Shown here one piece after another: positions 1 through 61,188 of a stretch of 61,188 bases of DNA. Where the stretch lies: IMG/VR virus record IMGVR_UViG_3300010346_001238. The stretch is one strand, 5' to 3'. A model generated the notes under the pieces. It was not told the DNA's origin, ran no database searches, and worked only from the letters and a program-made list of their open reading frames with translations. The DNA is from an uncultured virus (IMG/VR IMGVR_UViG_3300010346_001238) (Duplodnaviria > Heunggongvirae > Uroviricota > Caudoviricetes). Position 1 is the first letter of the stretch, and each line of letters starts with the position of its first letter. The translations under genes and the position numbers were made by a program.

Positions 1-435
1 AAACATTGGATGGAAAATCGAACAATTATTACATTTGATTTAGATAATATACCGCTTGCAATTTCAAATAAAATGATTTCTAAAGCAACTTTAATTTTGG
101 CATTGCAAAATCAACAAAACGGATTGCCAGGATCAAAAATAGATATACATATTTTTCATGATAAAAATTTAATAACTACAAATTATTGGGCCGAGGGAAT
201 ATATTATTCAAGTTTTTTTGATGTGCCTAATGTACAGGAAATTGATATAACGGGAGCAGTAAAGTCGGCAAAACAAAACAATAATTCAATTTTAGGATTG
301 CGAATGTCAACCGAATTGTATAATTTTAGTTGTATATTTATTAATCCATATTGGAAGACTAATAAAATTTCAATGGTATTAGATTATTCTCCTGCTAATA
401 TTCCTCAAAAACCTAAATATTTAAAATCAATTTAA
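1..435 (+). CDS. Hypothetical protein, probably 5'-truncated by the window; DNRLRE-like beta-sandwich
   Basis: Frame is open from base 1. 'RTIITFDLDNIP...ISKATLIL' resembles the R-x-LL-x-FDL...I..A.L.L pattern. Ends in a P-x-x-P-x-x-L tail. Confidence 0.45.
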   Translation, partial: KHWMENRTIITFDLDNIPLAISNKMISKATLILALQNQQNGLPGSKIDIHIFHDKNLITTNYWAEGIYYSSFFDVPNVQEIDITGAVKSAKQNNNSILGLRMSTELYNFSCIFINPYWKTNKISMVLDYSPANIPQKPKYLKSI

Positions 436-443
436 GAATTTGC

Positions 444-471
444 TTGACATTTTTTGAATTTCCATTATACT
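444..471 (+). promoter_or_regulatory. Sigma70-type promoter for the tRNA cluster
   Basis: TTGACA (444-449), 16 nt spacer, TATACT (466-471); overlaps a TACTTATA motif (468-475). Confidence 0.65.
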
Positions 472-498
472 TATAGTCGTATAATAAATGATCTTTAT

Positions 499-570
499 TG
501 CGGGGGAGTGTGATGGTGCACGACAGTTTCATAAGCTGTAGGACCAGTTCGATTCTGGCGACCGCAACCA
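499..570 (+). tRNA. tRNA-Met(CAT), fMet-like ends, structurally degenerate
   Basis: Anticodon arm ACAGT-TTCATAA-GCTGT, T-loop TTCGATT, encoded CCA. Acceptor TGCGGGG/GACCGCA has two mismatches. Confidence 0.75.
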
Positions 571-634
571 ATTTCATCTGGAAGTGATGGCAGAAAAATG
601 TCTGACTCAATGTAGGCATCTCGTCATTTTTAAT

Positions 635-708
635 GGGGCCGTAGTATAACGGTAGTACGGGACATTTGCAATGTTCAGGTAGGTGTTCGACTCACCCCGG
701 CTCCACCA
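635..708 (+). tRNA. tRNA-Ala(TGC)
   Basis: Acceptor GGGGCCG/CGGCTCC with the G3:U70 Ala identity pair; anticodon loop TTTGCAA; TTCGA; CCA end. Confidence 0.95.
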
Positions 709-757
709 TTCTTCAAGTATTCCAATTCATTTCTGTTTCTCTCCACTATTTATTGGT

Positions 758-1549
758 GTGAAAACCATACCAATAACTTGTCGGAAATGCAATGCTTCAT
801 TCAAGATTAAATCTTCGGAATATAATCGGCAACTTCGAAACGGAAGAGATTATTTTTTCTGTTCTTTATCTTGTGCCCAATCTTATAATAAAACCACTAC
901 GTTTAGGATAGTATCTACATGTGTATGGTGTAAACGAGATTTTGAAACATCTACTCATAAAAAAGCAAGACGATGTTGCTCGTTAGATTGTGCTCATAAA
1001 TATTCTCAATCGAAAGTTGATCCTGAAACTCATAGACTTTCTTTACAACGAAAAAAACATTTTCCAAAAGAAAAACAATTTATTTGTGTAATTTGTCACA
1101 GAGCGTTTATAAAAACTGTACTTTCCGATTCTAAACATTTTCAAGTATGTTCTCCGATATGCTGCAATGAACTACTTCGACAAAAAGCCATATCCAACCC
1201 AAATTGCGGCGGCGAAACCGGATATCGACACTACAAGTATCGGGACGTGTGGATGGATTCGGCATGGGAAGTAAATTTGGCAAAATGGATGGATGATAAT
1301 GGAATTTATTGGGAGCGCAGTAGAAAGCGTCATATGTTTTGGTGGACGGATGATGACGGTCAAAAACGACGATATTATCCAGATTTCTATCTACCGGATT
1401 ATGATGTCTATCTTGACCCCAAAAACAAATACCGAATGAAAATGGACGAATACAAATTGACAAAAGTTGTAAATGAAAATGGAATTCATCTCATTTGGGG
1501 AGAAATAGAGAATGTGAAAAAAGAAATTGACACTTTGCGTAGAATGTGA
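758..1549 (+). CDS. Putative free-standing homing endonuclease (repeated CxxC...CSxxC Zn motifs plus C-terminal PD-(D/E)xK domain)
   Basis: Three CxxC/CSxxC units, then 'MDSAWEVNLAKWMD...RRYYPDFYLPDYDVYLDPK'. Start moved to GTG 758 because the longer ORF overlaps tRNA-Ala. Confidence 0.7.
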   Translation: MKTIPITCRKCNASFKIKSSEYNRQLRNGRDYFFCSLSCAQSYNKTTTFRIVSTCVWCKRDFETSTHKKARRCCSLDCAHKYSQSKVDPETHRLSLQRKKHFPKEKQFICVICHRAFIKTVLSDSKHFQVCSPICCNELLRQKAISNPNCGGETGYRHYKYRDVWMDSAWEVNLAKWMDDNGIYWERSRKRHMFWWTDDDGQKRRYYPDFYLPDYDVYLDPKNKYRMKMDEYKLTKVVNENGIHLIWGEIENVKKEIDTLRRM

Positions 1550-1555
1550 TATATG
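1527..1555 (+). promoter_or_regulatory. Possible sigma70-type promoter upstream of tRNA-Ala(GGC)
   Basis: TTGACA (1527-1532), 17 nt spacer, TATATG. Confidence 0.4.
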
Positions 1556-1599
1556 TATGGGAGTAATGACACTCCGAGGGCACTTCCCTTGAGTTCATT

Positions 1600-1673
1600 G
1601 GGGTTATCGTATAATGGTAGTACATGTGAATGGCATTCACAAAGTTGGGGTTCGACTCCCCATAACTCCACCA
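1600..1673 (+). tRNA. tRNA-Ala(GGC)
   Basis: Acceptor GGGGTTA/TAACTCC (G3:U70); anticodon loop ATGGCAT with the A32-U38 pair typical of bacterial tRNA-Ala(GGC); CCA end. Confidence 0.95.
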
Positions 1674-1679
1674 GTTAAT

Positions 1680-2354
1680 ATGAAAATTAAAATTGTAACT
1701 TTAAGTGATAAAAATCGTAAAGAAATAAGTGATGTTACATTTCCAACGTTAGAAAAATTTTCTATTAATACTGGGATTGAATTAACACGACATACATCTC
1801 TTATAGATCCATCAATACATGCAAAATGGAATAAATTTTTATCTTTGAAATTGGAAATAGAAAAATATGACTGGATAATATGGATGGATTCAGATATATC
1901 AATTATAAATAAAAATTTTGATTTAAAAAATTATTTATCTACATTTGATAAAAGGACAAACTTTTTAATTTCAATGGATTGTAATGGGCCATGTACAGGG
2001 TGTTTTGCATTGAGAAATTGTGAATGGTCTTATAATTTTATAAATACTGTTCTATTTTTAAAAAATACATGTGATATTAAAGAAGTGCCCCAAAATCGCA
2101 CCGAATCTGATCAGGGATGTGTTCGGGTGTTAATAAAAAACTTTTCGAATATATCAAATTATGTGGAATATATACCAGAACATTTAATTCAAAATCCAAG
2201 AAGTGTATTTAATCCTGATGCATTTGCGATGCATTTTTGGTATGAATTAAGAGATAGAAATAGAATTATAGATTGTGCAACAGATATTGATAATGGTATA
2301 TGGACGGAAGAACAATTAAAAAGTAAACAAAAAAATACAATTGTTGTAATGTAA
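1680..2354 (+). CDS. Glycosyltransferase, GT34 (GMA12/MNN10)-like
   Basis: 'WNK...YDWIIWMDSD' (DxD), 'DCNGPCTGCFALRNCEWS', 'SDQG'. Start moved to ATG 1680, after the tRNA. Confidence 0.8.
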   Translation: MKIKIVTLSDKNRKEISDVTFPTLEKFSINTGIELTRHTSLIDPSIHAKWNKFLSLKLEIEKYDWIIWMDSDISIINKNFDLKNYLSTFDKRTNFLISMDCNGPCTGCFALRNCEWSYNFINTVLFLKNTCDIKEVPQNRTESDQGCVRVLIKNFSNISNYVEYIPEHLIQNPRSVFNPDAFAMHFWYELRDRNRIIDCATDIDNGIWTEEQLKSKQKNTIVVM

Positions 2355-2409
2355 TAAATTCTCAATATATTTATCATCGGAATCATGATATGATTTAAGA
2401 AATAAAATT

Positions 2410-2596
2410 TCTTTGACATAGCAGATAGACCGATGATTAAATACCCCATAGTGTGTGACACATGGGAATAAGCGTGGAAAAGAAGTAAATATTTAAATAT
2501 ATTGAAGACCATGACAGGTTTCTCGGCCTAAAGCGAAGATAGCGATGACTGCGAAAAGGTCTAGGTATTAACTATCATAAGTTACTATGTCAAAGA
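2410..2596 (+). ncRNA. Candidate structured non-coding RNA (~187 nt), family unknown
   Basis: Perfect 12-bp terminal helix TCTTTGACATAG/CTATGTCAAAGA with internal hairpins, no credible ORF, ending 2 nt before tRNA-Ser. Confidence 0.5.
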
Positions 2597-2598
2597 TC

Positions 2599-2687
2599 GG
2601 TGGGGTGGCTGAGTTGGTTTAAGGCACTTGTTTGGAAGACAAGCGTGCCCAAAAGCACCGTGGGTTCGAATCCCACCCCCACCGCCA
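2599..2687 (+). tRNA. tRNA-Ser(GGA)
   Basis: Acceptor GGTGGGG/CCCCACC, G73, long variable arm, anticodon loop TTGGAAG, TTCGAAT, CCA. Confidence 0.95.
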
Positions 2688-2708
2688 ATTTAGAAAGTAT
2701 ATATTATT

Positions 2709-2927
2709 ATGAAAGCAAAACGTTTAGGTGATTTACAGCGAGTTATTAATCAAAATCCGCATTGGGCGGCGTTGAAAGAATATAATCATATTCGAGTGCA
2801 ATTTCCTAATGGAAAAGAAAAACATTTATTATTTACGGATAAAGAAATTCAACGGGCTATAGACCGAGCCAATAAGAATCCGGAAGATCTGCCCAAAGTA
2901 TCATGGGTCAGAGATTTCTTTGATTGA
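2709..2927 (+). CDS. Hypothetical protein (72 aa)
   Basis: ORF fills the gap between two tRNA-Ser genes. Confidence 0.7.
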   Translation: MKAKRLGDLQRVINQNPHWAALKEYNHIRVQFPNGKEKHLLFTDKEIQRAIDRANKNPEDLPKVSWVRDFFD

Positions 2928-2933
2928 TAAACA

Positions 2934-3020
2934 GGATGGTTAACCGGGCGGGGACCCGGGGCCGACTCGAAATCGGCACGCACCTCAGAGTGTGGGGATC
3001 GAGACCTCAGCCATCCGCCA
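2934..3020 (+). tRNA. tRNA-Ser(CGA), atypical (possible 8/4 fold)
   Basis: Anticodon arm GCCGA-CTCGAAA-TCGGC, 5-bp D stem CCGGG/CCCGG, T-loop ATCGAGA, long variable arm, G73-CCA. Confidence 0.85.
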
Positions 3021-3026
3021 TTTTCA

Positions 3027-3392
3027 ATGAAAAAACAGTTAATATTTATATTTATATTTTTCTTTGTATTGATTGCAAAAACTGAAAATGTACGGTTTAA
3101 TGTACAATATGAAGGAAATACTAACGAAACTGCCGGATTTGCCATTTATTATGGCCCGGCATCTCGCCAATATACCAATCATCAAATAGTAAAAAATTCT
3201 ACTAATATCACTATCACGAATCTACCATCCAATTCTTCGTTTTATTTATCTGGACGATCTATCAGGTTTGACGGATTGGAGTCGGATTTAGGAAACGAAT
3301 TATTTATAACAACCACACCTATTATAACCAATCAATTACCAAGTGCAGTGAAAGATTTTCGGCTTTCTCACGTTTATATGAATATTTATTAA
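3027..3392 (+). CDS. Secreted fibronectin type III-like protein
   Basis: N-terminal signal peptide; 'GFAIYYGPASRQYT...ITITNL...FYLSGRS...GLESDLGNE'. Confidence 0.7.
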   Translation: MKKQLIFIFIFFFVLIAKTENVRFNVQYEGNTNETAGFAIYYGPASRQYTNHQIVKNSTNITITNLPSNSSFYLSGRSIRFDGLESDLGNELFITTTPIITNQLPSAVKDFRLSHVYMNIY

Positions 3393-3393
3393 T

Positions 3394-3747
3394 ATGAAAA
3401 AATTTATTGCATCAATTTTACTTTTGGGTAGCTTATTTATTGCCATACCTCAAACGGTATCGTACGACGCCCTGTTTACATGGACTCAAAATCCACCGGA
3501 AGAATTAGTAATGGGATATAGAATTGAATATATTAAATCTCCAGTAGTAACAAACTGGACATATTTAACATATGTTAATTCGGCTACAAATGCAGTAACA
3601 ATTAAAGGATTGCAACCGGGGTTTTTATATCAATTTAGAGCATTTGCTGTAAATGCCGTTGGAATAGGAACAAATGAATCAAATATTATTCTTTTGCCAG
3701 AATCCATTCCTTCGGCAGTTAGCAATTTTGTAAATGCTCCGAAATAA
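3394..3747 (+). CDS. Secreted fibronectin type III protein
   Basis: Signal peptide; 'FTW...GYRIEY...VTIKGLQPGFLYQFRAFAVNAVGIG..SN' is a clear Fn3 signature. Confidence 0.85.
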   Translation: MKKFIASILLLGSLFIAIPQTVSYDALFTWTQNPPEELVMGYRIEYIKSPVVTNWTYLTYVNSATNAVTIKGLQPGFLYQFRAFAVNAVGIGTNESNIILLPESIPSAVSNFVNAPK

Positions 3748-3750
3748 TTC

Positions 3751-3779
3751 TTGACATCCCCAAAGACGTATGTTAAAAT
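3751..3779 (+). promoter_or_regulatory. Sigma70-type promoter with extended -10
   Basis: TTGACA (3751-3756), 17 nt spacer, TG-n-TAAAAT (3774-3779). Confidence 0.75.
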
Positions 3780-3812
3780 TGTATCCGTAACATGATATAA
3801 AATTAATAAGTT

Positions 3813-4094
3813 ATGAATGCAGAAATAGGAATTTGGTTTTTAGTCGTTGGATTATTCTTCCCTCGAATTGCATTGTTTTTTTGGTGGTGGGCTGGAAATT
3901 TACCCGCTAATACCACGCCCTTTGCATTTGATGTAATTAGTGCAATTATATTACCTCGGTTCCTTATTCTCATGTATATTTTCGAGAATCAAGGATATTC
4001 GGAATGGTTTTTTATTCATTTCATATTTCTAATTCTATCTATATGGACATCAATGAGTGCTAATAGATTATATGGAAAACATGGAAGGGATTAA
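3813..4094 (+). CDS. Small integral membrane protein
   Basis: 93 aa with three hydrophobic segments and a repeated FPR/LPR motif. Confidence 0.7.
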   Translation: MNAEIGIWFLVVGLFFPRIALFFWWWAGNLPANTTPFAFDVISAIILPRFLILMYIFENQGYSEWFFIHFIFLILSIWTSMSANRLYGKHGRD

Positions 4095-4118
4095 ATCTTT
4101 AAAAATTACAAAGTAAAT

Positions 4119-4373
4119 ATGGAAGATTCTATATTTGTAAAATGCACTTGTCATTGTAGTGTTGCCGAATTTAAATATGTAAAAGAAGAGGACGCCCTAG
4201 AAATTTCTATATGGGCTTCTCATCCGGGAAAAATTCTTTCTCATGAAGAACGAGTTCGATGGTGTAATCATATAATGGAAACTGGCGATCCCTGGGCAGA
4301 TTATGCCATCGTAAATAAAGAAGATGCCAAGCGGATTGCCGAGTATATAGAAAAACATATAACCTCATCATAA
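4119..4373 (+). CDS. Hypothetical protein
   Basis: 84 aa ORF in operon context, with a CxCxC motif. Confidence 0.7.
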   Translation: MEDSIFVKCTCHCSVAEFKYVKEEDALEISIWASHPGKILSHEERVRWCNHIMETGDPWADYAIVNKEDAKRIAEYIEKHITSS

Positions 4374-4374
4374 T

Positions 4375-4647
4375 ATGGGAAAAAAACGAAAAAAGTCCAA
4401 CGTAAAAGAAATGGAAATTATGGAAGATCTTCAACCAGAAATTACTGTTGAAGAAGGAACGAAAAAAGATGTAAAATATGTTGTGGTAAGAGAGGGGCAT
4501 AGAGTATCAGATAAAGAATATGATTCGGCAACGGACCCTGTATGTATAGAAGAAGTAAATTTTTGGACTAAAGTTGCTAAAAATCATTCATATGGTGAAA
4601 AGGTGGAAGTAGTACCATATGATTCAAAAAAGCATAGAGTTTGGTAA
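4375..4647 (+). CDS. Hypothetical protein
   Basis: 90 aa ORF starting 1 nt after the upstream stop. Confidence 0.7.
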   Translation: MGKKRKKSNVKEMEIMEDLQPEITVEEGTKKDVKYVVVREGHRVSDKEYDSATDPVCIEEVNFWTKVAKNHSYGEKVEVVPYDSKKHRVW

Positions 4648-4696
4648 TTTAAGGAGGATTCGTATAGTAAGGTGATGAAATAATACTATATGAGAG

Positions 4697-4729
4697 AATG
4701 GGCGTCATTTATTGACGCCCATTTTTTTT
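4697..4729 (+). terminator. Rho-independent terminator
   Basis: AATGGGCGTCA-TTTAT-TGACGCCCATT followed by a T-run. Confidence 0.85.
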
Positions 4730-4802
4730 GTGCACAATACTTATAAGTATAGGTATGTTAATTTATGCTTTATTTATAGATTTTTTCTTGATATTTATGA
4801 AT

Positions 4803-5183
4803 ATGGTCAAGAAAAGGAAACGGGCTTCTTTAAAACTAGAAAACGAAAGATATATTGTTCCTTCATCAAATGAAGAAATGAAAACTTTCGTGGGTAAATT
4901 TAAAATAGATATGATGGAACATGTAGTTTCATCAATTAAATTTGCTGTCGAAAACAAACTCCCTATAGTCGAAGTATTTCAATTTAAAAATTCTCCCTTT
5001 GTCGTTACAATTACCGAAAAAGAATTTGATGTTAATTTACGACATATAATAAGTTATTATCGGGAGAACGAAATTTATGAGTTATGTCCACGCATAGAAC
5101 AATTACGTGAAATTATCAAACAAAAAACGAATGAAAAAGAAAGTCCAGAAAATAACGAAGGATTTAATAATTCACCCCAATGA
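4803..5183 (+). CDS. Hypothetical protein
   Basis: Start ATG 4803 chosen because it follows a TATTTATG motif; C-terminal 'E.YELC.RI' helix. Confidence 0.65.
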   Translation: MVKKRKRASLKLENERYIVPSSNEEMKTFVGKFKIDMMEHVVSSIKFAVENKLPIVEVFQFKNSPFVVTITEKEFDVNLRHIISYYRENEIYELCPRIEQLREIIKQKTNEKESPENNEGFNNSPQ

Positions 5184-5928
5184 AATTAAAACTGATCATA
5201 GTCCCATTATTCCACAGAGAAATAAATTAAAAGCCACATTAAAAATTTTTCAAAGAGAACTAACTGAAACTCAAAAAAAATTTTTAAAATTGGCCGAAGA
5301 TAAATCTACAAAAATTATATTTGTTTCCGGTCCTGCGGGAACGAGTAAAACTTATCTTTCGGTATTACATGCTCTTAAAATGATCAACGAAAAAAAAGTA
5401 AGTGATTTAATTTATATAAGAAGTGCCGTAGAAAGTGCTGATTCTAAATTAGGATTTTTACCTGGAGAAGCCAATGAAAAATTGGCACCATATATTCAAC
5501 CTCTTTTAGATAAATTGTCGGAGTTATTGCCCAAAGAAGATATAGACTTATTATTAAAGGAAGAACGGGTATCCGGAGTACCTGTAGGATTTTTAAGAGG
5601 ATTAAATTGGAACGCTAAAGTTATAATCGGGGATGAAGCTCAAAATATGTCTTACAAAGAACTTTTTACACTTATTACACGAATTGGGGAATTTTCAAAA
5701 GTATTTATATTAGGAGATCCAGAGCAAAGTGATATTAACGGAAAAACGGGATTTATGAAGATGTTAAGTCATTTTGATGACGAAGAAAGCCGTCAAAATG
5801 GAATACATGTATTTCGTTTTACCGAAGAAGATATTGTTAGAAGCGGATTAGTACAATTTATAATAAAAAAAGTACGTAGCGAAATAATTAAAATAAATCA
5901 AATAAACAATAAAATAAAACGGCTCTGA
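5131..5928 (+). CDS. phoH: PhoH-family ATPase
   Basis: Walker A 'GPAGTSKT', 'LGFLPG', 'FLRG', 'DEAQN', 'LITRIG', 'GDPEQSD', 'DIVRSGLV'. Confidence 0.95.
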   Translation: MKKKVQKITKDLIIHPNEIKTDHSPIIPQRNKLKATLKIFQRELTETQKKFLKLAEDKSTKIIFVSGPAGTSKTYLSVLHALKMINEKKVSDLIYIRSAVESADSKLGFLPGEANEKLAPYIQPLLDKLSELLPKEDIDLLLKEERVSGVPVGFLRGLNWNAKVIIGDEAQNMSYKELFTLITRIGEFSKVFILGDPEQSDINGKTGFMKMLSHFDDEESRQNGIHVFRFTEEDIVRSGLVQFIIKKVRSEIIKINQINNKIKRL

Positions 5929-5950
5929 GATTCTATATATATAGGATATT

Positions 5951-7675
5951 ATGGCAAATAAACGCATTTCACAATTAGCAGAAATCCATGCGGAAGATTT
6001 AAGCAAGGATGATCTATTGTTATTATCCGATGTTTCGGAACATGAATCTAAAAAGTTAAAATTAACAGATTTGGGGTCATTCTTATTAGATGAAGTTAAT
6101 ACAGGTTCTTTATATGGAACCGCAAGTTGGGCACACATGGCAGTATATGCTTTAGGAGCGCCCATTCCAAAAAAAGTTGATTCTTCTTCTATTTCTGATT
6201 ATTCATTGTATTCAAAAAATGCAAAAAATGCTGAAACGGCCAGTTCATCATCTTATGCATTAAGTAGCTCTTATTCAATAACATCTTCTTATGCTTTAGT
6301 AGCCGAAACGTATTTAGCATTTTCGGCAGCATTTGCCGATTATGCGAAAACTGCATCGTATCTAAGATACACTGGAATACCTAATGGAACGGCTTCATAC
6401 GCTTTTACGGCGTCATTAACAAAAGGAACTTCTTCTTATGCATTTACTTCATCTTTTTCAGAATCTTCTTCATATTCGGAGTCTTCTTCATATTCTGATT
6501 ATTCGACATATGCAACATATGCCGATAATTTTACAGGAGAACTTCCTACTCCAACAGAAGCATTGAGGGCATTATTGGCAGACAATGCTACGGAAGCTGA
6601 TCATGCGCAAGAATCCGAAACGGCATCTTATTTAAAATATCAAGGAATACCTAATGGAACAGCTTCATATGCTATGGCTGTTAAACAAAATTATGATATT
6701 TTATATAATCATGGAATATATTTAGCACATACACATTCTAAAGGTAGAACTCAATTAGATAAAGTTTCTATTTCTTCTCCTCGTGGAATGGGAGTAAGAA
6801 CGGGATTTGATACTGCTGGTACAGTTATTATTCCTTGTTCTTCATCGAATTATTTTACATGTTCCATTGAATTACTGGCAACAAACAAGTGGAGTGGCGT
6901 GACGACGGAATTAGATTCGTCTCCTCTTGAAGCTTCATTATGGATTAATGAGGATACAGGAACAATTAGTGTGCCGTTTAAATTAATGGGAGAAATGATG
7001 GCAACTGGAAGTTTAATGGTATATGTAACTACATCGAACGGTGCTATTATACATCCAGATCGCATAGGAAGATTTAATATTTATAGCAATTCTCCTGAAA
7101 TCCAAGTGGAACCAGATGTGGAAATGAGTTTACAGGTTCTTAATCAAAGTGAATCTCCTATTCAATTTTTATATGAATCTAATGGATCATGGGTTACTGG
7201 GTATGATTATCAATGTTATAATGTTAGAGAAACAGTGACGAAAATAAATTTAAATAATTTATTTGTTTCAAAGGTAAAATATGCTTGGTTAATGCCAAAT
7301 TTAATAGAATTTAGCGCAGAAAACGATCTGTATTTAACTGATGTAGGAGGAATGCCCCAATCTTTAATTTCGATGTCTATTATAAATAGTAAAATAGATG
7401 AATTGGCTCCTTTTCCAAAAACATTAGAATATTTTAAGTGTAATAATAATACATTTTTAAATTCTATTCCGGCTTTACCAGAAACTATAATTTATATGAA
7501 TATTGCAAATTGTAATATTTCTAAATTTAATATTGAAAGCATTCTTTATCAATTAATTGAAGCGGGGTTGAACAATGGATATGTTAATGTAATTGGTAAT
7601 ACCAATACTTATACTGCGCAAACTGATACGTATATTTCAACTTTACAAGGCCGAGGATGGACTTGCATAACTTAA
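5951..7675 (+). CDS. Tail fibre/virion protein with TASYA-type repeats and C-terminal leucine-rich repeats
   Basis: N-terminal 'KRISQL...DLLLLSD..ESKK' fibre-attachment-like motif; many (T/S)(A/S)SY(A/S) repeats; 'LAPFPKTLEYFKCNNN..LNSIPALPETIIYMNI' LRRs. Confidence 0.65.
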   Translation: MANKRISQLAEIHAEDLSKDDLLLLSDVSEHESKKLKLTDLGSFLLDEVNTGSLYGTASWAHMAVYALGAPIPKKVDSSSISDYSLYSKNAKNAETASSSSYALSSSYSITSSYALVAETYLAFSAAFADYAKTASYLRYTGIPNGTASYAFTASLTKGTSSYAFTSSFSESSSYSESSSYSDYSTYATYADNFTGELPTPTEALRALLADNATEADHAQESETASYLKYQGIPNGTASYAMAVKQNYDILYNHGIYLAHTHSKGRTQLDKVSISSPRGMGVRTGFDTAGTVIIPCSSSNYFTCSIELLATNKWSGVTTELDSSPLEASLWINEDTGTISVPFKLMGEMMATGSLMVYVTTSNGAIIHPDRIGRFNIYSNSPEIQVEPDVEMSLQVLNQSESPIQFLYESNGSWVTGYDYQCYNVRETVTKINLNNLFVSKVKYAWLMPNLIEFSAENDLYLTDVGGMPQSLISMSIINSKIDELAPFPKTLEYFKCNNNTFLNSIPALPETIIYMNIANCNISKFNIESILYQLIEAGLNNGYVNVIGNTNTYTAQTDTYISTLQGRGWTCIT

Positions 7676-7686
7676 TGTTTTGACTT

Positions 7687-10600
7687 ATGGATGATAGAAT
7701 TAAAATTAGTGAATTAAACGAATTTCCAATAAATGAAGATCCATTGCAAGGAGAAGATTTTCTTCCAATGGTTAATAGTAGTTCAATGACGACTTATCGT
7801 ATTGGTGTTGAAGAACTTGGCGAAGCTATTACTGCAATGAATCCTCCACCTACTGAAGCATTATGGGCAGATCATGCTGAAAGCGCATCATTTGCTTCTC
7901 AATCTTTAACTGCTTCTTTAGCGGATTATGCCAAAGTAGCCGGAAATGTAAATACGACAGGAAGCATACATTATTATACGAAATGGACAAAACATAAAGA
8001 ACCCGGTCCTAATGGTTGTTTAAGTGTAGATAGTGGATTATACCATTCACATAGTTATGAAGGAACTCCATCTAATGAACCTCCGGTTGAATTTAAAAGA
8101 CCGGGAAGTTCAATTGTAATAGTTGGTTCATTTAATCCAAATGATGTTTCGAATACTAAGCGAGAAGATTTCAAATCTTACGGCTATTGGAATTATCGGC
8201 AAAATTTTCCTAAAGGTGTTCCAAGAGGTACAGCACGTGGACTTTTTACTGAGCATCCTATTGTATCTCCTTGGGGGGCACTTACTGATCAATCAACATG
8301 GATATTTGTAACGGGAAGTTATCCATTAGTAGATCCTGAAACTAACAAGGTATCTGTCGAAGATGAGTGGTTATTAGAACGCCCAGATTGTCAAACTTAT
8401 TATTGGTCGGGAAGTTCCGATACGGAAAATGTTATTGGATCGGGCATGTATGAAATAGGAAGAGAACCCAATGCTATTGCTAATGCATTTAATGGAAAAT
8501 GGGTTAGAATAGCAGCAATAAGCAATCGTGAACCAGTGGTTTCGGATCATTCGGCGTATGGTGAAGCTTATACTCCTTGGGGAGGGTTTTTCGGAAGAGT
8601 TCGAATAGAACTGACTACAGGTAATACAGGAACTAATATTTCTCATGTAGTTGACATGGATATACATAGTGGACCGCATTCGGGAGGGGATTCTGTTCGA
8701 GTATTACATTCGAGTATATACAATGGAATGCTTATTCGCAAATTGAGACTTTCAAGATGGACTAATATTTTAGATGTACCTCCGAGTGAATATACATATA
8801 CTGATCCTGCTAAGTCTTTAGATATTTTCGTAGATAATTTAGATGAGCGTGATAATTATTTACGGATAACTCTTCAATCGTGGGGTGGCGTTCGTTTTCT
8901 TAGACAACCAAATATAGGTCCTCCACCATTATATGATACTGGAAGTGCTAATCTTAATCCTCCTCCTAACATGTGTTCGTATTTGATATTCCCAGCTAAT
9001 CCTGGATACTATTCTACGCTGGGAGATAAACAGGGAGACGCTCGGCAAGGAATGGGGGCACAACCATATATGTTTCTTGGGAAAAAAATAATAATGGATC
9101 CTAATAGAAACTTAATTACTGAAAGTGGTTGGAAAAATGACGAACCTATTGAGACATATAAACCATATTCTTTGTGGGTAAGTGGAACTATTTCTACACA
9201 TAAATATTATGCCGAAGACGATGAGGGAAAAAGTGGACAAATGTTAACATATGATCCAATACAATCTCAGTGGAGATTGTGGACTGCTAAGGGAGGAATT
9301 TTAATTAATTCGGCATCATCGGTAGATTCTCCAATGGAATTAACGCCGAAAGATACTGTGGCCGTTGGTACTATTATGGCTTATGCCGGAACGACGGCAC
9401 CTTTGAATTGGTTAGAATGCGATGGCCAAGTTTTAGAAACTAAAAGTTATTATGATTTATATGACGCAATTAAAGTACCCCCCGGAAGAAATTCAAATGC
9501 ATGGTATGGTTATCTTTGTGATAAGAATGGAAATAGAACTTTAAGTGGAAAATATTTTAAACTTCCTGATTTAAGAGGATTCTTTTTGCGAGGATTAAAT
9601 ACTACAACAGTAGGAGATATTTATCGAGATGAAAATAGACCATTTGCATCCGGGCAATCTGCTAGTTTAGGAAATCATTATCATGGTGTTGGAAATTTTG
9701 TCGACGGAACGGGTAATACCAATGATTTTTATTTAATTTCACGTTCATGGGTTTCTACTACTAACGTATATACGGGAAGATATGTACCTATAAAAAGTAA
9801 TACGTGGGGGGGAAGACAATTGCAGCAAGGAACGAGTATCGGTGGAAACTATGATTATAAATCTTGGCCCATAGCAACAGCACATCCTGAAGCATTTAAC
9901 GGGCAATTATATCCTAGAAATGTGGCAATGATGTATATCATTAAATATAGTTCCGCCGTTGATTACGCTAATGCAAATACCCCATTACAGGGAGATGTTG
10001 GAGGAACAATAAATTCTAGTGTAGTAACTAAATTGCGTGGAAAATCTATTTCGACAACTGCTCCGACGGATGATCAGGTTTTAATGTATAATGCGGGAAG
10101 TGCTCAATGGGAACCTAAAAATCTTCCAAATATAGGAGCCGCAGTAGGAAATGGGAAATCATATATTGTAGCAAATCCTGGAGGTGCATTTGTTTCTCAC
10201 GATGGAACGTATTTATATGTATTTACACATGATGAACTTCGAAAGAAAACTAATTTAACGAGAATTCATATGGTAACAAATGAAGTTAAATTTATAACTT
10301 CATTAGATTTAGATACTAATATATTAAGTCGAGATATAGGATGTAAATTGTATAAAGTAACTTATGATAATACTAATCCATATAAAGTTTTATATACAAG
10401 ATATGATGGATTTTATCAACTTAATTTACATGATCATTCAATAGAGAAAATACATGATCTTGAAGATTTAAGTCGACAACTTCCGTGTTCTCATAGTGTT
10501 GATGGAAGCAACAAGATTGATAGAACATGGTTCTTGAATTTAACGTATGGGGTTGCAACCGATGTTGGTACTTTTCCACGCACAAAATATACTTCTATTT

Positions 10601-11064
10601 ATTATTCGGCAGGAGCATGGATAAAAAATGAGAATGTTCCCTCAATAGATTTTGCGAAATTTACCAACAATGACGATAATATTGAATTTAAACAATTTTA
10701 TAATTCATTTCCCGAATTAGAACCAGATGATGATGATGGAAGTCGTTCTTATGTTTTTGGGTTTGATTATAATATTATTACTCATAAATATTATTTAATT
10801 GATAATACCTATGGATATTTACACATTTTCAATAATTCAAAAGATAACTTCGTAGAAGGATGGGTAAATGATAAATTTACTTATGAAAAGACCTTAGCCA
10901 TTCCAAATGTTGGAAGTGGGGATTGGTCAACAGATAGAAAAGAAGAAAAATATGTTATAGATATAAACCCCGATACAGGAGATGAACGAGGAATTATCTA
11001 TTATCGTTCAGCCAATACGGGATCTCATGGAGTAGTTGGTTATGTAAATTGGCCGGGGACATAA
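7687..11064 (+). CDS. Tail fibre protein with tail-collar domain
   Basis: N-terminal 'IKISEL...DFLPMV'; collar motif 'VGTIMAYAG...WLECDG...FKLPDLRGFFLRG' and 'PRNVAMMYIIKY'; beta-rich C-terminus. Confidence 0.85.
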   Translation: MDDRIKISELNEFPINEDPLQGEDFLPMVNSSSMTTYRIGVEELGEAITAMNPPPTEALWADHAESASFASQSLTASLADYAKVAGNVNTTGSIHYYTKWTKHKEPGPNGCLSVDSGLYHSHSYEGTPSNEPPVEFKRPGSSIVIVGSFNPNDVSNTKREDFKSYGYWNYRQNFPKGVPRGTARGLFTEHPIVSPWGALTDQSTWIFVTGSYPLVDPETNKVSVEDEWLLERPDCQTYYWSGSSDTENVIGSGMYEIGREPNAIANAFNGKWVRIAAISNREPVVSDHSAYGEAYTPWGGFFGRVRIELTTGNTGTNISHVVDMDIHSGPHSGGDSVRVLHSSIYNGMLIRKLRLSRWTNILDVPPSEYTYTDPAKSLDIFVDNLDERDNYLRITLQSWGGVRFLRQPNIGPPPLYDTGSANLNPPPNMCSYLIFPANPGYYSTLGDKQGDARQGMGAQPYMFLGKKIIMDPNRNLITESGWKNDEPIETYKPYSLWVSGTISTHKYYAEDDEGKSGQMLTYDPIQSQWRLWTAKGGILINSASSVDSPMELTPKDTVAVGTIMAYAGTTAPLNWLECDGQVLETKSYYDLYDAIKVPPGRNSNAWYGYLCDKNGNRTLSGKYFKLPDLRGFFLRGLNTTTVGDIYRDENRPFASGQSASLGNHYHGVGNFVDGTGNTNDFYLISRSWVSTTNVYTGRYVPIKSNTWGGRQLQQGTSIGGNYDYKSWPIATAHPEAFNGQLYPRNVAMMYIIKYSSAVDYANANTPLQGDVGGTINSSVVTKLRGKSISTTAPTDDQVLMYNAGSAQWEPKNLPNIGAAVGNGKSYIVANPGGAFVSHDGTYLYVFTHDELRKKTNLTRIHMVTNEVKFITSLDLDTNILSRDIGCKLYKVTYDNTNPYKVLYTRYDGFYQLNLHDHSIEKIHDLEDLSRQLPCSHSVDGSNKIDRTWFLNLTYGVATDVGTFPRTKYTSIYYSAGAWIKNENVPSIDFAKFTNNDDNIEFKQFYNSFPELEPDDDDGSRSYVFGFDYNIITHKYYLIDNTYGYLHIFNNSKDNFVEGWVNDKFTYEKTLAIPNVGSGDWSTDRKEEKYVIDINPDTGDERGIIYYRSANTGSHGVVGYVNWPGT

Positions 11065-11081
11065 TTATATTTATAAATTAT

Positions 11082-12173
11082 ATGAAAGATCAAATTATTG
11101 ACCGAATTATTCGGTTTGACAAATTATTAGGTATAACTGCTCTTAGCATTGCTTTTGCGGCAGCATTTTTTTCTGTATATGGTATTGCTACACTTTTTGC
11201 GGGCGCATTTACTTTTGCTGCATTCATGGCTTCAACTTTAGAAGTTGGAAAAATAGTATCAGTAATATTTTTGTACCGTTATTGGAAAAAAACACAGGGA
11301 TTTCTTAAAACATATCTCGGAATTGCTGTTTTTGTATTAATGTTAATAACCTCGTTAGGAATTTTTGGATATTTGTCGGCAGCGTATCAAAAATCGGCAA
11401 TTGAATTTAAAGAAGCCCAAGAAAAAATAGTAGTTGTTGAATCTAAAAAAGTATATTTGAATGAGAAAATTGAACAATCTAAGGCTAGAATTAAAACTCT
11501 TAATGATATGCGAGTTATGCAAGAAAGTCGTATGTCAGAAGCTTTAACTAATGCTTTTTTAATTAGAAATCCGATACAATTAAAACAAATACAAGAACAA
11601 ACGGCGGAATTAATTAAATCTGCTGATTCGGATATTAGGGCCGAAAATGAAAACATACAACAAACAATGAATGAAATTGTTGCTATAAATCAACAAGTAA
11701 CAGATATGAAATTTTCGGCGGCAGGGAAAAAGGATATACGAACATTTCAATTTGTAGCGGACCAATTTGGCACAACTTTAGATAAAGTGGCTAAGTATTT
11801 TATTTTAATAATTATTTTTGTATTTGATCCTTTAGCTATATCTTTAATTTTAGCTTATAATGTAGCAACTTATAAAAGAATAGAAGACAAAGATAATATT
11901 CCTGTTCCAGTTATAAAATCGGGAGAAAAATCGGAACTATCTTCTAAAGAACCTATGAAAGAAACTATAAAACCTATTTTAGATAATAAACCGGAAGAAA
12001 TCATAAAAAATCCTACGGAAGAAAATCAAAGTAAATTTAAAAAAATAGTTAATTTAATTAAATCTCCGGAAATTGTACAAGAAAAAAAGAAGTCCGGATT
12101 AAAGACATCTGATAAAAAAACTCATAAATATCATGATCCTTATGGGAAGGGACCGAGACAACCTTGGTTATAA
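11082..12173 (+). CDS. Membrane protein with a central coiled coil
   Basis: Three N-terminal TM segments ('ITSLGIFGYLS'), a coiled coil, then a TM 'IIFVFDPLAI'; start ATG 11082 follows TATTTATA. Confidence 0.75.
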   Translation: MKDQIIDRIIRFDKLLGITALSIAFAAAFFSVYGIATLFAGAFTFAAFMASTLEVGKIVSVIFLYRYWKKTQGFLKTYLGIAVFVLMLITSLGIFGYLSAAYQKSAIEFKEAQEKIVVVESKKVYLNEKIEQSKARIKTLNDMRVMQESRMSEALTNAFLIRNPIQLKQIQEQTAELIKSADSDIRAENENIQQTMNEIVAINQQVTDMKFSAAGKKDIRTFQFVADQFGTTLDKVAKYFILIIIFVFDPLAISLILAYNVATYKRIEDKDNIPVPVIKSGEKSELSSKEPMKETIKPILDNKPEEIIKNPTEENQSKFKKIVNLIKSPEIVQEKKKSGLKTSDKKTHKYHDPYGKGPRQPWL

Positions 12174-12189
12174 AAATGAATATAATAAG

Positions 12190-12218
12190 TTGACAATACG
12201 TTAATTATAGTATATTCT
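12190..12218 (+). promoter_or_regulatory. Sigma70-type promoter upstream of the late-sigma operon
   Basis: TTGACA (12190-12195), 17 nt spacer, TATTCT (12213-12218). Confidence 0.6.
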
Positions 12219-12307
12219 ATTTGCATAAAAATGAAGAAATTTAACATCTTTCATAAAAAGTTTTATATATATGCGTCAGAAATTTAATAAACTATTAGTA
12301 AAATACT

Positions 12308-12445
12308 ATGGATCAATCTGATATAATATATGTAATGGAAATTTTGAAAGATGCAATCGATGAAAAAGATTGGGATAAAGTAGAAGAAGCAAATGAAACT
12401 CTAAAAGAATTTTTAGACTCGGATGAGTTTCATTTGGAAGAATAG
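12308..12445 (+). CDS. Small acidic protein (45 aa; absent from the ORF track)
   Basis: Translates as MDQSDIIYVMEILKDAIDEKDWDKVEEANETLKEFLDSDEFHLEE, ending in TAG. Confidence 0.6.
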   Translation: MDQSDIIYVMEILKDAIDEKDWDKVEEANETLKEFLDSDEFHLEE

Positions 12446-12450
12446 ATATT

Positions 12451-12741
12451 ATGATTACATTTATTTTGATTACGGGCTTAATTATTTCCTTTATAATTAA
12501 TATTATTTTATTTGTACTAATTAAACGACTTATTAAAAAAATCGATATTTATGAAGAATGGATATTAGATTTTCAAACCGATGTTATATCGACATTGGAA
12601 CAAATGCGTGAAATAGATCGGCAAGGTACTTTTGCTACATCTATGAATGAAAAGGGAATATTTGAGTCGGATGATCAAGTAGGTAATATTTTTAAGGAAT
12701 TATTGGCTCTAGTCGAAAAACTAGAACAAAGGATTCAATGA
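12451..12741 (+). CDS. Membrane-anchored small protein
   Basis: N-terminal TM helix, then 'FESDDQVG'; ATGA overlap with the next gene. Confidence 0.7.
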   Translation: MITFILITGLIISFIINIILFVLIKRLIKKIDIYEEWILDFQTDVISTLEQMREIDRQGTFATSMNEKGIFESDDQVGNIFKELLALVEKLEQRIQ

Positions 12742-13799
12742 AAAAGAAAAATAAAGTTGCAACAAAAATACATTTAAAAAAGAAGCCCATTCGAAAAAAA
12801 TATATAAAGGTAATTCGAAAAATTAAAAATAAATGGCGAGAAACTAAAAAAAAGGTATTGCCCAAACCAAAACCGAAGCCGAAGCCTAAGACAAGACCTA
12901 AATTAAAGCCGAAGACGGGGGAGAATAGAATTCTTAATTCAAAAATAAAATCAAATTCAAAGAATATTAAATCTAAAAATAAATCTTTGCAGTTGATTCC
13001 CGTTTCTCATGATCTTGTAATAACAATACCAGAATCCGTCCCCGAAAAACGCACGAGAAAGAGAAGAAGTAAAAATTCGGCCCGTATGTATTTTACTCAA
13101 GAAACAGAAGATGCAATTATTGAATATAATAATACTGAAGATTTAGAATTAAGAGAGAAAATATTTCAAGAAAAGATATTACATCCATTTCAAAAACTGG
13201 TAGAAAATGTATTTAATACATTTAAATTTTCTTATTTTGAAACGGGTCCTTTAGATGTACAAAAAGAATGTTTAACCCATTTAGTGGCAAATATGCATAA
13301 GTTTGACCCCTCTCGTAAAAGTAAGACGGATCCAGATAAAAAGACAAAAGCTTTTGCTTATTTTTCAATTATAGCTAAACATTATTTAATATTATTAAAT
13401 AATACTAATTATAAAAAATTTAATCAAAACCTTGAAATAAGTGAGGAAAGAGAGGAAAATACAATTCAATTACAAATGGATGATAAATATTATGCACAAC
13501 AAGAAATGTCGGATTTTATTAGATTAATGGTAGAATTTTGGGAAAAAAACGCCGAAAAAGTATTTACAAAACAGAGAGATTTAAATATAGCGAATGCAGT
13601 AATAGAATTATTCCGCAATTCGGATCGGGCTGAAGCATTTAATAAAAAAGCTTTATATTTGTATATTAGAGACATGGCTTCATGTAAAACTCAACAAATA
13701 ACTAAAGTTATAAATCGAATGAAACAATATCATGATAATATTCAAAAGTCTTATATTGAAAATGGATACGTAAATACGGATCGGAATTCTATAATTTAA
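12738..13799 (+). CDS. Phage late-transcription sigma factor (T4 gp55-like) with a Lys/Pro-rich N-terminal extension
   Basis: 'YFT...AIIEYN...KLVENVFNTFKFSY...KFDP...KAFAYFSIIAKHY' resembles the gp55/sigma region 2 pattern. Confidence 0.7.
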   Translation: MKKKNKVATKIHLKKKPIRKKYIKVIRKIKNKWRETKKKVLPKPKPKPKPKTRPKLKPKTGENRILNSKIKSNSKNIKSKNKSLQLIPVSHDLVITIPESVPEKRTRKRRSKNSARMYFTQETEDAIIEYNNTEDLELREKIFQEKILHPFQKLVENVFNTFKFSYFETGPLDVQKECLTHLVANMHKFDPSRKSKTDPDKKTKAFAYFSIIAKHYLILLNNTNYKKFNQNLEISEEREENTIQLQMDDKYYAQQEMSDFIRLMVEFWEKNAEKVFTKQRDLNIANAVIELFRNSDRAEAFNKKALYLYIRDMASCKTQQITKVINRMKQYHDNIQKSYIENGYVNTDRNSII

Positions 13800-13843
13800 T
13801 TTTCTTTAAAGAAGAATAAGTAATAATAACTATTTATGTGCAT

Positions 13844-14230
13844 ATGGCAAATGTTAATTTTGAAATTTATGATGGGAAAACATTTAAAGATTTATGTAAA
13901 GAAGTAGTTTTACGTTCCCAAAGTAAAAAAGATCAACTAGATACGTTAATTTCTGATATTCGAAGTCAAATTACGCAGCCTAATGACTTACAAGTTTTTA
14001 TACCAAGAATTAAAGAATTATTGGAAATAGGGGTTAAAAATGACGAACAATTGATTAAATTGGCCGCAGTTTTACAAAGGCTAGAATCGGCTCAAATTGA
14101 AGCTACGGGGGGCGAACCTACAGGATTAACAGATGCCGAGAAGGAGCAATTAATGAAAGCTAAATTGCGAGAATTAGAAGATTTAAAAGAAATTAAAAAA
14201 GAAATAGATAAACCAATTGATGTAAAATGA
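13844..14230 (+). CDS. Hypothetical helical protein
   Basis: ATG 13844 follows TATTTATG; 'LEIGVKNDEQLIKLA'. Confidence 0.65.
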   Translation: MANVNFEIYDGKTFKDLCKEVVLRSQSKKDQLDTLISDIRSQITQPNDLQVFIPRIKELLEIGVKNDEQLIKLAAVLQRLESAQIEATGGEPTGLTDAEKEQLMKAKLRELEDLKEIKKEIDKPIDVK

Positions 14231-14231
14231 T

Positions 14232-15803
14232 ATGGCATACTGGAAAGGAATACCTAAAGATGTACGGAAATTAGATAGTTTTGGATTATCTACCAGCACA
14301 AGTAATATATCTATTACTCCTGGGGAATTTTATGAATTAGAATTAGCAGTAGTATTAGATATTATATTGGATGAAAAACATCCTATGATAAAAGAAGGAG
14401 AATTTCCTCATTCTCGTATAGATGTTAATAGATGGCCTGCGGATGTAGAAGATAAAGAGCCCAAAGATACTGATGTAGATTATACTTGGATTGGACGGGC
14501 TTTAGTTAGACCACTACAAACTGAAAAATCAACTGATAAAGATGAATTATTATGGGCATTTCCTTTGGAATCTAATATTTCCGAATATCCATTAATAAAT
14601 GAATTGGTTGTTTTATATCGATTAGGTGAAAAGGTTTATTACTCTCGTAAATTAAATTATCAAAATTGGCAAAATAATAATCTTGATTTTGCAATAGAAG
14701 GAGAAACGTCTGGGAAAGACAATAAAATTTTATTTACGGATGAAATATTAACGGGGAGTAAAGAATCTCTAACTAATCATAAGGGGAATACAGGATTTCA
14801 TGGATATGCGGGGCAATATTTTGTGGCTAATAATAAAATACGGGCAGTTAAAAGACGAGAGGGAGATTTACATATAGAAAGCCGATTTGGGCAAAATATT
14901 ATTTTTAGAGCATATGATAGGAACCGTAAAAATGATATAGGATATGATAAATATCCGGATTATAAAGATTCGGGAAATCCTATGATTATTATGCGTAACC
15001 GGCAACGAAAAATTCTAAAGGCCGGAGAAAAATTAACATTAAATCATAGTCCCAATCCGGCAACAGTTATTGGAACGGTACATGAAAAGAATGTGGGGGG
15101 ATATGTTGAAGAAAATATTAATCATGACGGCACTTCAATATACATTACTAGCGGTTTAACTATAAGTGATTGGGTTACGACGTGTTTTAAAAGAATGTTT
15201 AGTGATGTTAAAGGGGAAGAAGTTGGTGCTTTTAAAGGGAAAAGTGATTTTAAATATCCAATATTAAATGGGGATCAGATTGTAATTAATACAGACCGTT
15301 TAATTTTTTCTTCCCGGTATGGTGAAACGTTTCATTATTCTAAAAAGAGATATGCCATAGTTACGGATAATGAATATACTGTTGATGCTCATGAACAAAT
15401 GGTACTGACTACTCACCAAAAAATAGTATTAAATTCTCCCGCAATTTATTTGGGAGAATACGATAAAACCGACGAACCCGTTTTATTAGGACAAACTACA
15501 GTTAATTGGTTATATGAATTATGTAACTGGTTATTAAAACATACTCATTGGTATATACATTCCCACACACATGCAGGGAAAGAATCTCCGTCTCAAACTC
15601 AATTACCTGTACAAGTTCAATCTCTCATTGCTTTAAGAGATAAATTACATACTTTAATGAGCCGTAGGGTATATGTAACAGGAGGAGGATTTGCTCCTGG
15701 TCAAAATGGAGCCGAAATTGAAGAAGGAAAACCTCCTGTAAAAATTAATGTCTGGAGCGGAACAGGAGTTCCGGGAGGATTTAGGGGAAAAAATCATAGA
15801 TAA
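14232..15803 (+). CDS. Baseplate central spike/hub protein (gp5/gpV-like)
   Basis: OB-fold-like 'YPLINELV', 'EGD..IESRFGQ', beta-helix-like region, C-terminal HxH cluster 'HTHWYIHSHTH'; lies upstream of gp25. Confidence 0.7.
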   Translation: MAYWKGIPKDVRKLDSFGLSTSTSNISITPGEFYELELAVVLDIILDEKHPMIKEGEFPHSRIDVNRWPADVEDKEPKDTDVDYTWIGRALVRPLQTEKSTDKDELLWAFPLESNISEYPLINELVVLYRLGEKVYYSRKLNYQNWQNNNLDFAIEGETSGKDNKILFTDEILTGSKESLTNHKGNTGFHGYAGQYFVANNKIRAVKRREGDLHIESRFGQNIIFRAYDRNRKNDIGYDKYPDYKDSGNPMIIMRNRQRKILKAGEKLTLNHSPNPATVIGTVHEKNVGGYVEENINHDGTSIYITSGLTISDWVTTCFKRMFSDVKGEEVGAFKGKSDFKYPILNGDQIVINTDRLIFSSRYGETFHYSKKRYAIVTDNEYTVDAHEQMVLTTHQKIVLNSPAIYLGEYDKTDEPVLLGQTTVNWLYELCNWLLKHTHWYIHSHTHAGKESPSQTQLPVQVQSLIALRDKLHTLMSRRVYVTGGGFAPGQNGAEIEEGKPPVKINVWSGTGVPGGFRGKNHR

Positions 15804-15842
15804 AGTTAATACATAATAACATTATAAAATATATTTATAAAT

Positions 15843-16574
15843 ATGAAGAAAGAAGAATTCAATAAACTTACACAAATAATTGAATTATTAGTACGTAAAG
15901 AAGTTCAAAAAGAGCTTAAAGCCCAGCTTCCTGCTTTGATTTCTGAAGAAATCCATAATATAGTGGAAAATTTACAAAAATCGCCTGATTCTTCAATAAT
16001 TAATGAAACAATACAGAATACAAATAGTGAAGAAAATTTTGAATTATCTATGCGGGAGTTATTTGCCGGAGTGAATCCGATGGGAATAAATGAATTAAAT
16101 TCGTCGAATATATCAAAATCTTCTCCGAAACGTTATACAAACAATCCTATTATAAATCAAATTTTAAATGAAACGACTTCCGATTTAAGACAAAGAGAGC
16201 GGATGGTTGGTGGGGCGGCGCAATTGGGAGGGTATTCTCCATCAGTAGCAATGGCAGCGTCCAATATTCCTCAAATATCTATGACTGGTCCCGGAGAAAT
16301 GATGGATGATAATGAAATACCTTCTTTATCAAAAATGCCAACAATGCCTACAGCGGGTTCTGATGGAATGAAAAATATACAAATTTCTCGTCCACCAGAT
16401 TTAGTTGAAGGACAAGAAAGTACATATGCTCCATTAGAATCTTTACCCGAGGGGGTATCAGCATTAGATGTTGCTCGTCAAGTTCCATTAGCCGATCCAG
16501 TGGCCAGAGCGTTAACTCGAAATTATTCGGCAGTAATGAAAAAAATAGATGAAAAAAAGAATTTTGTAAAGTAA
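15843..16574 (+). CDS. Hypothetical virion-associated protein
   Basis: N-terminal 'IELLVRKEVQKEL', 'NPIINQILNET', C-terminal 'ALTRNYSAVMK'; in the baseplate cluster. Confidence 0.6.
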   Translation: MKKEEFNKLTQIIELLVRKEVQKELKAQLPALISEEIHNIVENLQKSPDSSIINETIQNTNSEENFELSMRELFAGVNPMGINELNSSNISKSSPKRYTNNPIINQILNETTSDLRQRERMVGGAAQLGGYSPSVAMAASNIPQISMTGPGEMMDDNEIPSLSKMPTMPTAGSDGMKNIQISRPPDLVEGQESTYAPLESLPEGVSALDVARQVPLADPVARALTRNYSAVMKKIDEKKNFVK

Positions 16575-16575
16575 T

Positions 16576-17007
16576 ATGAATTTAACCAATATTTCCACTA
16601 TGTCTAATCCAATTGGAATTTTACTTCCTTTTCGTCGAGGGAAAGTGGGATATTTTGATCAATCGGTTGATACTTTCACGGCATATCGCATGAATATTAT
16701 TAATTTAATTAGAACTAAACCGGGTGAAAGAAGAATGAATCCAACATTTGGATGTCATTTATGGAATGTAATATTTGAACAAAATGATCAATTTATTATT
16801 GAAAAAATAAGCCGGATTATTGAAGAAGATATTGCACAATGGATTCCCGGAGTAGGTGTATCTAATGTCGAAGTTAAATATTTTGATGATGATAAAACTA
16901 TAGATCATCGAGATACTTATAAATTATATATAGCAGTACATTTTATAATAAATTCTATAAATTATGAGGATATGGTAGAAATTGTACTTAATACTGGAAA
17001 AATTTAA
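16576..17007 (+). CDS. Baseplate wedge subunit, gp25/gpW-like
   Basis: 'NLIRTKPGERRMNPTFGCHL...IFE...WIP' is the gp25 signature. Confidence 0.9.
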   Translation: MNLTNISTMSNPIGILLPFRRGKVGYFDQSVDTFTAYRMNIINLIRTKPGERRMNPTFGCHLWNVIFEQNDQFIIEKISRIIEEDIAQWIPGVGVSNVEVKYFDDDKTIDHRDTYKLYIAVHFIINSINYEDMVEIVLNTGKI

Positions 17008-17009
17008 TT

Positions 17010-18989
17010 ATGGCTAATACAATACAAAAAGATTTTTCTCCAAATAGTAAAGATGTTCGGTATCTTAATAGAGATTTTTCTCAATTTCGAGAATCATTAA
17101 TTAATTTTTCTAAAACGTATTTTCCTCATACATATAAAGATTTTTCTCCCGCTTCTCCCGGAATGATGTTTATTGAACAGGTGGCATATGTTGGAGATGT
17201 TTTAAGTTATTATACTGATTATGCCTTTAAAGAGGGGCAAATGTTTTCGGTTACGGAAAGAAAAAATATAGTTTCTTTAGCCTCTCAAATGGGATATAAA
17301 ATCAAACCGGCAAGAGCAGCAATTGGTGAAATTACTTTAATGCAATTATGTCCGGCGGCAGATGATGGAATGGGAAATTATTTCCCCGATCCAGATTACA
17401 TGTTAATAATTAAAGAAAATTCTCAATTTTCAACGAATGAGAATGCTTATTTTATTTTAAATTCTGTAGTTGATTTTTCTATTAATACGGCTGCATCTCC
17501 CCGAAAAGAGGAAATATATTCTCGCAATCCAGATGGAACCCCATTATTTTTCTTATTAACTAAAAAGGGATCGGTTAGTGCTGGACAAATTTATACTAAA
17601 GAAGTAGTTGTTGGATCTCCTTCTCCATATTTTACTGTTAAATTGGGAGAAAAAAATGTACTTTCTATTTTGAGTATTGTGGACTCAGATGATAATAATT
17701 GGTATGAAACGGAATATTTGGCACAAGAATTAGTACCCATTTCAGTGCCTAATATTGATCAATATGAAGGTTCATTGTCTCAATATAGAGATTCAGTTCC
17801 ATATATTTTAAAATATTTAAAAACGTCCCGTCGATTTGTTGTTAATGTAGATGAAGAAAATTACACTTATATTCAATTTGGGGCGGGAATAAGTGGAACG
17901 AGCGATGAAATTGTTACATTTGATTCTAATTTACTTGGAGTGGGGTTGGTTAACTCTTCCAGAGTTAATATTCCGCTAGATCCGAGCAATTTTCTTAGTA
18001 ATGAAAATTATGGCATGGCACCTCAAAACACTGTATTGACTATTACATATTTAATAGGTGGCGGATTAAATAGTAATTGTCAAAGTGATGAAATAAAAAA
18101 TGTAGCTTCAGTATTATTTGATAATCCATCCGAAGGACTTCTTCCGGAACAAGTCGAATTATTAAATACTGTCAAAAATTCATTACAAGTAACCAATATG
18201 GAACCTGTGGTTGGGGGGAAAGATGCCGAAACAAATGAAGAAATTAAATTAAATGCAATGGCTCATTTTGCATCTCAAAATCGTGCCGTAACTCAAAATG
18301 ATTATTTAGTAAGAATCTATTCTCTTCCTCCTCAATTTGGATCAATTGCCAAAGCGCAAATTGTATCGGATTCTAATTTAAATATAGGGATAAATAAAAT
18401 TTTAGATGGGGTTATTGATTCAAATAATAATGGATCTGTTATTGATAATAGAGTTAATAATTATTTCAGGAAAGTATCATATGATATAACAAATCCTTTT
18501 GCTATTAATGTCTATATATTATCATATGATTCTCAAAAACGTCTTATTAAACCAAATAAAGCATTAATAAAAAATCTTATTACATATCTTAAACAATATC
18601 GTATAATTACCGATGGAATTAATATTATCGATGGATATATTATAAATATTGGGGTTGAGTTTTCTATTACAGTATATAAAGGATATAATAAAAAAGATGT
18701 TTTATTAAGTTGTATAAAAACCGTTCAAAATTTCTTTAATATAGATAAATGGAACTTTTCTCAACCTATTAATTTAAGCCAATTACAATTAGAAATTGCT
18801 AAAGTAAATGGAGTTCAATCTGTAGTTAATGTTAAAATTACAAATAAAACATCGTTAGATGGAGATTATTCGCCTGTGGAATATGATATAAAAGCTGCTA
18901 CTAAAAATGGTATAATTTATCCTTCTGTAGATCCTTCAGTTTTTGAAGTTAAATTCCCCAGTTCCGATATAATAGGCGCTTGTTTATAA
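17010..18989 (+). CDS. Baseplate wedge subunit, T4 gp6/baseplate J-like
   Basis: 'RDFSQFRESL...SPGMMF...AYVGDVLSYY', 'IQFG', 'GGKDAET.EEI', 'QNRAVT..DY'. Confidence 0.9.
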   Translation: MANTIQKDFSPNSKDVRYLNRDFSQFRESLINFSKTYFPHTYKDFSPASPGMMFIEQVAYVGDVLSYYTDYAFKEGQMFSVTERKNIVSLASQMGYKIKPARAAIGEITLMQLCPAADDGMGNYFPDPDYMLIIKENSQFSTNENAYFILNSVVDFSINTAASPRKEEIYSRNPDGTPLFFLLTKKGSVSAGQIYTKEVVVGSPSPYFTVKLGEKNVLSILSIVDSDDNNWYETEYLAQELVPISVPNIDQYEGSLSQYRDSVPYILKYLKTSRRFVVNVDEENYTYIQFGAGISGTSDEIVTFDSNLLGVGLVNSSRVNIPLDPSNFLSNENYGMAPQNTVLTITYLIGGGLNSNCQSDEIKNVASVLFDNPSEGLLPEQVELLNTVKNSLQVTNMEPVVGGKDAETNEEIKLNAMAHFASQNRAVTQNDYLVRIYSLPPQFGSIAKAQIVSDSNLNIGINKILDGVIDSNNNGSVIDNRVNNYFRKVSYDITNPFAINVYILSYDSQKRLIKPNKALIKNLITYLKQYRIITDGINIIDGYIINIGVEFSITVYKGYNKKDVLLSCIKTVQNFFNIDKWNFSQPINLSQLQLEIAKVNGVQSVVNVKITNKTSLDGDYSPVEYDIKAATKNGIIYPSVDPSVFEVKFPSSDIIGACL

Positions 18990-19046
18990 TTTTAGAATAT
19001 AAAAATAATCCCGGAATTTCTCTCATTTTTTCATATTTATAGATAT

Positions 19047-19565
19047 ATGATTCGGCTAAAGTCTTTATTGAGAGAAAGTGGAGATGGGATAATAGATAAA
19101 TTTATTTCTATACTTCCAAAATATGGCCTCGAATTTCATGATCCGGCAAGGTCAGAACATGCATTTAGAAGACATGGCTATATTTATCCTACAATTACAG
19201 ATAAAGATCATACAATTAAAGTAGCATTAGATCGAACTGATATATATGTGTATAAAGGCCGTGTTTGGCTTGGAGATCCGAGCCAACCATTAAAACATGG
19301 GTATGTTATGCAAGCAATGGTAACAAATCCCGAATATAGGAATAAAGGAAAGGCCAAAGAAATATTAAAAGCAATTACGGCGGCAGCAGATGAAGCCGGT
19401 TTAATATTAAAATTAGAACCGGCTCCTATGATAGATTTAATGAATTCTAAAGAAAAGCGAAAAATAACTACGACATTTTTAAAAAATTTGTATGGTAAAC
19501 ATGGATTTAAATTGGAACCAGAAGGTAATATTATGACTAGAATTCCAGCAGATAAAGGAATATAA
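19047..19565 (+). CDS. GNAT-family acetyltransferase-like protein
   Basis: Acetyl-CoA motif A 'VTNPEYRNKGKA' and C-terminal 'LYGKHGF'; N-terminal leader MIRLKSLLRE. Confidence 0.75.
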   Translation: MIRLKSLLRESGDGIIDKFISILPKYGLEFHDPARSEHAFRRHGYIYPTITDKDHTIKVALDRTDIYVYKGRVWLGDPSQPLKHGYVMQAMVTNPEYRNKGKAKEILKAITAAADEAGLILKLEPAPMIDLMNSKEKRKITTTFLKNLYGKHGFKLEPEGNIMTRIPADKGI

Positions 19566-19567
19566 TT

Positions 19568-22081
19568 ATGCATCATTTTATTTATCCCGAAAAAGATACT
19601 TTTATAACTAATCATCAAGGATTAGAAAAGAAAAATTTTGGTCTCGACGAAATTTTACAGGTGGGCACCATTAATTCTCCCAGACCATATCTCAGTGAAA
19701 CCAAAGAATATTTTTATAAAAATGAAATTTTAACTGGGAGAGTAGAATCTTTTACAGGAAATTTTGAAGGTTCTTTCTATGGAGAGGCTTTATTTGCTAC
19801 GGGATCGATAATTGGAGAAAATTTATCATTTACTTCTTCATATTTTAAAGGAATTATAGATAGTGTACCAGTAGAAATAAGTGGTAATATAGAGGGAAGT
19901 GAAATTTCAGGAATGATTAGTGGATCAATTATTGCACCTGATTTTATCGAAAAATTTGATGGAGAACTTGTAAGAATTAACGGATGTTTACAAGGAACTG
20001 GTTCGGGAGTTGATGTTCGAACAGAAAAAAACTGGAAAGTAGTAAATTCTCAATATGTATATCGTTCATTATTAAAATTTAATTTAAATAAAATATCCGA
20101 ATCAATAGCTAATGGTGAAATAACAGATCCTAAATTTTATTTGAATATAAAAATATGTAATGAATTTCAACTTCCACTTGAATATACAATTTATGCTTCT
20201 CCTATTAGTAAAGATTGGGATAAAGGAATAGGTTATTTATCGGATGGAGGATCCGATAGAGGTGCAAATTGGATATATCGAGATAAAAACGATGGTATTA
20301 AGTGGAATGATACTATTTTAACCGGACCTAAATCTGCTATAAATTTTATAGACAATCCCGAATTACTTCCAGTTGTATTTGGCTATGGCGGAGGAACGTG
20401 GCATTTAGAAGATACATGTAAGCAGGACTTTTCGCAACAATCGGCTGATGTACGAATGGATGTAACGCCAATTGTCATGAAATGGATTAGTGGAGAAATT
20501 CCTAATTATGGGTTTATTGTATATTGTTCCGATGAATTAGTTGGAACGGCATATGGTTTCATGCTGAAATTTTTCAGTAAAAATACTAATACAATTTATT
20601 CTCCATATTTGGATGTAGCATGGAATGATGCTACATTTGTTACAGGAAGTATTACGACGGGAAATGTAGAAATTAAAACGGATGGTCCGTGGATTTCGGC
20701 ATCAATTTCTTCGGGTTCATCCATCAATGGAGAATTTAGTGGAAATTTCACGGGAAGTTCGATTTTTACTATTACTAAAAATTATCTAACGGCTAGTAAT
20801 TATTTATTTCAAGATGAATTAGTACAAGAATTTACGGGAAGTTTTACTGGATCATTTTATACCGATGCGCAAGTTTCGGGAACAATTACCGGAAGTGATT
20901 TAACATTTACGGTAGATTATTTTAGTGGTTCTATAGATGAAACTAAAGACATCATTGAAACGATGGGTGGAGTTTCGGGAATTGATATAGATGGTGTAGT
21001 TGAGGGAAATTTATATTCTGAATTACCATTTGGAGAATATGAAGGATTATTAACAAGTTCCGCCACTTTCTTATCGGGATATGGCACTGGATATTATTTA
21101 GATCCAGTTTATAATAGATTTTGTGGATTTATTTTAGCTACAGGATCTTCGGGAAATATTATCGATTCTCCAGTAATTGGAGAAGCGTGTGGAATAATAA
21201 CTATAAGTCAATCGGTTATAACGGGGTCTTGTGGGAAAACCTTTGATGCAAATTTAGTAACGGGTTCTTTTATAGATGGTGTATATAGTGGTAGTAATTT
21301 TACGGCGTATTACGTTAATAATCAATTAATGAGTGCATCTTTAACTGGTCGATGGACCGAGGCAGCTATTTTAGGTACAAATATAAATATTCCCATTCCT
21401 TCTGGATTTGAACCATATGCTTTGGCGTATATACATGGAAAATATGTAAAAGGAACGGCATTGGGAATTTATACTATTTCCGGATCTGAAAGTGCAAGCT
21501 TTGTTGGAAAATTTACCGAAGGTGCTCAGGCAGGAGTAGAATTAAATTTACAACTTAATGGAAGTATATATACCTCTAGTTATTCATATACAAGTAGCGT
21601 TGAATTAATTACTAATAAATTTAACAATCTTGATACAAGCGGGCAATTTTCTATAAATTTACAAAATTTACAGCCTGTATATAGGTCGGGAGATATAATA
21701 AAAATATTTGTATTTGGGCGGAAAAAATTTCCTCATAAATCATTTGGTCGATCTCCACAACAAGAACAATATACTATTCCTGAAATATTGCCCCGCACTT
21801 CATTTTATGCAATAAAAGACAATCAAACCGATGAAATTGTTATTCCGGCAGATAATTATACTCAAATAAGTTGTGAATATCCCGGAGGGAATTATTTTTA
21901 TTTGGATACTACGGGATTACCACAAGAAAGATATTATCGTGTTTTAATTCAAGTTAGTGATGAAAATAACACTTATACAATAGATACAGGTAAAATTTTT
22001 AAAATTGTTCGGGGAGGTTCTACGGCGGAATCGACTTATCCTCCGGCAGGAGCGCCCGAGATAATGGTAATACAATTATAA
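19568..22081 (+). CDS. Virion structural protein (DNRLRE-like domain, TGS/SGS-rich)
   Basis: 'KDTFI...NFGLDEIL', 'RSLLKF', 'MDVT.IV..W...NYGF', 'FFS..T.TIYSP.L'; many [ST]xS motifs. Confidence 0.6.
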   Translation: MHHFIYPEKDTFITNHQGLEKKNFGLDEILQVGTINSPRPYLSETKEYFYKNEILTGRVESFTGNFEGSFYGEALFATGSIIGENLSFTSSYFKGIIDSVPVEISGNIEGSEISGMISGSIIAPDFIEKFDGELVRINGCLQGTGSGVDVRTEKNWKVVNSQYVYRSLLKFNLNKISESIANGEITDPKFYLNIKICNEFQLPLEYTIYASPISKDWDKGIGYLSDGGSDRGANWIYRDKNDGIKWNDTILTGPKSAINFIDNPELLPVVFGYGGGTWHLEDTCKQDFSQQSADVRMDVTPIVMKWISGEIPNYGFIVYCSDELVGTAYGFMLKFFSKNTNTIYSPYLDVAWNDATFVTGSITTGNVEIKTDGPWISASISSGSSINGEFSGNFTGSSIFTITKNYLTASNYLFQDELVQEFTGSFTGSFYTDAQVSGTITGSDLTFTVDYFSGSIDETKDIIETMGGVSGIDIDGVVEGNLYSELPFGEYEGLLTSSATFLSGYGTGYYLDPVYNRFCGFILATGSSGNIIDSPVIGEACGIITISQSVITGSCGKTFDANLVTGSFIDGVYSGSNFTAYYVNNQLMSASLTGRWTEAAILGTNINIPIPSGFEPYALAYIHGKYVKGTALGIYTISGSESASFVGKFTEGAQAGVELNLQLNGSIYTSSYSYTSSVELITNKFNNLDTSGQFSINLQNLQPVYRSGDIIKIFVFGRKKFPHKSFGRSPQQEQYTIPEILPRTSFYAIKDNQTDEIVIPADNYTQISCEYPGGNYFYLDTTGLPQERYYRVLIQVSDENNTYTIDTGKIFKIVRGGSTAESTYPPAGAPEIMVIQL

Positions 22082-22082
22082 T

Positions 22083-22553
22083 ATGAATAATTTTTCTCAA
22101 GACATTTATGAATTTAAAAAGAATGGAACTTATACCTATAAGTTTGATAATTCTGGAAATGCAATTTTTAATGAAAAATCTAGCAAATTTTCTCATGTTT
22201 ATTTATCCATTCCACTAAGTAATCCGGTGATGGATGAAAATAAAATAAATAAATTTTATAATGTAGAATTTGAGGAATTTATTCCGGTCACTTCTTCAAT
22301 AAAAGAAGAGTCCATAGCAATGAGTGTATTTACTCAACAAATGGAAATATTAAAGGAAGAAAACGAATCTTTAAAAACTAAACTCGATTCGGCCATATTA
22401 GCTAGCGAATCTAATAGATCTGTTGCTGATCAAATGGCAATTAAACAAACTATATTAGGACTTAGAATAGCATTGGGTGAAGGAAGAGTGGAAAGTGATT
22501 TTTCAGAAGATTTTCCATATACACCTTTAAAACACAACGAATATACCAGATAA
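22083..22553 (+). CDS. Hypothetical virion protein with a coiled coil
   Basis: 156 aa, tightly coupled within the structural operon. Confidence 0.6.
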   Translation: MNNFSQDIYEFKKNGTYTYKFDNSGNAIFNEKSSKFSHVYLSIPLSNPVMDENKINKFYNVEFEEFIPVTSSIKEESIAMSVFTQQMEILKEENESLKTKLDSAILASESNRSVADQMAIKQTILGLRIALGEGRVESDFSEDFPYTPLKHNEYTR

Positions 22554-22554
22554 T

Positions 22555-25500
22555 ATGATATTTTCTTCATATCAATTAATAAGTGAAAATTCTACCAGTT
22601 TAAATACGGGATCGTATTTAACACAAACAGAACATTTAATGTTTGTGAACGAAAATAAACCAGATATTTGGTATGGGGTTTCGGAACGGGATGCTATAGA
22701 ATTAGGAGTTTGGAGTAGAAATAAAAAACTATTAAATTGGAGTACAATATATCAAAATAAAGAATATGTCCCTGTCACTCTTTCTTATACTGATCCTTTA
22801 AATTTTCCAGTTACATATTCTTATAATGAATTAAATTCGGAATTCGTTTTTTATCGGCATGAAAAAATTCTAGTTAATCCCATTGAACAACTTTCATCCT
22901 CTTTTAATATTTTATCTGGTAGTTATTTTTTAACTTATAATTTCATTCGGGAAATGGCAGGAAATGAAAATTCGCCATTAGTTATTAAAGATATTTCTCC
23001 ATCTCGAAAAGAAATTAAATTAATACCGATGGGCAATTCTACATTGGCATATGATGCATATTGCCATAAAAAAGTATTGATTTCAGATATATCGCCTTTA
23101 TATATTAATTCTATTAAAAATTGTCCATATGATGAAATTTATTCGCAATTATTAGAAAATTTCCCTGAAGAAATTAATACTATAAGAAATGTTTTTTTCT
23201 TAACATCGGAAGATTCTATAATACAATTTTTTAAAAATTTATATGAAGATCAGTGGATATATAATTCATCATTAGAATCGGCTATAGATTTTAATTTAAA
23301 ATCAGATATTATTCGATTACAAGGAATTAAAACATATTTTATAAATTTCTTATTACAAAATTCATCAAAAATAATTGGATTTGAAGAATTAGATGATTAT
23401 TTTAAAGGATATGTTTCGGCTTCTATAGAGCGAAAATTTTCAATGTTGGGGGCTAATCCGATTCAGCCATATATAAATGCTAAAACGGCGGTTTATGATT
23501 TTTTTGTTAAATATTTTTATTCTCCAATTTCAAAAAAATTGGCTAAAGAATATAATAACAAATATTATTTTCCATTTAAAAATGCACTAAATTTTGGAAA
23601 TAATAGATTGCTTCCTATTATTAATAATGGGTTTATAGATGAACGAGAATCGCCCGAAGACCCCCTAACATTAATTATTAAATTACAATCGGAACTTCCT
23701 ATTGATATTAATATTCAATCTAATTGTTGGGTATCTAATATTTCATTATCCCCTTACATTGTCAGTGCTATTTTAAAATTTTCTGATTTTGAAGATACAT
23801 ATAAAATAGGTGCTCCTAATTTTTCTATTCAAATTCCAGATATTAGTCTTACCAATACTAATTTAAAATATACCGAAGACGATTTACGTGAAGAACATCT
23901 AATATCTCGAGAATTAGTTGTTAGTAAAAATATTCAAGACCTTTCAATTGATTATACCGATTTTAAAAATTTTGTTGTATTTTCTTCGGCAGAAATGCGA
24001 TTGAAAATATTCAAAAATAAAATGATTAATATTTCAAGATTAAATTCTGCTATAGAAATTTTAAACATAAAAAATAATGAGTTTATTGTATCAAGTGGCA
24101 GCAATTATCCGTATTATGAACATGAATATAAAAGTATTCAAAATCAATTAGATGAATTTATTAATACATTTGATGGGTATGAATCCTATTTGTATGACAA
24201 AGGATTTTTTAAATATGAAAATAAATCTTTTATTAGCGCCAGTTATATTAAAGATTTGGAATCCGAGGCTGTTCATTATGATAAATTAAATCGAGATAGT
24301 TTTATAAACAATTGTCCAGAATATATTTTATCTGATTCGGAAAATGATGAATATATCGTTTTTCTAACAATGATCGGACATTTTTTTGATAATATTTATA
24401 TTTACATTTCTAATTTGCCATCAGAAAAAAAAGTTGGAAATAATGAATCGGAAGAATTTACTCGACGAATAGCAGATTATATTTTACAAGCATTTGGATG
24501 GAATATAGATGATACTTTAGAGCAATCAAATGTTTTGAATAATTATTTATCGTCAAATGAATTAAAAGAATTAAATCGTTTATCCGCCGAAGAAAGATTA
24601 AAAATTATAAGAAATAGATTACTTGTTAACCTTCCTCAGATTTATAAAACAAAAGGTACAGAAGAAGCAATTAAAATTATTTTATCTTGTTATGGAATTC
24701 CATCTTCATTATTAAGTGTTAGAGAATATGGAGGAATAAATTATCTTTCGGAAAATGCTTCTTATACTACATATGAGCGGGTTTATTTAAGACAGTGGAG
24801 TACTGCATCTCAATACGATACTTATTATTTATCTAATCCACCTGGAATGCGAACGTGTTTATTCAAATTTAGTATGGACAATGCTAAATTATATACTAAA
24901 AATAATGAATATATATTAATGGGAGGATTTGATAACTCAAATATAGAAAATACGGATGAATTGGCAACGGGAAAATGGTCGGTTGGATTTATTCGTACAT
25001 ATAAACCAAATAGTGGAAAATTATTTTTCCGGATTGGAACAAAAAATTCTCCAATTTTCAAAATATATAGCCCAGAATTTCCGATGTTTAATGGTAGCAT
25101 ATATAGTGTTATGTTACGACGAAATATGCCCGATGATGGGTTTGAATATACGGAAAATGATTTGTCCGTTCCATCAAAATTTGATTTATATGTGCAACAA
25201 AATGATTCGGGAAATAAAATATTACATTTAACTTCTAGTGGTATCTGTTATGATACGGCATCCAATCATTGGTTCAGTGGTGAAGGAAATATTCGAATTG
25301 GTGGATGGTTTACTTATTGGAATCGGGGAGGATACGATGGATGTTTTGATAAATTACAAACATGGTTTTCGGCATTAACAGATCAAGATTTTGAAAATTA
25401 TGTTAATAATATAAACTCCTATGTATTTAGTGGTGCGGATCCACATAAAAATTTAATTTTTCGAATGCATTATGATTATCCTGTAAATCAACGTCAGCAA

Positions 25501-27516
25501 TTAGTTAATGGTGAATGGACAGGAATTTGGAAAAATGGAAATCCATATTTTTCCGATGGCTCGGAAGATCGACTTGAAAAATTATATGGGATACACGGAA
25601 TAAATGTAGATTACATGATAAATTCGGGAAGTTGGGCCGGAGCGCAAGAATTAATACCCGATAAATGTTCTCCAACGGGGTTTGTATCTCAATCCTGTTA
25701 TCCGTGGCAATTCAAAGTGATTGATTATCCGAGTACTTGGAATGTATCTAAATATGGCCCTAATAAATTTAGAAATGAAAAAATTAATTATGTATCACAA
25801 TCAGTTGAAGCTAGATTTGATCATTTAAATAGATCAACAAATACATTAAATTATAATATTGCTCCCGATTCCAATCAAATCGGAATTTTTGTTGATCCAC
25901 AAGATTTTAAAAACCGGGATATAGTTCGTTATTTAGGAAATTGTGATTTAATGGATTCAATAGGAGATCCGGCAAATCAATTTGAATCTGAATATTCCTC
26001 ATTAAAATTATTACGAAAACAATATTCAGATCTATATATGCCTTCAAGTGGAAGTAAAACCTTATTCAATGAATTATTAACTTTATATAAACTTTATTTT
26101 AATAAATCAATATTTGAAGCAATTAAAAATGTAATTCCTGCTAGAGCTAAACCCCTTATTGGAGTTCTAATTGAGCCGTCAATCTTAGAGCGGCCCAAAT
26201 ATCAGCTTAAAAAAATGGACAGTGAAATTAATATAAGCTCCTCTTTATTTTTAGAAACCCCCACATCTACATATTATGGTAGTAAAGAGAAGCTTGTAAA
26301 TATTTCTGCATTTAATGCAGAAATGGAGCATTCAACATCTATTGTTGCATCGCATGTAGCATTGCCTTTACGAGATTTTCCGGCTAATTTTGGTGGGAAC
26401 TATATTAGAGATTTTACAGATCCATATACTATGGGGCACTTTGCTGGGGGTATTTTATCTCAAGAAGAATTGGAATCGTTAATATTATTACCATATGTTT
26501 CTTTCATAGGAAATCCTAGATCGGGATATGCTCCATTAGATGTACAATTTAATAGTCAATATTTAAATGCTCAAGAATTTAAATGGGTATTTGGCGATGA
26601 AGATAAATATATTAGTGTTCCACGACTTTTTCCTATAGACCCCAATTTGAAACATTCCACTAATCCAAGATATATATATGAATTTGCCGGAACATATAAT
26701 GTGTCTTTAACCGCATATAATGGTACTATTTTAAGTGGATTCCACAATACTGCTACTAAAAATGCTTATATTAGAGTAAATGAACCGGAAATTATTCCTT
26801 CCTTTGAACTGTATGATAAAAAAGATATGGTAGTCATAACCGAAGCGATTGCTGATAAAACCGAAGTAAAATTTAAAAATTTTAGTGTGGTAAACGCCAA
26901 TCCCAATTTTCCAGTGGTATATAAATGGGAATTTGGAAATGGCGAAACAAAAACAGTAGAAGTAATACCAGGAGGACCTGTTGATGAAGATGAATATTCT
27001 CCGGTATATGTATATCCGGAAAAAGGAACTTATACTGCTAAATTAACAATTACTTCGGGAAGATATAGTAAATCAACAACTAAAAATATTAATGTACTTA
27101 TGGCGGATGTTGATTGTGGAGGTTTATTGCAAGTTTCGGGTGGAGTGCGAACCTGGGGGAATCCTTATGAAAAGATAATAGATCTTGGTACGGATACAGG
27201 AGAGGTGTGGATGCGATATGATTCTTACAACATTCCAGATAGATTTATATTAGAATGGGATGGTGAAGAAAAAATTGATACTGGTTGGGTGGGAGATTAC
27301 GGAAATTCCATAAATGCTACGAAATATATTGATGCATTAAAAGACCATGATCCTAGTTTGACTATAAGTGGAATAGGTCAGGGAACAATAAGCTTTAACA
27401 AAAATAAACGAGAACCAATTGTTGCTAAACTTATAGTGCATTGTCCTCTATTTACAACAGGATGGAGAGTAAAAATTGGGTGCCCAGGAAAAGGAGTGCC
27501 CTCAGAATTTGTATGA
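22555..27516 (+). CDS. Large baseplate/tail protein with two PKD domains
   Basis: 'IYKTKGT..AI..ILSCYG' (tail protein I/gp7-like pattern); PKD motifs 'P.SGYAPLDVQF...WVFGD...Y..AGTYNVSLT' and 'YKWEFGNG...Y...GTYTAKLT'. Confidence 0.7.
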   Translation: MIFSSYQLISENSTSLNTGSYLTQTEHLMFVNENKPDIWYGVSERDAIELGVWSRNKKLLNWSTIYQNKEYVPVTLSYTDPLNFPVTYSYNELNSEFVFYRHEKILVNPIEQLSSSFNILSGSYFLTYNFIREMAGNENSPLVIKDISPSRKEIKLIPMGNSTLAYDAYCHKKVLISDISPLYINSIKNCPYDEIYSQLLENFPEEINTIRNVFFLTSEDSIIQFFKNLYEDQWIYNSSLESAIDFNLKSDIIRLQGIKTYFINFLLQNSSKIIGFEELDDYFKGYVSASIERKFSMLGANPIQPYINAKTAVYDFFVKYFYSPISKKLAKEYNNKYYFPFKNALNFGNNRLLPIINNGFIDERESPEDPLTLIIKLQSELPIDINIQSNCWVSNISLSPYIVSAILKFSDFEDTYKIGAPNFSIQIPDISLTNTNLKYTEDDLREEHLISRELVVSKNIQDLSIDYTDFKNFVVFSSAEMRLKIFKNKMINISRLNSAIEILNIKNNEFIVSSGSNYPYYEHEYKSIQNQLDEFINTFDGYESYLYDKGFFKYENKSFISASYIKDLESEAVHYDKLNRDSFINNCPEYILSDSENDEYIVFLTMIGHFFDNIYIYISNLPSEKKVGNNESEEFTRRIADYILQAFGWNIDDTLEQSNVLNNYLSSNELKELNRLSAEERLKIIRNRLLVNLPQIYKTKGTEEAIKIILSCYGIPSSLLSVREYGGINYLSENASYTTYERVYLRQWSTASQYDTYYLSNPPGMRTCLFKFSMDNAKLYTKNNEYILMGGFDNSNIENTDELATGKWSVGFIRTYKPNSGKLFFRIGTKNSPIFKIYSPEFPMFNGSIYSVMLRRNMPDDGFEYTENDLSVPSKFDLYVQQNDSGNKILHLTSSGICYDTASNHWFSGEGNIRIGGWFTYWNRGGYDGCFDKLQTWFSALTDQDFENYVNNINSYVFSGADPHKNLIFRMHYDYPVNQRQQLVNGEWTGIWKNGNPYFSDGSEDRLEKLYGIHGINVDYMINSGSWAGAQELIPDKCSPTGFVSQSCYPWQFKVIDYPSTWNVSKYGPNKFRNEKINYVSQSVEARFDHLNRSTNTLNYNIAPDSNQIGIFVDPQDFKNRDIVRYLGNCDLMDSIGDPANQFESEYSSLKLLRKQYSDLYMPSSGSKTLFNELLTLYKLYFNKSIFEAIKNVIPARAKPLIGVLIEPSILERPKYQLKKMDSEINISSSLFLETPTSTYYGSKEKLVNISAFNAEMEHSTSIVASHVALPLRDFPANFGGNYIRDFTDPYTMGHFAGGILSQEELESLILLPYVSFIGNPRSGYAPLDVQFNSQYLNAQEFKWVFGDEDKYISVPRLFPIDPNLKHSTNPRYIYEFAGTYNVSLTAYNGTILSGFHNTATKNAYIRVNEPEIIPSFELYDKKDMVVITEAIADKTEVKFKNFSVVNANPNFPVVYKWEFGNGETKTVEVIPGGPVDEDEYSPVYVYPEKGTYTAKLTITSGRYSKSTTKNINVLMADVDCGGLLQVSGGVRTWGNPYEKIIDLGTDTGEVWMRYDSYNIPDRFILEWDGEEKIDTGWVGDYGNSINATKYIDALKDHDPSLTISGIGQGTISFNKNKREPIVAKLIVHCPLFTTGWRVKIGCPGKGVPSEFV

Positions 27517-28409
27517 ACGGAGAAATATTTTTTAACATGATCGAGAGACAACATCCGTTGTCTGGAAGCTCTTCATTTTTAATGAAACGGTGGAAAAAAT
27601 ATACCATTTATACTAAAGAAGGGCCGTATGTAAAAACTAGATATTTAAAAAGTGGATCTTATGGTTGGACCGGAAAAGAAAATACAATTGTTGATGCAAA
27701 TACAGATATAGCATATAACCGAACCAACGATAGACAAAACGGTGTTTATTATGAAGAACCCAGTAATATATTGGATAATAAATACCAAACGGGATCCGTA
27801 TGGTTGTATGATTATGTAGTAGTAAGTCAAGATTTTTATTATAAATACGTATATACTGAATCGGTGGAAAATCAAGATCCTTCGGTTGAGGATGATTATG
27901 TGGAGGGAAGCAATCCTCCTTTATGGAAACATGAAGCGGGAACGTGGAAAAACAGTCCCAATTCTATATATAGTAATTATATTGGGTATAAAACAAAAAC
28001 CGGCAATAATTATATTTATCCTATTAATACATTTTTAACTGCTGCATATGGAAGACGGGTTTATGGATATGTAGAGGGATTTAAAGAAGATGACGAAGAA
28101 TATACTCAAAGAATGAAAACGCCCCGATTTTCGTCCGATGAATGTTATTTTGAAATAATTAAGGGGTATCCCCGAAACCATTATTCGCATAAAAGACATT
28201 TATTTTCTTTATATTCTTATAATACAATAGGAAAATTACGTAAAAATTATGATGGTACTATATCATTTGAAGAGGGGGTATATATAAGAAATCAACAAAC
28301 AACAAAAACCACAGTCGGACAAGATAGTTTGGAAGATGGAACCCCACCAGTTCAATCTTTCCAAGTCGGAAATTTGAAATATGTTCAGACGGATAATGTA
28401 ATTAATTAA
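27513..28409 (+). CDS. Hypothetical virion protein
   Basis: ATG 27513 overlaps the upstream TGA (ATGA); C-terminal 'Q...TT....DG.PPV'. Confidence 0.6.
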   Translation: MNGEIFFNMIERQHPLSGSSSFLMKRWKKYTIYTKEGPYVKTRYLKSGSYGWTGKENTIVDANTDIAYNRTNDRQNGVYYEEPSNILDNKYQTGSVWLYDYVVVSQDFYYKYVYTESVENQDPSVEDDYVEGSNPPLWKHEAGTWKNSPNSIYSNYIGYKTKTGNNYIYPINTFLTAAYGRRVYGYVEGFKEDDEEYTQRMKTPRFSSDECYFEIIKGYPRNHYSHKRHLFSLYSYNTIGKLRKNYDGTISFEEGVYIRNQQTTKTTVGQDSLEDGTPPVQSFQVGNLKYVQTDNVIN

Positions 28410-28461
28410 TAAAAAATCGATTTGGAATAATACTTATAGAATAGAACAATTATAAAGAAAT

Positions 28462-29100
28462 ATGGCCTTTATTGACAATCAATCTATTACTGTTGACGCA
28501 ACTTTAACCAAAAAGGGAAGAGAGTTGCTAGCAAAACATGGAAATTTAAATATTACTTCCTTTGCATTGGCTGATGATGAGATAGATTATAGATTATATA
28601 ATCCTAATCATCCAAATGGAAGTGCATTTTATGACATTGCCATTAGAAATACTCCTATATTTGAGCCATTAACGGACGAAACACAAGTGATGAAATATAA
28701 GCTTGTTACTTTAAATCAAGGAGTTACAGCAATACCAGTAATTTCTATTGCACAAGATAAAATTTTAGTTACAAAAAATTATACTGGAGATATTTTAATT
28801 TCACCATCAACTAATCCGGCATATAATTTACAGGCGGGATATACTGCTATTTTAGGAAATAAGAATGTTGGTTCATTAATTGTACAACAATCAAATGCCA
28901 TTAATGTAGTATCAAATACAGTTCCTACTTTTGCCGGAGATATTAATACAACTAGCGCTTAGGTTGTAGTAGGAAACAGTTTTCGGTTTATTCCTAATAG
29001 CAGTTTAGGAAAAACAACAACTACAAATTTAACTATAGTAGGCAATGAATCGGGAGGAAGTATATCTATTGAAGTAACTGTCACTGTACCAACGCAATAA
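28462..29100 (+). CDS. Baseplate/tail structural protein (212 codons) interrupted by an in-frame TAG at 28960-28962
   Basis: 'TVDATLTKKGRELLA...FALADDEIDY.LY'; the frame stays open and protein-like for 45 codons past TAG to TAA at 29098-29100, 4 nt before the next gene. Confidence 0.75.
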
Positions 29101-29104
29101 TTTT

Positions 29105-30268
29105 ATGATATTTAAAAAATTTAATCCTGAACAAGATATTGTAGCCGGGCGGACAACCCGGGTTGCCAGTGGGTTTTGGCCTAATGGACTTACTAATTGG
29201 AGCCAGAGTTACATAGTAGATGATTTTTGGACGTTGACTGGTTCTAATACGCCGTCCCCTTCATATGGAACGTCTTATTACGATGTACGCCGCACTATGT
29301 ATTACACCAATGTTTATCCGGCGGTATCATATCGTAATAATTCAGATCCATATTTTTGTATAACGTATGGTCATATTGGAGGAGATGCTGGTAGTGGATC
29401 ATGGGAACGAGAAGTGGAAAGCATTAAAGCAAATCCTACAAAAGTTATTTATACTCAATATAAAAATCTTCTATTAAGAAGTGGCGATGCGGACGTATTT
29501 AAAATGCGGGATGGTGAACGGTTAATCGAGGCTCCTGATATTTGGGTAATTGATTTCTCGTCATATAAAATGAAAGATCGCATTGATGAAGGATTATTAG
29601 AATTTTCATTAAGTGGTTCGGGAAATAAAATGTTGACTCTTATTGATGATTCAATTTATACTTCAAAAAATCAAAATGAATATCAAATAATTCAAGGAAG
29701 TTTAGATGATCCTCCAGAAACAGCAACTTATGAAGGACTAGGATTATTTTATCCGGCCAATGGTATTATTGTGCTTAATGCTAGTCGGGTGGCAGAACAT
29801 TTAGGAATAAATAATGGGGAAGGTATTGGATATGGAATTGGAGACGGTCCTGTAGTCCCACATGGATTGTGGTCATATCGTCCTGGAAAAACTAATGATG
29901 GATTTTTTACAGATAGTATTGGATATACTTTCAATCATCGAACTTTATTTATATCTATGCTTCTAGCACAACGAACAATGAAAGTCCGTAAAAGTGAATA
30001 TGTGCCGGCTCGTCATTATTTTGTTCGTGTAATGAATCGGGATTTTAATTATAGTAATAATCCGACATATATTTATGATGGTACAGACGGAATTCATGCA
30101 AAAGGAACTATTTATAATACGGATTTTATCAACGATCCAAAAACATATATTACTTCTGTAGGGTTGTATAATGAAAATAATGAACTTGTAGCCGTGGCTA
30201 AATTAAGCCGTCCAGCTATGAAATCATTTGATCAAGAGTTATTAATTAAAGTTAGATTGGATTTTTAA
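29105..30268 (+). CDS. Baseplate/tail structural protein
   Basis: C-terminal 'FNYSNNPT...YITSVGLYNENNELVAVAKLSRP...KVRLDF' domain. Confidence 0.7.
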   Translation: MIFKKFNPEQDIVAGRTTRVASGFWPNGLTNWSQSYIVDDFWTLTGSNTPSPSYGTSYYDVRRTMYYTNVYPAVSYRNNSDPYFCITYGHIGGDAGSGSWEREVESIKANPTKVIYTQYKNLLLRSGDADVFKMRDGERLIEAPDIWVIDFSSYKMKDRIDEGLLEFSLSGSGNKMLTLIDDSIYTSKNQNEYQIIQGSLDDPPETATYEGLGLFYPANGIIVLNASRVAEHLGINNGEGIGYGIGDGPVVPHGLWSYRPGKTNDGFFTDSIGYTFNHRTLFISMLLAQRTMKVRKSEYVPARHYFVRVMNRDFNYSNNPTYIYDGTDGIHAKGTIYNTDFINDPKTYITSVGLYNENNELVAVAKLSRPAMKSFDQELLIKVRLDF

Positions 30269-30286
30269 TTATATTCCATTTTTCTA

Positions 30287-30326
30287 ATAAAACGTTTCCT
30301 GCGAATAGGAAAACTTTTACTTTATT
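30287..30326 (+). terminator. Possible terminator hairpin
   Basis: TTTCCT-GCGAAT-AGGAAA core followed by T-rich sequence in an intergenic gap. Confidence 0.4.
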
Positions 30327-30363
30327 TATTGGTTACTACATATTTATATTATAGAAAAATAAT

Positions 30364-31083
30364 ATGATTAAACAATTAAACCAATCAGATATTACAGTAA
30401 CTCCATTTAATGCTATTAAAGAATGGAACCTTAAAAATGTTGATTCGGAAGATTTGATATTATTAGAAGAATTGGTTGATGGTTCTCCTATTCCTGATAC
30501 ATTTGTTGCAGTAGATTATATTGATTATACTTTCGGTAATATTCCCATTTGGAATTCTTCCTGTAATATTTTGGTGGACCAACAGGACTTAGACAAAGTA
30601 ACATTTGAACATGGAAAAGAAGAAATAGGAATATCTAAAAAATTTAGTATAAATGGACCTAAAAATCGAAACGGTTCTTATAAATCTTTAATTTATAATC
30701 AAATATATAATACATTTTATAATGAATATAACAATCCAACTCAAATTTTTGGAATGGAAAATTTTGATTTTCCATTAAGCAAAACAAATCGATATTTAAC
30801 GGATGAATTTAGAGTCTTTAGTATTCCTAATACTATTTTTGGAGATAAAATAGTAGAAGGAAGTGTTACATTTAATGATACTAATTTAGACGATATAGTA
30901 CATATTTTTGATGATTCGAGGGGAAATCTTATTGCGTCTAAAAATTTATTTTCTAAATCTCAGGAATTGCGCCCAATGAAAAATATAATAATAGAAGGAG
31001 ATGAAACTGCTGACCATGAATGTCCTTTACCGGCGGGAATTCCCCCAGTAGGAAATATTACTATTGAATCAATGCAATTATAA
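30364..31083 (+). CDS. Virion structural protein
   Basis: 'DITVTPF.A.K.W', 'VFSIP..IFGDKI..GS', 'DD..GNL'; structural operon context. Confidence 0.6.
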   Translation: MIKQLNQSDITVTPFNAIKEWNLKNVDSEDLILLEELVDGSPIPDTFVAVDYIDYTFGNIPIWNSSCNILVDQQDLDKVTFEHGKEEIGISKKFSINGPKNRNGSYKSLIYNQIYNTFYNEYNNPTQIFGMENFDFPLSKTNRYLTDEFRVFSIPNTIFGDKIVEGSVTFNDTNLDDIVHIFDDSRGNLIASKNLFSKSQELRPMKNIIIEGDETADHECPLPAGIPPVGNITIESMQL

Positions 31084-31085
31084 AT

Positions 31086-32033
31086 ATGAATACACAATCA
31101 CTTGTTAGCTGGAATTATAATTTACACGATCATAAAGGGTATATTCTTGAACGATCTATGGATTTAGGAAGTACGTGGGAAGAAATTTTAAATTGTCCCA
31201 AATCTATTACTACTTATACCGATGAAAATTTGTGGTGGAATGATGAGCCGTGGTATCGGGTAAGAACATATAATGATTATGGAATGGGACCAATGAGTGA
31301 AATTTCAAAATTAGTAATTCAGAGTCCTTCTATAGAAACTCCGGTTTTATCTGGCGAACAAGTTGCTCCTTATACTACAAATGTAATGTTAGAATGGGAA
31401 TTTAATGGATCTCCCGGGGGGAATACAGTTTCATATTCTTTGGAGAGATCGTTAGATGGCGGAAATACATGGAATCAACAATGGGATGTAGATAAAGAAG
31501 AAATTGCATTTTTAGATGATACATTAACTGAAATTTTGCCATTTAATGTTTCATATAGAATTAAAGCTGCAATGGATTTTGGATTGAACAGCGAATATAG
31601 TAATATTGTTACAATTAATATGGAAGATGCTCCTGAAGAACCATCATTAGAAGTTCCAGATGTAACTGCTGAACTCCCACATTTTTATATAGAATGGAAT
31701 TTTACACAATTAGAAAGCGGCGAAATAGCGGATTTTAATGAAGTTGAATCAATTCAAGCGCCGGATCCGGTTTCTAATACATCACAATATGAATTTATAA
31801 TTAACAGTCATGATCTTCCATTAGCAATTGAAAGTATAACTGTAGATGGTGCAAATTTTGAACAACCTGAAAATCCCGATTTTCCATATAATATGGAAGA
31901 TGGACCGTTATCATTATTTATTTCAAGTTCAAGTGATACTTCGGGGGAAAAAACGGGTACATTAACAATAACTCCAACAGTTGGAGAACCGTATATATTA
32001 CAATTAAAAGCAACTTATCCTGAACTCGAATAA
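31086..32033 (+). CDS. Fibronectin type III/Ig-like domain virion protein
   Basis: Two Fn3-like units ('GYILERSMDLG..W...YRVRTYN' and 'YSLERSLDGG.TW...YRIKA') plus an Ig-like C-terminus. Confidence 0.7.
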   Translation: MNTQSLVSWNYNLHDHKGYILERSMDLGSTWEEILNCPKSITTYTDENLWWNDEPWYRVRTYNDYGMGPMSEISKLVIQSPSIETPVLSGEQVAPYTTNVMLEWEFNGSPGGNTVSYSLERSLDGGNTWNQQWDVDKEEIAFLDDTLTEILPFNVSYRIKAAMDFGLNSEYSNIVTINMEDAPEEPSLEVPDVTAELPHFYIEWNFTQLESGEIADFNEVESIQAPDPVSNTSQYEFIINSHDLPLAIESITVDGANFEQPENPDFPYNMEDGPLSLFISSSSDTSGEKTGTLTITPTVGEPYILQLKATYPELE

Positions 32034-32049
32034 AATTAGAAAATAATTT

Positions 32050-35000
32050 ATGTATGTTAAAGTACAAAATGAAAATTATGGATATTCCGTAGCAACATAT
32101 GGAAACTATGTGGCGGTTTCTAATCCTTCTACTTTGAGATACGATCCGGAAAATGAAGAGCGGTTATGTACGGGTTCAATAGATTATTTTCGTTATAATA
32201 AAAATACGGATGAACATGATCATATAGCAACTTTATATCAACCATATGAAGAATTGGCGGTAATTCTTTCCCGAGAACATCCTACCCCCGAATATGATCG
32301 TTGGGACTTGATGACTGAAAAAAATGTCGAATATAAATTTCCACGATCAAAAAGCATAGAAATAGATAAAAATGATTACACTAAATCATTGGAAGATTCA
32401 TTTGGTTACTCTATAGACATGTACAATAAGAATTTGATAGTAGGGTCCCCTTATTTTTATCAAGCGGTAAAAACATATGCATATTCCCTTACTTCTTCTA
32501 TTGCTACAGCCCTAATATATGACTTGGGAATTACAGAAACCCCAGATTCCGACTCTGAATCAAATTGTTTAATTTACAAATTATATGATCCCGATCTAGG
32601 AGGCGAAGAATGGAATTCTGAATCCTTCGGAAAATCCGTTTCCATAAATGGTGCTTGGGCGGCAGTGGGGTCTCCTAGTATTAGTGGATCTACGGGGATG
32701 GTATATTTGTACCAAGCTCAACCTACAACTAGCTATGTTGAAGGGAAACCTCATACTGTAGTTACATGGTCATTATTTAAAAAATTGGAACCTCCCAATC
32801 CAGAGCCCGGAATGGAATTTGGATATTCATTAAAATTAAATAAATGTACAAGTTCTTTGAGTAATAGTTTAGTTGTGGGGTGTGGAAATCTTTCACATCA
32901 AAAAGCATATTATTTTGAATATATAAATGAAGCATGGACACAATCACATGTTTTTGTTCCGGACAAAACGATTCAACCCATGACATTTGCTCCATATTTG
33001 CCCTGGGATGAAACTCCAGTTATGAATGAATCCAATGGGTTTGGTTCGGCAGTATCTTTATATAATGACACAGTTATTATTGGTGCTCCATATGATCGTA
33101 TTTTTTATGAATACAGTGGCTCAAAATTATATCAACAAGGTGCTACTTATATTTTTGAAAGATGCCCCCACCCAGACGATGAAATTTACGAATATCCTCG
33201 GTTTCCCAATGATCAAATAAGATGGAATACTCCAAATTCAACGGCAAAAAGTATTTTTAATTTTTCGGCCTCATTCGCAGGAAATGAAACAAAACCTCAT
33301 GCTCTTATAAATATAAATAATAAAATATATGGGGGGGGATGGGATGGAAAATTATTCGTATTTAACGATCCAGATAATAATTTGACGGACCAAACGTGGT
33401 CTGATTGTATCGTTGATGGATGGATAAGCCAAGTAACATATTCTGAAGGAACAAAATATTTGTATTTTATAACCACTGTAACTAGAAATGATGCAATAAG
33501 TGGAAAAAAGGGGTATATAATTAAAGTTAATCCTAACAATATAAACGAACAAGAAATTATTTTTACTTGGACCCCAGGAACGGCATCTATAGGAGGAACA
33601 GTACCCGAGGCTATTCCTCCCATTGCTTCTGATAATTCTTATTTATATACTATGTTAAGAAGCAATTATAAAACGACTATTTATAAATTAGATATTACAA
33701 ATGGTAATGTAATTAAAAGTGTTGTTGTTTCTACATCGTCTGATCATCTTATTAATCCGGCAATGCATGGAGGGGGAGTTTTTTCTCCCGATGGAAAATG
33801 GATATATTTTTGTGGAGGAGGGTATGTATATAAAATAAATACAGATACATTAGAGTATAGTTCTGTTAAAGTACAATTTTTTTATGGAATAGCCGATTCC
33901 GAAATAAAATGGGAATGGGATCCCTCAACAGAAGAATTTAAGGGTTATTGGGCTGATGTTGCATTAGTAGATGACATGGCCTACTTGGATGGATATATTT
34001 ATGTAGTTGCCGATCAATCGGGAAATGCTTTTCCAGGAGGTCTATTTAAAATTAATGCAGAAACTTTAGAAAATGTTGGATATATACAATACGAAATTAA
34101 TGATGGAGTAATAAATTATGATCGATATATGGATATTGGAGGTTATCCACTTCCATATGGCTCATGGGGGGTATTTTCCGATTCAACAAATTTGTATTTA
34201 TTAATGGGAACTACAAATGAAATTTTTGTTTATCCCGATGGCGATTTGGATTCGGGGCCCGTTAGGTATCCAATTATTGGTAAACCAAATGAATTAGCAT
34301 TTACGAAAGCGGGAAATATAGTTTACACTACATTTTCATCTCCAATTAAAGCTTATTCCTATAAATTACCATTTAAATATAATATAACTTATCCATCATT
34401 ATTTAAACAAGTTCTTAAAACATATGGAAATGAAAAGGTTTTAAAAAACAATCGAATGGGATGGTCAGTGGATATACATGGAAATTATGCGGTTTCGGGG
34501 ATTCCTAAAGTAAATGTAGAAACTCTGGATTCATGTTATATAGAAGGTACACTTGAACAATTACATTTTTGTGACAGTAATTATGAAAATCTTTTCAGTG
34601 GTCAAACATTGCTTTTGGGGAAAAATACGTCTTCTTTAAATTGGGAAATTATTAATATTTATCAAAAGAAGAAAAAATATTTGTCTCCCTATCGAAGTTA
34701 TGGATTTGATGTCGCCGTTGCTAATAAATCAATAGTGGTTGGAGCGCCAATGGTTCTAGTAGATAGCAATCGAGATTTTAATATATATACTACACATAGT
34801 AATAATACCGATTTAGATGATATATCTGGAAAATCTTATATTTATAATTTTCACAATTTTCGTCCAGAATTCCATGTAGGAAATGTTTTTTACCGAAATG
34901 GAAAAATCATTATTATGACTTCGGGTTCTATGTTTGAAGGTTTATTTTTAGATCCGGTAAATACATATGGTTATGAATATAATTTAAATTTCAAGGGACA

Positions 35001-35721
35001 ACATACAATTTTTGAAAAACAAATTGTTTGTACTGTAAATCCCGGCGAATTTAATGTTAGTACTAATCCTACAGCTATAATAAGAAATTTTTCGGTTTTA
35101 GATATTAATAAAAATGGAAAAGTTGATTTTCAAGATGTTGATGTAATTTTAAGATATATGAAATATAAACACTCATCTTTTGTTGGGGAAGAAATATCAA
35201 CCGATTGGAGTTCTTCAATAATAATTGAAGAAGATGAAAAAAGTTTACTTAAATGGTATCAACAAAACTATAATTTATATGGAACAGATGATTTGTCTGA
35301 AAAATGTATTTTAAAATGGGAGACTGAAGATGTAACAATGCAAGAAATTTTAGATTTTAATGAGGATAATAAAATAGATAACCAAGACATGAATATTTTA
35401 TGGAAATATTTTTCCAATCGCTTAACTCAAGAAAATTATGCTAAATATATAACCCCTGCATGTAAGAGAAAAATTTTTAGTGATATAATTGATCATATGA
35501 ATAAATTGACACTAAAAAATCAAATTCCATACATAAATCCAGATTTTTTCCAATATGAAAAAATGGTAGCAATTGATAAAACGGGTTCGTTTTTAGCTCC
35601 AATGGCAACAACAATTGGATTATATAATGGATTAGATTTGGTGGCGGTGGCAAAATTAGGAAATCCTATTAAAATTACGCCCGAACTTCCAATAAATTTT
35701 GTGATTAAAATGGACTTTTAA
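32050..35721 (+). CDS. Tail/baseplate protein with FG-GAP repeats, an inserted beta-propeller and EF-hand/dockerin-like loops
   Basis: Repeated 'FG.SV/SI...VG(A/S)P'; 'DINKNGKVDFQD' and 'DFNEDNKIDNQD'; C-terminal 'TTIGLYN..DLVAVAKL..PI...IKMDF'. Confidence 0.75.
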   Translation: MYVKVQNENYGYSVATYGNYVAVSNPSTLRYDPENEERLCTGSIDYFRYNKNTDEHDHIATLYQPYEELAVILSREHPTPEYDRWDLMTEKNVEYKFPRSKSIEIDKNDYTKSLEDSFGYSIDMYNKNLIVGSPYFYQAVKTYAYSLTSSIATALIYDLGITETPDSDSESNCLIYKLYDPDLGGEEWNSESFGKSVSINGAWAAVGSPSISGSTGMVYLYQAQPTTSYVEGKPHTVVTWSLFKKLEPPNPEPGMEFGYSLKLNKCTSSLSNSLVVGCGNLSHQKAYYFEYINEAWTQSHVFVPDKTIQPMTFAPYLPWDETPVMNESNGFGSAVSLYNDTVIIGAPYDRIFYEYSGSKLYQQGATYIFERCPHPDDEIYEYPRFPNDQIRWNTPNSTAKSIFNFSASFAGNETKPHALININNKIYGGGWDGKLFVFNDPDNNLTDQTWSDCIVDGWISQVTYSEGTKYLYFITTVTRNDAISGKKGYIIKVNPNNINEQEIIFTWTPGTASIGGTVPEAIPPIASDNSYLYTMLRSNYKTTIYKLDITNGNVIKSVVVSTSSDHLINPAMHGGGVFSPDGKWIYFCGGGYVYKINTDTLEYSSVKVQFFYGIADSEIKWEWDPSTEEFKGYWADVALVDDMAYLDGYIYVVADQSGNAFPGGLFKINAETLENVGYIQYEINDGVINYDRYMDIGGYPLPYGSWGVFSDSTNLYLLMGTTNEIFVYPDGDLDSGPVRYPIIGKPNELAFTKAGNIVYTTFSSPIKAYSYKLPFKYNITYPSLFKQVLKTYGNEKVLKNNRMGWSVDIHGNYAVSGIPKVNVETLDSCYIEGTLEQLHFCDSNYENLFSGQTLLLGKNTSSLNWEIINIYQKKKKYLSPYRSYGFDVAVANKSIVVGAPMVLVDSNRDFNIYTTHSNNTDLDDISGKSYIYNFHNFRPEFHVGNVFYRNGKIIIMTSGSMFEGLFLDPVNTYGYEYNLNFKGQHTIFEKQIVCTVNPGEFNVSTNPTAIIRNFSVLDINKNGKVDFQDVDVILRYMKYKHSSFVGEEISTDWSSSIIIEEDEKSLLKWYQQNYNLYGTDDLSEKCILKWETEDVTMQEILDFNEDNKIDNQDMNILWKYFSNRLTQENYAKYITPACKRKIFSDIIDHMNKLTLKNQIPYINPDFFQYEKMVAIDKTGSFLAPMATTIGLYNGLDLVAVAKLGNPIKITPELPINFVIKMDF

Positions 35722-35747
35722 TTATATTTATATAAAAGGAATAAATT

Positions 35748-36227
35748 ATGCCTGAACCAAATGTAAGAAACTCATTGGACATTAACCTAGACGGAAGGTT
35801 TCACTACCAACGTGCGGGTGGTGCATTTGATGTTAAAGAAACATTAGAAGGACCGCACGTGGAAGTACCGGCAGGTAAAATGATTGATGCTTCAAGTGCC
35901 CAGGGGCAAGAATTTCAAACTAGAAATGGGTTTGAGACTAAAATCCCAAAACTCGAATCTCGTTTTAAAGTTGTTGAATCTGGGGGTACTCAAGGAGTAT
36001 CAGAATATGGACTTCCCGATGGATCGGATGTTGCGGGGCGTGTTATAGATGCATCTAGCGCCAATGGTCAAGCATTCCAAAACCCCAACGGATTTGAAGT
36101 TAAGGTGCCAATGTTAGAATCCAGATTACTTATGGTTCAAACCGGAGGTCAAGCAGGAATTTCACGGTTCGTGAGAGGTTTAGATAGTCGCCGGTATGGA
36201 CACGCCGTTCCATTTCACCAAACGTAA
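35748..36227 (+). CDS. Hypothetical protein with a tandem ~50 aa internal duplication
   Basis: 'G.(M/V)IDASSA.GQ.FQ..NGFE.K(I/V)P.LESR' occurs twice; preceded by TATTTATA and an AAGGA SD. Confidence 0.75.
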   Translation: MPEPNVRNSLDINLDGRFHYQRAGGAFDVKETLEGPHVEVPAGKMIDASSAQGQEFQTRNGFETKIPKLESRFKVVESGGTQGVSEYGLPDGSDVAGRVIDASSANGQAFQNPNGFEVKVPMLESRLLMVQTGGQAGISRFVRGLDSRRYGHAVPFHQT

Positions 36228-36244
36228 CTTATTTAATTACATGT

Positions 36245-36288
36245 TGCTTCGCTTTACTATATATTAGTATAAGTGAAGCATTTTTTTT
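36245..36288 (+). terminator. Rho-independent terminator
   Basis: TGCTTCGCTT...AAGTGAAGCA hairpin followed by T8. Confidence 0.75.
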
Positions 36289-36300
36289 GTACTTTTAATT

Positions 36301-36801
36301 ATGGTTTTAGGATTTGATGCATCAACAACGTGTGCAGGATGGGCAATATATGATGGAAAAGATATTGTTGATGCAGGATTTATCGATATATCTAAAATAA
36401 ACTCAAATAAAGAAAAATCATTACATATTATTTCTATTATAGATCAATCTTCTTATATTTCTGAAGTTAAACAAATAAATTTAGAGGCAGCGCTATTAGG
36501 ATTTAAATTTGGAAGAACAAATCAACAAACAATTATTAAATTAATACGTTTTAATGCAGTCTTTGAATACATTATATCAGAACACTGGAAAATTCCTGTG
36601 AATTTAATTGGGGCTTCAACGGCTCGCAAAAAGGTTTTTGGAAAGGCCCGAATTACGGGAATGAATGGAAAAGAATTTGTTCGTAAACAAATTGATGAAT
36701 TGTTTCCACAATTACATAAATTTGATAAAATAAATAGTCGGGGAAATCCCGACAGTAAAAATGGAGATATGTATGATGCCATGATTACGTCAATGGCGTG
36801 A
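36301..36801 (+). CDS. RuvC-like Holliday junction resolvase
   Basis: 'VLGFDASTTCAGWAI', 'NLE', C-terminal 'DMYDA' acidic residues. Confidence 0.8.
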   Translation: MVLGFDASTTCAGWAIYDGKDIVDAGFIDISKINSNKEKSLHIISIIDQSSYISEVKQINLEAALLGFKFGRTNQQTIIKLIRFNAVFEYIISEHWKIPVNLIGASTARKKVFGKARITGMNGKEFVRKQIDELFPQLHKFDKINSRGNPDSKNGDMYDAMITSMA

Positions 36802-36812
36802 TATTTATTAGT

Positions 36813-37025
36813 ATGAAAAAGATTACAATAACGTGCGATAGGTGTGGAAAAATTGTAAATGTTACAATTGGTATTTGTTCTGGCACTGGTGCAGTTATTA
36901 CAGAAGGTTATTATATAGTTGATGAAGGTAATTGGCAAGAATTCCAAAGAGATGATGAAGAACAGATATGTAATGATTGCATGCATTCTGACCCAAAGTA
37001 CCAAAGTCTATTTAAAATTCCATGA
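36813..37025 (+). CDS. Small Zn-binding hypothetical protein
   Basis: CDRC...CNDC; ATG 36813 follows a TATTTATT motif. Confidence 0.65.
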   Translation: MKKITITCDRCGKIVNVTIGICSGTGAVITEGYYIVDEGNWQEFQRDDEEQICNDCMHSDPKYQSLFKIP

Positions 37026-37342
37026 AATCGGGCTATCTTTATATTATTACAAATCCCGCTCATGAGGGATGGGTGAAGGTTGGCGTTACGTCGGATATTA
37101 AATCTCGCCTTCGTACCTATCAGACTTCAGATCCTTCTAGGAGATATAAAGTAGAATATTATATACATCATCCTGATGTTTATGCCGCAGAAAAACAAGT
37201 AAAAGAATTAATGGAACCATTTGCATTACAAATAAAAAATGAATGGTATGAAATTCCTATTCACATGGCTATTCCTCGGCTAGATGAGACGTTAGAAAAT
37301 GTTGATAATTCTTTCTTGAAAGAAGAAATTAAAATAAGTTGA
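37022..37342 (+). CDS. GIY-YIG superfamily protein (T5orf172/MUG113-like)
   Basis: 'GYLYII...WVKVG.T.DI..RL..YQT...E...NEWY'. Confidence 0.85.
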   Translation: MKSGYLYIITNPAHEGWVKVGVTSDIKSRLRTYQTSDPSRRYKVEYYIHHPDVYAAEKQVKELMEPFALQIKNEWYEIPIHMAIPRLDETLENVDNSFLKEEIKIS

Positions 37343-37367
37343 AAATTTCTTCAATTTCTGGTAAATT
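37339..37367 (+). promoter_or_regulatory. Sigma70-type promoter, probably giving a leaderless primase mRNA
   Basis: TTGAAA (37339-37344), 17 nt spacer, TG-n-TAAATT (37362-37367); ATG at 37374. Confidence 0.55.
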
Positions 37368-37373
37368 GTTCAA

Positions 37374-38333
37374 ATGTTAATTCAATATGAACTTGTATCT
37401 ATCTTCAACGATTTGTTGGGGCAGCAGGCTCGCCTGCGAAAAGGTGGAGAACAAGCTACATATCATTGTCCATTTTGTCCAGATAAAAATCCAACTACTA
37501 AAAAATTAGAAATTGCTATTTCTGGACCAAAAGTTGGATATTTCCATTGTTGGAGATGTAATACTAAGGGGCGAACGTTTGGAAGTTTATTAAAAAAGTT
37601 AAATGCTTCAAGTCATTACCGGGAAGCCATTTTTAAATTAACGGGGGATTTACGGCTTTTACGGAAAAAAACAATAATAAAAGATGATTCACAGGTTCAG
37701 TTACCTCCTGAATTTCATCCTTTATATTTGCCAAGAAAATCTCCCGAATATAAAAATGCCTTGGCATATTTAATAAGAAGAAGATTGACAGCTAGCGATA
37801 TTTACAGGTATAATATAGGATATTGTGAAGATGGGGAATATGAAAGATATATTATAATTCCTTCATATGACGCCAAGGGAAAATTAAATTTTTTCATTGG
37901 TCGTAAGTATTACAATAATTCCTTGATTGCATATAAAAAGCCAAATATACCGATGGGAAAAGTGGTGGGATTTGAATCACTTATTAATTGGAATGAACCT
38001 ATAAATTTGGTAGAAGGAGTTTTTGATGCATTTGCTGTAAGAAATAATGCCATACCATTATTTGGAAAATATTTGACCAAGGGAATTCGTAGTGCATTAG
38101 TTCAAAATAAAGTAAAACGAATAAATTTGATTTTGGATTCAGATGCAAAAGAAGATGTTATTAAAGACTATTTACGTATAAAAAGAGATATGACGCATGA
38201 TGTTGAATTGTGTGTCATTAAATTACCGGGAAAAGATCCTTCGGAATTAGGATTTAAAGCAACGCACAAATACATACGGAATGCGAAACCCTTTACAGAA
38301 TTAGATTTAGCTAGAGAAATGTTACAAATATGA
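37374..38333 (+). CDS. DNA primase (Zn-binding plus TOPRIM)
   Basis: 'CPFC...FHCWRC', 'YL..R', 'IIIPSYD', 'LVEGVFDA', 'LDSDA', 'KDPSE'. Confidence 0.9.
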   Translation: MLIQYELVSIFNDLLGQQARLRKGGEQATYHCPFCPDKNPTTKKLEIAISGPKVGYFHCWRCNTKGRTFGSLLKKLNASSHYREAIFKLTGDLRLLRKKTIIKDDSQVQLPPEFHPLYLPRKSPEYKNALAYLIRRRLTASDIYRYNIGYCEDGEYERYIIIPSYDAKGKLNFFIGRKYYNNSLIAYKKPNIPMGKVVGFESLINWNEPINLVEGVFDAFAVRNNAIPLFGKYLTKGIRSALVQNKVKRINLILDSDAKEDVIKDYLRIKRDMTHDVELCVIKLPGKDPSELGFKATHKYIRNAKPFTELDLAREMLQI

Positions 38334-41300
38334 TAACAAAATTAAAAACTAATATCTCAAAGTTTACTCATGTATTTCATATTGCTGATATACAAGTCAG
38401 ACTAAATTCACGCATTGAAGAATATAAAGAAGTATTTGAAATATTATATTCGGAAATAGAAAATTCTCCACCAAATACTGTAGTAGCCATAGTAGGAGAT
38501 ATTTTTCATTCAAAGTGTGATCTATCCCCCGAGTGCGTAGATATGACTGTTGATTTATTTACACGAATATCAGAATTGCGACCTTTAGTTATTGTCTCGG
38601 GAAATCATGATGCCATGCTTTCCAATAAAAGTAGATTGGATAGTTTGACCCCAATTGTTAAAGCACTAAAAAATCCTAATATCTATTATTTGCGAAAAAC
38701 GGGATTATATGGGATAGGAAATATACTGTTTAATAACATGAGTATATTTGATTCTCCTGATAAATACATTAAGGGAAAAGATATACCCGAAGTTTATAGA
38801 AACCAATATGAGCATATTATAGCTTTATTTCATGGTCCGGTAGATCAAGCAGTTTTAGATACTGGATATACAATAACTAATCCGGCAGTTATGCCTCCAA
38901 TGTTTGATGACCATCATTTAGCTTTATTAGGAGATATACATAAACGACAAGACATACAAGAATATTCTTATGAAGAAAATAAACCATTTATTCATTATGT
39001 GGGTTCATTAATACAACAAAATCATGGAGAATCATTAGAAGAACATGGATATTCGTTGTGGGATTTATCTACATATACATATACATTCAAAGAAATCCCC
39101 AATAATTATGGATATTTTACTATTGATATAGTTAAAGGAAAGCTTAGTACGGATTTGGAAAAAATGCCCGCCAAAGTTCGATTGCGTGTTAATTGCCACG
39201 AAACTGTTGCTACAGAAGTTAAACAAGTTATATCTGATCTAAGGACGAAAGCGGATATTATAGATATTTCTTACGAGAGGATCGAACCGGATACAAACAA
39301 GTTAACAACGAATAATATTAGTAAACATATTGTTTTAACAAAATTGACCGATGTTAAACATCAAAACGAGTTAATTAAAAAATATATTACGGAAACTCTT
39401 AAAATTGAAGATGGAGATAAACTAAAACACGTTTTAAAAATCAATAAAGAAATAAATAAATTGATTGATGGTGAAGGATTGCCAAAAAGTTACTTGTGGA
39501 AACCAATTCGGTTCGAGTTTGACAATATGTTTACCTATGGCGAAGGTAATGTTATTGATTTTACTAAAATGAATGGAGTATATGGAATTTTTGGACCAAA
39601 TCGAATTGGAAAATCAAGTATTTTGTCTGCTCTTACATTTTGCTTATTTGATAAATTTGACCGGGGATATAAGGGTTCTCATGTTCTCAATTCGCAAAAA
39701 ACTTCGTTCCGATGTAAACTCGAATTTGAATTGTTGGGGACAAAATATTATATTGAACGTAAGGGTGAGGCAGGAAGGAATGGAAATGTAAAAGTATCGG
39801 TAAGGTTCTGGAAATTCGAAAATGGAGAAGAAATAGAATTGCACGGAGAGGACCGTAGAGATACAAATGAAATTATCCGTTTACATGTTGGAACTTATGA
39901 AGATTTTATTCTGACTGCCGCCTCAATTCAATCTGCCAAAAATTTAACTTCGTTCATTGATATGGGAAATAGTGAGCGGAAAGATTTGCTTGTTAAATTT
40001 ATTGGTCTTAATGTATTTGATAAATTACATGACAAGGGAAATGAAAAATATAGGGAAATTTCTGCAATTCTTAAATCGCATAATGATAGGGATTACGGAG
40101 AAGAATTAAAACAATGTAATGAATCTTTAGAACAGATTAAAACACTATTTGAAGTTCGAGAAAAATTAGTTAATGAATTACAAGAAAAAATTTCAACCAT
40201 AAATGAAAAAATAATTAAAGAAACTTCTAACTATATTAAACTAGAAGAAATATCATCTTCAAGTTTAGAAGAATTACAAGAAAGATTAGAAAAATCTAAG
40301 AATACACTAGAAAAAAAGAAAGATGAAGTTGATAAAAATAAAGAAAAAATAAATAAATTACAATCAGAAATTGAAAAGATTACCGAAAAAATTAATAAAG
40401 TAAATTCTAATTTGATGGAGAGTTATAAAAAATATAAATCGTTATCTAATCAAATACAGAAATTTAAAGGTGAAATGGATCTTAAAAAGGCGGAAATTAA
40501 AGTAAAATTAGAAAAAGTAGAAAAGCTTAAAACACATAGATATAATCGCCAATGTAAATTTTGTGTAGAAAATCCGTTTGTCCAAGATGCATATAAAGCC
40601 AGAGATGAATTGGAAGATGATAAAGTTGAAGTAAATAAAATGATGCAGAAATGGGATGAATTACAATCGCAATTAAAAGAATATGAATGGGCCGAAACTG
40701 CGTACGAAGAACATGCTAATTTATTATCATCCAAGAATAATTTAAAAGATACCCATTCTGAATTATCACAAAAGGATACTAAATTATCCAACGAATTGAA
40801 AAATATTGAATTGTTAATTAAAAAGAATGAAGAAGAAATTGAAATATATAAAAGAAATGAAGAATCTATTAAATCTAATGTAAAAGTTAAAAATAAAATA
40901 AACAAATTAAATTTGGAATTATCTCAGATTAAAATTGATTTAAAGAATGCCAATGGAGCATTGTTGGAAGTATCGAATAAAAAGGGTCAATGTGAATCTG
41001 AAATTAAAAAATTGACCGGATTATTAGAAGAAGTTAAAGGGTTGGAGCAAGATGTCGAATCATATAAATATTATTTATCGGCAGTAAGTCGTGATGGAAT
41101 TCCTTATCAAGTAATTTGCTCAACAGTTCCGGAGATTGAAAAAGAGGTAAATTCTATTCTTAGTCAAGTAGTTGATTTTACTGTGCAATTCGAAACCGAT
41201 GGGAAAAACATTGTCCCATATATTACGTATGATTATGGAAGATGGCCGATTGAATTGTCATCTGGATTTGAAAGATTTGTAGCTTCAATAGTTATACGTG

Positions 41301-41533
41301 TAGCTTTAATGAATATTTCTAATTTATCAAAGCCCAATTTTATTTCTATTGATGAAGGATTTGGAACGTTAGATCCTGATAATTTGGCATCGATGGCTTC
41401 ATTTCTTACATTTTTGAAAAATAATTTTGATTTTGTGCTAATTATTTCACATTTATTTGAATTAAAAGATGCAGTGGATGCGATGATAGAAATAACCCGC
41501 AGCGGGAATTTTAGTCAGGTTAAATATGAGTAA
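38330..41533 (+). CDS. Fused SbcD/Mre11 nuclease - SbcC/Rad50 ATPase (gp47-gp46 fusion)
   Basis: Phosphoesterase motifs 'HIADIQ', 'GDIFH', 'GNHD', 'LGDIH'; Walker A 'GPNRIGKS'; coiled coils with Zn-hook CKFC; 'SSGFE'; 'IDEGFGTLD'; 'ISH'. Confidence 0.92.
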   Translation: MITKLKTNISKFTHVFHIADIQVRLNSRIEEYKEVFEILYSEIENSPPNTVVAIVGDIFHSKCDLSPECVDMTVDLFTRISELRPLVIVSGNHDAMLSNKSRLDSLTPIVKALKNPNIYYLRKTGLYGIGNILFNNMSIFDSPDKYIKGKDIPEVYRNQYEHIIALFHGPVDQAVLDTGYTITNPAVMPPMFDDHHLALLGDIHKRQDIQEYSYEENKPFIHYVGSLIQQNHGESLEEHGYSLWDLSTYTYTFKEIPNNYGYFTIDIVKGKLSTDLEKMPAKVRLRVNCHETVATEVKQVISDLRTKADIIDISYERIEPDTNKLTTNNISKHIVLTKLTDVKHQNELIKKYITETLKIEDGDKLKHVLKINKEINKLIDGEGLPKSYLWKPIRFEFDNMFTYGEGNVIDFTKMNGVYGIFGPNRIGKSSILSALTFCLFDKFDRGYKGSHVLNSQKTSFRCKLEFELLGTKYYIERKGEAGRNGNVKVSVRFWKFENGEEIELHGEDRRDTNEIIRLHVGTYEDFILTAASIQSAKNLTSFIDMGNSERKDLLVKFIGLNVFDKLHDKGNEKYREISAILKSHNDRDYGEELKQCNESLEQIKTLFEVREKLVNELQEKISTINEKIIKETSNYIKLEEISSSSLEELQERLEKSKNTLEKKKDEVDKNKEKINKLQSEIEKITEKINKVNSNLMESYKKYKSLSNQIQKFKGEMDLKKAEIKVKLEKVEKLKTHRYNRQCKFCVENPFVQDAYKARDELEDDKVEVNKMMQKWDELQSQLKEYEWAETAYEEHANLLSSKNNLKDTHSELSQKDTKLSNELKNIELLIKKNEEEIEIYKRNEESIKSNVKVKNKINKLNLELSQIKIDLKNANGALLEVSNKKGQCESEIKKLTGLLEEVKGLEQDVESYKYYLSAVSRDGIPYQVICSTVPEIEKEVNSILSQVVDFTVQFETDGKNIVPYITYDYGRWPIELSSGFERFVASIVIRVALMNISNLSKPNFISIDEGFGTLDPDNLASMASFLTFLKNNFDFVLIISHLFELKDAVDAMIEITRSGNFSQVKYE

Positions 41534-42500
41534 CATTGAACTTAATAAAATTTATGTAGAAGATTGCCTTGATACAATGGCAAAAATGGAAGAAGATATG
41601 ATTGATTTAGTTGTCACTTCTCCTCCATATGATAATTTGAGAAAATATAATGGGTATTCTTTTGATTTTGAATCGATTGCCTGCCAGTTATATCGAGTCA
41701 TGAAGCCGGGCGGAGTGATAGTATGGGTGGTTGGAGATTCAATAGACAAAAATGGATCGGAAAGCCTTACTTCATTCAAACAAGCAATTTATTTTAAAGA
41801 ATGTGGGTTCAATATTCATGATACAATGTTATATAAAAAAGCCGGAATGAGGTTTCCCGAACGAAGAAGATATGCTCAGATTTTTGAGTATATGTTTGTT
41901 ATTTCAAAGGGTTCACCTAAAACTGTAAATATAATTAAAGATCGTCCTAACCGCTGGGCGGGTCATACAAATTGGGGTAGAAATTCGACCCGAGATAATG
42001 AAGGGAACTTGATTAGAGAGAGAAAGAAGAAAGATGGAACGGTAGAAAAATTGAAAGATTGTAAACGATATAAAAAATGGGGTTCCAGAACAAATATATG
42101 GGAGTACGCCAATGGATATGGATTTGGGACAAAGGATACAAAAATAGCATATAAACACCCGGCGACATTCCCCGAACAATTGGTGGAAGATCATATTATT
42201 ACTTGGACCGAAGAGGGGGATATTGTCTATGACCCATTTATGGGAAGTGGAACTACAGCTAAAATGGCAATTTTAACTAATAGAAAATATATTGGAAGTG
42301 AAATTAGCCAAGAATATGTAGATGGCGCATTGCATAGAATATCTAATTTAGTTGCGGGTTCACGTCTTCCAATTATACAGGCAGAGGCCGAAAAAAGATT
42401 AAAAGAAGAAGAAGAACACCTTAAAATGGTTGAAGAGTCGGAGAAAAAATTTTCACTTCAGGGAAAAAAGTGGCAGCCTAAACAGCCCGAAAAGGTTTAA
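41526..42500 (+). CDS. Beta-class N4/N6 DNA methyltransferase (orphan)
   Basis: Motif IV 'TSPPY', 'HPATFP', motif I 'DPFMGSGTT'. Confidence 0.92.
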   Translation: MSNIELNKIYVEDCLDTMAKMEEDMIDLVVTSPPYDNLRKYNGYSFDFESIACQLYRVMKPGGVIVWVVGDSIDKNGSESLTSFKQAIYFKECGFNIHDTMLYKKAGMRFPERRRYAQIFEYMFVISKGSPKTVNIIKDRPNRWAGHTNWGRNSTRDNEGNLIRERKKKDGTVEKLKDCKRYKKWGSRTNIWEYANGYGFGTKDTKIAYKHPATFPEQLVEDHIITWTEEGDIVYDPFMGSGTTAKMAILTNRKYIGSEISQEYVDGALHRISNLVAGSRLPIIQAEAEKRLKEEEEHLKMVEESEKKFSLQGKKWQPKQPEKV

Positions 42501-42506
42501 ACTTTA

Positions 42507-42541
42507 ATATGTATATAGGGTATTTTATCCTATATACATAT
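42507..42541 (+). promoter_or_regulatory. Hairpin overlapping the start codon of the downstream gene
   Basis: Perfect 13-bp inverted repeat ATATGTATATAGG/CCTATATACATAT; the 3' arm includes the A and T of ATG 42540. Confidence 0.65.
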
Positions 42542-44789
42542 GGCAATACAATTACTTTCAAATTTAGGAAAACGAGGAGTTGATCATCAATTGTTCACCA
42601 TGCAGGTGGATATTGATGATACTGCTTTTTTATCCAAATACTTTGATGTTGTAGAATTCGAACCTATATTTACTGCGGGAAAAAATTCGTTTTCATTTAA
42701 TGGAAGCAGTCTATTAAAAGATGGAGCCGAAATTAAAGTACAATGTATTGATTCTAATGGAAATATTTTATATTTAGATTATCCTAAAAGTAGTACACAA
42801 TATACTGATGTAGCTAGATTCGTTGTAGCTATTCATATCTATAATGAAACATATAATGGTGCGGGAAAAATAGCATTGGTAGGAATTACAACAAAAAATG
42901 AAATTGTACGATGGATAGGAAATATTACAATTGATAAAACGTTACAAAATATATCTAAAACTCGATTTCAAACAAAGCCTATTATTGAAGCCCGGTCTTT
43001 ATTATATAATGTAATTTCTAATGACGTGGCTCAAACAGTAAATAAAGTTATAAATTTTAATGGTACGTGCTATTCTAATGCAATAATTCCACAAAAAGAT
43101 ACGATTCGTAAATCTATTAATCCTAAGAAAAGCGGTGTTGACTATCGTTTAACTTTTATTCCAAATAATAGTGATGATGTTCTTCCACACTTATATCCTA
43201 CTAAATCTTTTAATACGCAAATGGAAGGGAAAACAATTGATATTGAAACTCAACTTATACAAACTCCATTTTCGTATAAAGAAATGCAATCTTATAATAC
43301 TGAAACATTTAAGATTAAAAAGGTATTAAATAGTACTACGGTACAATTAGATCGAGCTTTTTTTATTACTGCGGGTAAGGATCAAGTAGTAACAAATATA
43401 AATATAGCAAATTTTAATGCGTCATATAAATGGGTGTCATATAATACTGCTTCATATGATTATAACAAATACACCGATCCGGGAGGTAATGTTACATACC
43501 AAAAAGAGTCATATGCTGAAGTTACGTATCGAAATCTCGGAACTTTTACAGGACTTGTATCTCGGCACAAAGTATATCGGAAGAGCATGTTATATCCTGG
43601 AGATTTTCAATTGTTTATTGATGAACCGATAGGAGCAACTAATTTATTAGTGGACCCAATAACTCCAAATAAAAGTTATAATCTTATAGGGGAATTTTAT
43701 AATCAATGGCATATTAATAAATATTGGTGTACCAGTTCTAATAGTATTGAATTATTGCATTCGGTTTTTCCAAATATTAATTCAATGACAATTAAAAATG
43801 TCGAGGGAAATTTTAATACTGTTGATGGAACGAGTTATGTAATATGTAAAATGGCTGCTCCTGAAGGAAAGGATAATGACCATATTTATCGGCCATATAA
43901 TTTAAAGGAATATAATGAATTATATGGAGAATCTTATAGTTCTAATTTTATAAATTTAAAGTCGGGATCTTTATATGTTTTATCGCTAGATTTAATTGTT
44001 GAAAAATCTCCTGAAGATTTTTCATCAAAGTTAGAATTTTATTTTACAAGTTCAACTAATACCATAGAAAAAGAAAAAACGTATATTCCTACATATGGAT
44101 GGAAATTGGGAGAAATTTCTATTTTAGACAAAACCGATTTAAAAATATTTTCGGATAAACAATATATTTATTTTATTCCTTCCGATGATTATTATGGTAC
44201 TCTTGTTATTGTTCCATATCACTGTAACCCTACATTGTCCGAATTGACTATTGGTGAATATGGTGATTATGGATATTCTCCCGATTCTTTTTCAACTCGA
44301 GTTCCTTTTAAAATAAATGTGGCCAATGAACCGTGGCAAATTAAATCGGAATTATTTGATATAAATTCAAATTTAATATATTCAAATTTGCAAACAGTAC
44401 AATCGTTTGATGAACATGGTGCAAGTTTATTTGTATTTATAGGTCAGAGTAATTATGATCCAGAACATACATCGTTTGTATCGGGAAGTTTGACGGTTTC
44501 ACAAAGTTTCTTTTTGCCCAACATTCCAGGATGTCCCGGAGGAAAATTTCTTTTGGGATGGAGTCCTCCCCAACATTCACCCCCCCAAGATGGAGAGGGC
44601 GGAATATGTTATACTAATATTAGGGATGTAGAAGTGGTGCCCGTTGAAAATGATTATGAGGGAACGAGAGATTATTTAAATGTTATTACAACTAATGGCG
44701 AAGGAAAATCGATTGCAGTTCAATACGGCGAAAATCGTGGAAGAAAAATTTTTGTCGACCTAAATGGTAGTAAAAATGTAATTGTATAA
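42540..44789 (+). CDS. Probable virion structural protein
   Basis: Beta-rich 749 aa protein, 'FTAGKNSF..NGS..LK.G.EI', several [ST]xS motifs. Confidence 0.6.
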   Translation: MAIQLLSNLGKRGVDHQLFTMQVDIDDTAFLSKYFDVVEFEPIFTAGKNSFSFNGSSLLKDGAEIKVQCIDSNGNILYLDYPKSSTQYTDVARFVVAIHIYNETYNGAGKIALVGITTKNEIVRWIGNITIDKTLQNISKTRFQTKPIIEARSLLYNVISNDVAQTVNKVINFNGTCYSNAIIPQKDTIRKSINPKKSGVDYRLTFIPNNSDDVLPHLYPTKSFNTQMEGKTIDIETQLIQTPFSYKEMQSYNTETFKIKKVLNSTTVQLDRAFFITAGKDQVVTNINIANFNASYKWVSYNTASYDYNKYTDPGGNVTYQKESYAEVTYRNLGTFTGLVSRHKVYRKSMLYPGDFQLFIDEPIGATNLLVDPITPNKSYNLIGEFYNQWHINKYWCTSSNSIELLHSVFPNINSMTIKNVEGNFNTVDGTSYVICKMAAPEGKDNDHIYRPYNLKEYNELYGESYSSNFINLKSGSLYVLSLDLIVEKSPEDFSSKLEFYFTSSTNTIEKEKTYIPTYGWKLGEISILDKTDLKIFSDKQYIYFIPSDDYYGTLVIVPYHCNPTLSELTIGEYGDYGYSPDSFSTRVPFKINVANEPWQIKSELFDINSNLIYSNLQTVQSFDEHGASLFVFIGQSNYDPEHTSFVSGSLTVSQSFFLPNIPGCPGGKFLLGWSPPQHSPPQDGEGGICYTNIRDVEVVPVENDYEGTRDYLNVITTNGEGKSIAVQYGENRGRKIFVDLNGSKNVIV

Positions 44790-44830
44790 GTTTAAATTCT
44801 AATATTTATGGATAAATGATAAAATGAGTT

Positions 44831-45469
44831 ATGAAAAGTAATATTGAAATAATAAAAGACTATTTGGCCGGGGTACGTCCGGTTAGTGTTTTTGGATATA
44901 CTGGAAACAAATATATTAAACGAAAAATAGGCGAGAAATGGGCCGATGCAAACGGAATTGAATGGGAACAAACAAAGAATGGTCCGCAAAGAATAAACCG
45001 AATGGCCGAGGCGGTTCGAAAAGCACGAGGAATAGATAAATGTAAAAAGTGCAAATGTGAAATAAGGTGGGGAACAAAAACCGATCAAATTTTATATAGA
45101 AAAACTAAATTATGTACAGATTGTCTCATTGATTATGAAACTAAATTAAGAATTTTAGGAATTTATCCCTATTATGAAGCCATGAAAGTATCTTCAAATG
45201 AATTGGGTTATTTAAAAGATTTAAAAGCAAAGGTTCTTGAAACCATTAAATTTTTTAAAGAAGACAATGGTGACGTTACGATGGTATGCAATTCGGAAGG
45301 ATTTATTGAACGATGGAAAAATACTAATCGTGAACAAATATTACAAAATGCTAAAGAGGATTTAAAATTAATACGAAAACGAATTAAATTATTAAGTCAA
45401 ATTAGAATAGAAAATCAACGAAAGTTTAAGAATGAAGTTAAAAGATTTAAATTAAAATATTATGTCTAA
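44831..45469 (+). CDS. Hypothetical Zn-binding protein upstream of terminase
   Basis: 'RKIGEKW.D..G..WEQ..G', CxxC...CxxC; overlaps the terminase start. Confidence 0.65.
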   Translation: MKSNIEIIKDYLAGVRPVSVFGYTGNKYIKRKIGEKWADANGIEWEQTKNGPQRINRMAEAVRKARGIDKCKKCKCEIRWGTKTDQILYRKTKLCTDCLIDYETKLRILGIYPYYEAMKVSSNELGYLKDLKAKVLETIKFFKEDNGDVTMVCNSEGFIERWKNTNREQILQNAKEDLKLIRKRIKLLSQIRIENQRKFKNEVKRFKLKYYV

Positions 45470-47101
45470 TAAAATTTCCTATCAAGAATTAATTAAGCAA
45501 GAATATAAAAAGTGCATGGATTCCCCCGTGTACTTTATGAAATATTATGTAAAAATTCAACATCCTATTCGTGGTACTATATTATTTGATTTATATAAAT
45601 TTCAAGAAGAAACTTTACAAGCATTTTATGATTATAAAAATAATATTATTTTAAAATCCCGGCAAATGGGGATTTCTACATTAGTTGCGGCTTATTCATT
45701 ATGGTTAATGCTTTTTCACAATGATAAAAAAATACTTCTTATTTCATTGAAACAAGAAGTTGCTAAAGAACTTATTACTAAAGTCCGATTTGCCAATGAA
45801 AATTTACCTACATGGTTAAAAGTAAAATGTATTGAAGATAACAGGTTATCATTAAAATTTGTTAATGGTTCTCAAATTAATGCATCTTCAACTACTAAAA
45901 AATCGGGAGTTAGCCATGCGTTGTCTCTTCTTATTATTGACGAAGCTGCGTTAATTGATGATGCCGAAGAATTGTGGACTTCTGCGCAGCCTGCCCTATC
46001 GACTGGAGGTAACATAATTATACTTTCCACTCCACGAGGAATTGGTAATTGGTTCCATAAGATGTGGGTAGGAGCCGAGGAGGGGGTTGAAAATGGAGTG
46101 GGAAAAAATACATTTCATCCTATTAATTTGCCGTGGCATTTACATCCGGACCGTGATGAAGAATGGCGGCGAGTTGAAGGAGAAAAGCAAGGGAGTGCAA
46201 AAAAGGCTGCTCAAGAATTCGATTGTGACTTTTTAGCATCAGGAGATAGTGTTGTCGATTTAACTATTATAGAATTTTATAAGAAAAATAAAGTTAGGGA
46301 CCCAATAGAAGTTAGAGGATCGGACCGGGGACTATGGATTTGGGAATATCCCGACTTTACCCGTTCATACATTGTTAGCGCCGACGTGGCTCGGGGAGAC
46401 GGAGAGGACTTTGCAGCGTGCCATGTATTAGATATTACTGGGGGATCTCCTACACAAGTAGCAGAATACAAAGGAAGCTTAGGAACTAAAGAATTTGGTA
46501 ATTTTTTGGTAGAATTGGCAACAATGTATAATGATGCATTATTGGTTGTTGAACGAGAAAGTTATGGGTGGGCTTCTTTACAACAAATTATAGATAGAGA
46601 ATATAAAAATACTTTTTATAGTTCTGCTGATTTAAAATATGTAGATGTTCAACGACAATTAACTAATCGAATTTATTCTGAAGAAAAGAAAAGGTTCCGG
46701 GATTTAGTACTAACTTAAAAACTCGTCCTTTAATTATAGATAATTTAGCTCATTATTTTAGAGATATGGCTGTAGAAATACGTTCTAAAAGAACTTGTGC
46801 TGAATTAGAAACATTTATTTGGAAGAATAATAAGGCAGTAGCTATGGAAGGATATAATGATGATTTAGTAATGTCTTTAGCTATTGGATTGTGGATTCGA
46901 GATACTGCTTTAAGGCTTCGCCAAGAAGGAATGGACCTAATCAGATCCACATTAGATAAAATGTATATGAATAAAATGGACCAAACTCCTTTTTATAAAA
47001 CTAGATTGAGGCAAGTGGGGTCAGAACAATGGACCATGAAAACTGGCCAACAAGGAACAGGAAATCAAAACGTTGAAGATTTACAGTGGCTTCTGGGATA
47101 A
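45462..47101 (+). CDS. terL: Terminase large subunit (T4 gp17-like), split by a -1 frameshift near 46690
   Basis: 'LKSRQMGIST', 'LIIDEAA', 'STPRG', 'QEFDCDF', nuclease 'SADVARG'. The -1 frame continues VPGFSTNLKTRPLII into ORF 46766-47101, which has 'GYNDDLVMS'. Confidence 0.9.
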
Positions 47102-47154
47102 TTTATCATATTTATAACAAGAAGTTATAATTAAAATAAATAAAAATAGATAGT

Positions 47155-50100
47155 ATGCAACAACAATATCAATCGCCAAATTTGAATCAAATGCGAACAC
47201 GGTCTTTTGAAGATGATGTCATGAATGTAAAGACCCAATCTCTATATGCAAGATTAAAACGTCTTTTTTCTACAGATGTTATTGTTCGTAATGTTGGTGG
47301 TAAGCAATTAAAAATTAAAGATACTGATAGTATCATGTATGCTACCGACCGCAACTCATTGCGGGATCGGTTTAATCGTATTCGATCTACTGCATATAAT
47401 GCTTATACTCGGGATTTCTCTCTGTCCTATCAGGCAGCTAGAATGGATTTATTTAGAGATTATGACTGTATAGGACCCGATACTATTATTCCTTTACCTG
47501 ATGGATCTAAACCAACTATTAAAGAATTATCCGAAAAATATAAAAATTCGCCCCAAGAAAGATTTTGGGTATTTTCATATGATCAAGAAACAAAATCTAT
47601 AAAACTTGGACGGGCATATCATCCTCGAAAGAAAAAAGGAAAACGATTAGGTTATAAAGTAACATTTGATAATGGACAACATATAATAGGAAGCTTAAAG
47701 CATCCATTTTATATGAGAGATGGAAGTGTAAAGCGTTTATTTGAATTAAGGGTAGGAGATTCGATATTGCCATTTTATCAAAGAGAATATGGATATAATA
47801 AACATGGATTTAAACGATATCGAAGATTATATAATTTTTCAAATGGATGGCAGACTGAGCATAAAATTATTGCAGAACAATTTAATGGAAAATTAAAACG
47901 AGGAGAGGTTGTTCATCATAGTGATTTTAATGGATCTAATAATAATCCGGAAAATTTATGTATAATGGATTGGAAAGAACACAAAAAATTCCACTCGGAT
48001 TATAATAAAAATGTATTATGGGGGCCGGAAAACTATGATATTCAATGTGAAAAATTAAAAACACATCCTAATTATATAAATCGTAAATTTCATGGATGGA
48101 ATGGACGGCGGGGAAATAAAAATCCTTTTTATGGAAAACCCCACACAACAGAATCTAACCAAAAAAGGTCAGTTACATTAAAAAGAATATTAAAAGATCA
48201 AGATCGAGAAGCTGAAAAAAATCCAAATTATAGAAGTGATATAACATTAGATAATGTTCAAGAAAAGGCTTTTGAATATTACAAAGAATATTCAAAAATA
48301 AATCTTAATGATTTTATTAAACATATCGGGTGCAATCATTCTACATTAACTAGGAGACTTAAAAAGGAAGGAATTAATTGGAAGTTTTTTAAGAGAAATG
48401 TAGAAACAACCCTTAATCATAAAATTATTTCAATTGAATGTGTTGGAGAAATTGATGTTTATGATGTAACCGTTGAAAAATACGCCAATTTTGCAACGGA
48501 TAGTTGTATTGTGGGAAATACGATGGATCTTGACCCCATTATATGTTCTGCCTTAGACATTTATGCGGATGAATGTTTAACGACAAATGAAGTGGGTAAT
48601 ATGATTACTGTACATTCAAATAATAATAATGTTAAACGAATATTAGAAAATTTATTTGATGAAATTCTCAATGCCCGATTTAACTTATGGAGTTGGGTAA
48701 GAAATATGTGTAAATATGGGGATTTCTATTTAAAATTGTATATAACTCCCGAATATGGAATATACATGGTAGAACCAATTTCAGCATATAACGTAGAACG
48801 CATTGAAAATTCCGATCCATATAATAAGCGATATGTAAAATTCCAAATTCGACCTACTGATACGGCTCAGGCGGAGGTATTAGAAAATTATCAAATTGCA
48901 CACTTTCGTCTAATTTCAGATAGTAATTTTCTTCCTTATGGAAAAAGTATAATAGAGGGATCTCGAAGAGTGTGGAAACAACTTTCTCTAATGGAAGATG
49001 CTATGCTTATTCATCGTATTATGCGTGCTCCGGAAAAGCGTGTATTTTATACAGATACGGGAAATTTGCCTCCTAATGAAATTGATACTCACGTACAAAA
49101 TTTGATGAATAAAATGAAAAAGGTTCCTTATATAGATGAGAATACTGGGGATTATAATTTACGATTTAACCTGCAAAATATGGTTGAAGATTATTACATT
49201 CCGGTTCGTGGGGGAGATAGTGGAACAAAAATTGATACTTTGGGTGGAATGGAATGGACTGGTACAGAAGACATTGAATATCTAAGAAATAAGCTGATGG
49301 CATCTTTAAAAATTCCAAAGGCATTTTTAGGATATGATGAAACGGTATCAGGAAAAGCAACTTTGGCGTCCGAAGATGTTAGATTTGCACGCACTATTCA
49401 AAGATTGCAACGAATTATTACGTCGGAATTAACAAAAATAGCTATTATACATCTATATGCGCAGGGATATAGAGATGAATCTTTAGTGGATTTTGAATTA
49501 GAATTAACTAATCCTTCAACTATTTTTGAAAAAGAAAAAATTGAAATTTGGTCGGACAAAGTATCGGTAGCTACTGATATGATTGAAAATAAATTTTTCT
49601 CTTATAATTGGGCCTATAAAAATATTTTTAATATGTCTGAAGACGATATTAAAGTAATACGAGAAGAAATTGCTGAAGATGCAAAACAAAGATTCCGATT
49701 TGATTCGATTGAAAATGATGGAGATGACCCCGCCAAGCCATTTAGTAAAATTGAGGGTAGTGGTGGCGGTGGAGGAGGGGGTAGTGGCGGTGGAGGAGGG
49801 GGCCTGGGTGGATTGGGCGGACTATCTGATACCGACGATTTGGAAAAATTGGCCGACGCCGAAGGTCCAGAAGATTTAGATATAGGAGATGAGGGAGAGG
49901 GGGAAGAAGAAGGTCCCGATAAAGAATCCCCACTAAAAGAATATTCCGATCCTCAAGAAAATAGAGACCAGTCAGGATTAAAAAAAGCAGAAGAATATGC
50001 ATTTGGAGAAGACCCCTTGGGGGAGCATGAAAGAGACCCCGAAGAGAAAAAATCTAGTGAGAGAAAACGGTCTAGTCCAATTTCTCATAATTTTGAGAAA

Positions 50101-50283
50101 TCTCCCTTACATCGTTTAGAAGAGAGATCCAAACCAATAGTAGATAAGGAAATGATAGGTAATTTGTCTAAATTTTTATCTAAAACGCAAAAAGAAACCA
50201 AATCCGAATTACTTGTAGAAACTAAGAAATCTTCCCCGACTGGAAGTAAATCAATGTTAGATGAAAGTAATATTATAGAATAA
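47155..50283 (+). CDS. Portal protein (T4 gp20-like) containing an intein
   Basis: 'ALDIYADEC', 'KYGDFY', 'LMEDAMLIHRIMRAPEKRVF', 'EDYYIPVRG', 'LKIPKAFL', 'DVRFARTI.RLQ'; Gly/acidic tail. Confidence 0.93.
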   Translation: MQQQYQSPNLNQMRTRSFEDDVMNVKTQSLYARLKRLFSTDVIVRNVGGKQLKIKDTDSIMYATDRNSLRDRFNRIRSTAYNAYTRDFSLSYQAARMDLFRDYDCIGPDTIIPLPDGSKPTIKELSEKYKNSPQERFWVFSYDQETKSIKLGRAYHPRKKKGKRLGYKVTFDNGQHIIGSLKHPFYMRDGSVKRLFELRVGDSILPFYQREYGYNKHGFKRYRRLYNFSNGWQTEHKIIAEQFNGKLKRGEVVHHSDFNGSNNNPENLCIMDWKEHKKFHSDYNKNVLWGPENYDIQCEKLKTHPNYINRKFHGWNGRRGNKNPFYGKPHTTESNQKRSVTLKRILKDQDREAEKNPNYRSDITLDNVQEKAFEYYKEYSKINLNDFIKHIGCNHSTLTRRLKKEGINWKFFKRNVETTLNHKIISIECVGEIDVYDVTVEKYANFATDSCIVGNTMDLDPIICSALDIYADECLTTNEVGNMITVHSNNNNVKRILENLFDEILNARFNLWSWVRNMCKYGDFYLKLYITPEYGIYMVEPISAYNVERIENSDPYNKRYVKFQIRPTDTAQAEVLENYQIAHFRLISDSNFLPYGKSIIEGSRRVWKQLSLMEDAMLIHRIMRAPEKRVFYTDTGNLPPNEIDTHVQNLMNKMKKVPYIDENTGDYNLRFNLQNMVEDYYIPVRGGDSGTKIDTLGGMEWTGTEDIEYLRNKLMASLKIPKAFLGYDETVSGKATLASEDVRFARTIQRLQRIITSELTKIAIIHLYAQGYRDESLVDFELELTNPSTIFEKEKIEIWSDKVSVATDMIENKFFSYNWAYKNIFNMSEDDIKVIREEIAEDAKQRFRFDSIENDGDDPAKPFSKIEGSGGGGGGGSGGGGGGLGGLGGLSDTDDLEKLADAEGPEDLDIGDEGEGEEEGPDKESPLKEYSDPQENRDQSGLKKAEEYAFGEDPLGEHERDPEEKKSSERKRSSPISHNFEKSPLHRLEERSKPIVDKEMIGNLSKFLSKTQKETKSELLVETKKSSPTGSKSMLDESNIIE
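47467..48519 (+). mobile_element. Intein (351 aa) with HNH endonuclease and NUMOD3 motif
   Basis: Starts 'CIGPDTII'; block B 'SLKHPF'; HNH 'VVHHSDFNGSNNNPENL'; 'NPFYGKPHT.ES'; ends 'VYDVTV..YANFA...IVGN' before Thr+1. Confidence 0.9.
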
Positions 50284-50365
50284 CTTATAGATATATTAGT
50301 ATAAATTTATCGTTTAATGTATTATTTATATATTTATAAACAGTTGAAGGGCAACGTCAAATATT

Positions 50366-51244
50366 ATGCAAAAAAAGAAGCGTCATTCTAAATTTAGAAA
50401 TACAGGAATATTATTTGAATTATTAACGAAGCAAGTAACCGCCGATATAATTGCGGGAAGAGAACATTCTTTAGCTTCGGAATTATTACGAAAATATTTT
50501 AATGAGTCCACTGAACTTGGTAAAGAGTGGAGGTTATATAATACTATTTTAACTGAAAAAATTAAAGACGAACCTCATGCCGAACGATTTTTTACGATTA
50601 TTTTAGAAACACGAAAAAAACTTAGCAGTCGTAAACTTACTTTATTAAAATATAATTTAATTAAAGAAATTAAAGATAAATATCCTATTGAACAATTAAT
50701 GAAAGCGCCAATACGAAATTATAGAATATTGGCGTCTATTTATAAAGTTTTTGAAGACGTAGTATCTCCCGATTATAAATTTGAGATTAAAGAAGTATAT
50801 CAAGCTAAAAACTGCATAATTGAGCATATTATTGATAAACGACCTGTTGCCCACCCTGAAGATGAACTTATTAATCATTATAAATCTCAAACTGAGGATA
50901 TACGTCTTCTTACTTATAAGCTTTTGTGTGAAAAATTTAATGCAAAATATTCGAGTGTATTAGATGAAAACCAAAGGGAAGTTTTAAGAGAATATATTTG
51001 TAATGTTGCCAATACAAATAGTTTTGATGTATTTGTTAAGAAAAAAATAACGGAAATTAAGAAAAACCTTACCGATTCTATTGATAAAATTAAAGATTCG
51101 GATGTAATAAAAATTAAAATTAAAGAAGTTATTAATCAGTTAGATAAAATTAATCCGGGTAAAATTGTTAAAGATAATCATGTAATGGTTTTAATGTTAT
51201 CTTATGAATTACTTAAAGAGATAAAGCGCCAGATTAAAGAATAA
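50366..51244 (+). CDS. Head-module hypothetical protein
   Basis: 'HSKFRNTGILFELL', helical; lies between portal and protease. Confidence 0.7.
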   Translation: MQKKKRHSKFRNTGILFELLTKQVTADIIAGREHSLASELLRKYFNESTELGKEWRLYNTILTEKIKDEPHAERFFTIILETRKKLSSRKLTLLKYNLIKEIKDKYPIEQLMKAPIRNYRILASIYKVFEDVVSPDYKFEIKEVYQAKNCIIEHIIDKRPVAHPEDELINHYKSQTEDIRLLTYKLLCEKFNAKYSSVLDENQREVLREYICNVANTNSFDVFVKKKITEIKKNLTDSIDKIKDSDVIKIKIKEVINQLDKINPGKIVKDNHVMVLMLSYELLKEIKRQIKE

Positions 51245-51245
51245 T

Positions 51246-53369
51246 ATGAAAATTGATTATAACATATTACGTGAACTTTCCGATGAATACGGAGTAGAGC
51301 CGGTTAATCCGACTCTTCTAAATTTTATTACTACTTCTTCTGGACCTATGGAGGAAACATATCACGATCTCCTGCAAGATGCTGGTTATATGTGGGATGA
51401 ACTTGATAAATCTTATATAAAAAATGATACAAAATGCTATTATTATCCCAGGACTCGAAAAGTTTATTGGATATGGGATAATTCTTTAATAAAATCTATA
51501 ACTTTAACAACCGATTTAAAAGAATGGATAACTGAAAATAAAGCAACTGAATTTATTGAGGAATATTTAAAAAACCTTAATTCTAAAAAAAGAGAACCCA
51601 AAAATATATCAAGTGAAATAGAAGTTGATAATGATTTTTTAAAATCAATAGAAAAAATTTATGGAGTTTTTCCACTAGATTATTTTTCAAATTTAAGAAT
51701 TATTTTGGGGTCTCATGGAATTAAATGTGCGGGATGTGAAAGGTTTAATGACTCAATTGAAATGATTTTACATGCCGAGGGATTTGATTGGAAATATGAT
51801 GAATATGCATATGTTAAGGGTAGGGAAAAGGTTTACAATATACCTAAAGCTTCTCTAATTGTTTGGGAATGGCGTGGATTAGTTAGATTTTTTAAAATTA
51901 ATCAAATTGAACAACTAGATAAATGGCTTCGGGGAAATGATAAGTATCCCGAAGGAAAGGCCAATAGATTTAAAAATATATACATTGATCATATTAATAA
52001 AAAAAATCATTCTATATATTCGCAAAATATAAACCTTCCGAAAAAACATATGGATTCTTTTAAAGATCCTGAAGATCCTCGAGGTAAAAAAGAAAAGAGT
52101 AAAGAAGATGTATTAGTACTTAAATTAATTTCATTAATTGAAAGAGGAAAAGAAAATTTAATAACTACTGATCTAATTTTAGATTTTTATAATGAATGTC
52201 CAACTAAAGAAATGAAGCAAAAATTAGCATGGTTTGTAAAAAAGTTTGATGTGGGAGGAATGGATATAAAAGAGGGACAAATACGAGTAAAAGATTTGAT
52301 TCGTTTAATATCTGAAATTGCCTGTTTGACTATTGCAGGAATTAAAAATAAAAAAATTAAATTAAATGAAAATAAGTCTTCAAATCAATATATTATAGAT
52401 TTTGTAAATAAAATGTGGCCTGCAAAGGGTGGAGGTTGGACTATACAACGAGTCGACCCTTATAGATTTGGAGGCACAGTATATATACTTAAACACCAAG
52501 GACCTGTTCCTGAAGAAATATGCATAGGACAATTTGATAATAAATTATATCTATATTATTCAGATACAAAATCGGGGGGAAAATGGAAAGAGTTAGGACC
52601 TTCTGAAATAAATGAAGAAAACTCTGAAAATCAAATTTCGGATGCAGATTACATAAAAGATTTGGCTAATAAAAAATGGCCATCTGATTTTGAATGGAAT
52701 GTAGTTAAAATTGTGCCAATTAGTAATAATCGGGGAAATAAATACATTTTAAAACGGAAACAATCGGGAATGGATATATTAATGGTTTTCAAGGTGGGTA
52801 CAACTTTATTTGGAAGGAAAAAATTAAATAGTGGGGCGTGGGGATCTACAATAAAATTAGCAAATATAGATAAATTTGATTCTTTAGATAAAAAACATCT
52901 CATGGATTTGGTTAATAAAGAATGGCCAAAAGCAGAAGGGTCTGGGGAATGGATGATTAAAGATATGCAACATCAATCATCTATGCCATCATATATTTTG
53001 CAAAGGACCCGAGGAATGGAAACGGCAGAAATTAGCAAAATTGGAGAAGATTTATATTATATTAAACCCGAAGATGGACGAGATGTATCTGAAATATCAA
53101 CTTCGGGAGCCGCATCACCAGTAACAACTCCTTATGCTTTTAAGAAAAAGCCGTTAGGAGAAATGACAACCACCGATAGTGGTACGACCGGATATATGAT
53201 TCCTGGAGCATTTTCTCGTAGAGGGGGGAGTGTTAAAGGAGTTGAAGGATCTAATACTCTTGGATATACATTAACTCCTATAGGAAGGAAAGAAATGGAA
53301 AGAAAGCCAGATCCGTTGTATGAATCAGTAATTAAAACTATTTATAATGAAATAAATAAAAAATGTTAA
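51246..53369 (+). CDS. Multi-repeat hypothetical protein, putative internal head protein
   Basis: Two N-terminal repeats and three 'D(F/L)(V/A)NK.WP...W...YIL' repeats; C-terminal 'E.(S/T)T...P.AF' twice. Confidence 0.6.
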   Translation: MKIDYNILRELSDEYGVEPVNPTLLNFITTSSGPMEETYHDLLQDAGYMWDELDKSYIKNDTKCYYYPRTRKVYWIWDNSLIKSITLTTDLKEWITENKATEFIEEYLKNLNSKKREPKNISSEIEVDNDFLKSIEKIYGVFPLDYFSNLRIILGSHGIKCAGCERFNDSIEMILHAEGFDWKYDEYAYVKGREKVYNIPKASLIVWEWRGLVRFFKINQIEQLDKWLRGNDKYPEGKANRFKNIYIDHINKKNHSIYSQNINLPKKHMDSFKDPEDPRGKKEKSKEDVLVLKLISLIERGKENLITTDLILDFYNECPTKEMKQKLAWFVKKFDVGGMDIKEGQIRVKDLIRLISEIACLTIAGIKNKKIKLNENKSSNQYIIDFVNKMWPAKGGGWTIQRVDPYRFGGTVYILKHQGPVPEEICIGQFDNKLYLYYSDTKSGGKWKELGPSEINEENSENQISDADYIKDLANKKWPSDFEWNVVKIVPISNNRGNKYILKRKQSGMDILMVFKVGTTLFGRKKLNSGAWGSTIKLANIDKFDSLDKKHLMDLVNKEWPKAEGSGEWMIKDMQHQSSMPSYILQRTRGMETAEISKIGEDLYYIKPEDGRDVSEISTSGAASPVTTPYAFKKKPLGEMTTTDSGTTGYMIPGAFSRRGGSVKGVEGSNTLGYTLTPIGRKEMERKPDPLYESVIKTIYNEINKKC

Positions 53370-54193
53370 AATTAAAGAAATTAATTGAATCTTATGGTGC
53401 CGCCGGTCAATATTATGACCTTGGGAAAGATTTTGCCAATTTTCGACGGATGGTAGATGGGGCAACTCAGCAAATTCGATTACAATATGAAAAAATAATA
53501 TCTTCTCGCTTGGCTGGAAAGCGAGTGAGGGCCCGATCTTCAAGAGGATATAAACAATATGTAAAAGATTATGAATTTGATATTGTTAGAATTTCCATAG
53601 ATGATTATTATGGAAATTATGTTGTTGTTGCTCATGATTCTACAACTCCAAAGCCCAAGGAATATTTTTTAAGAACCGATTTTAAAATACAAATTTTGGG
53701 ACCAGCGACCGGAGAACCTTCTCCCCAGAAAGTAAATAAACCTGAGACGCCTACTAAACATCCAGTTCACCCGGTAGCTGATACCCAAGATCAGTCGATG
53801 GAGTTGGCCCCCGCCGGAAATACTCCTGCGGAAACTCCTATAAATGAAGAACCCGACCCCCCACTTCGAGATGGGTATTCTATAGATTTAATTATTTCTG
53901 ATATTGAACCGTGGATTCCTAATATACTTAAAAAGTCTCAATCTTCAATGCGAGATTTTGTTAAAGAATTAGGATGGAAAAAGAAAATAGATGAAAAAAC
54001 AGATGTAATCTTATTTGAAATTTTAATACCATTTGAATTAATTAAGCCAGGAATTACGGTTTCTGTCATTGAAGATTTGCTTTCAAAACAAAATAAAGAA
54101 AATATTAAATATAGTTTGGTAGAATCAATACCAGATAAAAGTAAAGAAGAATTAAAACTTAGAATCAAAAAAACTATTTTTAATGAAATATAA
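53363..54193 (+). CDS. Hypothetical protein, putative head protein
   Basis: N-terminal MLKLKKLIES; 'L.GK.V.AR.S.GY.Q..KDY'. Confidence 0.65.
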   Translation: MLKLKKLIESYGAAGQYYDLGKDFANFRRMVDGATQQIRLQYEKIISSRLAGKRVRARSSRGYKQYVKDYEFDIVRISIDDYYGNYVVVAHDSTTPKPKEYFLRTDFKIQILGPATGEPSPQKVNKPETPTKHPVHPVADTQDQSMELAPAGNTPAETPINEEPDPPLRDGYSIDLIISDIEPWIPNILKKSQSSMRDFVKELGWKKKIDEKTDVILFEILIPFELIKPGITVSVIEDLLSKQNKENIKYSLVESIPDKSKEELKLRIKKTIFNEI

Positions 54194-54198
54194 ATCAT

Positions 54199-54825
54199 AT
54201 GACTAACGAAAGAAGACAACTTTTAATGGAATGTATTTCGTTTGAACTCGATCAAGAGTTATTGCGGGAATCGACGGAACATCCGAATCAACCTTTTAGA
54301 GTACAAGGTATATTACAAAGAAAGGGAAAAACTAATCAAAATGGACGAGTTTATCCGGACGAAGTTCTTATACGAGAAGCTGAAAAATATTCCAAGACAT
54401 TTATTGCTCAACGGAGAGCTATGGGAGAATTAGACCATCCCGAATCTTCGGTAGTTAATCTTAAAAATGTGTCTCATAATGTTATTGAAATGCATTGGGT
54501 CGGAGATGATCTAGTAGGTACTGTAGAAGTATTAACAACTCCCAACGGAAATATTTTAAGGGAATTATTTAAAAATGGTATTAAATTAGGTATTTCTAGC
54601 CGAGGCTTGGGAACTTTAAAGAAAATTTCCGAAGATGTTTCGGTTGTAGATGATGACTTTGAATTAATAGCGTTTGATTTTGTGTCCAATCCCTCTACAT
54701 ATGGGGCGTTCATGTATCCGGTCGGAAAAACTCCTTTGTCCGAGGGAATTGTTAAAAATCCTATAACAAATCGGTGGGAAAAAACCGATGATATAGTGAG
54801 AAATATATTATTGGAAATCGGATAA
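54199..54825 (+). CDS. Prohead core protease (T4 gp21-like)
   Basis: 'N.NGRVYP', 'GELDHP', 'VSH', 'TPNG', 'LGISSRG.G', 'DFVSNPS'. Confidence 0.95.
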   Translation: MTNERRQLLMECISFELDQELLRESTEHPNQPFRVQGILQRKGKTNQNGRVYPDEVLIREAEKYSKTFIAQRRAMGELDHPESSVVNLKNVSHNVIEMHWVGDDLVGTVEVLTTPNGNILRELFKNGIKLGISSRGLGTLKKISEDVSVVDDDFELIAFDFVSNPSTYGAFMYPVGKTPLSEGIVKNPITNRWEKTDDIVRNILLEIG

Positions 54826-54826
54826 T

Positions 54827-55699
54827 ATGAAAATTCATGAAATTAAAAATTTAATAAAAGAGGCAATTGAACAAGAATTATCAAGAGAATATGGAGAAAA
54901 TTGGGATGAAATAGGATTCGATCCAATTACTAAGACATTTCGCCCAACGCCTCGGGATCGAACAAGTCCAGTAAAAATTCTATTAAAACCTCTTAATAAA
55001 TCTGATAAGTGGTGGCGTCCCATATATAAAGATATAAATACTAATAAAATATATGTGGATATAAATTTGGGACAAGGAGAGCCGGAAATATGTGATGTAA
55101 CTAATGAAGGAGAACCAAATACTCCTTTGAGAAAGGGAAGTTATGAAATTGTATCCGAAAATAAAATAAAAATTAATAATTTTAAACGGTTTATAGAACA
55201 ATGCGTTAAAGAAGTTATTGCTGAAAATGATAATTATTATTTAAATGAAGTATTGCAGGAAGGAAGAAGTGTAACTCGACTAACCATAAAAGATAGAGAA
55301 GAATTAAGTAAATTATTTGCTTCCCATTATCTTCAAAATAATGCTGTATTTGTATATGTTCCGCCCAATTTGCAAAGAACAAAGTTAGACCTTCCAAGGA
55401 ATTATATACAGATTTCGCATTTTAGAAATATTTTAACAAAACCCGAACAATTATTGAACAATAGAGGATTTAAATTAGGAGGATATTTAAAACATGAGAC
55501 TATAAAAAAACAATCCACGATAATTCCAAATAGAGTATATAATATTACTACTATATATCGCCCGCTTTTCCATAAAATTTCAGAAGAAGAAGGTTATTTT
55601 ATAATAAGAAATTGTCGGTTTGTATGTATTACGGTACATTATGAGAAAGACGGAATATTTTATTTTAAAATTAATGCATATATCCAACCAACCAATTAA
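54827..55699 (+). CDS. Hypothetical protein, putative internal head protein
   Basis: 'IKNLIKEAIEQE' and internal 'FIEQCVKEVIAE' helices. Confidence 0.6.
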   Translation: MKIHEIKNLIKEAIEQELSREYGENWDEIGFDPITKTFRPTPRDRTSPVKILLKPLNKSDKWWRPIYKDINTNKIYVDINLGQGEPEICDVTNEGEPNTPLRKGSYEIVSENKIKINNFKRFIEQCVKEVIAENDNYYLNEVLQEGRSVTRLTIKDREELSKLFASHYLQNNAVFVYVPPNLQRTKLDLPRNYIQISHFRNILTKPEQLLNNRGFKLGGYLKHETIKKQSTIIPNRVYNITTIYRPLFHKISEEEGYFIIRNCRFVCITVHYEKDGIFYFKINAYIQPTN

Positions 55700-56303
55700 A
55701 TTAATAAAAGAATGTATTCTTGAAGTTTTGCAGGAAAACCTGTTAAATGAAGGATTTGATCCGCTTTCCCAAGGTCCTAATTCGGTTTCTGAAAATCCGT
55801 ATCCTGCATGGAATGAACAAATGCGGAGGTTAGAAGAAGAGTCGGAAGAAAATGATTTAGAAGAAATGTATTTACCTAATAATTTTAAGGAAGAATCGGA
55901 TTTTTTTATTGAAAATAGTGGACTTACTTATCCTGAAAGAGTTGTGGTACGATTGTATATGGAATTGGGCACTATTTCAAAAATGGTACAAAGAATTATT
56001 GATGCTAAATATGATTTACAAGGACTTACAAAAAAACAATATGGTGCTAAATTAAGACGAATATTAAACAATGCATTACAAAAAATTAGGTATAATAAAA
56101 ACAGGTATCGTGAAGGTATAAAAATAGATTTTTCTGGATTTGAAAAAAATTTCTGGTCTAAACAAATGTATAAAAATTATTATGATGAATTATCACGTTT
56201 AAATCTCGAACTGCCGTTGAACTTAAATTTAGAACATCATCCACATGGTCGATATGCACAACAAGCCAATGCTACACCATTTTTAACTCCTCAAGATTAT
56301 TAA
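55674..56303 (+). CDS. Hypothetical protein, putative internal head protein
   Basis: 'LIKECILEVLQE..LNEGFDP'; start uncertain. Confidence 0.55.
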   Translation: MHISNQPIKLIKECILEVLQENLLNEGFDPLSQGPNSVSENPYPAWNEQMRRLEEESEENDLEEMYLPNNFKEESDFFIENSGLTYPERVVVRLYMELGTISKMVQRIIDAKYDLQGLTKKQYGAKLRRILNNALQKIRYNKNRYREGIKIDFSGFEKNFWSKQMYKNYYDELSRLNLELPLNLNLEHHPHGRYAQQANATPFLTPQDY

Positions 56304-56307
56304 TACT

Positions 56308-56934
56308 ATGATTAAATATTTTATACTTTTAATTGGATTGATTGTTATTAGTTTATCTGGTGGTTGTTCAAAAGCAAACCGAAAAGATTTATTACAGGCA
56401 CCTCCTCCGGCAAAGTATGAAATGATGGAGGGGGTTTTCTTACCAATGCCCGGCGAAACTGAAAAGGTGCATACGGGAGAATATTCGATAATGACTGCTA
56501 CATCTTCAGATATTGGAGATGCTTTAGAAAAAGCTGGAGTGCCTAGAACTACATATGTTCCCCTCTCAAATATATATGGAATATTAAATTCTAAGTGGTT
56601 TTTAGGAGAGTTTACAGATGCATATCAGGCACATATGAAAGATTTAAATGCAAAATATACGCCGGAATTATTTGTTTGTGGACAATATGCTACTTTAGCA
56701 TGTAATTTTGCAATGGAATCGGCTATTCGTACCGGCGATGCTCTTTATCCGTCGTTGGGATGGATTATATTAAATTTGGGCGAGCCAGGAAGATATAATT
56801 TACATGCAATAAATGTATATTATGATGGAAAAAAAATTATTTTTTATGAACCCCAAACTATTAATGGATTTTCTTTTAGAGAAGTAAAAATACCCAGAGA
56901 AAAATTGGCTTCGACAATGGTTTGTGTATTTTAA
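56308..56934 (+). CDS. Lipoprotein with a papain/transglutaminase-like (agglutinin C-terminal-like) domain
   Basis: Lipobox-like 'LSGGC'; 'FVCGQYA', 'HAINV', 'FYEPQ' give a candidate Cys-His-Glu triad. Confidence 0.65.
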   Translation: MIKYFILLIGLIVISLSGGCSKANRKDLLQAPPPAKYEMMEGVFLPMPGETEKVHTGEYSIMTATSSDIGDALEKAGVPRTTYVPLSNIYGILNSKWFLGEFTDAYQAHMKDLNAKYTPELFVCGQYATLACNFAMESAIRTGDALYPSLGWIILNLGEPGRYNLHAINVYYDGKKIIFYEPQTINGFSFREVKIPREKLASTMVCVF

Positions 56935-56956
56935 AACGATTTCAAAATAAAATAAG

Positions 56957-56985
56957 TTGATTTGGTTTGTAATTTCGTATATATT
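56957..56985 (+). promoter_or_regulatory. Sigma70-type promoter
   Basis: TTGATT (56957-56962), 17 nt spacer, TATATT (56980-56985). Confidence 0.5.
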
Positions 56986-57032
56986 GGGGTCTATATGTGC
57001 AAAGATTGTACTTGTATTTATCTTTGGTGCGG

Positions 57033-57070
57033 GAAGAAACCCCGCCTGCTTTAGCGGGTGGGTAGTTCAT
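57033..57070 (+). mobile_element. IS200/IS605-family right-end-like remnant (no transposase or TnpB in the window)
   Basis: GAAGAAACCCCGCCTGCTTTAGCGGGTGGGTAGTTCAT: a GC-rich hairpin with TTTA loop followed by TAGTTCAT. Confidence 0.55.
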
Positions 57071-57079
57071 TAAAAAGTT

Positions 57080-58042
57080 ATGAGAAAAAATAAGTTATTT
57101 ACATATGATTCAATAGCATTAGTTCCGAAATATTCTAATTTAGAAAGCAGAAAATTGGCTAACACTTCGGTAAATTTATGTGGATATAATTTTAATTTGC
57201 CAGTGGTTCCATCAAATATGATTGATGTAATTTCTTTTGATCGGGCAAAGGAATTATCAGAAAAGGGATTTTTTTATATAATGCATAGATTTGAAGGGGC
57301 AACAATGAAATTTGTAGATTATATAGAAAAAAATGATCTTCCTTTAGTTTCGTTAAGTTTGGGAATAAATGGTGAATCAAAAGTCGACTTAGAATATGCT
57401 ATTTCTACACTTGGATACGAAAGAATCCATTGGCTATGTGTTGATGTGGCACATGGACATCATAAAAAAGTGGGAGAAATGTTAGAATACATTAGAGGAT
57501 TGTTTCCACATCACGGATGTCCTAAAATCATTGCCGGGAATGTTGCTACGGCGGATGGATATAAATACTTAGCAGATAATGGTGCAGATGTAGTAAAATG
57601 CGGAATTGGACAAGGTTCCATATGTACTACCCGGTATAAAACGGGTTTTCATGCTCCAACTGCATATTCAGTTTTAGATTGTGTCAAAAACGGAGATCGA
57701 GATGTTCCTATAATCGCAGATGGTGGAGCGAAACATTTTGGAGATGTAGCTAAAGCGTTGGTGCTAGGTGCCGATATGGTTATGAGTGGACGGTGGTTTG
57801 CAGAATGTATTGATTCTCCGGCTCGAATTGTACACGGAAAGAAAATTTATAGGGGTTCTACATCATATGAGTGCAAACATAATAATGATAATATTGAAGG
57901 GTTAACAATTGAATTGGAAAGGGGATGCACTTATATGGAAAGAATAGCGGAAATCACGCAAGCATTACAAAGCAGTATTTCCTATGCCGGAGGTACAGAT
58001 TTAAGTGCTTTTAATTCGGTCGACTGGAATTTTATTAAATAA
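57080..58042 (+). CDS. guaC: GMP reductase (IMPDH/GMPR family, no CBS domains)
   Basis: 'PVVPSNM', 'YIMHRF', 'VDVAHGH', 'IAGNVAT', '[13 protein letters not shown]', 'IIADGG', 'LQSSISYAG'. Confidence 0.88.
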
Positions 58043-58052
58043 TTTTGTTACG

Positions 58053-58631
58053 ATGAAACAATATATATTATCTTTACCTACGATTGAAGCCACGGATAGA
58101 AATTTGTATTTAAGTAAAGAAGTAAATCAAAGTTCTATTGAAGAATTAGTTAAAAATATCATTAAAATTAATGAAGAAGATGAACAACATCAAAAAATAT
58201 ATGATTTTTATAAATTTCCATACGAACGTCCACCAATAAAAATTTATTTGGATACTTATGGAGGATTATTATATCAAACATTTGGGTTGGTATCAGTAAT
58301 GGAAAGTAGTAAAACTCCAATTCATACTATTGTTACTGGTTGTGCTATGAGTGCGGGATTTATTATTCTTATATCGGGACATAGACGATTTGCATATAAA
58401 ATGTCAACTCCATTGTATCATCAAGCTAGTACAATATTGATTGGTGAAGTTAAAAATGTTGCGGATTCATATATAGAAGCAAAACGAGTTCAATATATGA
58501 TGGAAAAAATTGTTGTGAAAAAAACTCGAATTACTCGTTTGAAACTTAGAGATATTTATAATCTTAAAAAAGATTGGTATATGACTTCCTCCGAGGCTAA
58601 ACGATTGGGGGTTGTAGATGAAATTATTTAA
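58053..58631 (+). CDS. clpP: ClpP-like protease subunit
   Basis: 'IYLDTYGG', 'GCAMSAG' (Ser), 'LYHQ' (His), 'DWYM...EA..LGVVDEI'. Confidence 0.88.
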   Translation: MKQYILSLPTIEATDRNLYLSKEVNQSSIEELVKNIIKINEEDEQHQKIYDFYKFPYERPPIKIYLDTYGGLLYQTFGLVSVMESSKTPIHTIVTGCAMSAGFIILISGHRRFAYKMSTPLYHQASTILIGEVKNVADSYIEAKRVQYMMEKIVVKKTRITRLKLRDIYNLKKDWYMTSSEAKRLGVVDEII

Positions 58632-58646
58632 TTTGGCAGAATTTTC

Positions 58647-58674
58647 TCGACTTTTTTCAAATATGTCGTATAAT
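58647..58674 (+). promoter_or_regulatory. Sigma70-type promoter, probably giving a leaderless mRNA
   Basis: TCGACT, 16 nt spacer, TATAAT (58669-58674); ATG at 58682. Confidence 0.55.
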
Positions 58675-58681
58675 ATATGGC

Positions 58682-59878
58682 ATGAATCTAAAATGGATTG
58701 ATGCACATACAATTTACGTTACATTACATGGTTCACGGGCGTATGGTCTTGCCAATGAATTTTCGGATGTAGATGTTAAGGGAATTTGTATTCCCCCACC
58801 CGAAATAGAGTATGGATTGTTTGATCGTTTTGAGCAAGCAGAAAATTATCCAGCTATCGAATCAACATTACAACATTTAAAAAATCCTAACAATCCTAAA
58901 TTTGAAAGTTCCATATATTCATTGAGGAAATTTTTTATTTTGGCGGCAGGCGTTAATCCAAATATTATTGAATTATTGCACACTTCTCCCGAACAACATT
59001 TTATTAAAAAGCCAATAATGGAGAAGGTTTTAGAGAATCGAAATTTATTTTTATCAACTAAAGCTCGATTTACATTTTCAGGATATGCCAGTGCTCAAGC
59101 CAAAAAAATTGAGCGGCATAGAAAATGGATTGTTATGGGAGAATTAAAAAAGCCATGTCGTGCAGATTATGGTTTGCCCGAAATTTCCAAGCGAGGGGTT
59201 GGAGAAGTATTTGATTACCTTAAAAGTAAAGTGGAAAGATGGAATTTAAACCAATTTACAATGGATGAAATGCAACGGTCTGAACTTAAAGATGTCATTT
59301 GGGATTTATTGTCTAGCGTAATAAATAAAGAAGTTTCTGTTTCCAATTGGCCCGATGTTTATTCTGATGCAGCCTTTAATAATATGGCTCAGGATTTCAA
59401 TTTTTCCGATGAAGTTATTGCATATATCCAGAGGGAAAGAAAATACTTTAAAGATAAACAAACATATGAGTCATGGGTAAAATGGAAGACGGAAAGAAAT
59501 CCGGAAAGAAGAGCCTTGGAAGAAAAATGTGGATATGATTCGAAACATGCTTCCCAGTTGATCCGGCTTATGAAAATGGGAATGGAAATTATTTCTGAGG
59601 GGAAAGTAATTGTTAATCGACAAGGTATAGATGCCGATGAAATATTATTCATTAAAAATGGTGGATGGACATTTGATAAAGTAATGGAATTCAAAGAAGA
59701 AATGGATAATAAATTAGAAGCCGAATATCAGCGACATAAAAAACTTATTTCCGAGGGCAAGCCCACGCCAATTCCACAAAAAGTGAATACTACAAAAATA
59801 AATGAATTGTATAATAGTATTTACTCCGAATATTGGAGAGGATGGACTCCAGACGAATTGCACGACATTCCAATATAA
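58682..59878 (+). CDS. DNA pol beta-superfamily nucleotidyltransferase (RlaP/YcgL-like)
   Basis: 'GSRAYGL....SDVDVKG', 'NPNIIELL', 'GYA..Q', 'GYD.KHA..L.RL'. Confidence 0.85.
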   Translation: MNLKWIDAHTIYVTLHGSRAYGLANEFSDVDVKGICIPPPEIEYGLFDRFEQAENYPAIESTLQHLKNPNNPKFESSIYSLRKFFILAAGVNPNIIELLHTSPEQHFIKKPIMEKVLENRNLFLSTKARFTFSGYASAQAKKIERHRKWIVMGELKKPCRADYGLPEISKRGVGEVFDYLKSKVERWNLNQFTMDEMQRSELKDVIWDLLSSVINKEVSVSNWPDVYSDAAFNNMAQDFNFSDEVIAYIQRERKYFKDKQTYESWVKWKTERNPERRALEEKCGYDSKHASQLIRLMKMGMEIISEGKVIVNRQGIDADEILFIKNGGWTFDKVMEFKEEMDNKLEAEYQRHKKLISEGKPTPIPQKVNTTKINELYNSIYSEYWRGWTPDELHDIPI

Positions 59879-59879
59879 T

Positions 59880-60416
59880 ATGAAAATTAATATATGCAAC
59901 GATCCTGTTACAGTGCCAGAATATGCGGTACATGAGGATGGAAAAATATATGGATTTTTTGGTCCATTTAGTTTTTTAAGTAATTTTTATATACTTGAAA
60001 CGGCGGTATGTTTAGAGGGATTATATTTTCCATCGGTAGAACATGCTTTTCAAGCTGCAAAATGGCCCCCTCATTTGAGAGAACAATTTACACGGTGTAG
60101 TTCTGGCAAAGCAAAAAGATTGGGACGAAAATCACCATATTTTGATGAAGAAAAATGGAATAAAAAAAAGTTGGGACTTATGAGAGAACTGTGCTTTCAA
60201 AAGTTTACAAATGATTCAAAACTTAATAAAATGCTGTTAATGACCGAGGGATATGAACTTAAAGAGACAAATAATTGGGGAGATACATATTGGGGATGTA
60301 ATGAAGCGGGAGAGGGCGAAAATAATTTAGGGAAAATTTTAATGGATATTCGAGAAGAGTTGTTAAAGCTAGAAAAAAAGAAAAAGAAATTTTTTAAAAA
60401 TGAAACCGCCGATTAA
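59880..60416 (+). CDS. NADAR-family protein
   Basis: 'FLSNFY', 'SVEHAFQA.K', 'AKRLGR', 'KF', 'E...WGD.YWG', 'GENNLGKILM..RE'. Confidence 0.92.
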   Translation: MKINICNDPVTVPEYAVHEDGKIYGFFGPFSFLSNFYILETAVCLEGLYFPSVEHAFQAAKWPPHLREQFTRCSSGKAKRLGRKSPYFDEEKWNKKKLGLMRELCFQKFTNDSKLNKMLLMTEGYELKETNNWGDTYWGCNEAGEGENNLGKILMDIREELLKLEKKKKKFFKNETAD

Positions 60417-61188
60417 ATATTTTGGAGGGAAATCCAATATGATTTCTAAAATACTTCCCCACTTTCCTCCGGACAGTCATTATAATATTTATCTGGAGCC
60501 TTATGGAGGCAGTGCTTCAGTACTTTTATCTCGTCCTTTAACTGGTCATGTAGAGATATTTAATGATATAAACGAAAATATATATTCTTTATTTAAATGT
60601 TTAATAGATCCGGATTTATTTTCTGAATTTAAAAACAAGTGTGATTTGTCTTTATATTCGGCGCAATTGAGACGAGAATATAAGGAAAAACTTAAAGAAA
60701 AATTGTCTCTTATAGATCGGGCATATTATTTTTGGTATGTTAATAGAAGTTCTCATAATGGTATAGGTGGATGGTCGATAAATTGTTGTATCCGTCGTAA
60801 TATGAGCAAATCCACTTCTGATTTCTTATCCAGTGTCGATAGATTAAAAGAATTACATGATCGTCTGTCTGCCGTTATTATCGAGAAGAGGGATGCAATA
60901 GAGTTGATGAAAAAATATGATGATCCTTCTGTATTCGTATATGCCGACCCTCCTTATCATCCTAGTACTCGGGGAAATACTCGTTATGAAAACGATTATA
61001 CCATAGAAGATCATGTAAAATTTATAAATTGCGTTTTGGAATTAAAATCAAAAGTATTAATTTCTGGATATAATAATTTAGAATATGGGCCGCTTGGAAA
61101 AAAATTTTCTCGTATTGATTTTGATGTAAAAACAACAACGGGAACTCATAAGAAAAAAACTAAAACCGAATTTCTCTGGAAAAATTAT
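60400..61188 (+). CDS. Dam-like DNA adenine methyltransferase (3'-truncated by the window; absent from the ORF track)
   Basis: ATG 60400 gives MKPPIKYFGGKS...YLEPYGGSASV...NDIN...YADPPY; open to the end of the window. Confidence 0.9.
   Translation, partial: MKPPIKYFGGKSNMISKILPHFPPDSHYNIYLEPYGGSASVLLSRPLTGHVEIFNDINENIYSLFKCLIDPDLFSEFKNKCDLSLYSAQLRREYKEKLKEKLSLIDRAYYFWYVNRSSHNGIGGWSINCCIRRNMSKSTSDFLSSVDRLKELHDRLSAVIIEKRDAIELMKKYDDPSVFVYADPPYHPSTRGNTRYENDYTIEDHVKFINCVLELKSKVLISGYNNLEYGPLGKKFSRIDFDVKTTTGTHKKKTKTEFLWKNY

Follow-up and report, generated by a model that had tools for sequence, protein, structure and literature searches.

Phage tRNA clusters can hold small stable RNAs other than tRNAs. 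The species 1 and species 2 RNAs of phage T4 (rnaC and rnaD, entered as 'small, stable RNA' in NC_000866.4) are 139 and 119 nt long and lie within the tRNA cluster, 1-6 nt from the adjacent RNA genes, and in being small non-tRNA RNAs at such a site they are like the family described here. GOLLD (Rfam RF02032) and ROOL are ornate phage RNAs near tRNA islands, and their function is unknown according to the available part of PMC12286853. Among cellular RNAs, the raiA motif RNA, also of unknown function, combines a length of about 200 nt with a closing P1 and a compact pseudoknotted core (PMC12968392, available part). 6S RNA folds into a double-stranded hairpin interrupted by a central bubble (PMC9130861, likewise in part).

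We analysed a window of 61,188 nt, the whole stretch of DNA of one uncultured virus record, in which a noncoding gap of 244 nt (2355-2598; about 245 nt in the first-pass annotation) precedes a tRNA-Ser gene. The element that fills most of this gap is almost certainly a real structured RNA gene. Sequence comparison establishes a family, with its predicted secondary structure and its genomic position; the family appears to be new and is apparently undescribed, and it belongs to one clade of very large (jumbo) uncultured phages. The features of the locus are collected in Table 1.

Table 1. Features of the RNA locus in window coordinates
Feature	Position	Strand	Remarks
Candidate promoter region	2344..2374	+	TTGTAA 2344-2349 / TATATT 2366-2371; overlaps TATTTAT 2368-2374
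RNA gene	2410..2596	+	187 nt here; full-length homologues 148-187 nt; matches model R1
P1a 5' strand	2410..2421	+	pairs with 2585-2596
P1b/P1c 5' strands	2424..2431	+	GATAG with 2572-2576, ACC with 2564-2566; from relatives
P2 bulged hairpin	2445..2466	+	near-invariant G-C and U-A pairs; U-N(2-3)-A tip
P3 arm	2473..2513	+	presumed loop-E arm with U-turn-type loop
P4/P5 module	2516..2539	+	AGG 2516-2518 with CCT 2527-2529; P5 about 2520-2525/2534-2539
P6 3' hairpin	2547..2561	+	GACT/GGTC; loop mostly C-R-W-G-A-Y
P1a 3' strand	2585..2596	+	ends 2 nt before the tRNA
tRNA-Ser(GGA)	2599..2687	+	tRNA call; downstream of the RNA in 34/38 members

The window comes from a large T4-like phage with terminase, T4-type portal, primase and PhoH genes. 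Its nearest record is a 67-kb fragment with an estimated completeness of 19%, and the complete relatives measure 354-365 kb. A weak lead, one atlas cluster with the phylum known for a single member, points to a host in the Verrucomicrobiota. The portal gene (47155-50283) is interrupted by an intein with an HNH endonuclease, and an RlaP-like nucleotidyltransferase of an RNA repair family lies beside a NADAR protein (58682-60416). The first 3 kb of the window are the end of a tRNA cluster, in which tRNA-Met(CAT) at 499-570 and tRNA-Ser(CGA) at 2934-3020 escape default settings and are called at a lower ARAGORN threshold in the identical locus L092. An endonuclease-like ORF at 683-1549, with HNH-type PHROG matches and a frame that begins inside tRNA-Ala(TGC), is probably a homing endonuclease in the tRNA cluster.

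The statement of the first-pass annotation that no family could be assigned holds against Rfam: searches at gathering and E-value level, which covered window 2300-3100 and five other members, returned tRNA matches and sub-threshold chance matches only. Blastn against INPHARED, with the window region and the member L194 as queries, found nothing over the RNA, and a full-text literature search, mainly outside subscription journals, found no description of the family. Fremin et al. 2023 (PMC10690425) list 8,495 viral candidate RNAs of 29-151 nt from IMG/VR; two motif spellings and four sample ids had no match in the searched part of its supplements. As these candidates are at most 151 nt long, a fragment of the RNA may stand unnamed among them.

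Homologues were reached through a 126-aa ORF at 4803, which served as a marker for 31 loci; nhmmer then located the element in related phages, between tRNA-Gln(CUG) and tRNA-Ser(GGA). Two other routes were abandoned: a first pattern based on the TAGACC/GGTCTA pairing gave 70 matches, four identical copies and otherwise unrelated sequences, and a 72-aa downstream ORF as synteny marker gave 12 loci, four identical and eight without the RNA. In a viral motif scan, 19 of 22 matches were true members carrying both helices that the pattern did not contain, and a twentieth passed the helix filter yet scored 17.5 bits. Among the metagenome motif matches listed, at least 118, 18 were true members with both non-pattern helices; the helices were missing from 100 of the 118, and 68 of these, together with six genome matches, scored below 17 bits. 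The model, R1, was built from 21 sequences and gives full members 89-177 bits. From the 80 matches of a looser pattern it recognised 32 at 89-172 bits, the next score being 17, and two further members found after that search brought the total to 38. Cellular counterparts were sought as well. None of 77 pattern matches in the GTDB collection had both P3 helices, and R1 under strict filters had no match in a sample of 151 genomes belonging to the same phylum as a Verrucomicrobia record, or in five other genomes.

The family thus counts 38 distinct sequences, found only in one clade of T4-like phages of about 350 kb. Most members are 150-170 nt long; the length range in Table 1 excludes about 6 of 36 with wrongly picked closing helices (e.g. 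L350, L391, L407 and L102). Identity among 35 aligned members spans 36-93% (mean 53%), and the nearest relatives are 66% identical to the window copy. One 121-nt copy (L098:3511-3635) keeps P1-P3 with a mismatch in P3a and lacks the P4/P5 module and P6; it is a natural truncation or a decaying copy. The RNA is single-copy in all four carrier records searched. It is an optional, dispensable gene, because G003, a complete relative, does not have it and three fragmentary lineages lack it at the Gln-Ser junction. A 107-aa minus-strand ORF overlapping 2410-2512 is unsupported as a gene, with a stop-free frame of any kind in only 8 of 35 members.

The perfect 12-bp helix that had been proposed to close the element is present, and a 12-bp inverted repeat arises in only 2 of 300 dinucleotide shuffles. 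In the homologues the closing helices are mostly 8-12 bp long and unrelated in sequence, and in most of them the stem ends 2-6 nt from tRNA-Ser(GGA); the 2-nt distance noted for the window copy agrees with the tRNA call. P1b and P1c were derived from an alignment of the seven nearest relatives. Alignment columns 25-28/172-175 are 67% paired, and P1b is tentative given its low probability in the single-sequence fold.

Every complementary word listed for the interior by the first-pass annotation exists in the sequence, and its pairings fared unequally in the comparison. The CCCAT/ATGGG hairpin stands as P2, and the AGG/CCT part of a further pairing is partly retained. TAGACC/GGTCTA falls, as the TAGACC site reads ATACC in relatives and pairs with GGTAT there, while GGTC pairs instead with GAC of the 3' hairpin. 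AATACC/GGTATT and ATGAT/ATCAT fall as well, neither being conserved in the seven closest relatives. In the predicted fold, four elements (P2, P3, P4/P5 and P6) meet at a junction that P1 closes. This fold is no rod, and the earlier impression of a branched interior is borne out by covariation.

The covariation evidence is as follows. In a sequence-only MAFFT alignment of 21 sequences, both partners change in 37 of the 44 proposed pairs, and 86% of cells are paired, compared with 69% in shuffled and 34-40% in slid controls. A tree-aware G-test with 60 null alignments places 11 of 12,403 pairs at E<0.05, all of them in P2 (four pairs), P3 (four), P5 (one) and P6 (two); this test is lenient because its alignment was fitted to the model. 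Fourteen sequences outside the model keep the helices at 86-98% (P2a 54/56, P2b 41/42, P3a 66/70, P3b 64/70, P5 60/70). The homologues therefore covary, where the first-pass annotation had named the lack of such homologues as grounds for rejecting the RNA.

P2 is 98-100% paired. P3, the most conserved element of the RNA and one overlooked in the first-pass annotation, opens with an outer helix of 5 bp (2473-2477/2509-2513), followed by a 4-nt bulge, an extended loop-E/S-turn module of (G/U)AAGUA at 2482-2487 with GAAGA at 2504-2508, and an inner helix of 5 bp (2488-2492/2499-2503). Its loop, UUNA(G)UU, has 6 nt in the window copy and 7 nt in 31 of 35 members. We take the arm to combine a loop E/S-turn (AGUA/GAA) with a U-turn. 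AAGUA and GAAGA are invariant in 35 of 35 members, partly by selection because both words stood in the search patterns; they are likewise invariant in 11 sequences found before any such pattern. The P4/P5 module has an invariant GG and C-N-N-A-A. P5 is imperfect in the window copy and 85% paired in the alignment. AGG/CCU is a candidate for a short 3-bp pseudoknot: it is complete in 21 of 35 members, with an outer pair of A-U in 22, G-C in 6 and a mismatch in 7, and it is non-significant in the tree-aware test. A competing lone pair, 2528-2533, is canonical in 28 of 35 with four pair types (E about 4). Conservation is concentrated at non-canonical and loop positions and the helices exchange freely, as expected of a tertiary fold.

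The folding energy leaves the strand undecided, since the minus strand folds better (z = -4.4) than the plus strand (z = -2.8). We assign the plus strand because of the operon direction, promoter-like boxes upstream in homologues and a mild G-U preference (54 G-U and 31 A-C in the helices). The motif reported upstream at 2368 reads TATTTAT; the same motif of this phage occurs in 11 of 47 hand-picked ORF upstream regions. The sigma70-like pair TTGTAA/TATATT matches 9 of 12 consensus bases and is weak on its own, because a scan gives 34 such sites where 27 are expected. Seven of 38 homologues have a TTG..TATATT box with TATTTAT no more than 70 nt ahead of the RNA, and in the five with a correctly called stem the promoter-like box ends 7-10 nt before the closing stem. 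TTGACA at 2413, raised in the first-pass annotation as a possible promoter that would leave the 5' arm untranscribed, lacks a -10 partner, and the promoter scan does not report it as a -35 box. The hexamer falls within a word, TTCTTTGA, which recurs ahead of RNA genes of the cluster, in the window (2409-2417 and 2916-2924) and, in several loci, before the mini RNase P gene, and which overlaps the 5' strand of P1a in one subgroup. To our eye the word resembles rrn boxA, and it perhaps serves antitermination along the long tRNA operon.

Besides tRNA-Ser(GGA) downstream, tRNA-Gln(CUG) lies at most 25 nt upstream in 24 of 38 members. Four of 38 keep the RNA without an adjacent tRNA-Ser(GGA), and L368 has a promoter-like box and no tRNA on either side. 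Considering that 7 of 38 have an upstream promoter-like box and that L368 stands without flanking tRNA, the RNA seems to behave as its own gene, borrowing tRNA processing for its ends; 5' maturation of tRNA-Ser(GGA) would set its 3' end. The four long records each have a tmRNA and 22-43 tRNA types, and all four also have a tRNA with a CUA anticodon (amber suppressor type). GOLLD is in the cluster of two of the four; GOLLD RNA and tmRNA in the relatives' tRNA cluster lie at L437:1988-2453, L474:10231-10683 and L436:13388-13791, with a tRNA-like match inside GOLLD RNA at L437:2054-2125. In the complete genome G008, unannotated, well-folding spacers between tRNAs (L437:1444-1686, L437:15031-15530, L438:196-522 and L438:8934-9150) may be other RNA genes.

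The cluster also holds a miniature RNase P-like RNA in all four long records (Rfam RF00010, 44 bits, E 1.9e-10, below the gathering score). It lies at L092:3050-3284, some 2 kb before window position 1 in the same phage, and at L438:8569-8850, and occurs also in L093-L097, L099, L102, L107, L110, L118, L119, L447 and L485. Its P4 is compensatory, conserved regions I and V are 161-313 nt apart, and the specificity domain is replaced by a stub of GGGAG, a variable hairpin and AATACCAC. This stub may resemble the L1-stalk head of 23S rRNA.

Public RNA data touch the locus lightly. Some sequence words were contained in 12 of 18 listed rows of RNA runs, and four runs were examined in detail. In one of the four, a single 222-nt contig covers 2461-2682 at a depth of 2.4, bridging RNA and tRNA. 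These data are contigs only, with the phage at trace level, and the four runs show no excess of the RNA over its neighbours; in runs X1, X7 and X2 the RNA is uncovered and the pieces are scattered like trace DNA, and the absence of cover is uninformative.

We consider that the product is probably a free RNA acting in trans. The proposal of a stable, branched phage ncRNA released by RNase P gains support as a hypothesis from the 38 covarying homologues and from the position of the stem end before the tRNA. In the mechanism that we tentatively favour, the RNA would bind a component of the tRNA or translation machinery via a three-dimensional surface and so help translation to run during infection, a reading that rests on genomic company and motif analogy. 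The RNA would share a transcript with the tRNAs or be transcribed from a promoter of its own. RNase P would free it by cutting at tRNA-Ser(GGA), together with 3' trimming of tRNA-Gln(CUG) where that is present, and the closing stem would protect the released RNA. The P2 and P3 arms, both of fixed length, could then pack with the GG/CNNAA core into a compact fold, whose surface would act in trans without base pairing. The target might be a tRNA, a protein that processes tRNA or associates with the ribosome, or a host nuclease that attacks tRNA or rRNA, with the RNA as an accessory or a decoy. The 5-bp stem of P3 with its 7-nt U-U-N-A loop has the dimensions of a tRNA arm. The loop is not a genuine anticodon loop: U predominates at position 37, some members have 6 or 8 nt, and Leu loops of the phage itself finish in GA, AA or GG.

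Several other explanations deserve consideration. Possible, if on the whole unlikely, is a protein-binding scaffold or decoy unrelated to translation, for instance one that sequesters a regulatory protein or a defence protein of the host, or else an assembly of RNA alone like GOLLD and ROOL, which form RNA-only cages and are phage RNAs near tRNA islands (PMC12286853, available part). Optional presence would suit a counter-defence factor, and the conserved compact fold would suit a scaffold or decoy. However, the place in the tRNA operon is fixed in 34 of 38 members, and no co-occurring partner gene was found by presence and absence against one complete non-carrier or, for Ro60 and reverse transcriptase, in five carrier records. 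Of the 554 proteins of the complete carrier G008, 26 also occur in two other carriers but not in G003, which is complete and lacks the RNA; with this single complete non-carrier compared, a Pfam scan of 24 of the 26 found no RNA-binding family. Three Mom-family and three DruA-like proteins (L425-L429, G008) are common to three RNA-carrying long records and absent in G003, a pattern that probably reflects phylogeny rather than a link to the RNA.

A narrower relative of the favoured reading, which we regard as unlikely, is a tRNA-handling RNA that would dock on the tRNA elbow or CCA end through the loop-E arm, the U-turn loop and the invariant GG, and would either assist the mini RNase P or be itself catalytic. 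If true, it would be a phage-built multi-piece RNA machine for tRNA maturation. Rather less credible is a new self-cleaving or processing ribozyme that helps to cut the tRNA precursor. The RNA adjoins tRNA ends on both sides and has an invariant unpaired core with a candidate pseudoknot, and theta ribozymes beside gut-phage tRNAs are a precedent for tRNA-linked phage ribozymes (PMC10879173, in its available part). On the other hand, catalogued ribozyme models, including theta and other HDV-like ones, do not match the window or five other members at E<=10; the closing stem encloses the whole element, with no end at a cleavage site; 4 of 38 members keep the RNA although the downstream tRNA is missing, and it also persists behind its own promoter; and the clade has an RNase P-like RNA for 5' ends.

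We hold two further readings to be improbable, and to a like degree. First, the short pseudoknot, the invariant G-C and the A-rich linker look pocket-like, and G2517 is invariant though its partner column varies, which would fit a ligand-binding aptamer, a sponge or a sensor for a nucleotide signal or metabolite; yet riboswitch models are unmatched at E<=10 in the window and five members, and neither an expression platform nor a regulated ORF lies downstream. Second, the element might be a cis-acting spacer or processing signal of the tRNA operon that never becomes a free RNA, as its constant position, the boxA-like word at the RNA 5' end in one subgroup and the low-depth contig bridging RNA and tRNA would allow. 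But relatives manage with a Gln-Ser spacer of 4 or 30 nt, the interior is conserved far beyond the needs of a processing stalk, and L368 stands alone behind a promoter.

We give still less credence to a two-piece RNase P, in which the RNA would be a trans helper replacing the shrunken specificity domain of the mini RNase P RNA. The P-like RNA has its small conserved stub and variable insert where the S-domain belongs. The S-domain of RNase P RNA has about 150-160 nt, and the RNA is of that size; it lies a few hundred nt downstream of the P-like RNA in several loci (L110 and L118), and all 10 RNA-carrying lineages with loci spanning both positions also carry the P-like RNA. It stays a minority reading, because the P-like RNA occurs alone (in the complete G003 and in L096, L099/100 and L106/107) and trans complementarity was not found in 10 genomes (native pairs 20.5, cross pairs 21.1); the conserved regions of the S-domain, judged by their reference motifs, are also unrecognisable in the RNA. 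The 6S-like promoter mimic of the first-pass annotation, which would sequester host sigma70 holoenzyme, draws on the length and closing stem of the window copy and is hardly credible, since the covarying pairs define a four-armed junction that has no central bubble, most members are shorter than the window copy, and 6S models are unmatched at E<=10 in the window and five members.

Other known RNAs were considered and set aside. For a bacterial Y RNA (YrlA), Ro60/TROVE (PF05731) is in none of five carrier records (one complete), and neither ARAGORN nor Rfam calls the RNA; for a retron msr-msd or DRT ncRNA, PF00078 is in none of the same number of carrier records (one complete), and the neighbours are tRNAs. 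The RNA is not called as tmRNA, which has a separate gene in each long record. The P4 pseudoknot and conserved regions I/V of RNase P RNA are absent here and present in the other gene of the cluster. More generally, the characteristic motifs are missing for hammerhead, retron, tmRNA, SRP, RNase P, group I, T-box and anticodon-mimic readings.

Compared with the described systems, the new RNA stands apart from each. T4 rnaC has a tRNA-like GGTTCGAATCC arm, which the new family lacks, and R1 has no match at E<=1 over the T4 rnaC/rnaD region (L338). GOLLD and ROOL are far larger, and the family profile does not match the GOLLD copy in G008. The raiA motif RNA has two conserved pseudoknots and a conserved P1 (PMC12968392, available part), whereas P1 of the new family varies in sequence, and no Rfam match is seen. 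6S RNA is alike in size and closing stem, but it is rod-shaped and the new RNA is branched. The T-box stem I and other loop-E modules set AGUA/GAA on a helix beside an A-rich bulge, as in the new RNA. In contrast to the T-box, there is no specifier codon on the 3' strand, where the 5-bp helix covaries right up to GAAGA; the 3' loop strand is the invariant GAAGA itself, and there is no antiterminator, regulated ORF or Rfam match. The family offers natural present and absent relatives, one truncated copy and one stand-alone copy, and it may reveal a new RNA fold or activity. The phages that carry it have genes for tmRNA, dozens of tRNAs and a reduced RNase P RNA as well, and work on its structure and its partners could explain how jumbo phages remodel the set of translation RNAs in their host. 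To the stable RNAs of phage tRNA clusters, T4 species 1 and 2, GOLLD and ROOL, it adds a small, well-covarying and experimentally tractable family.
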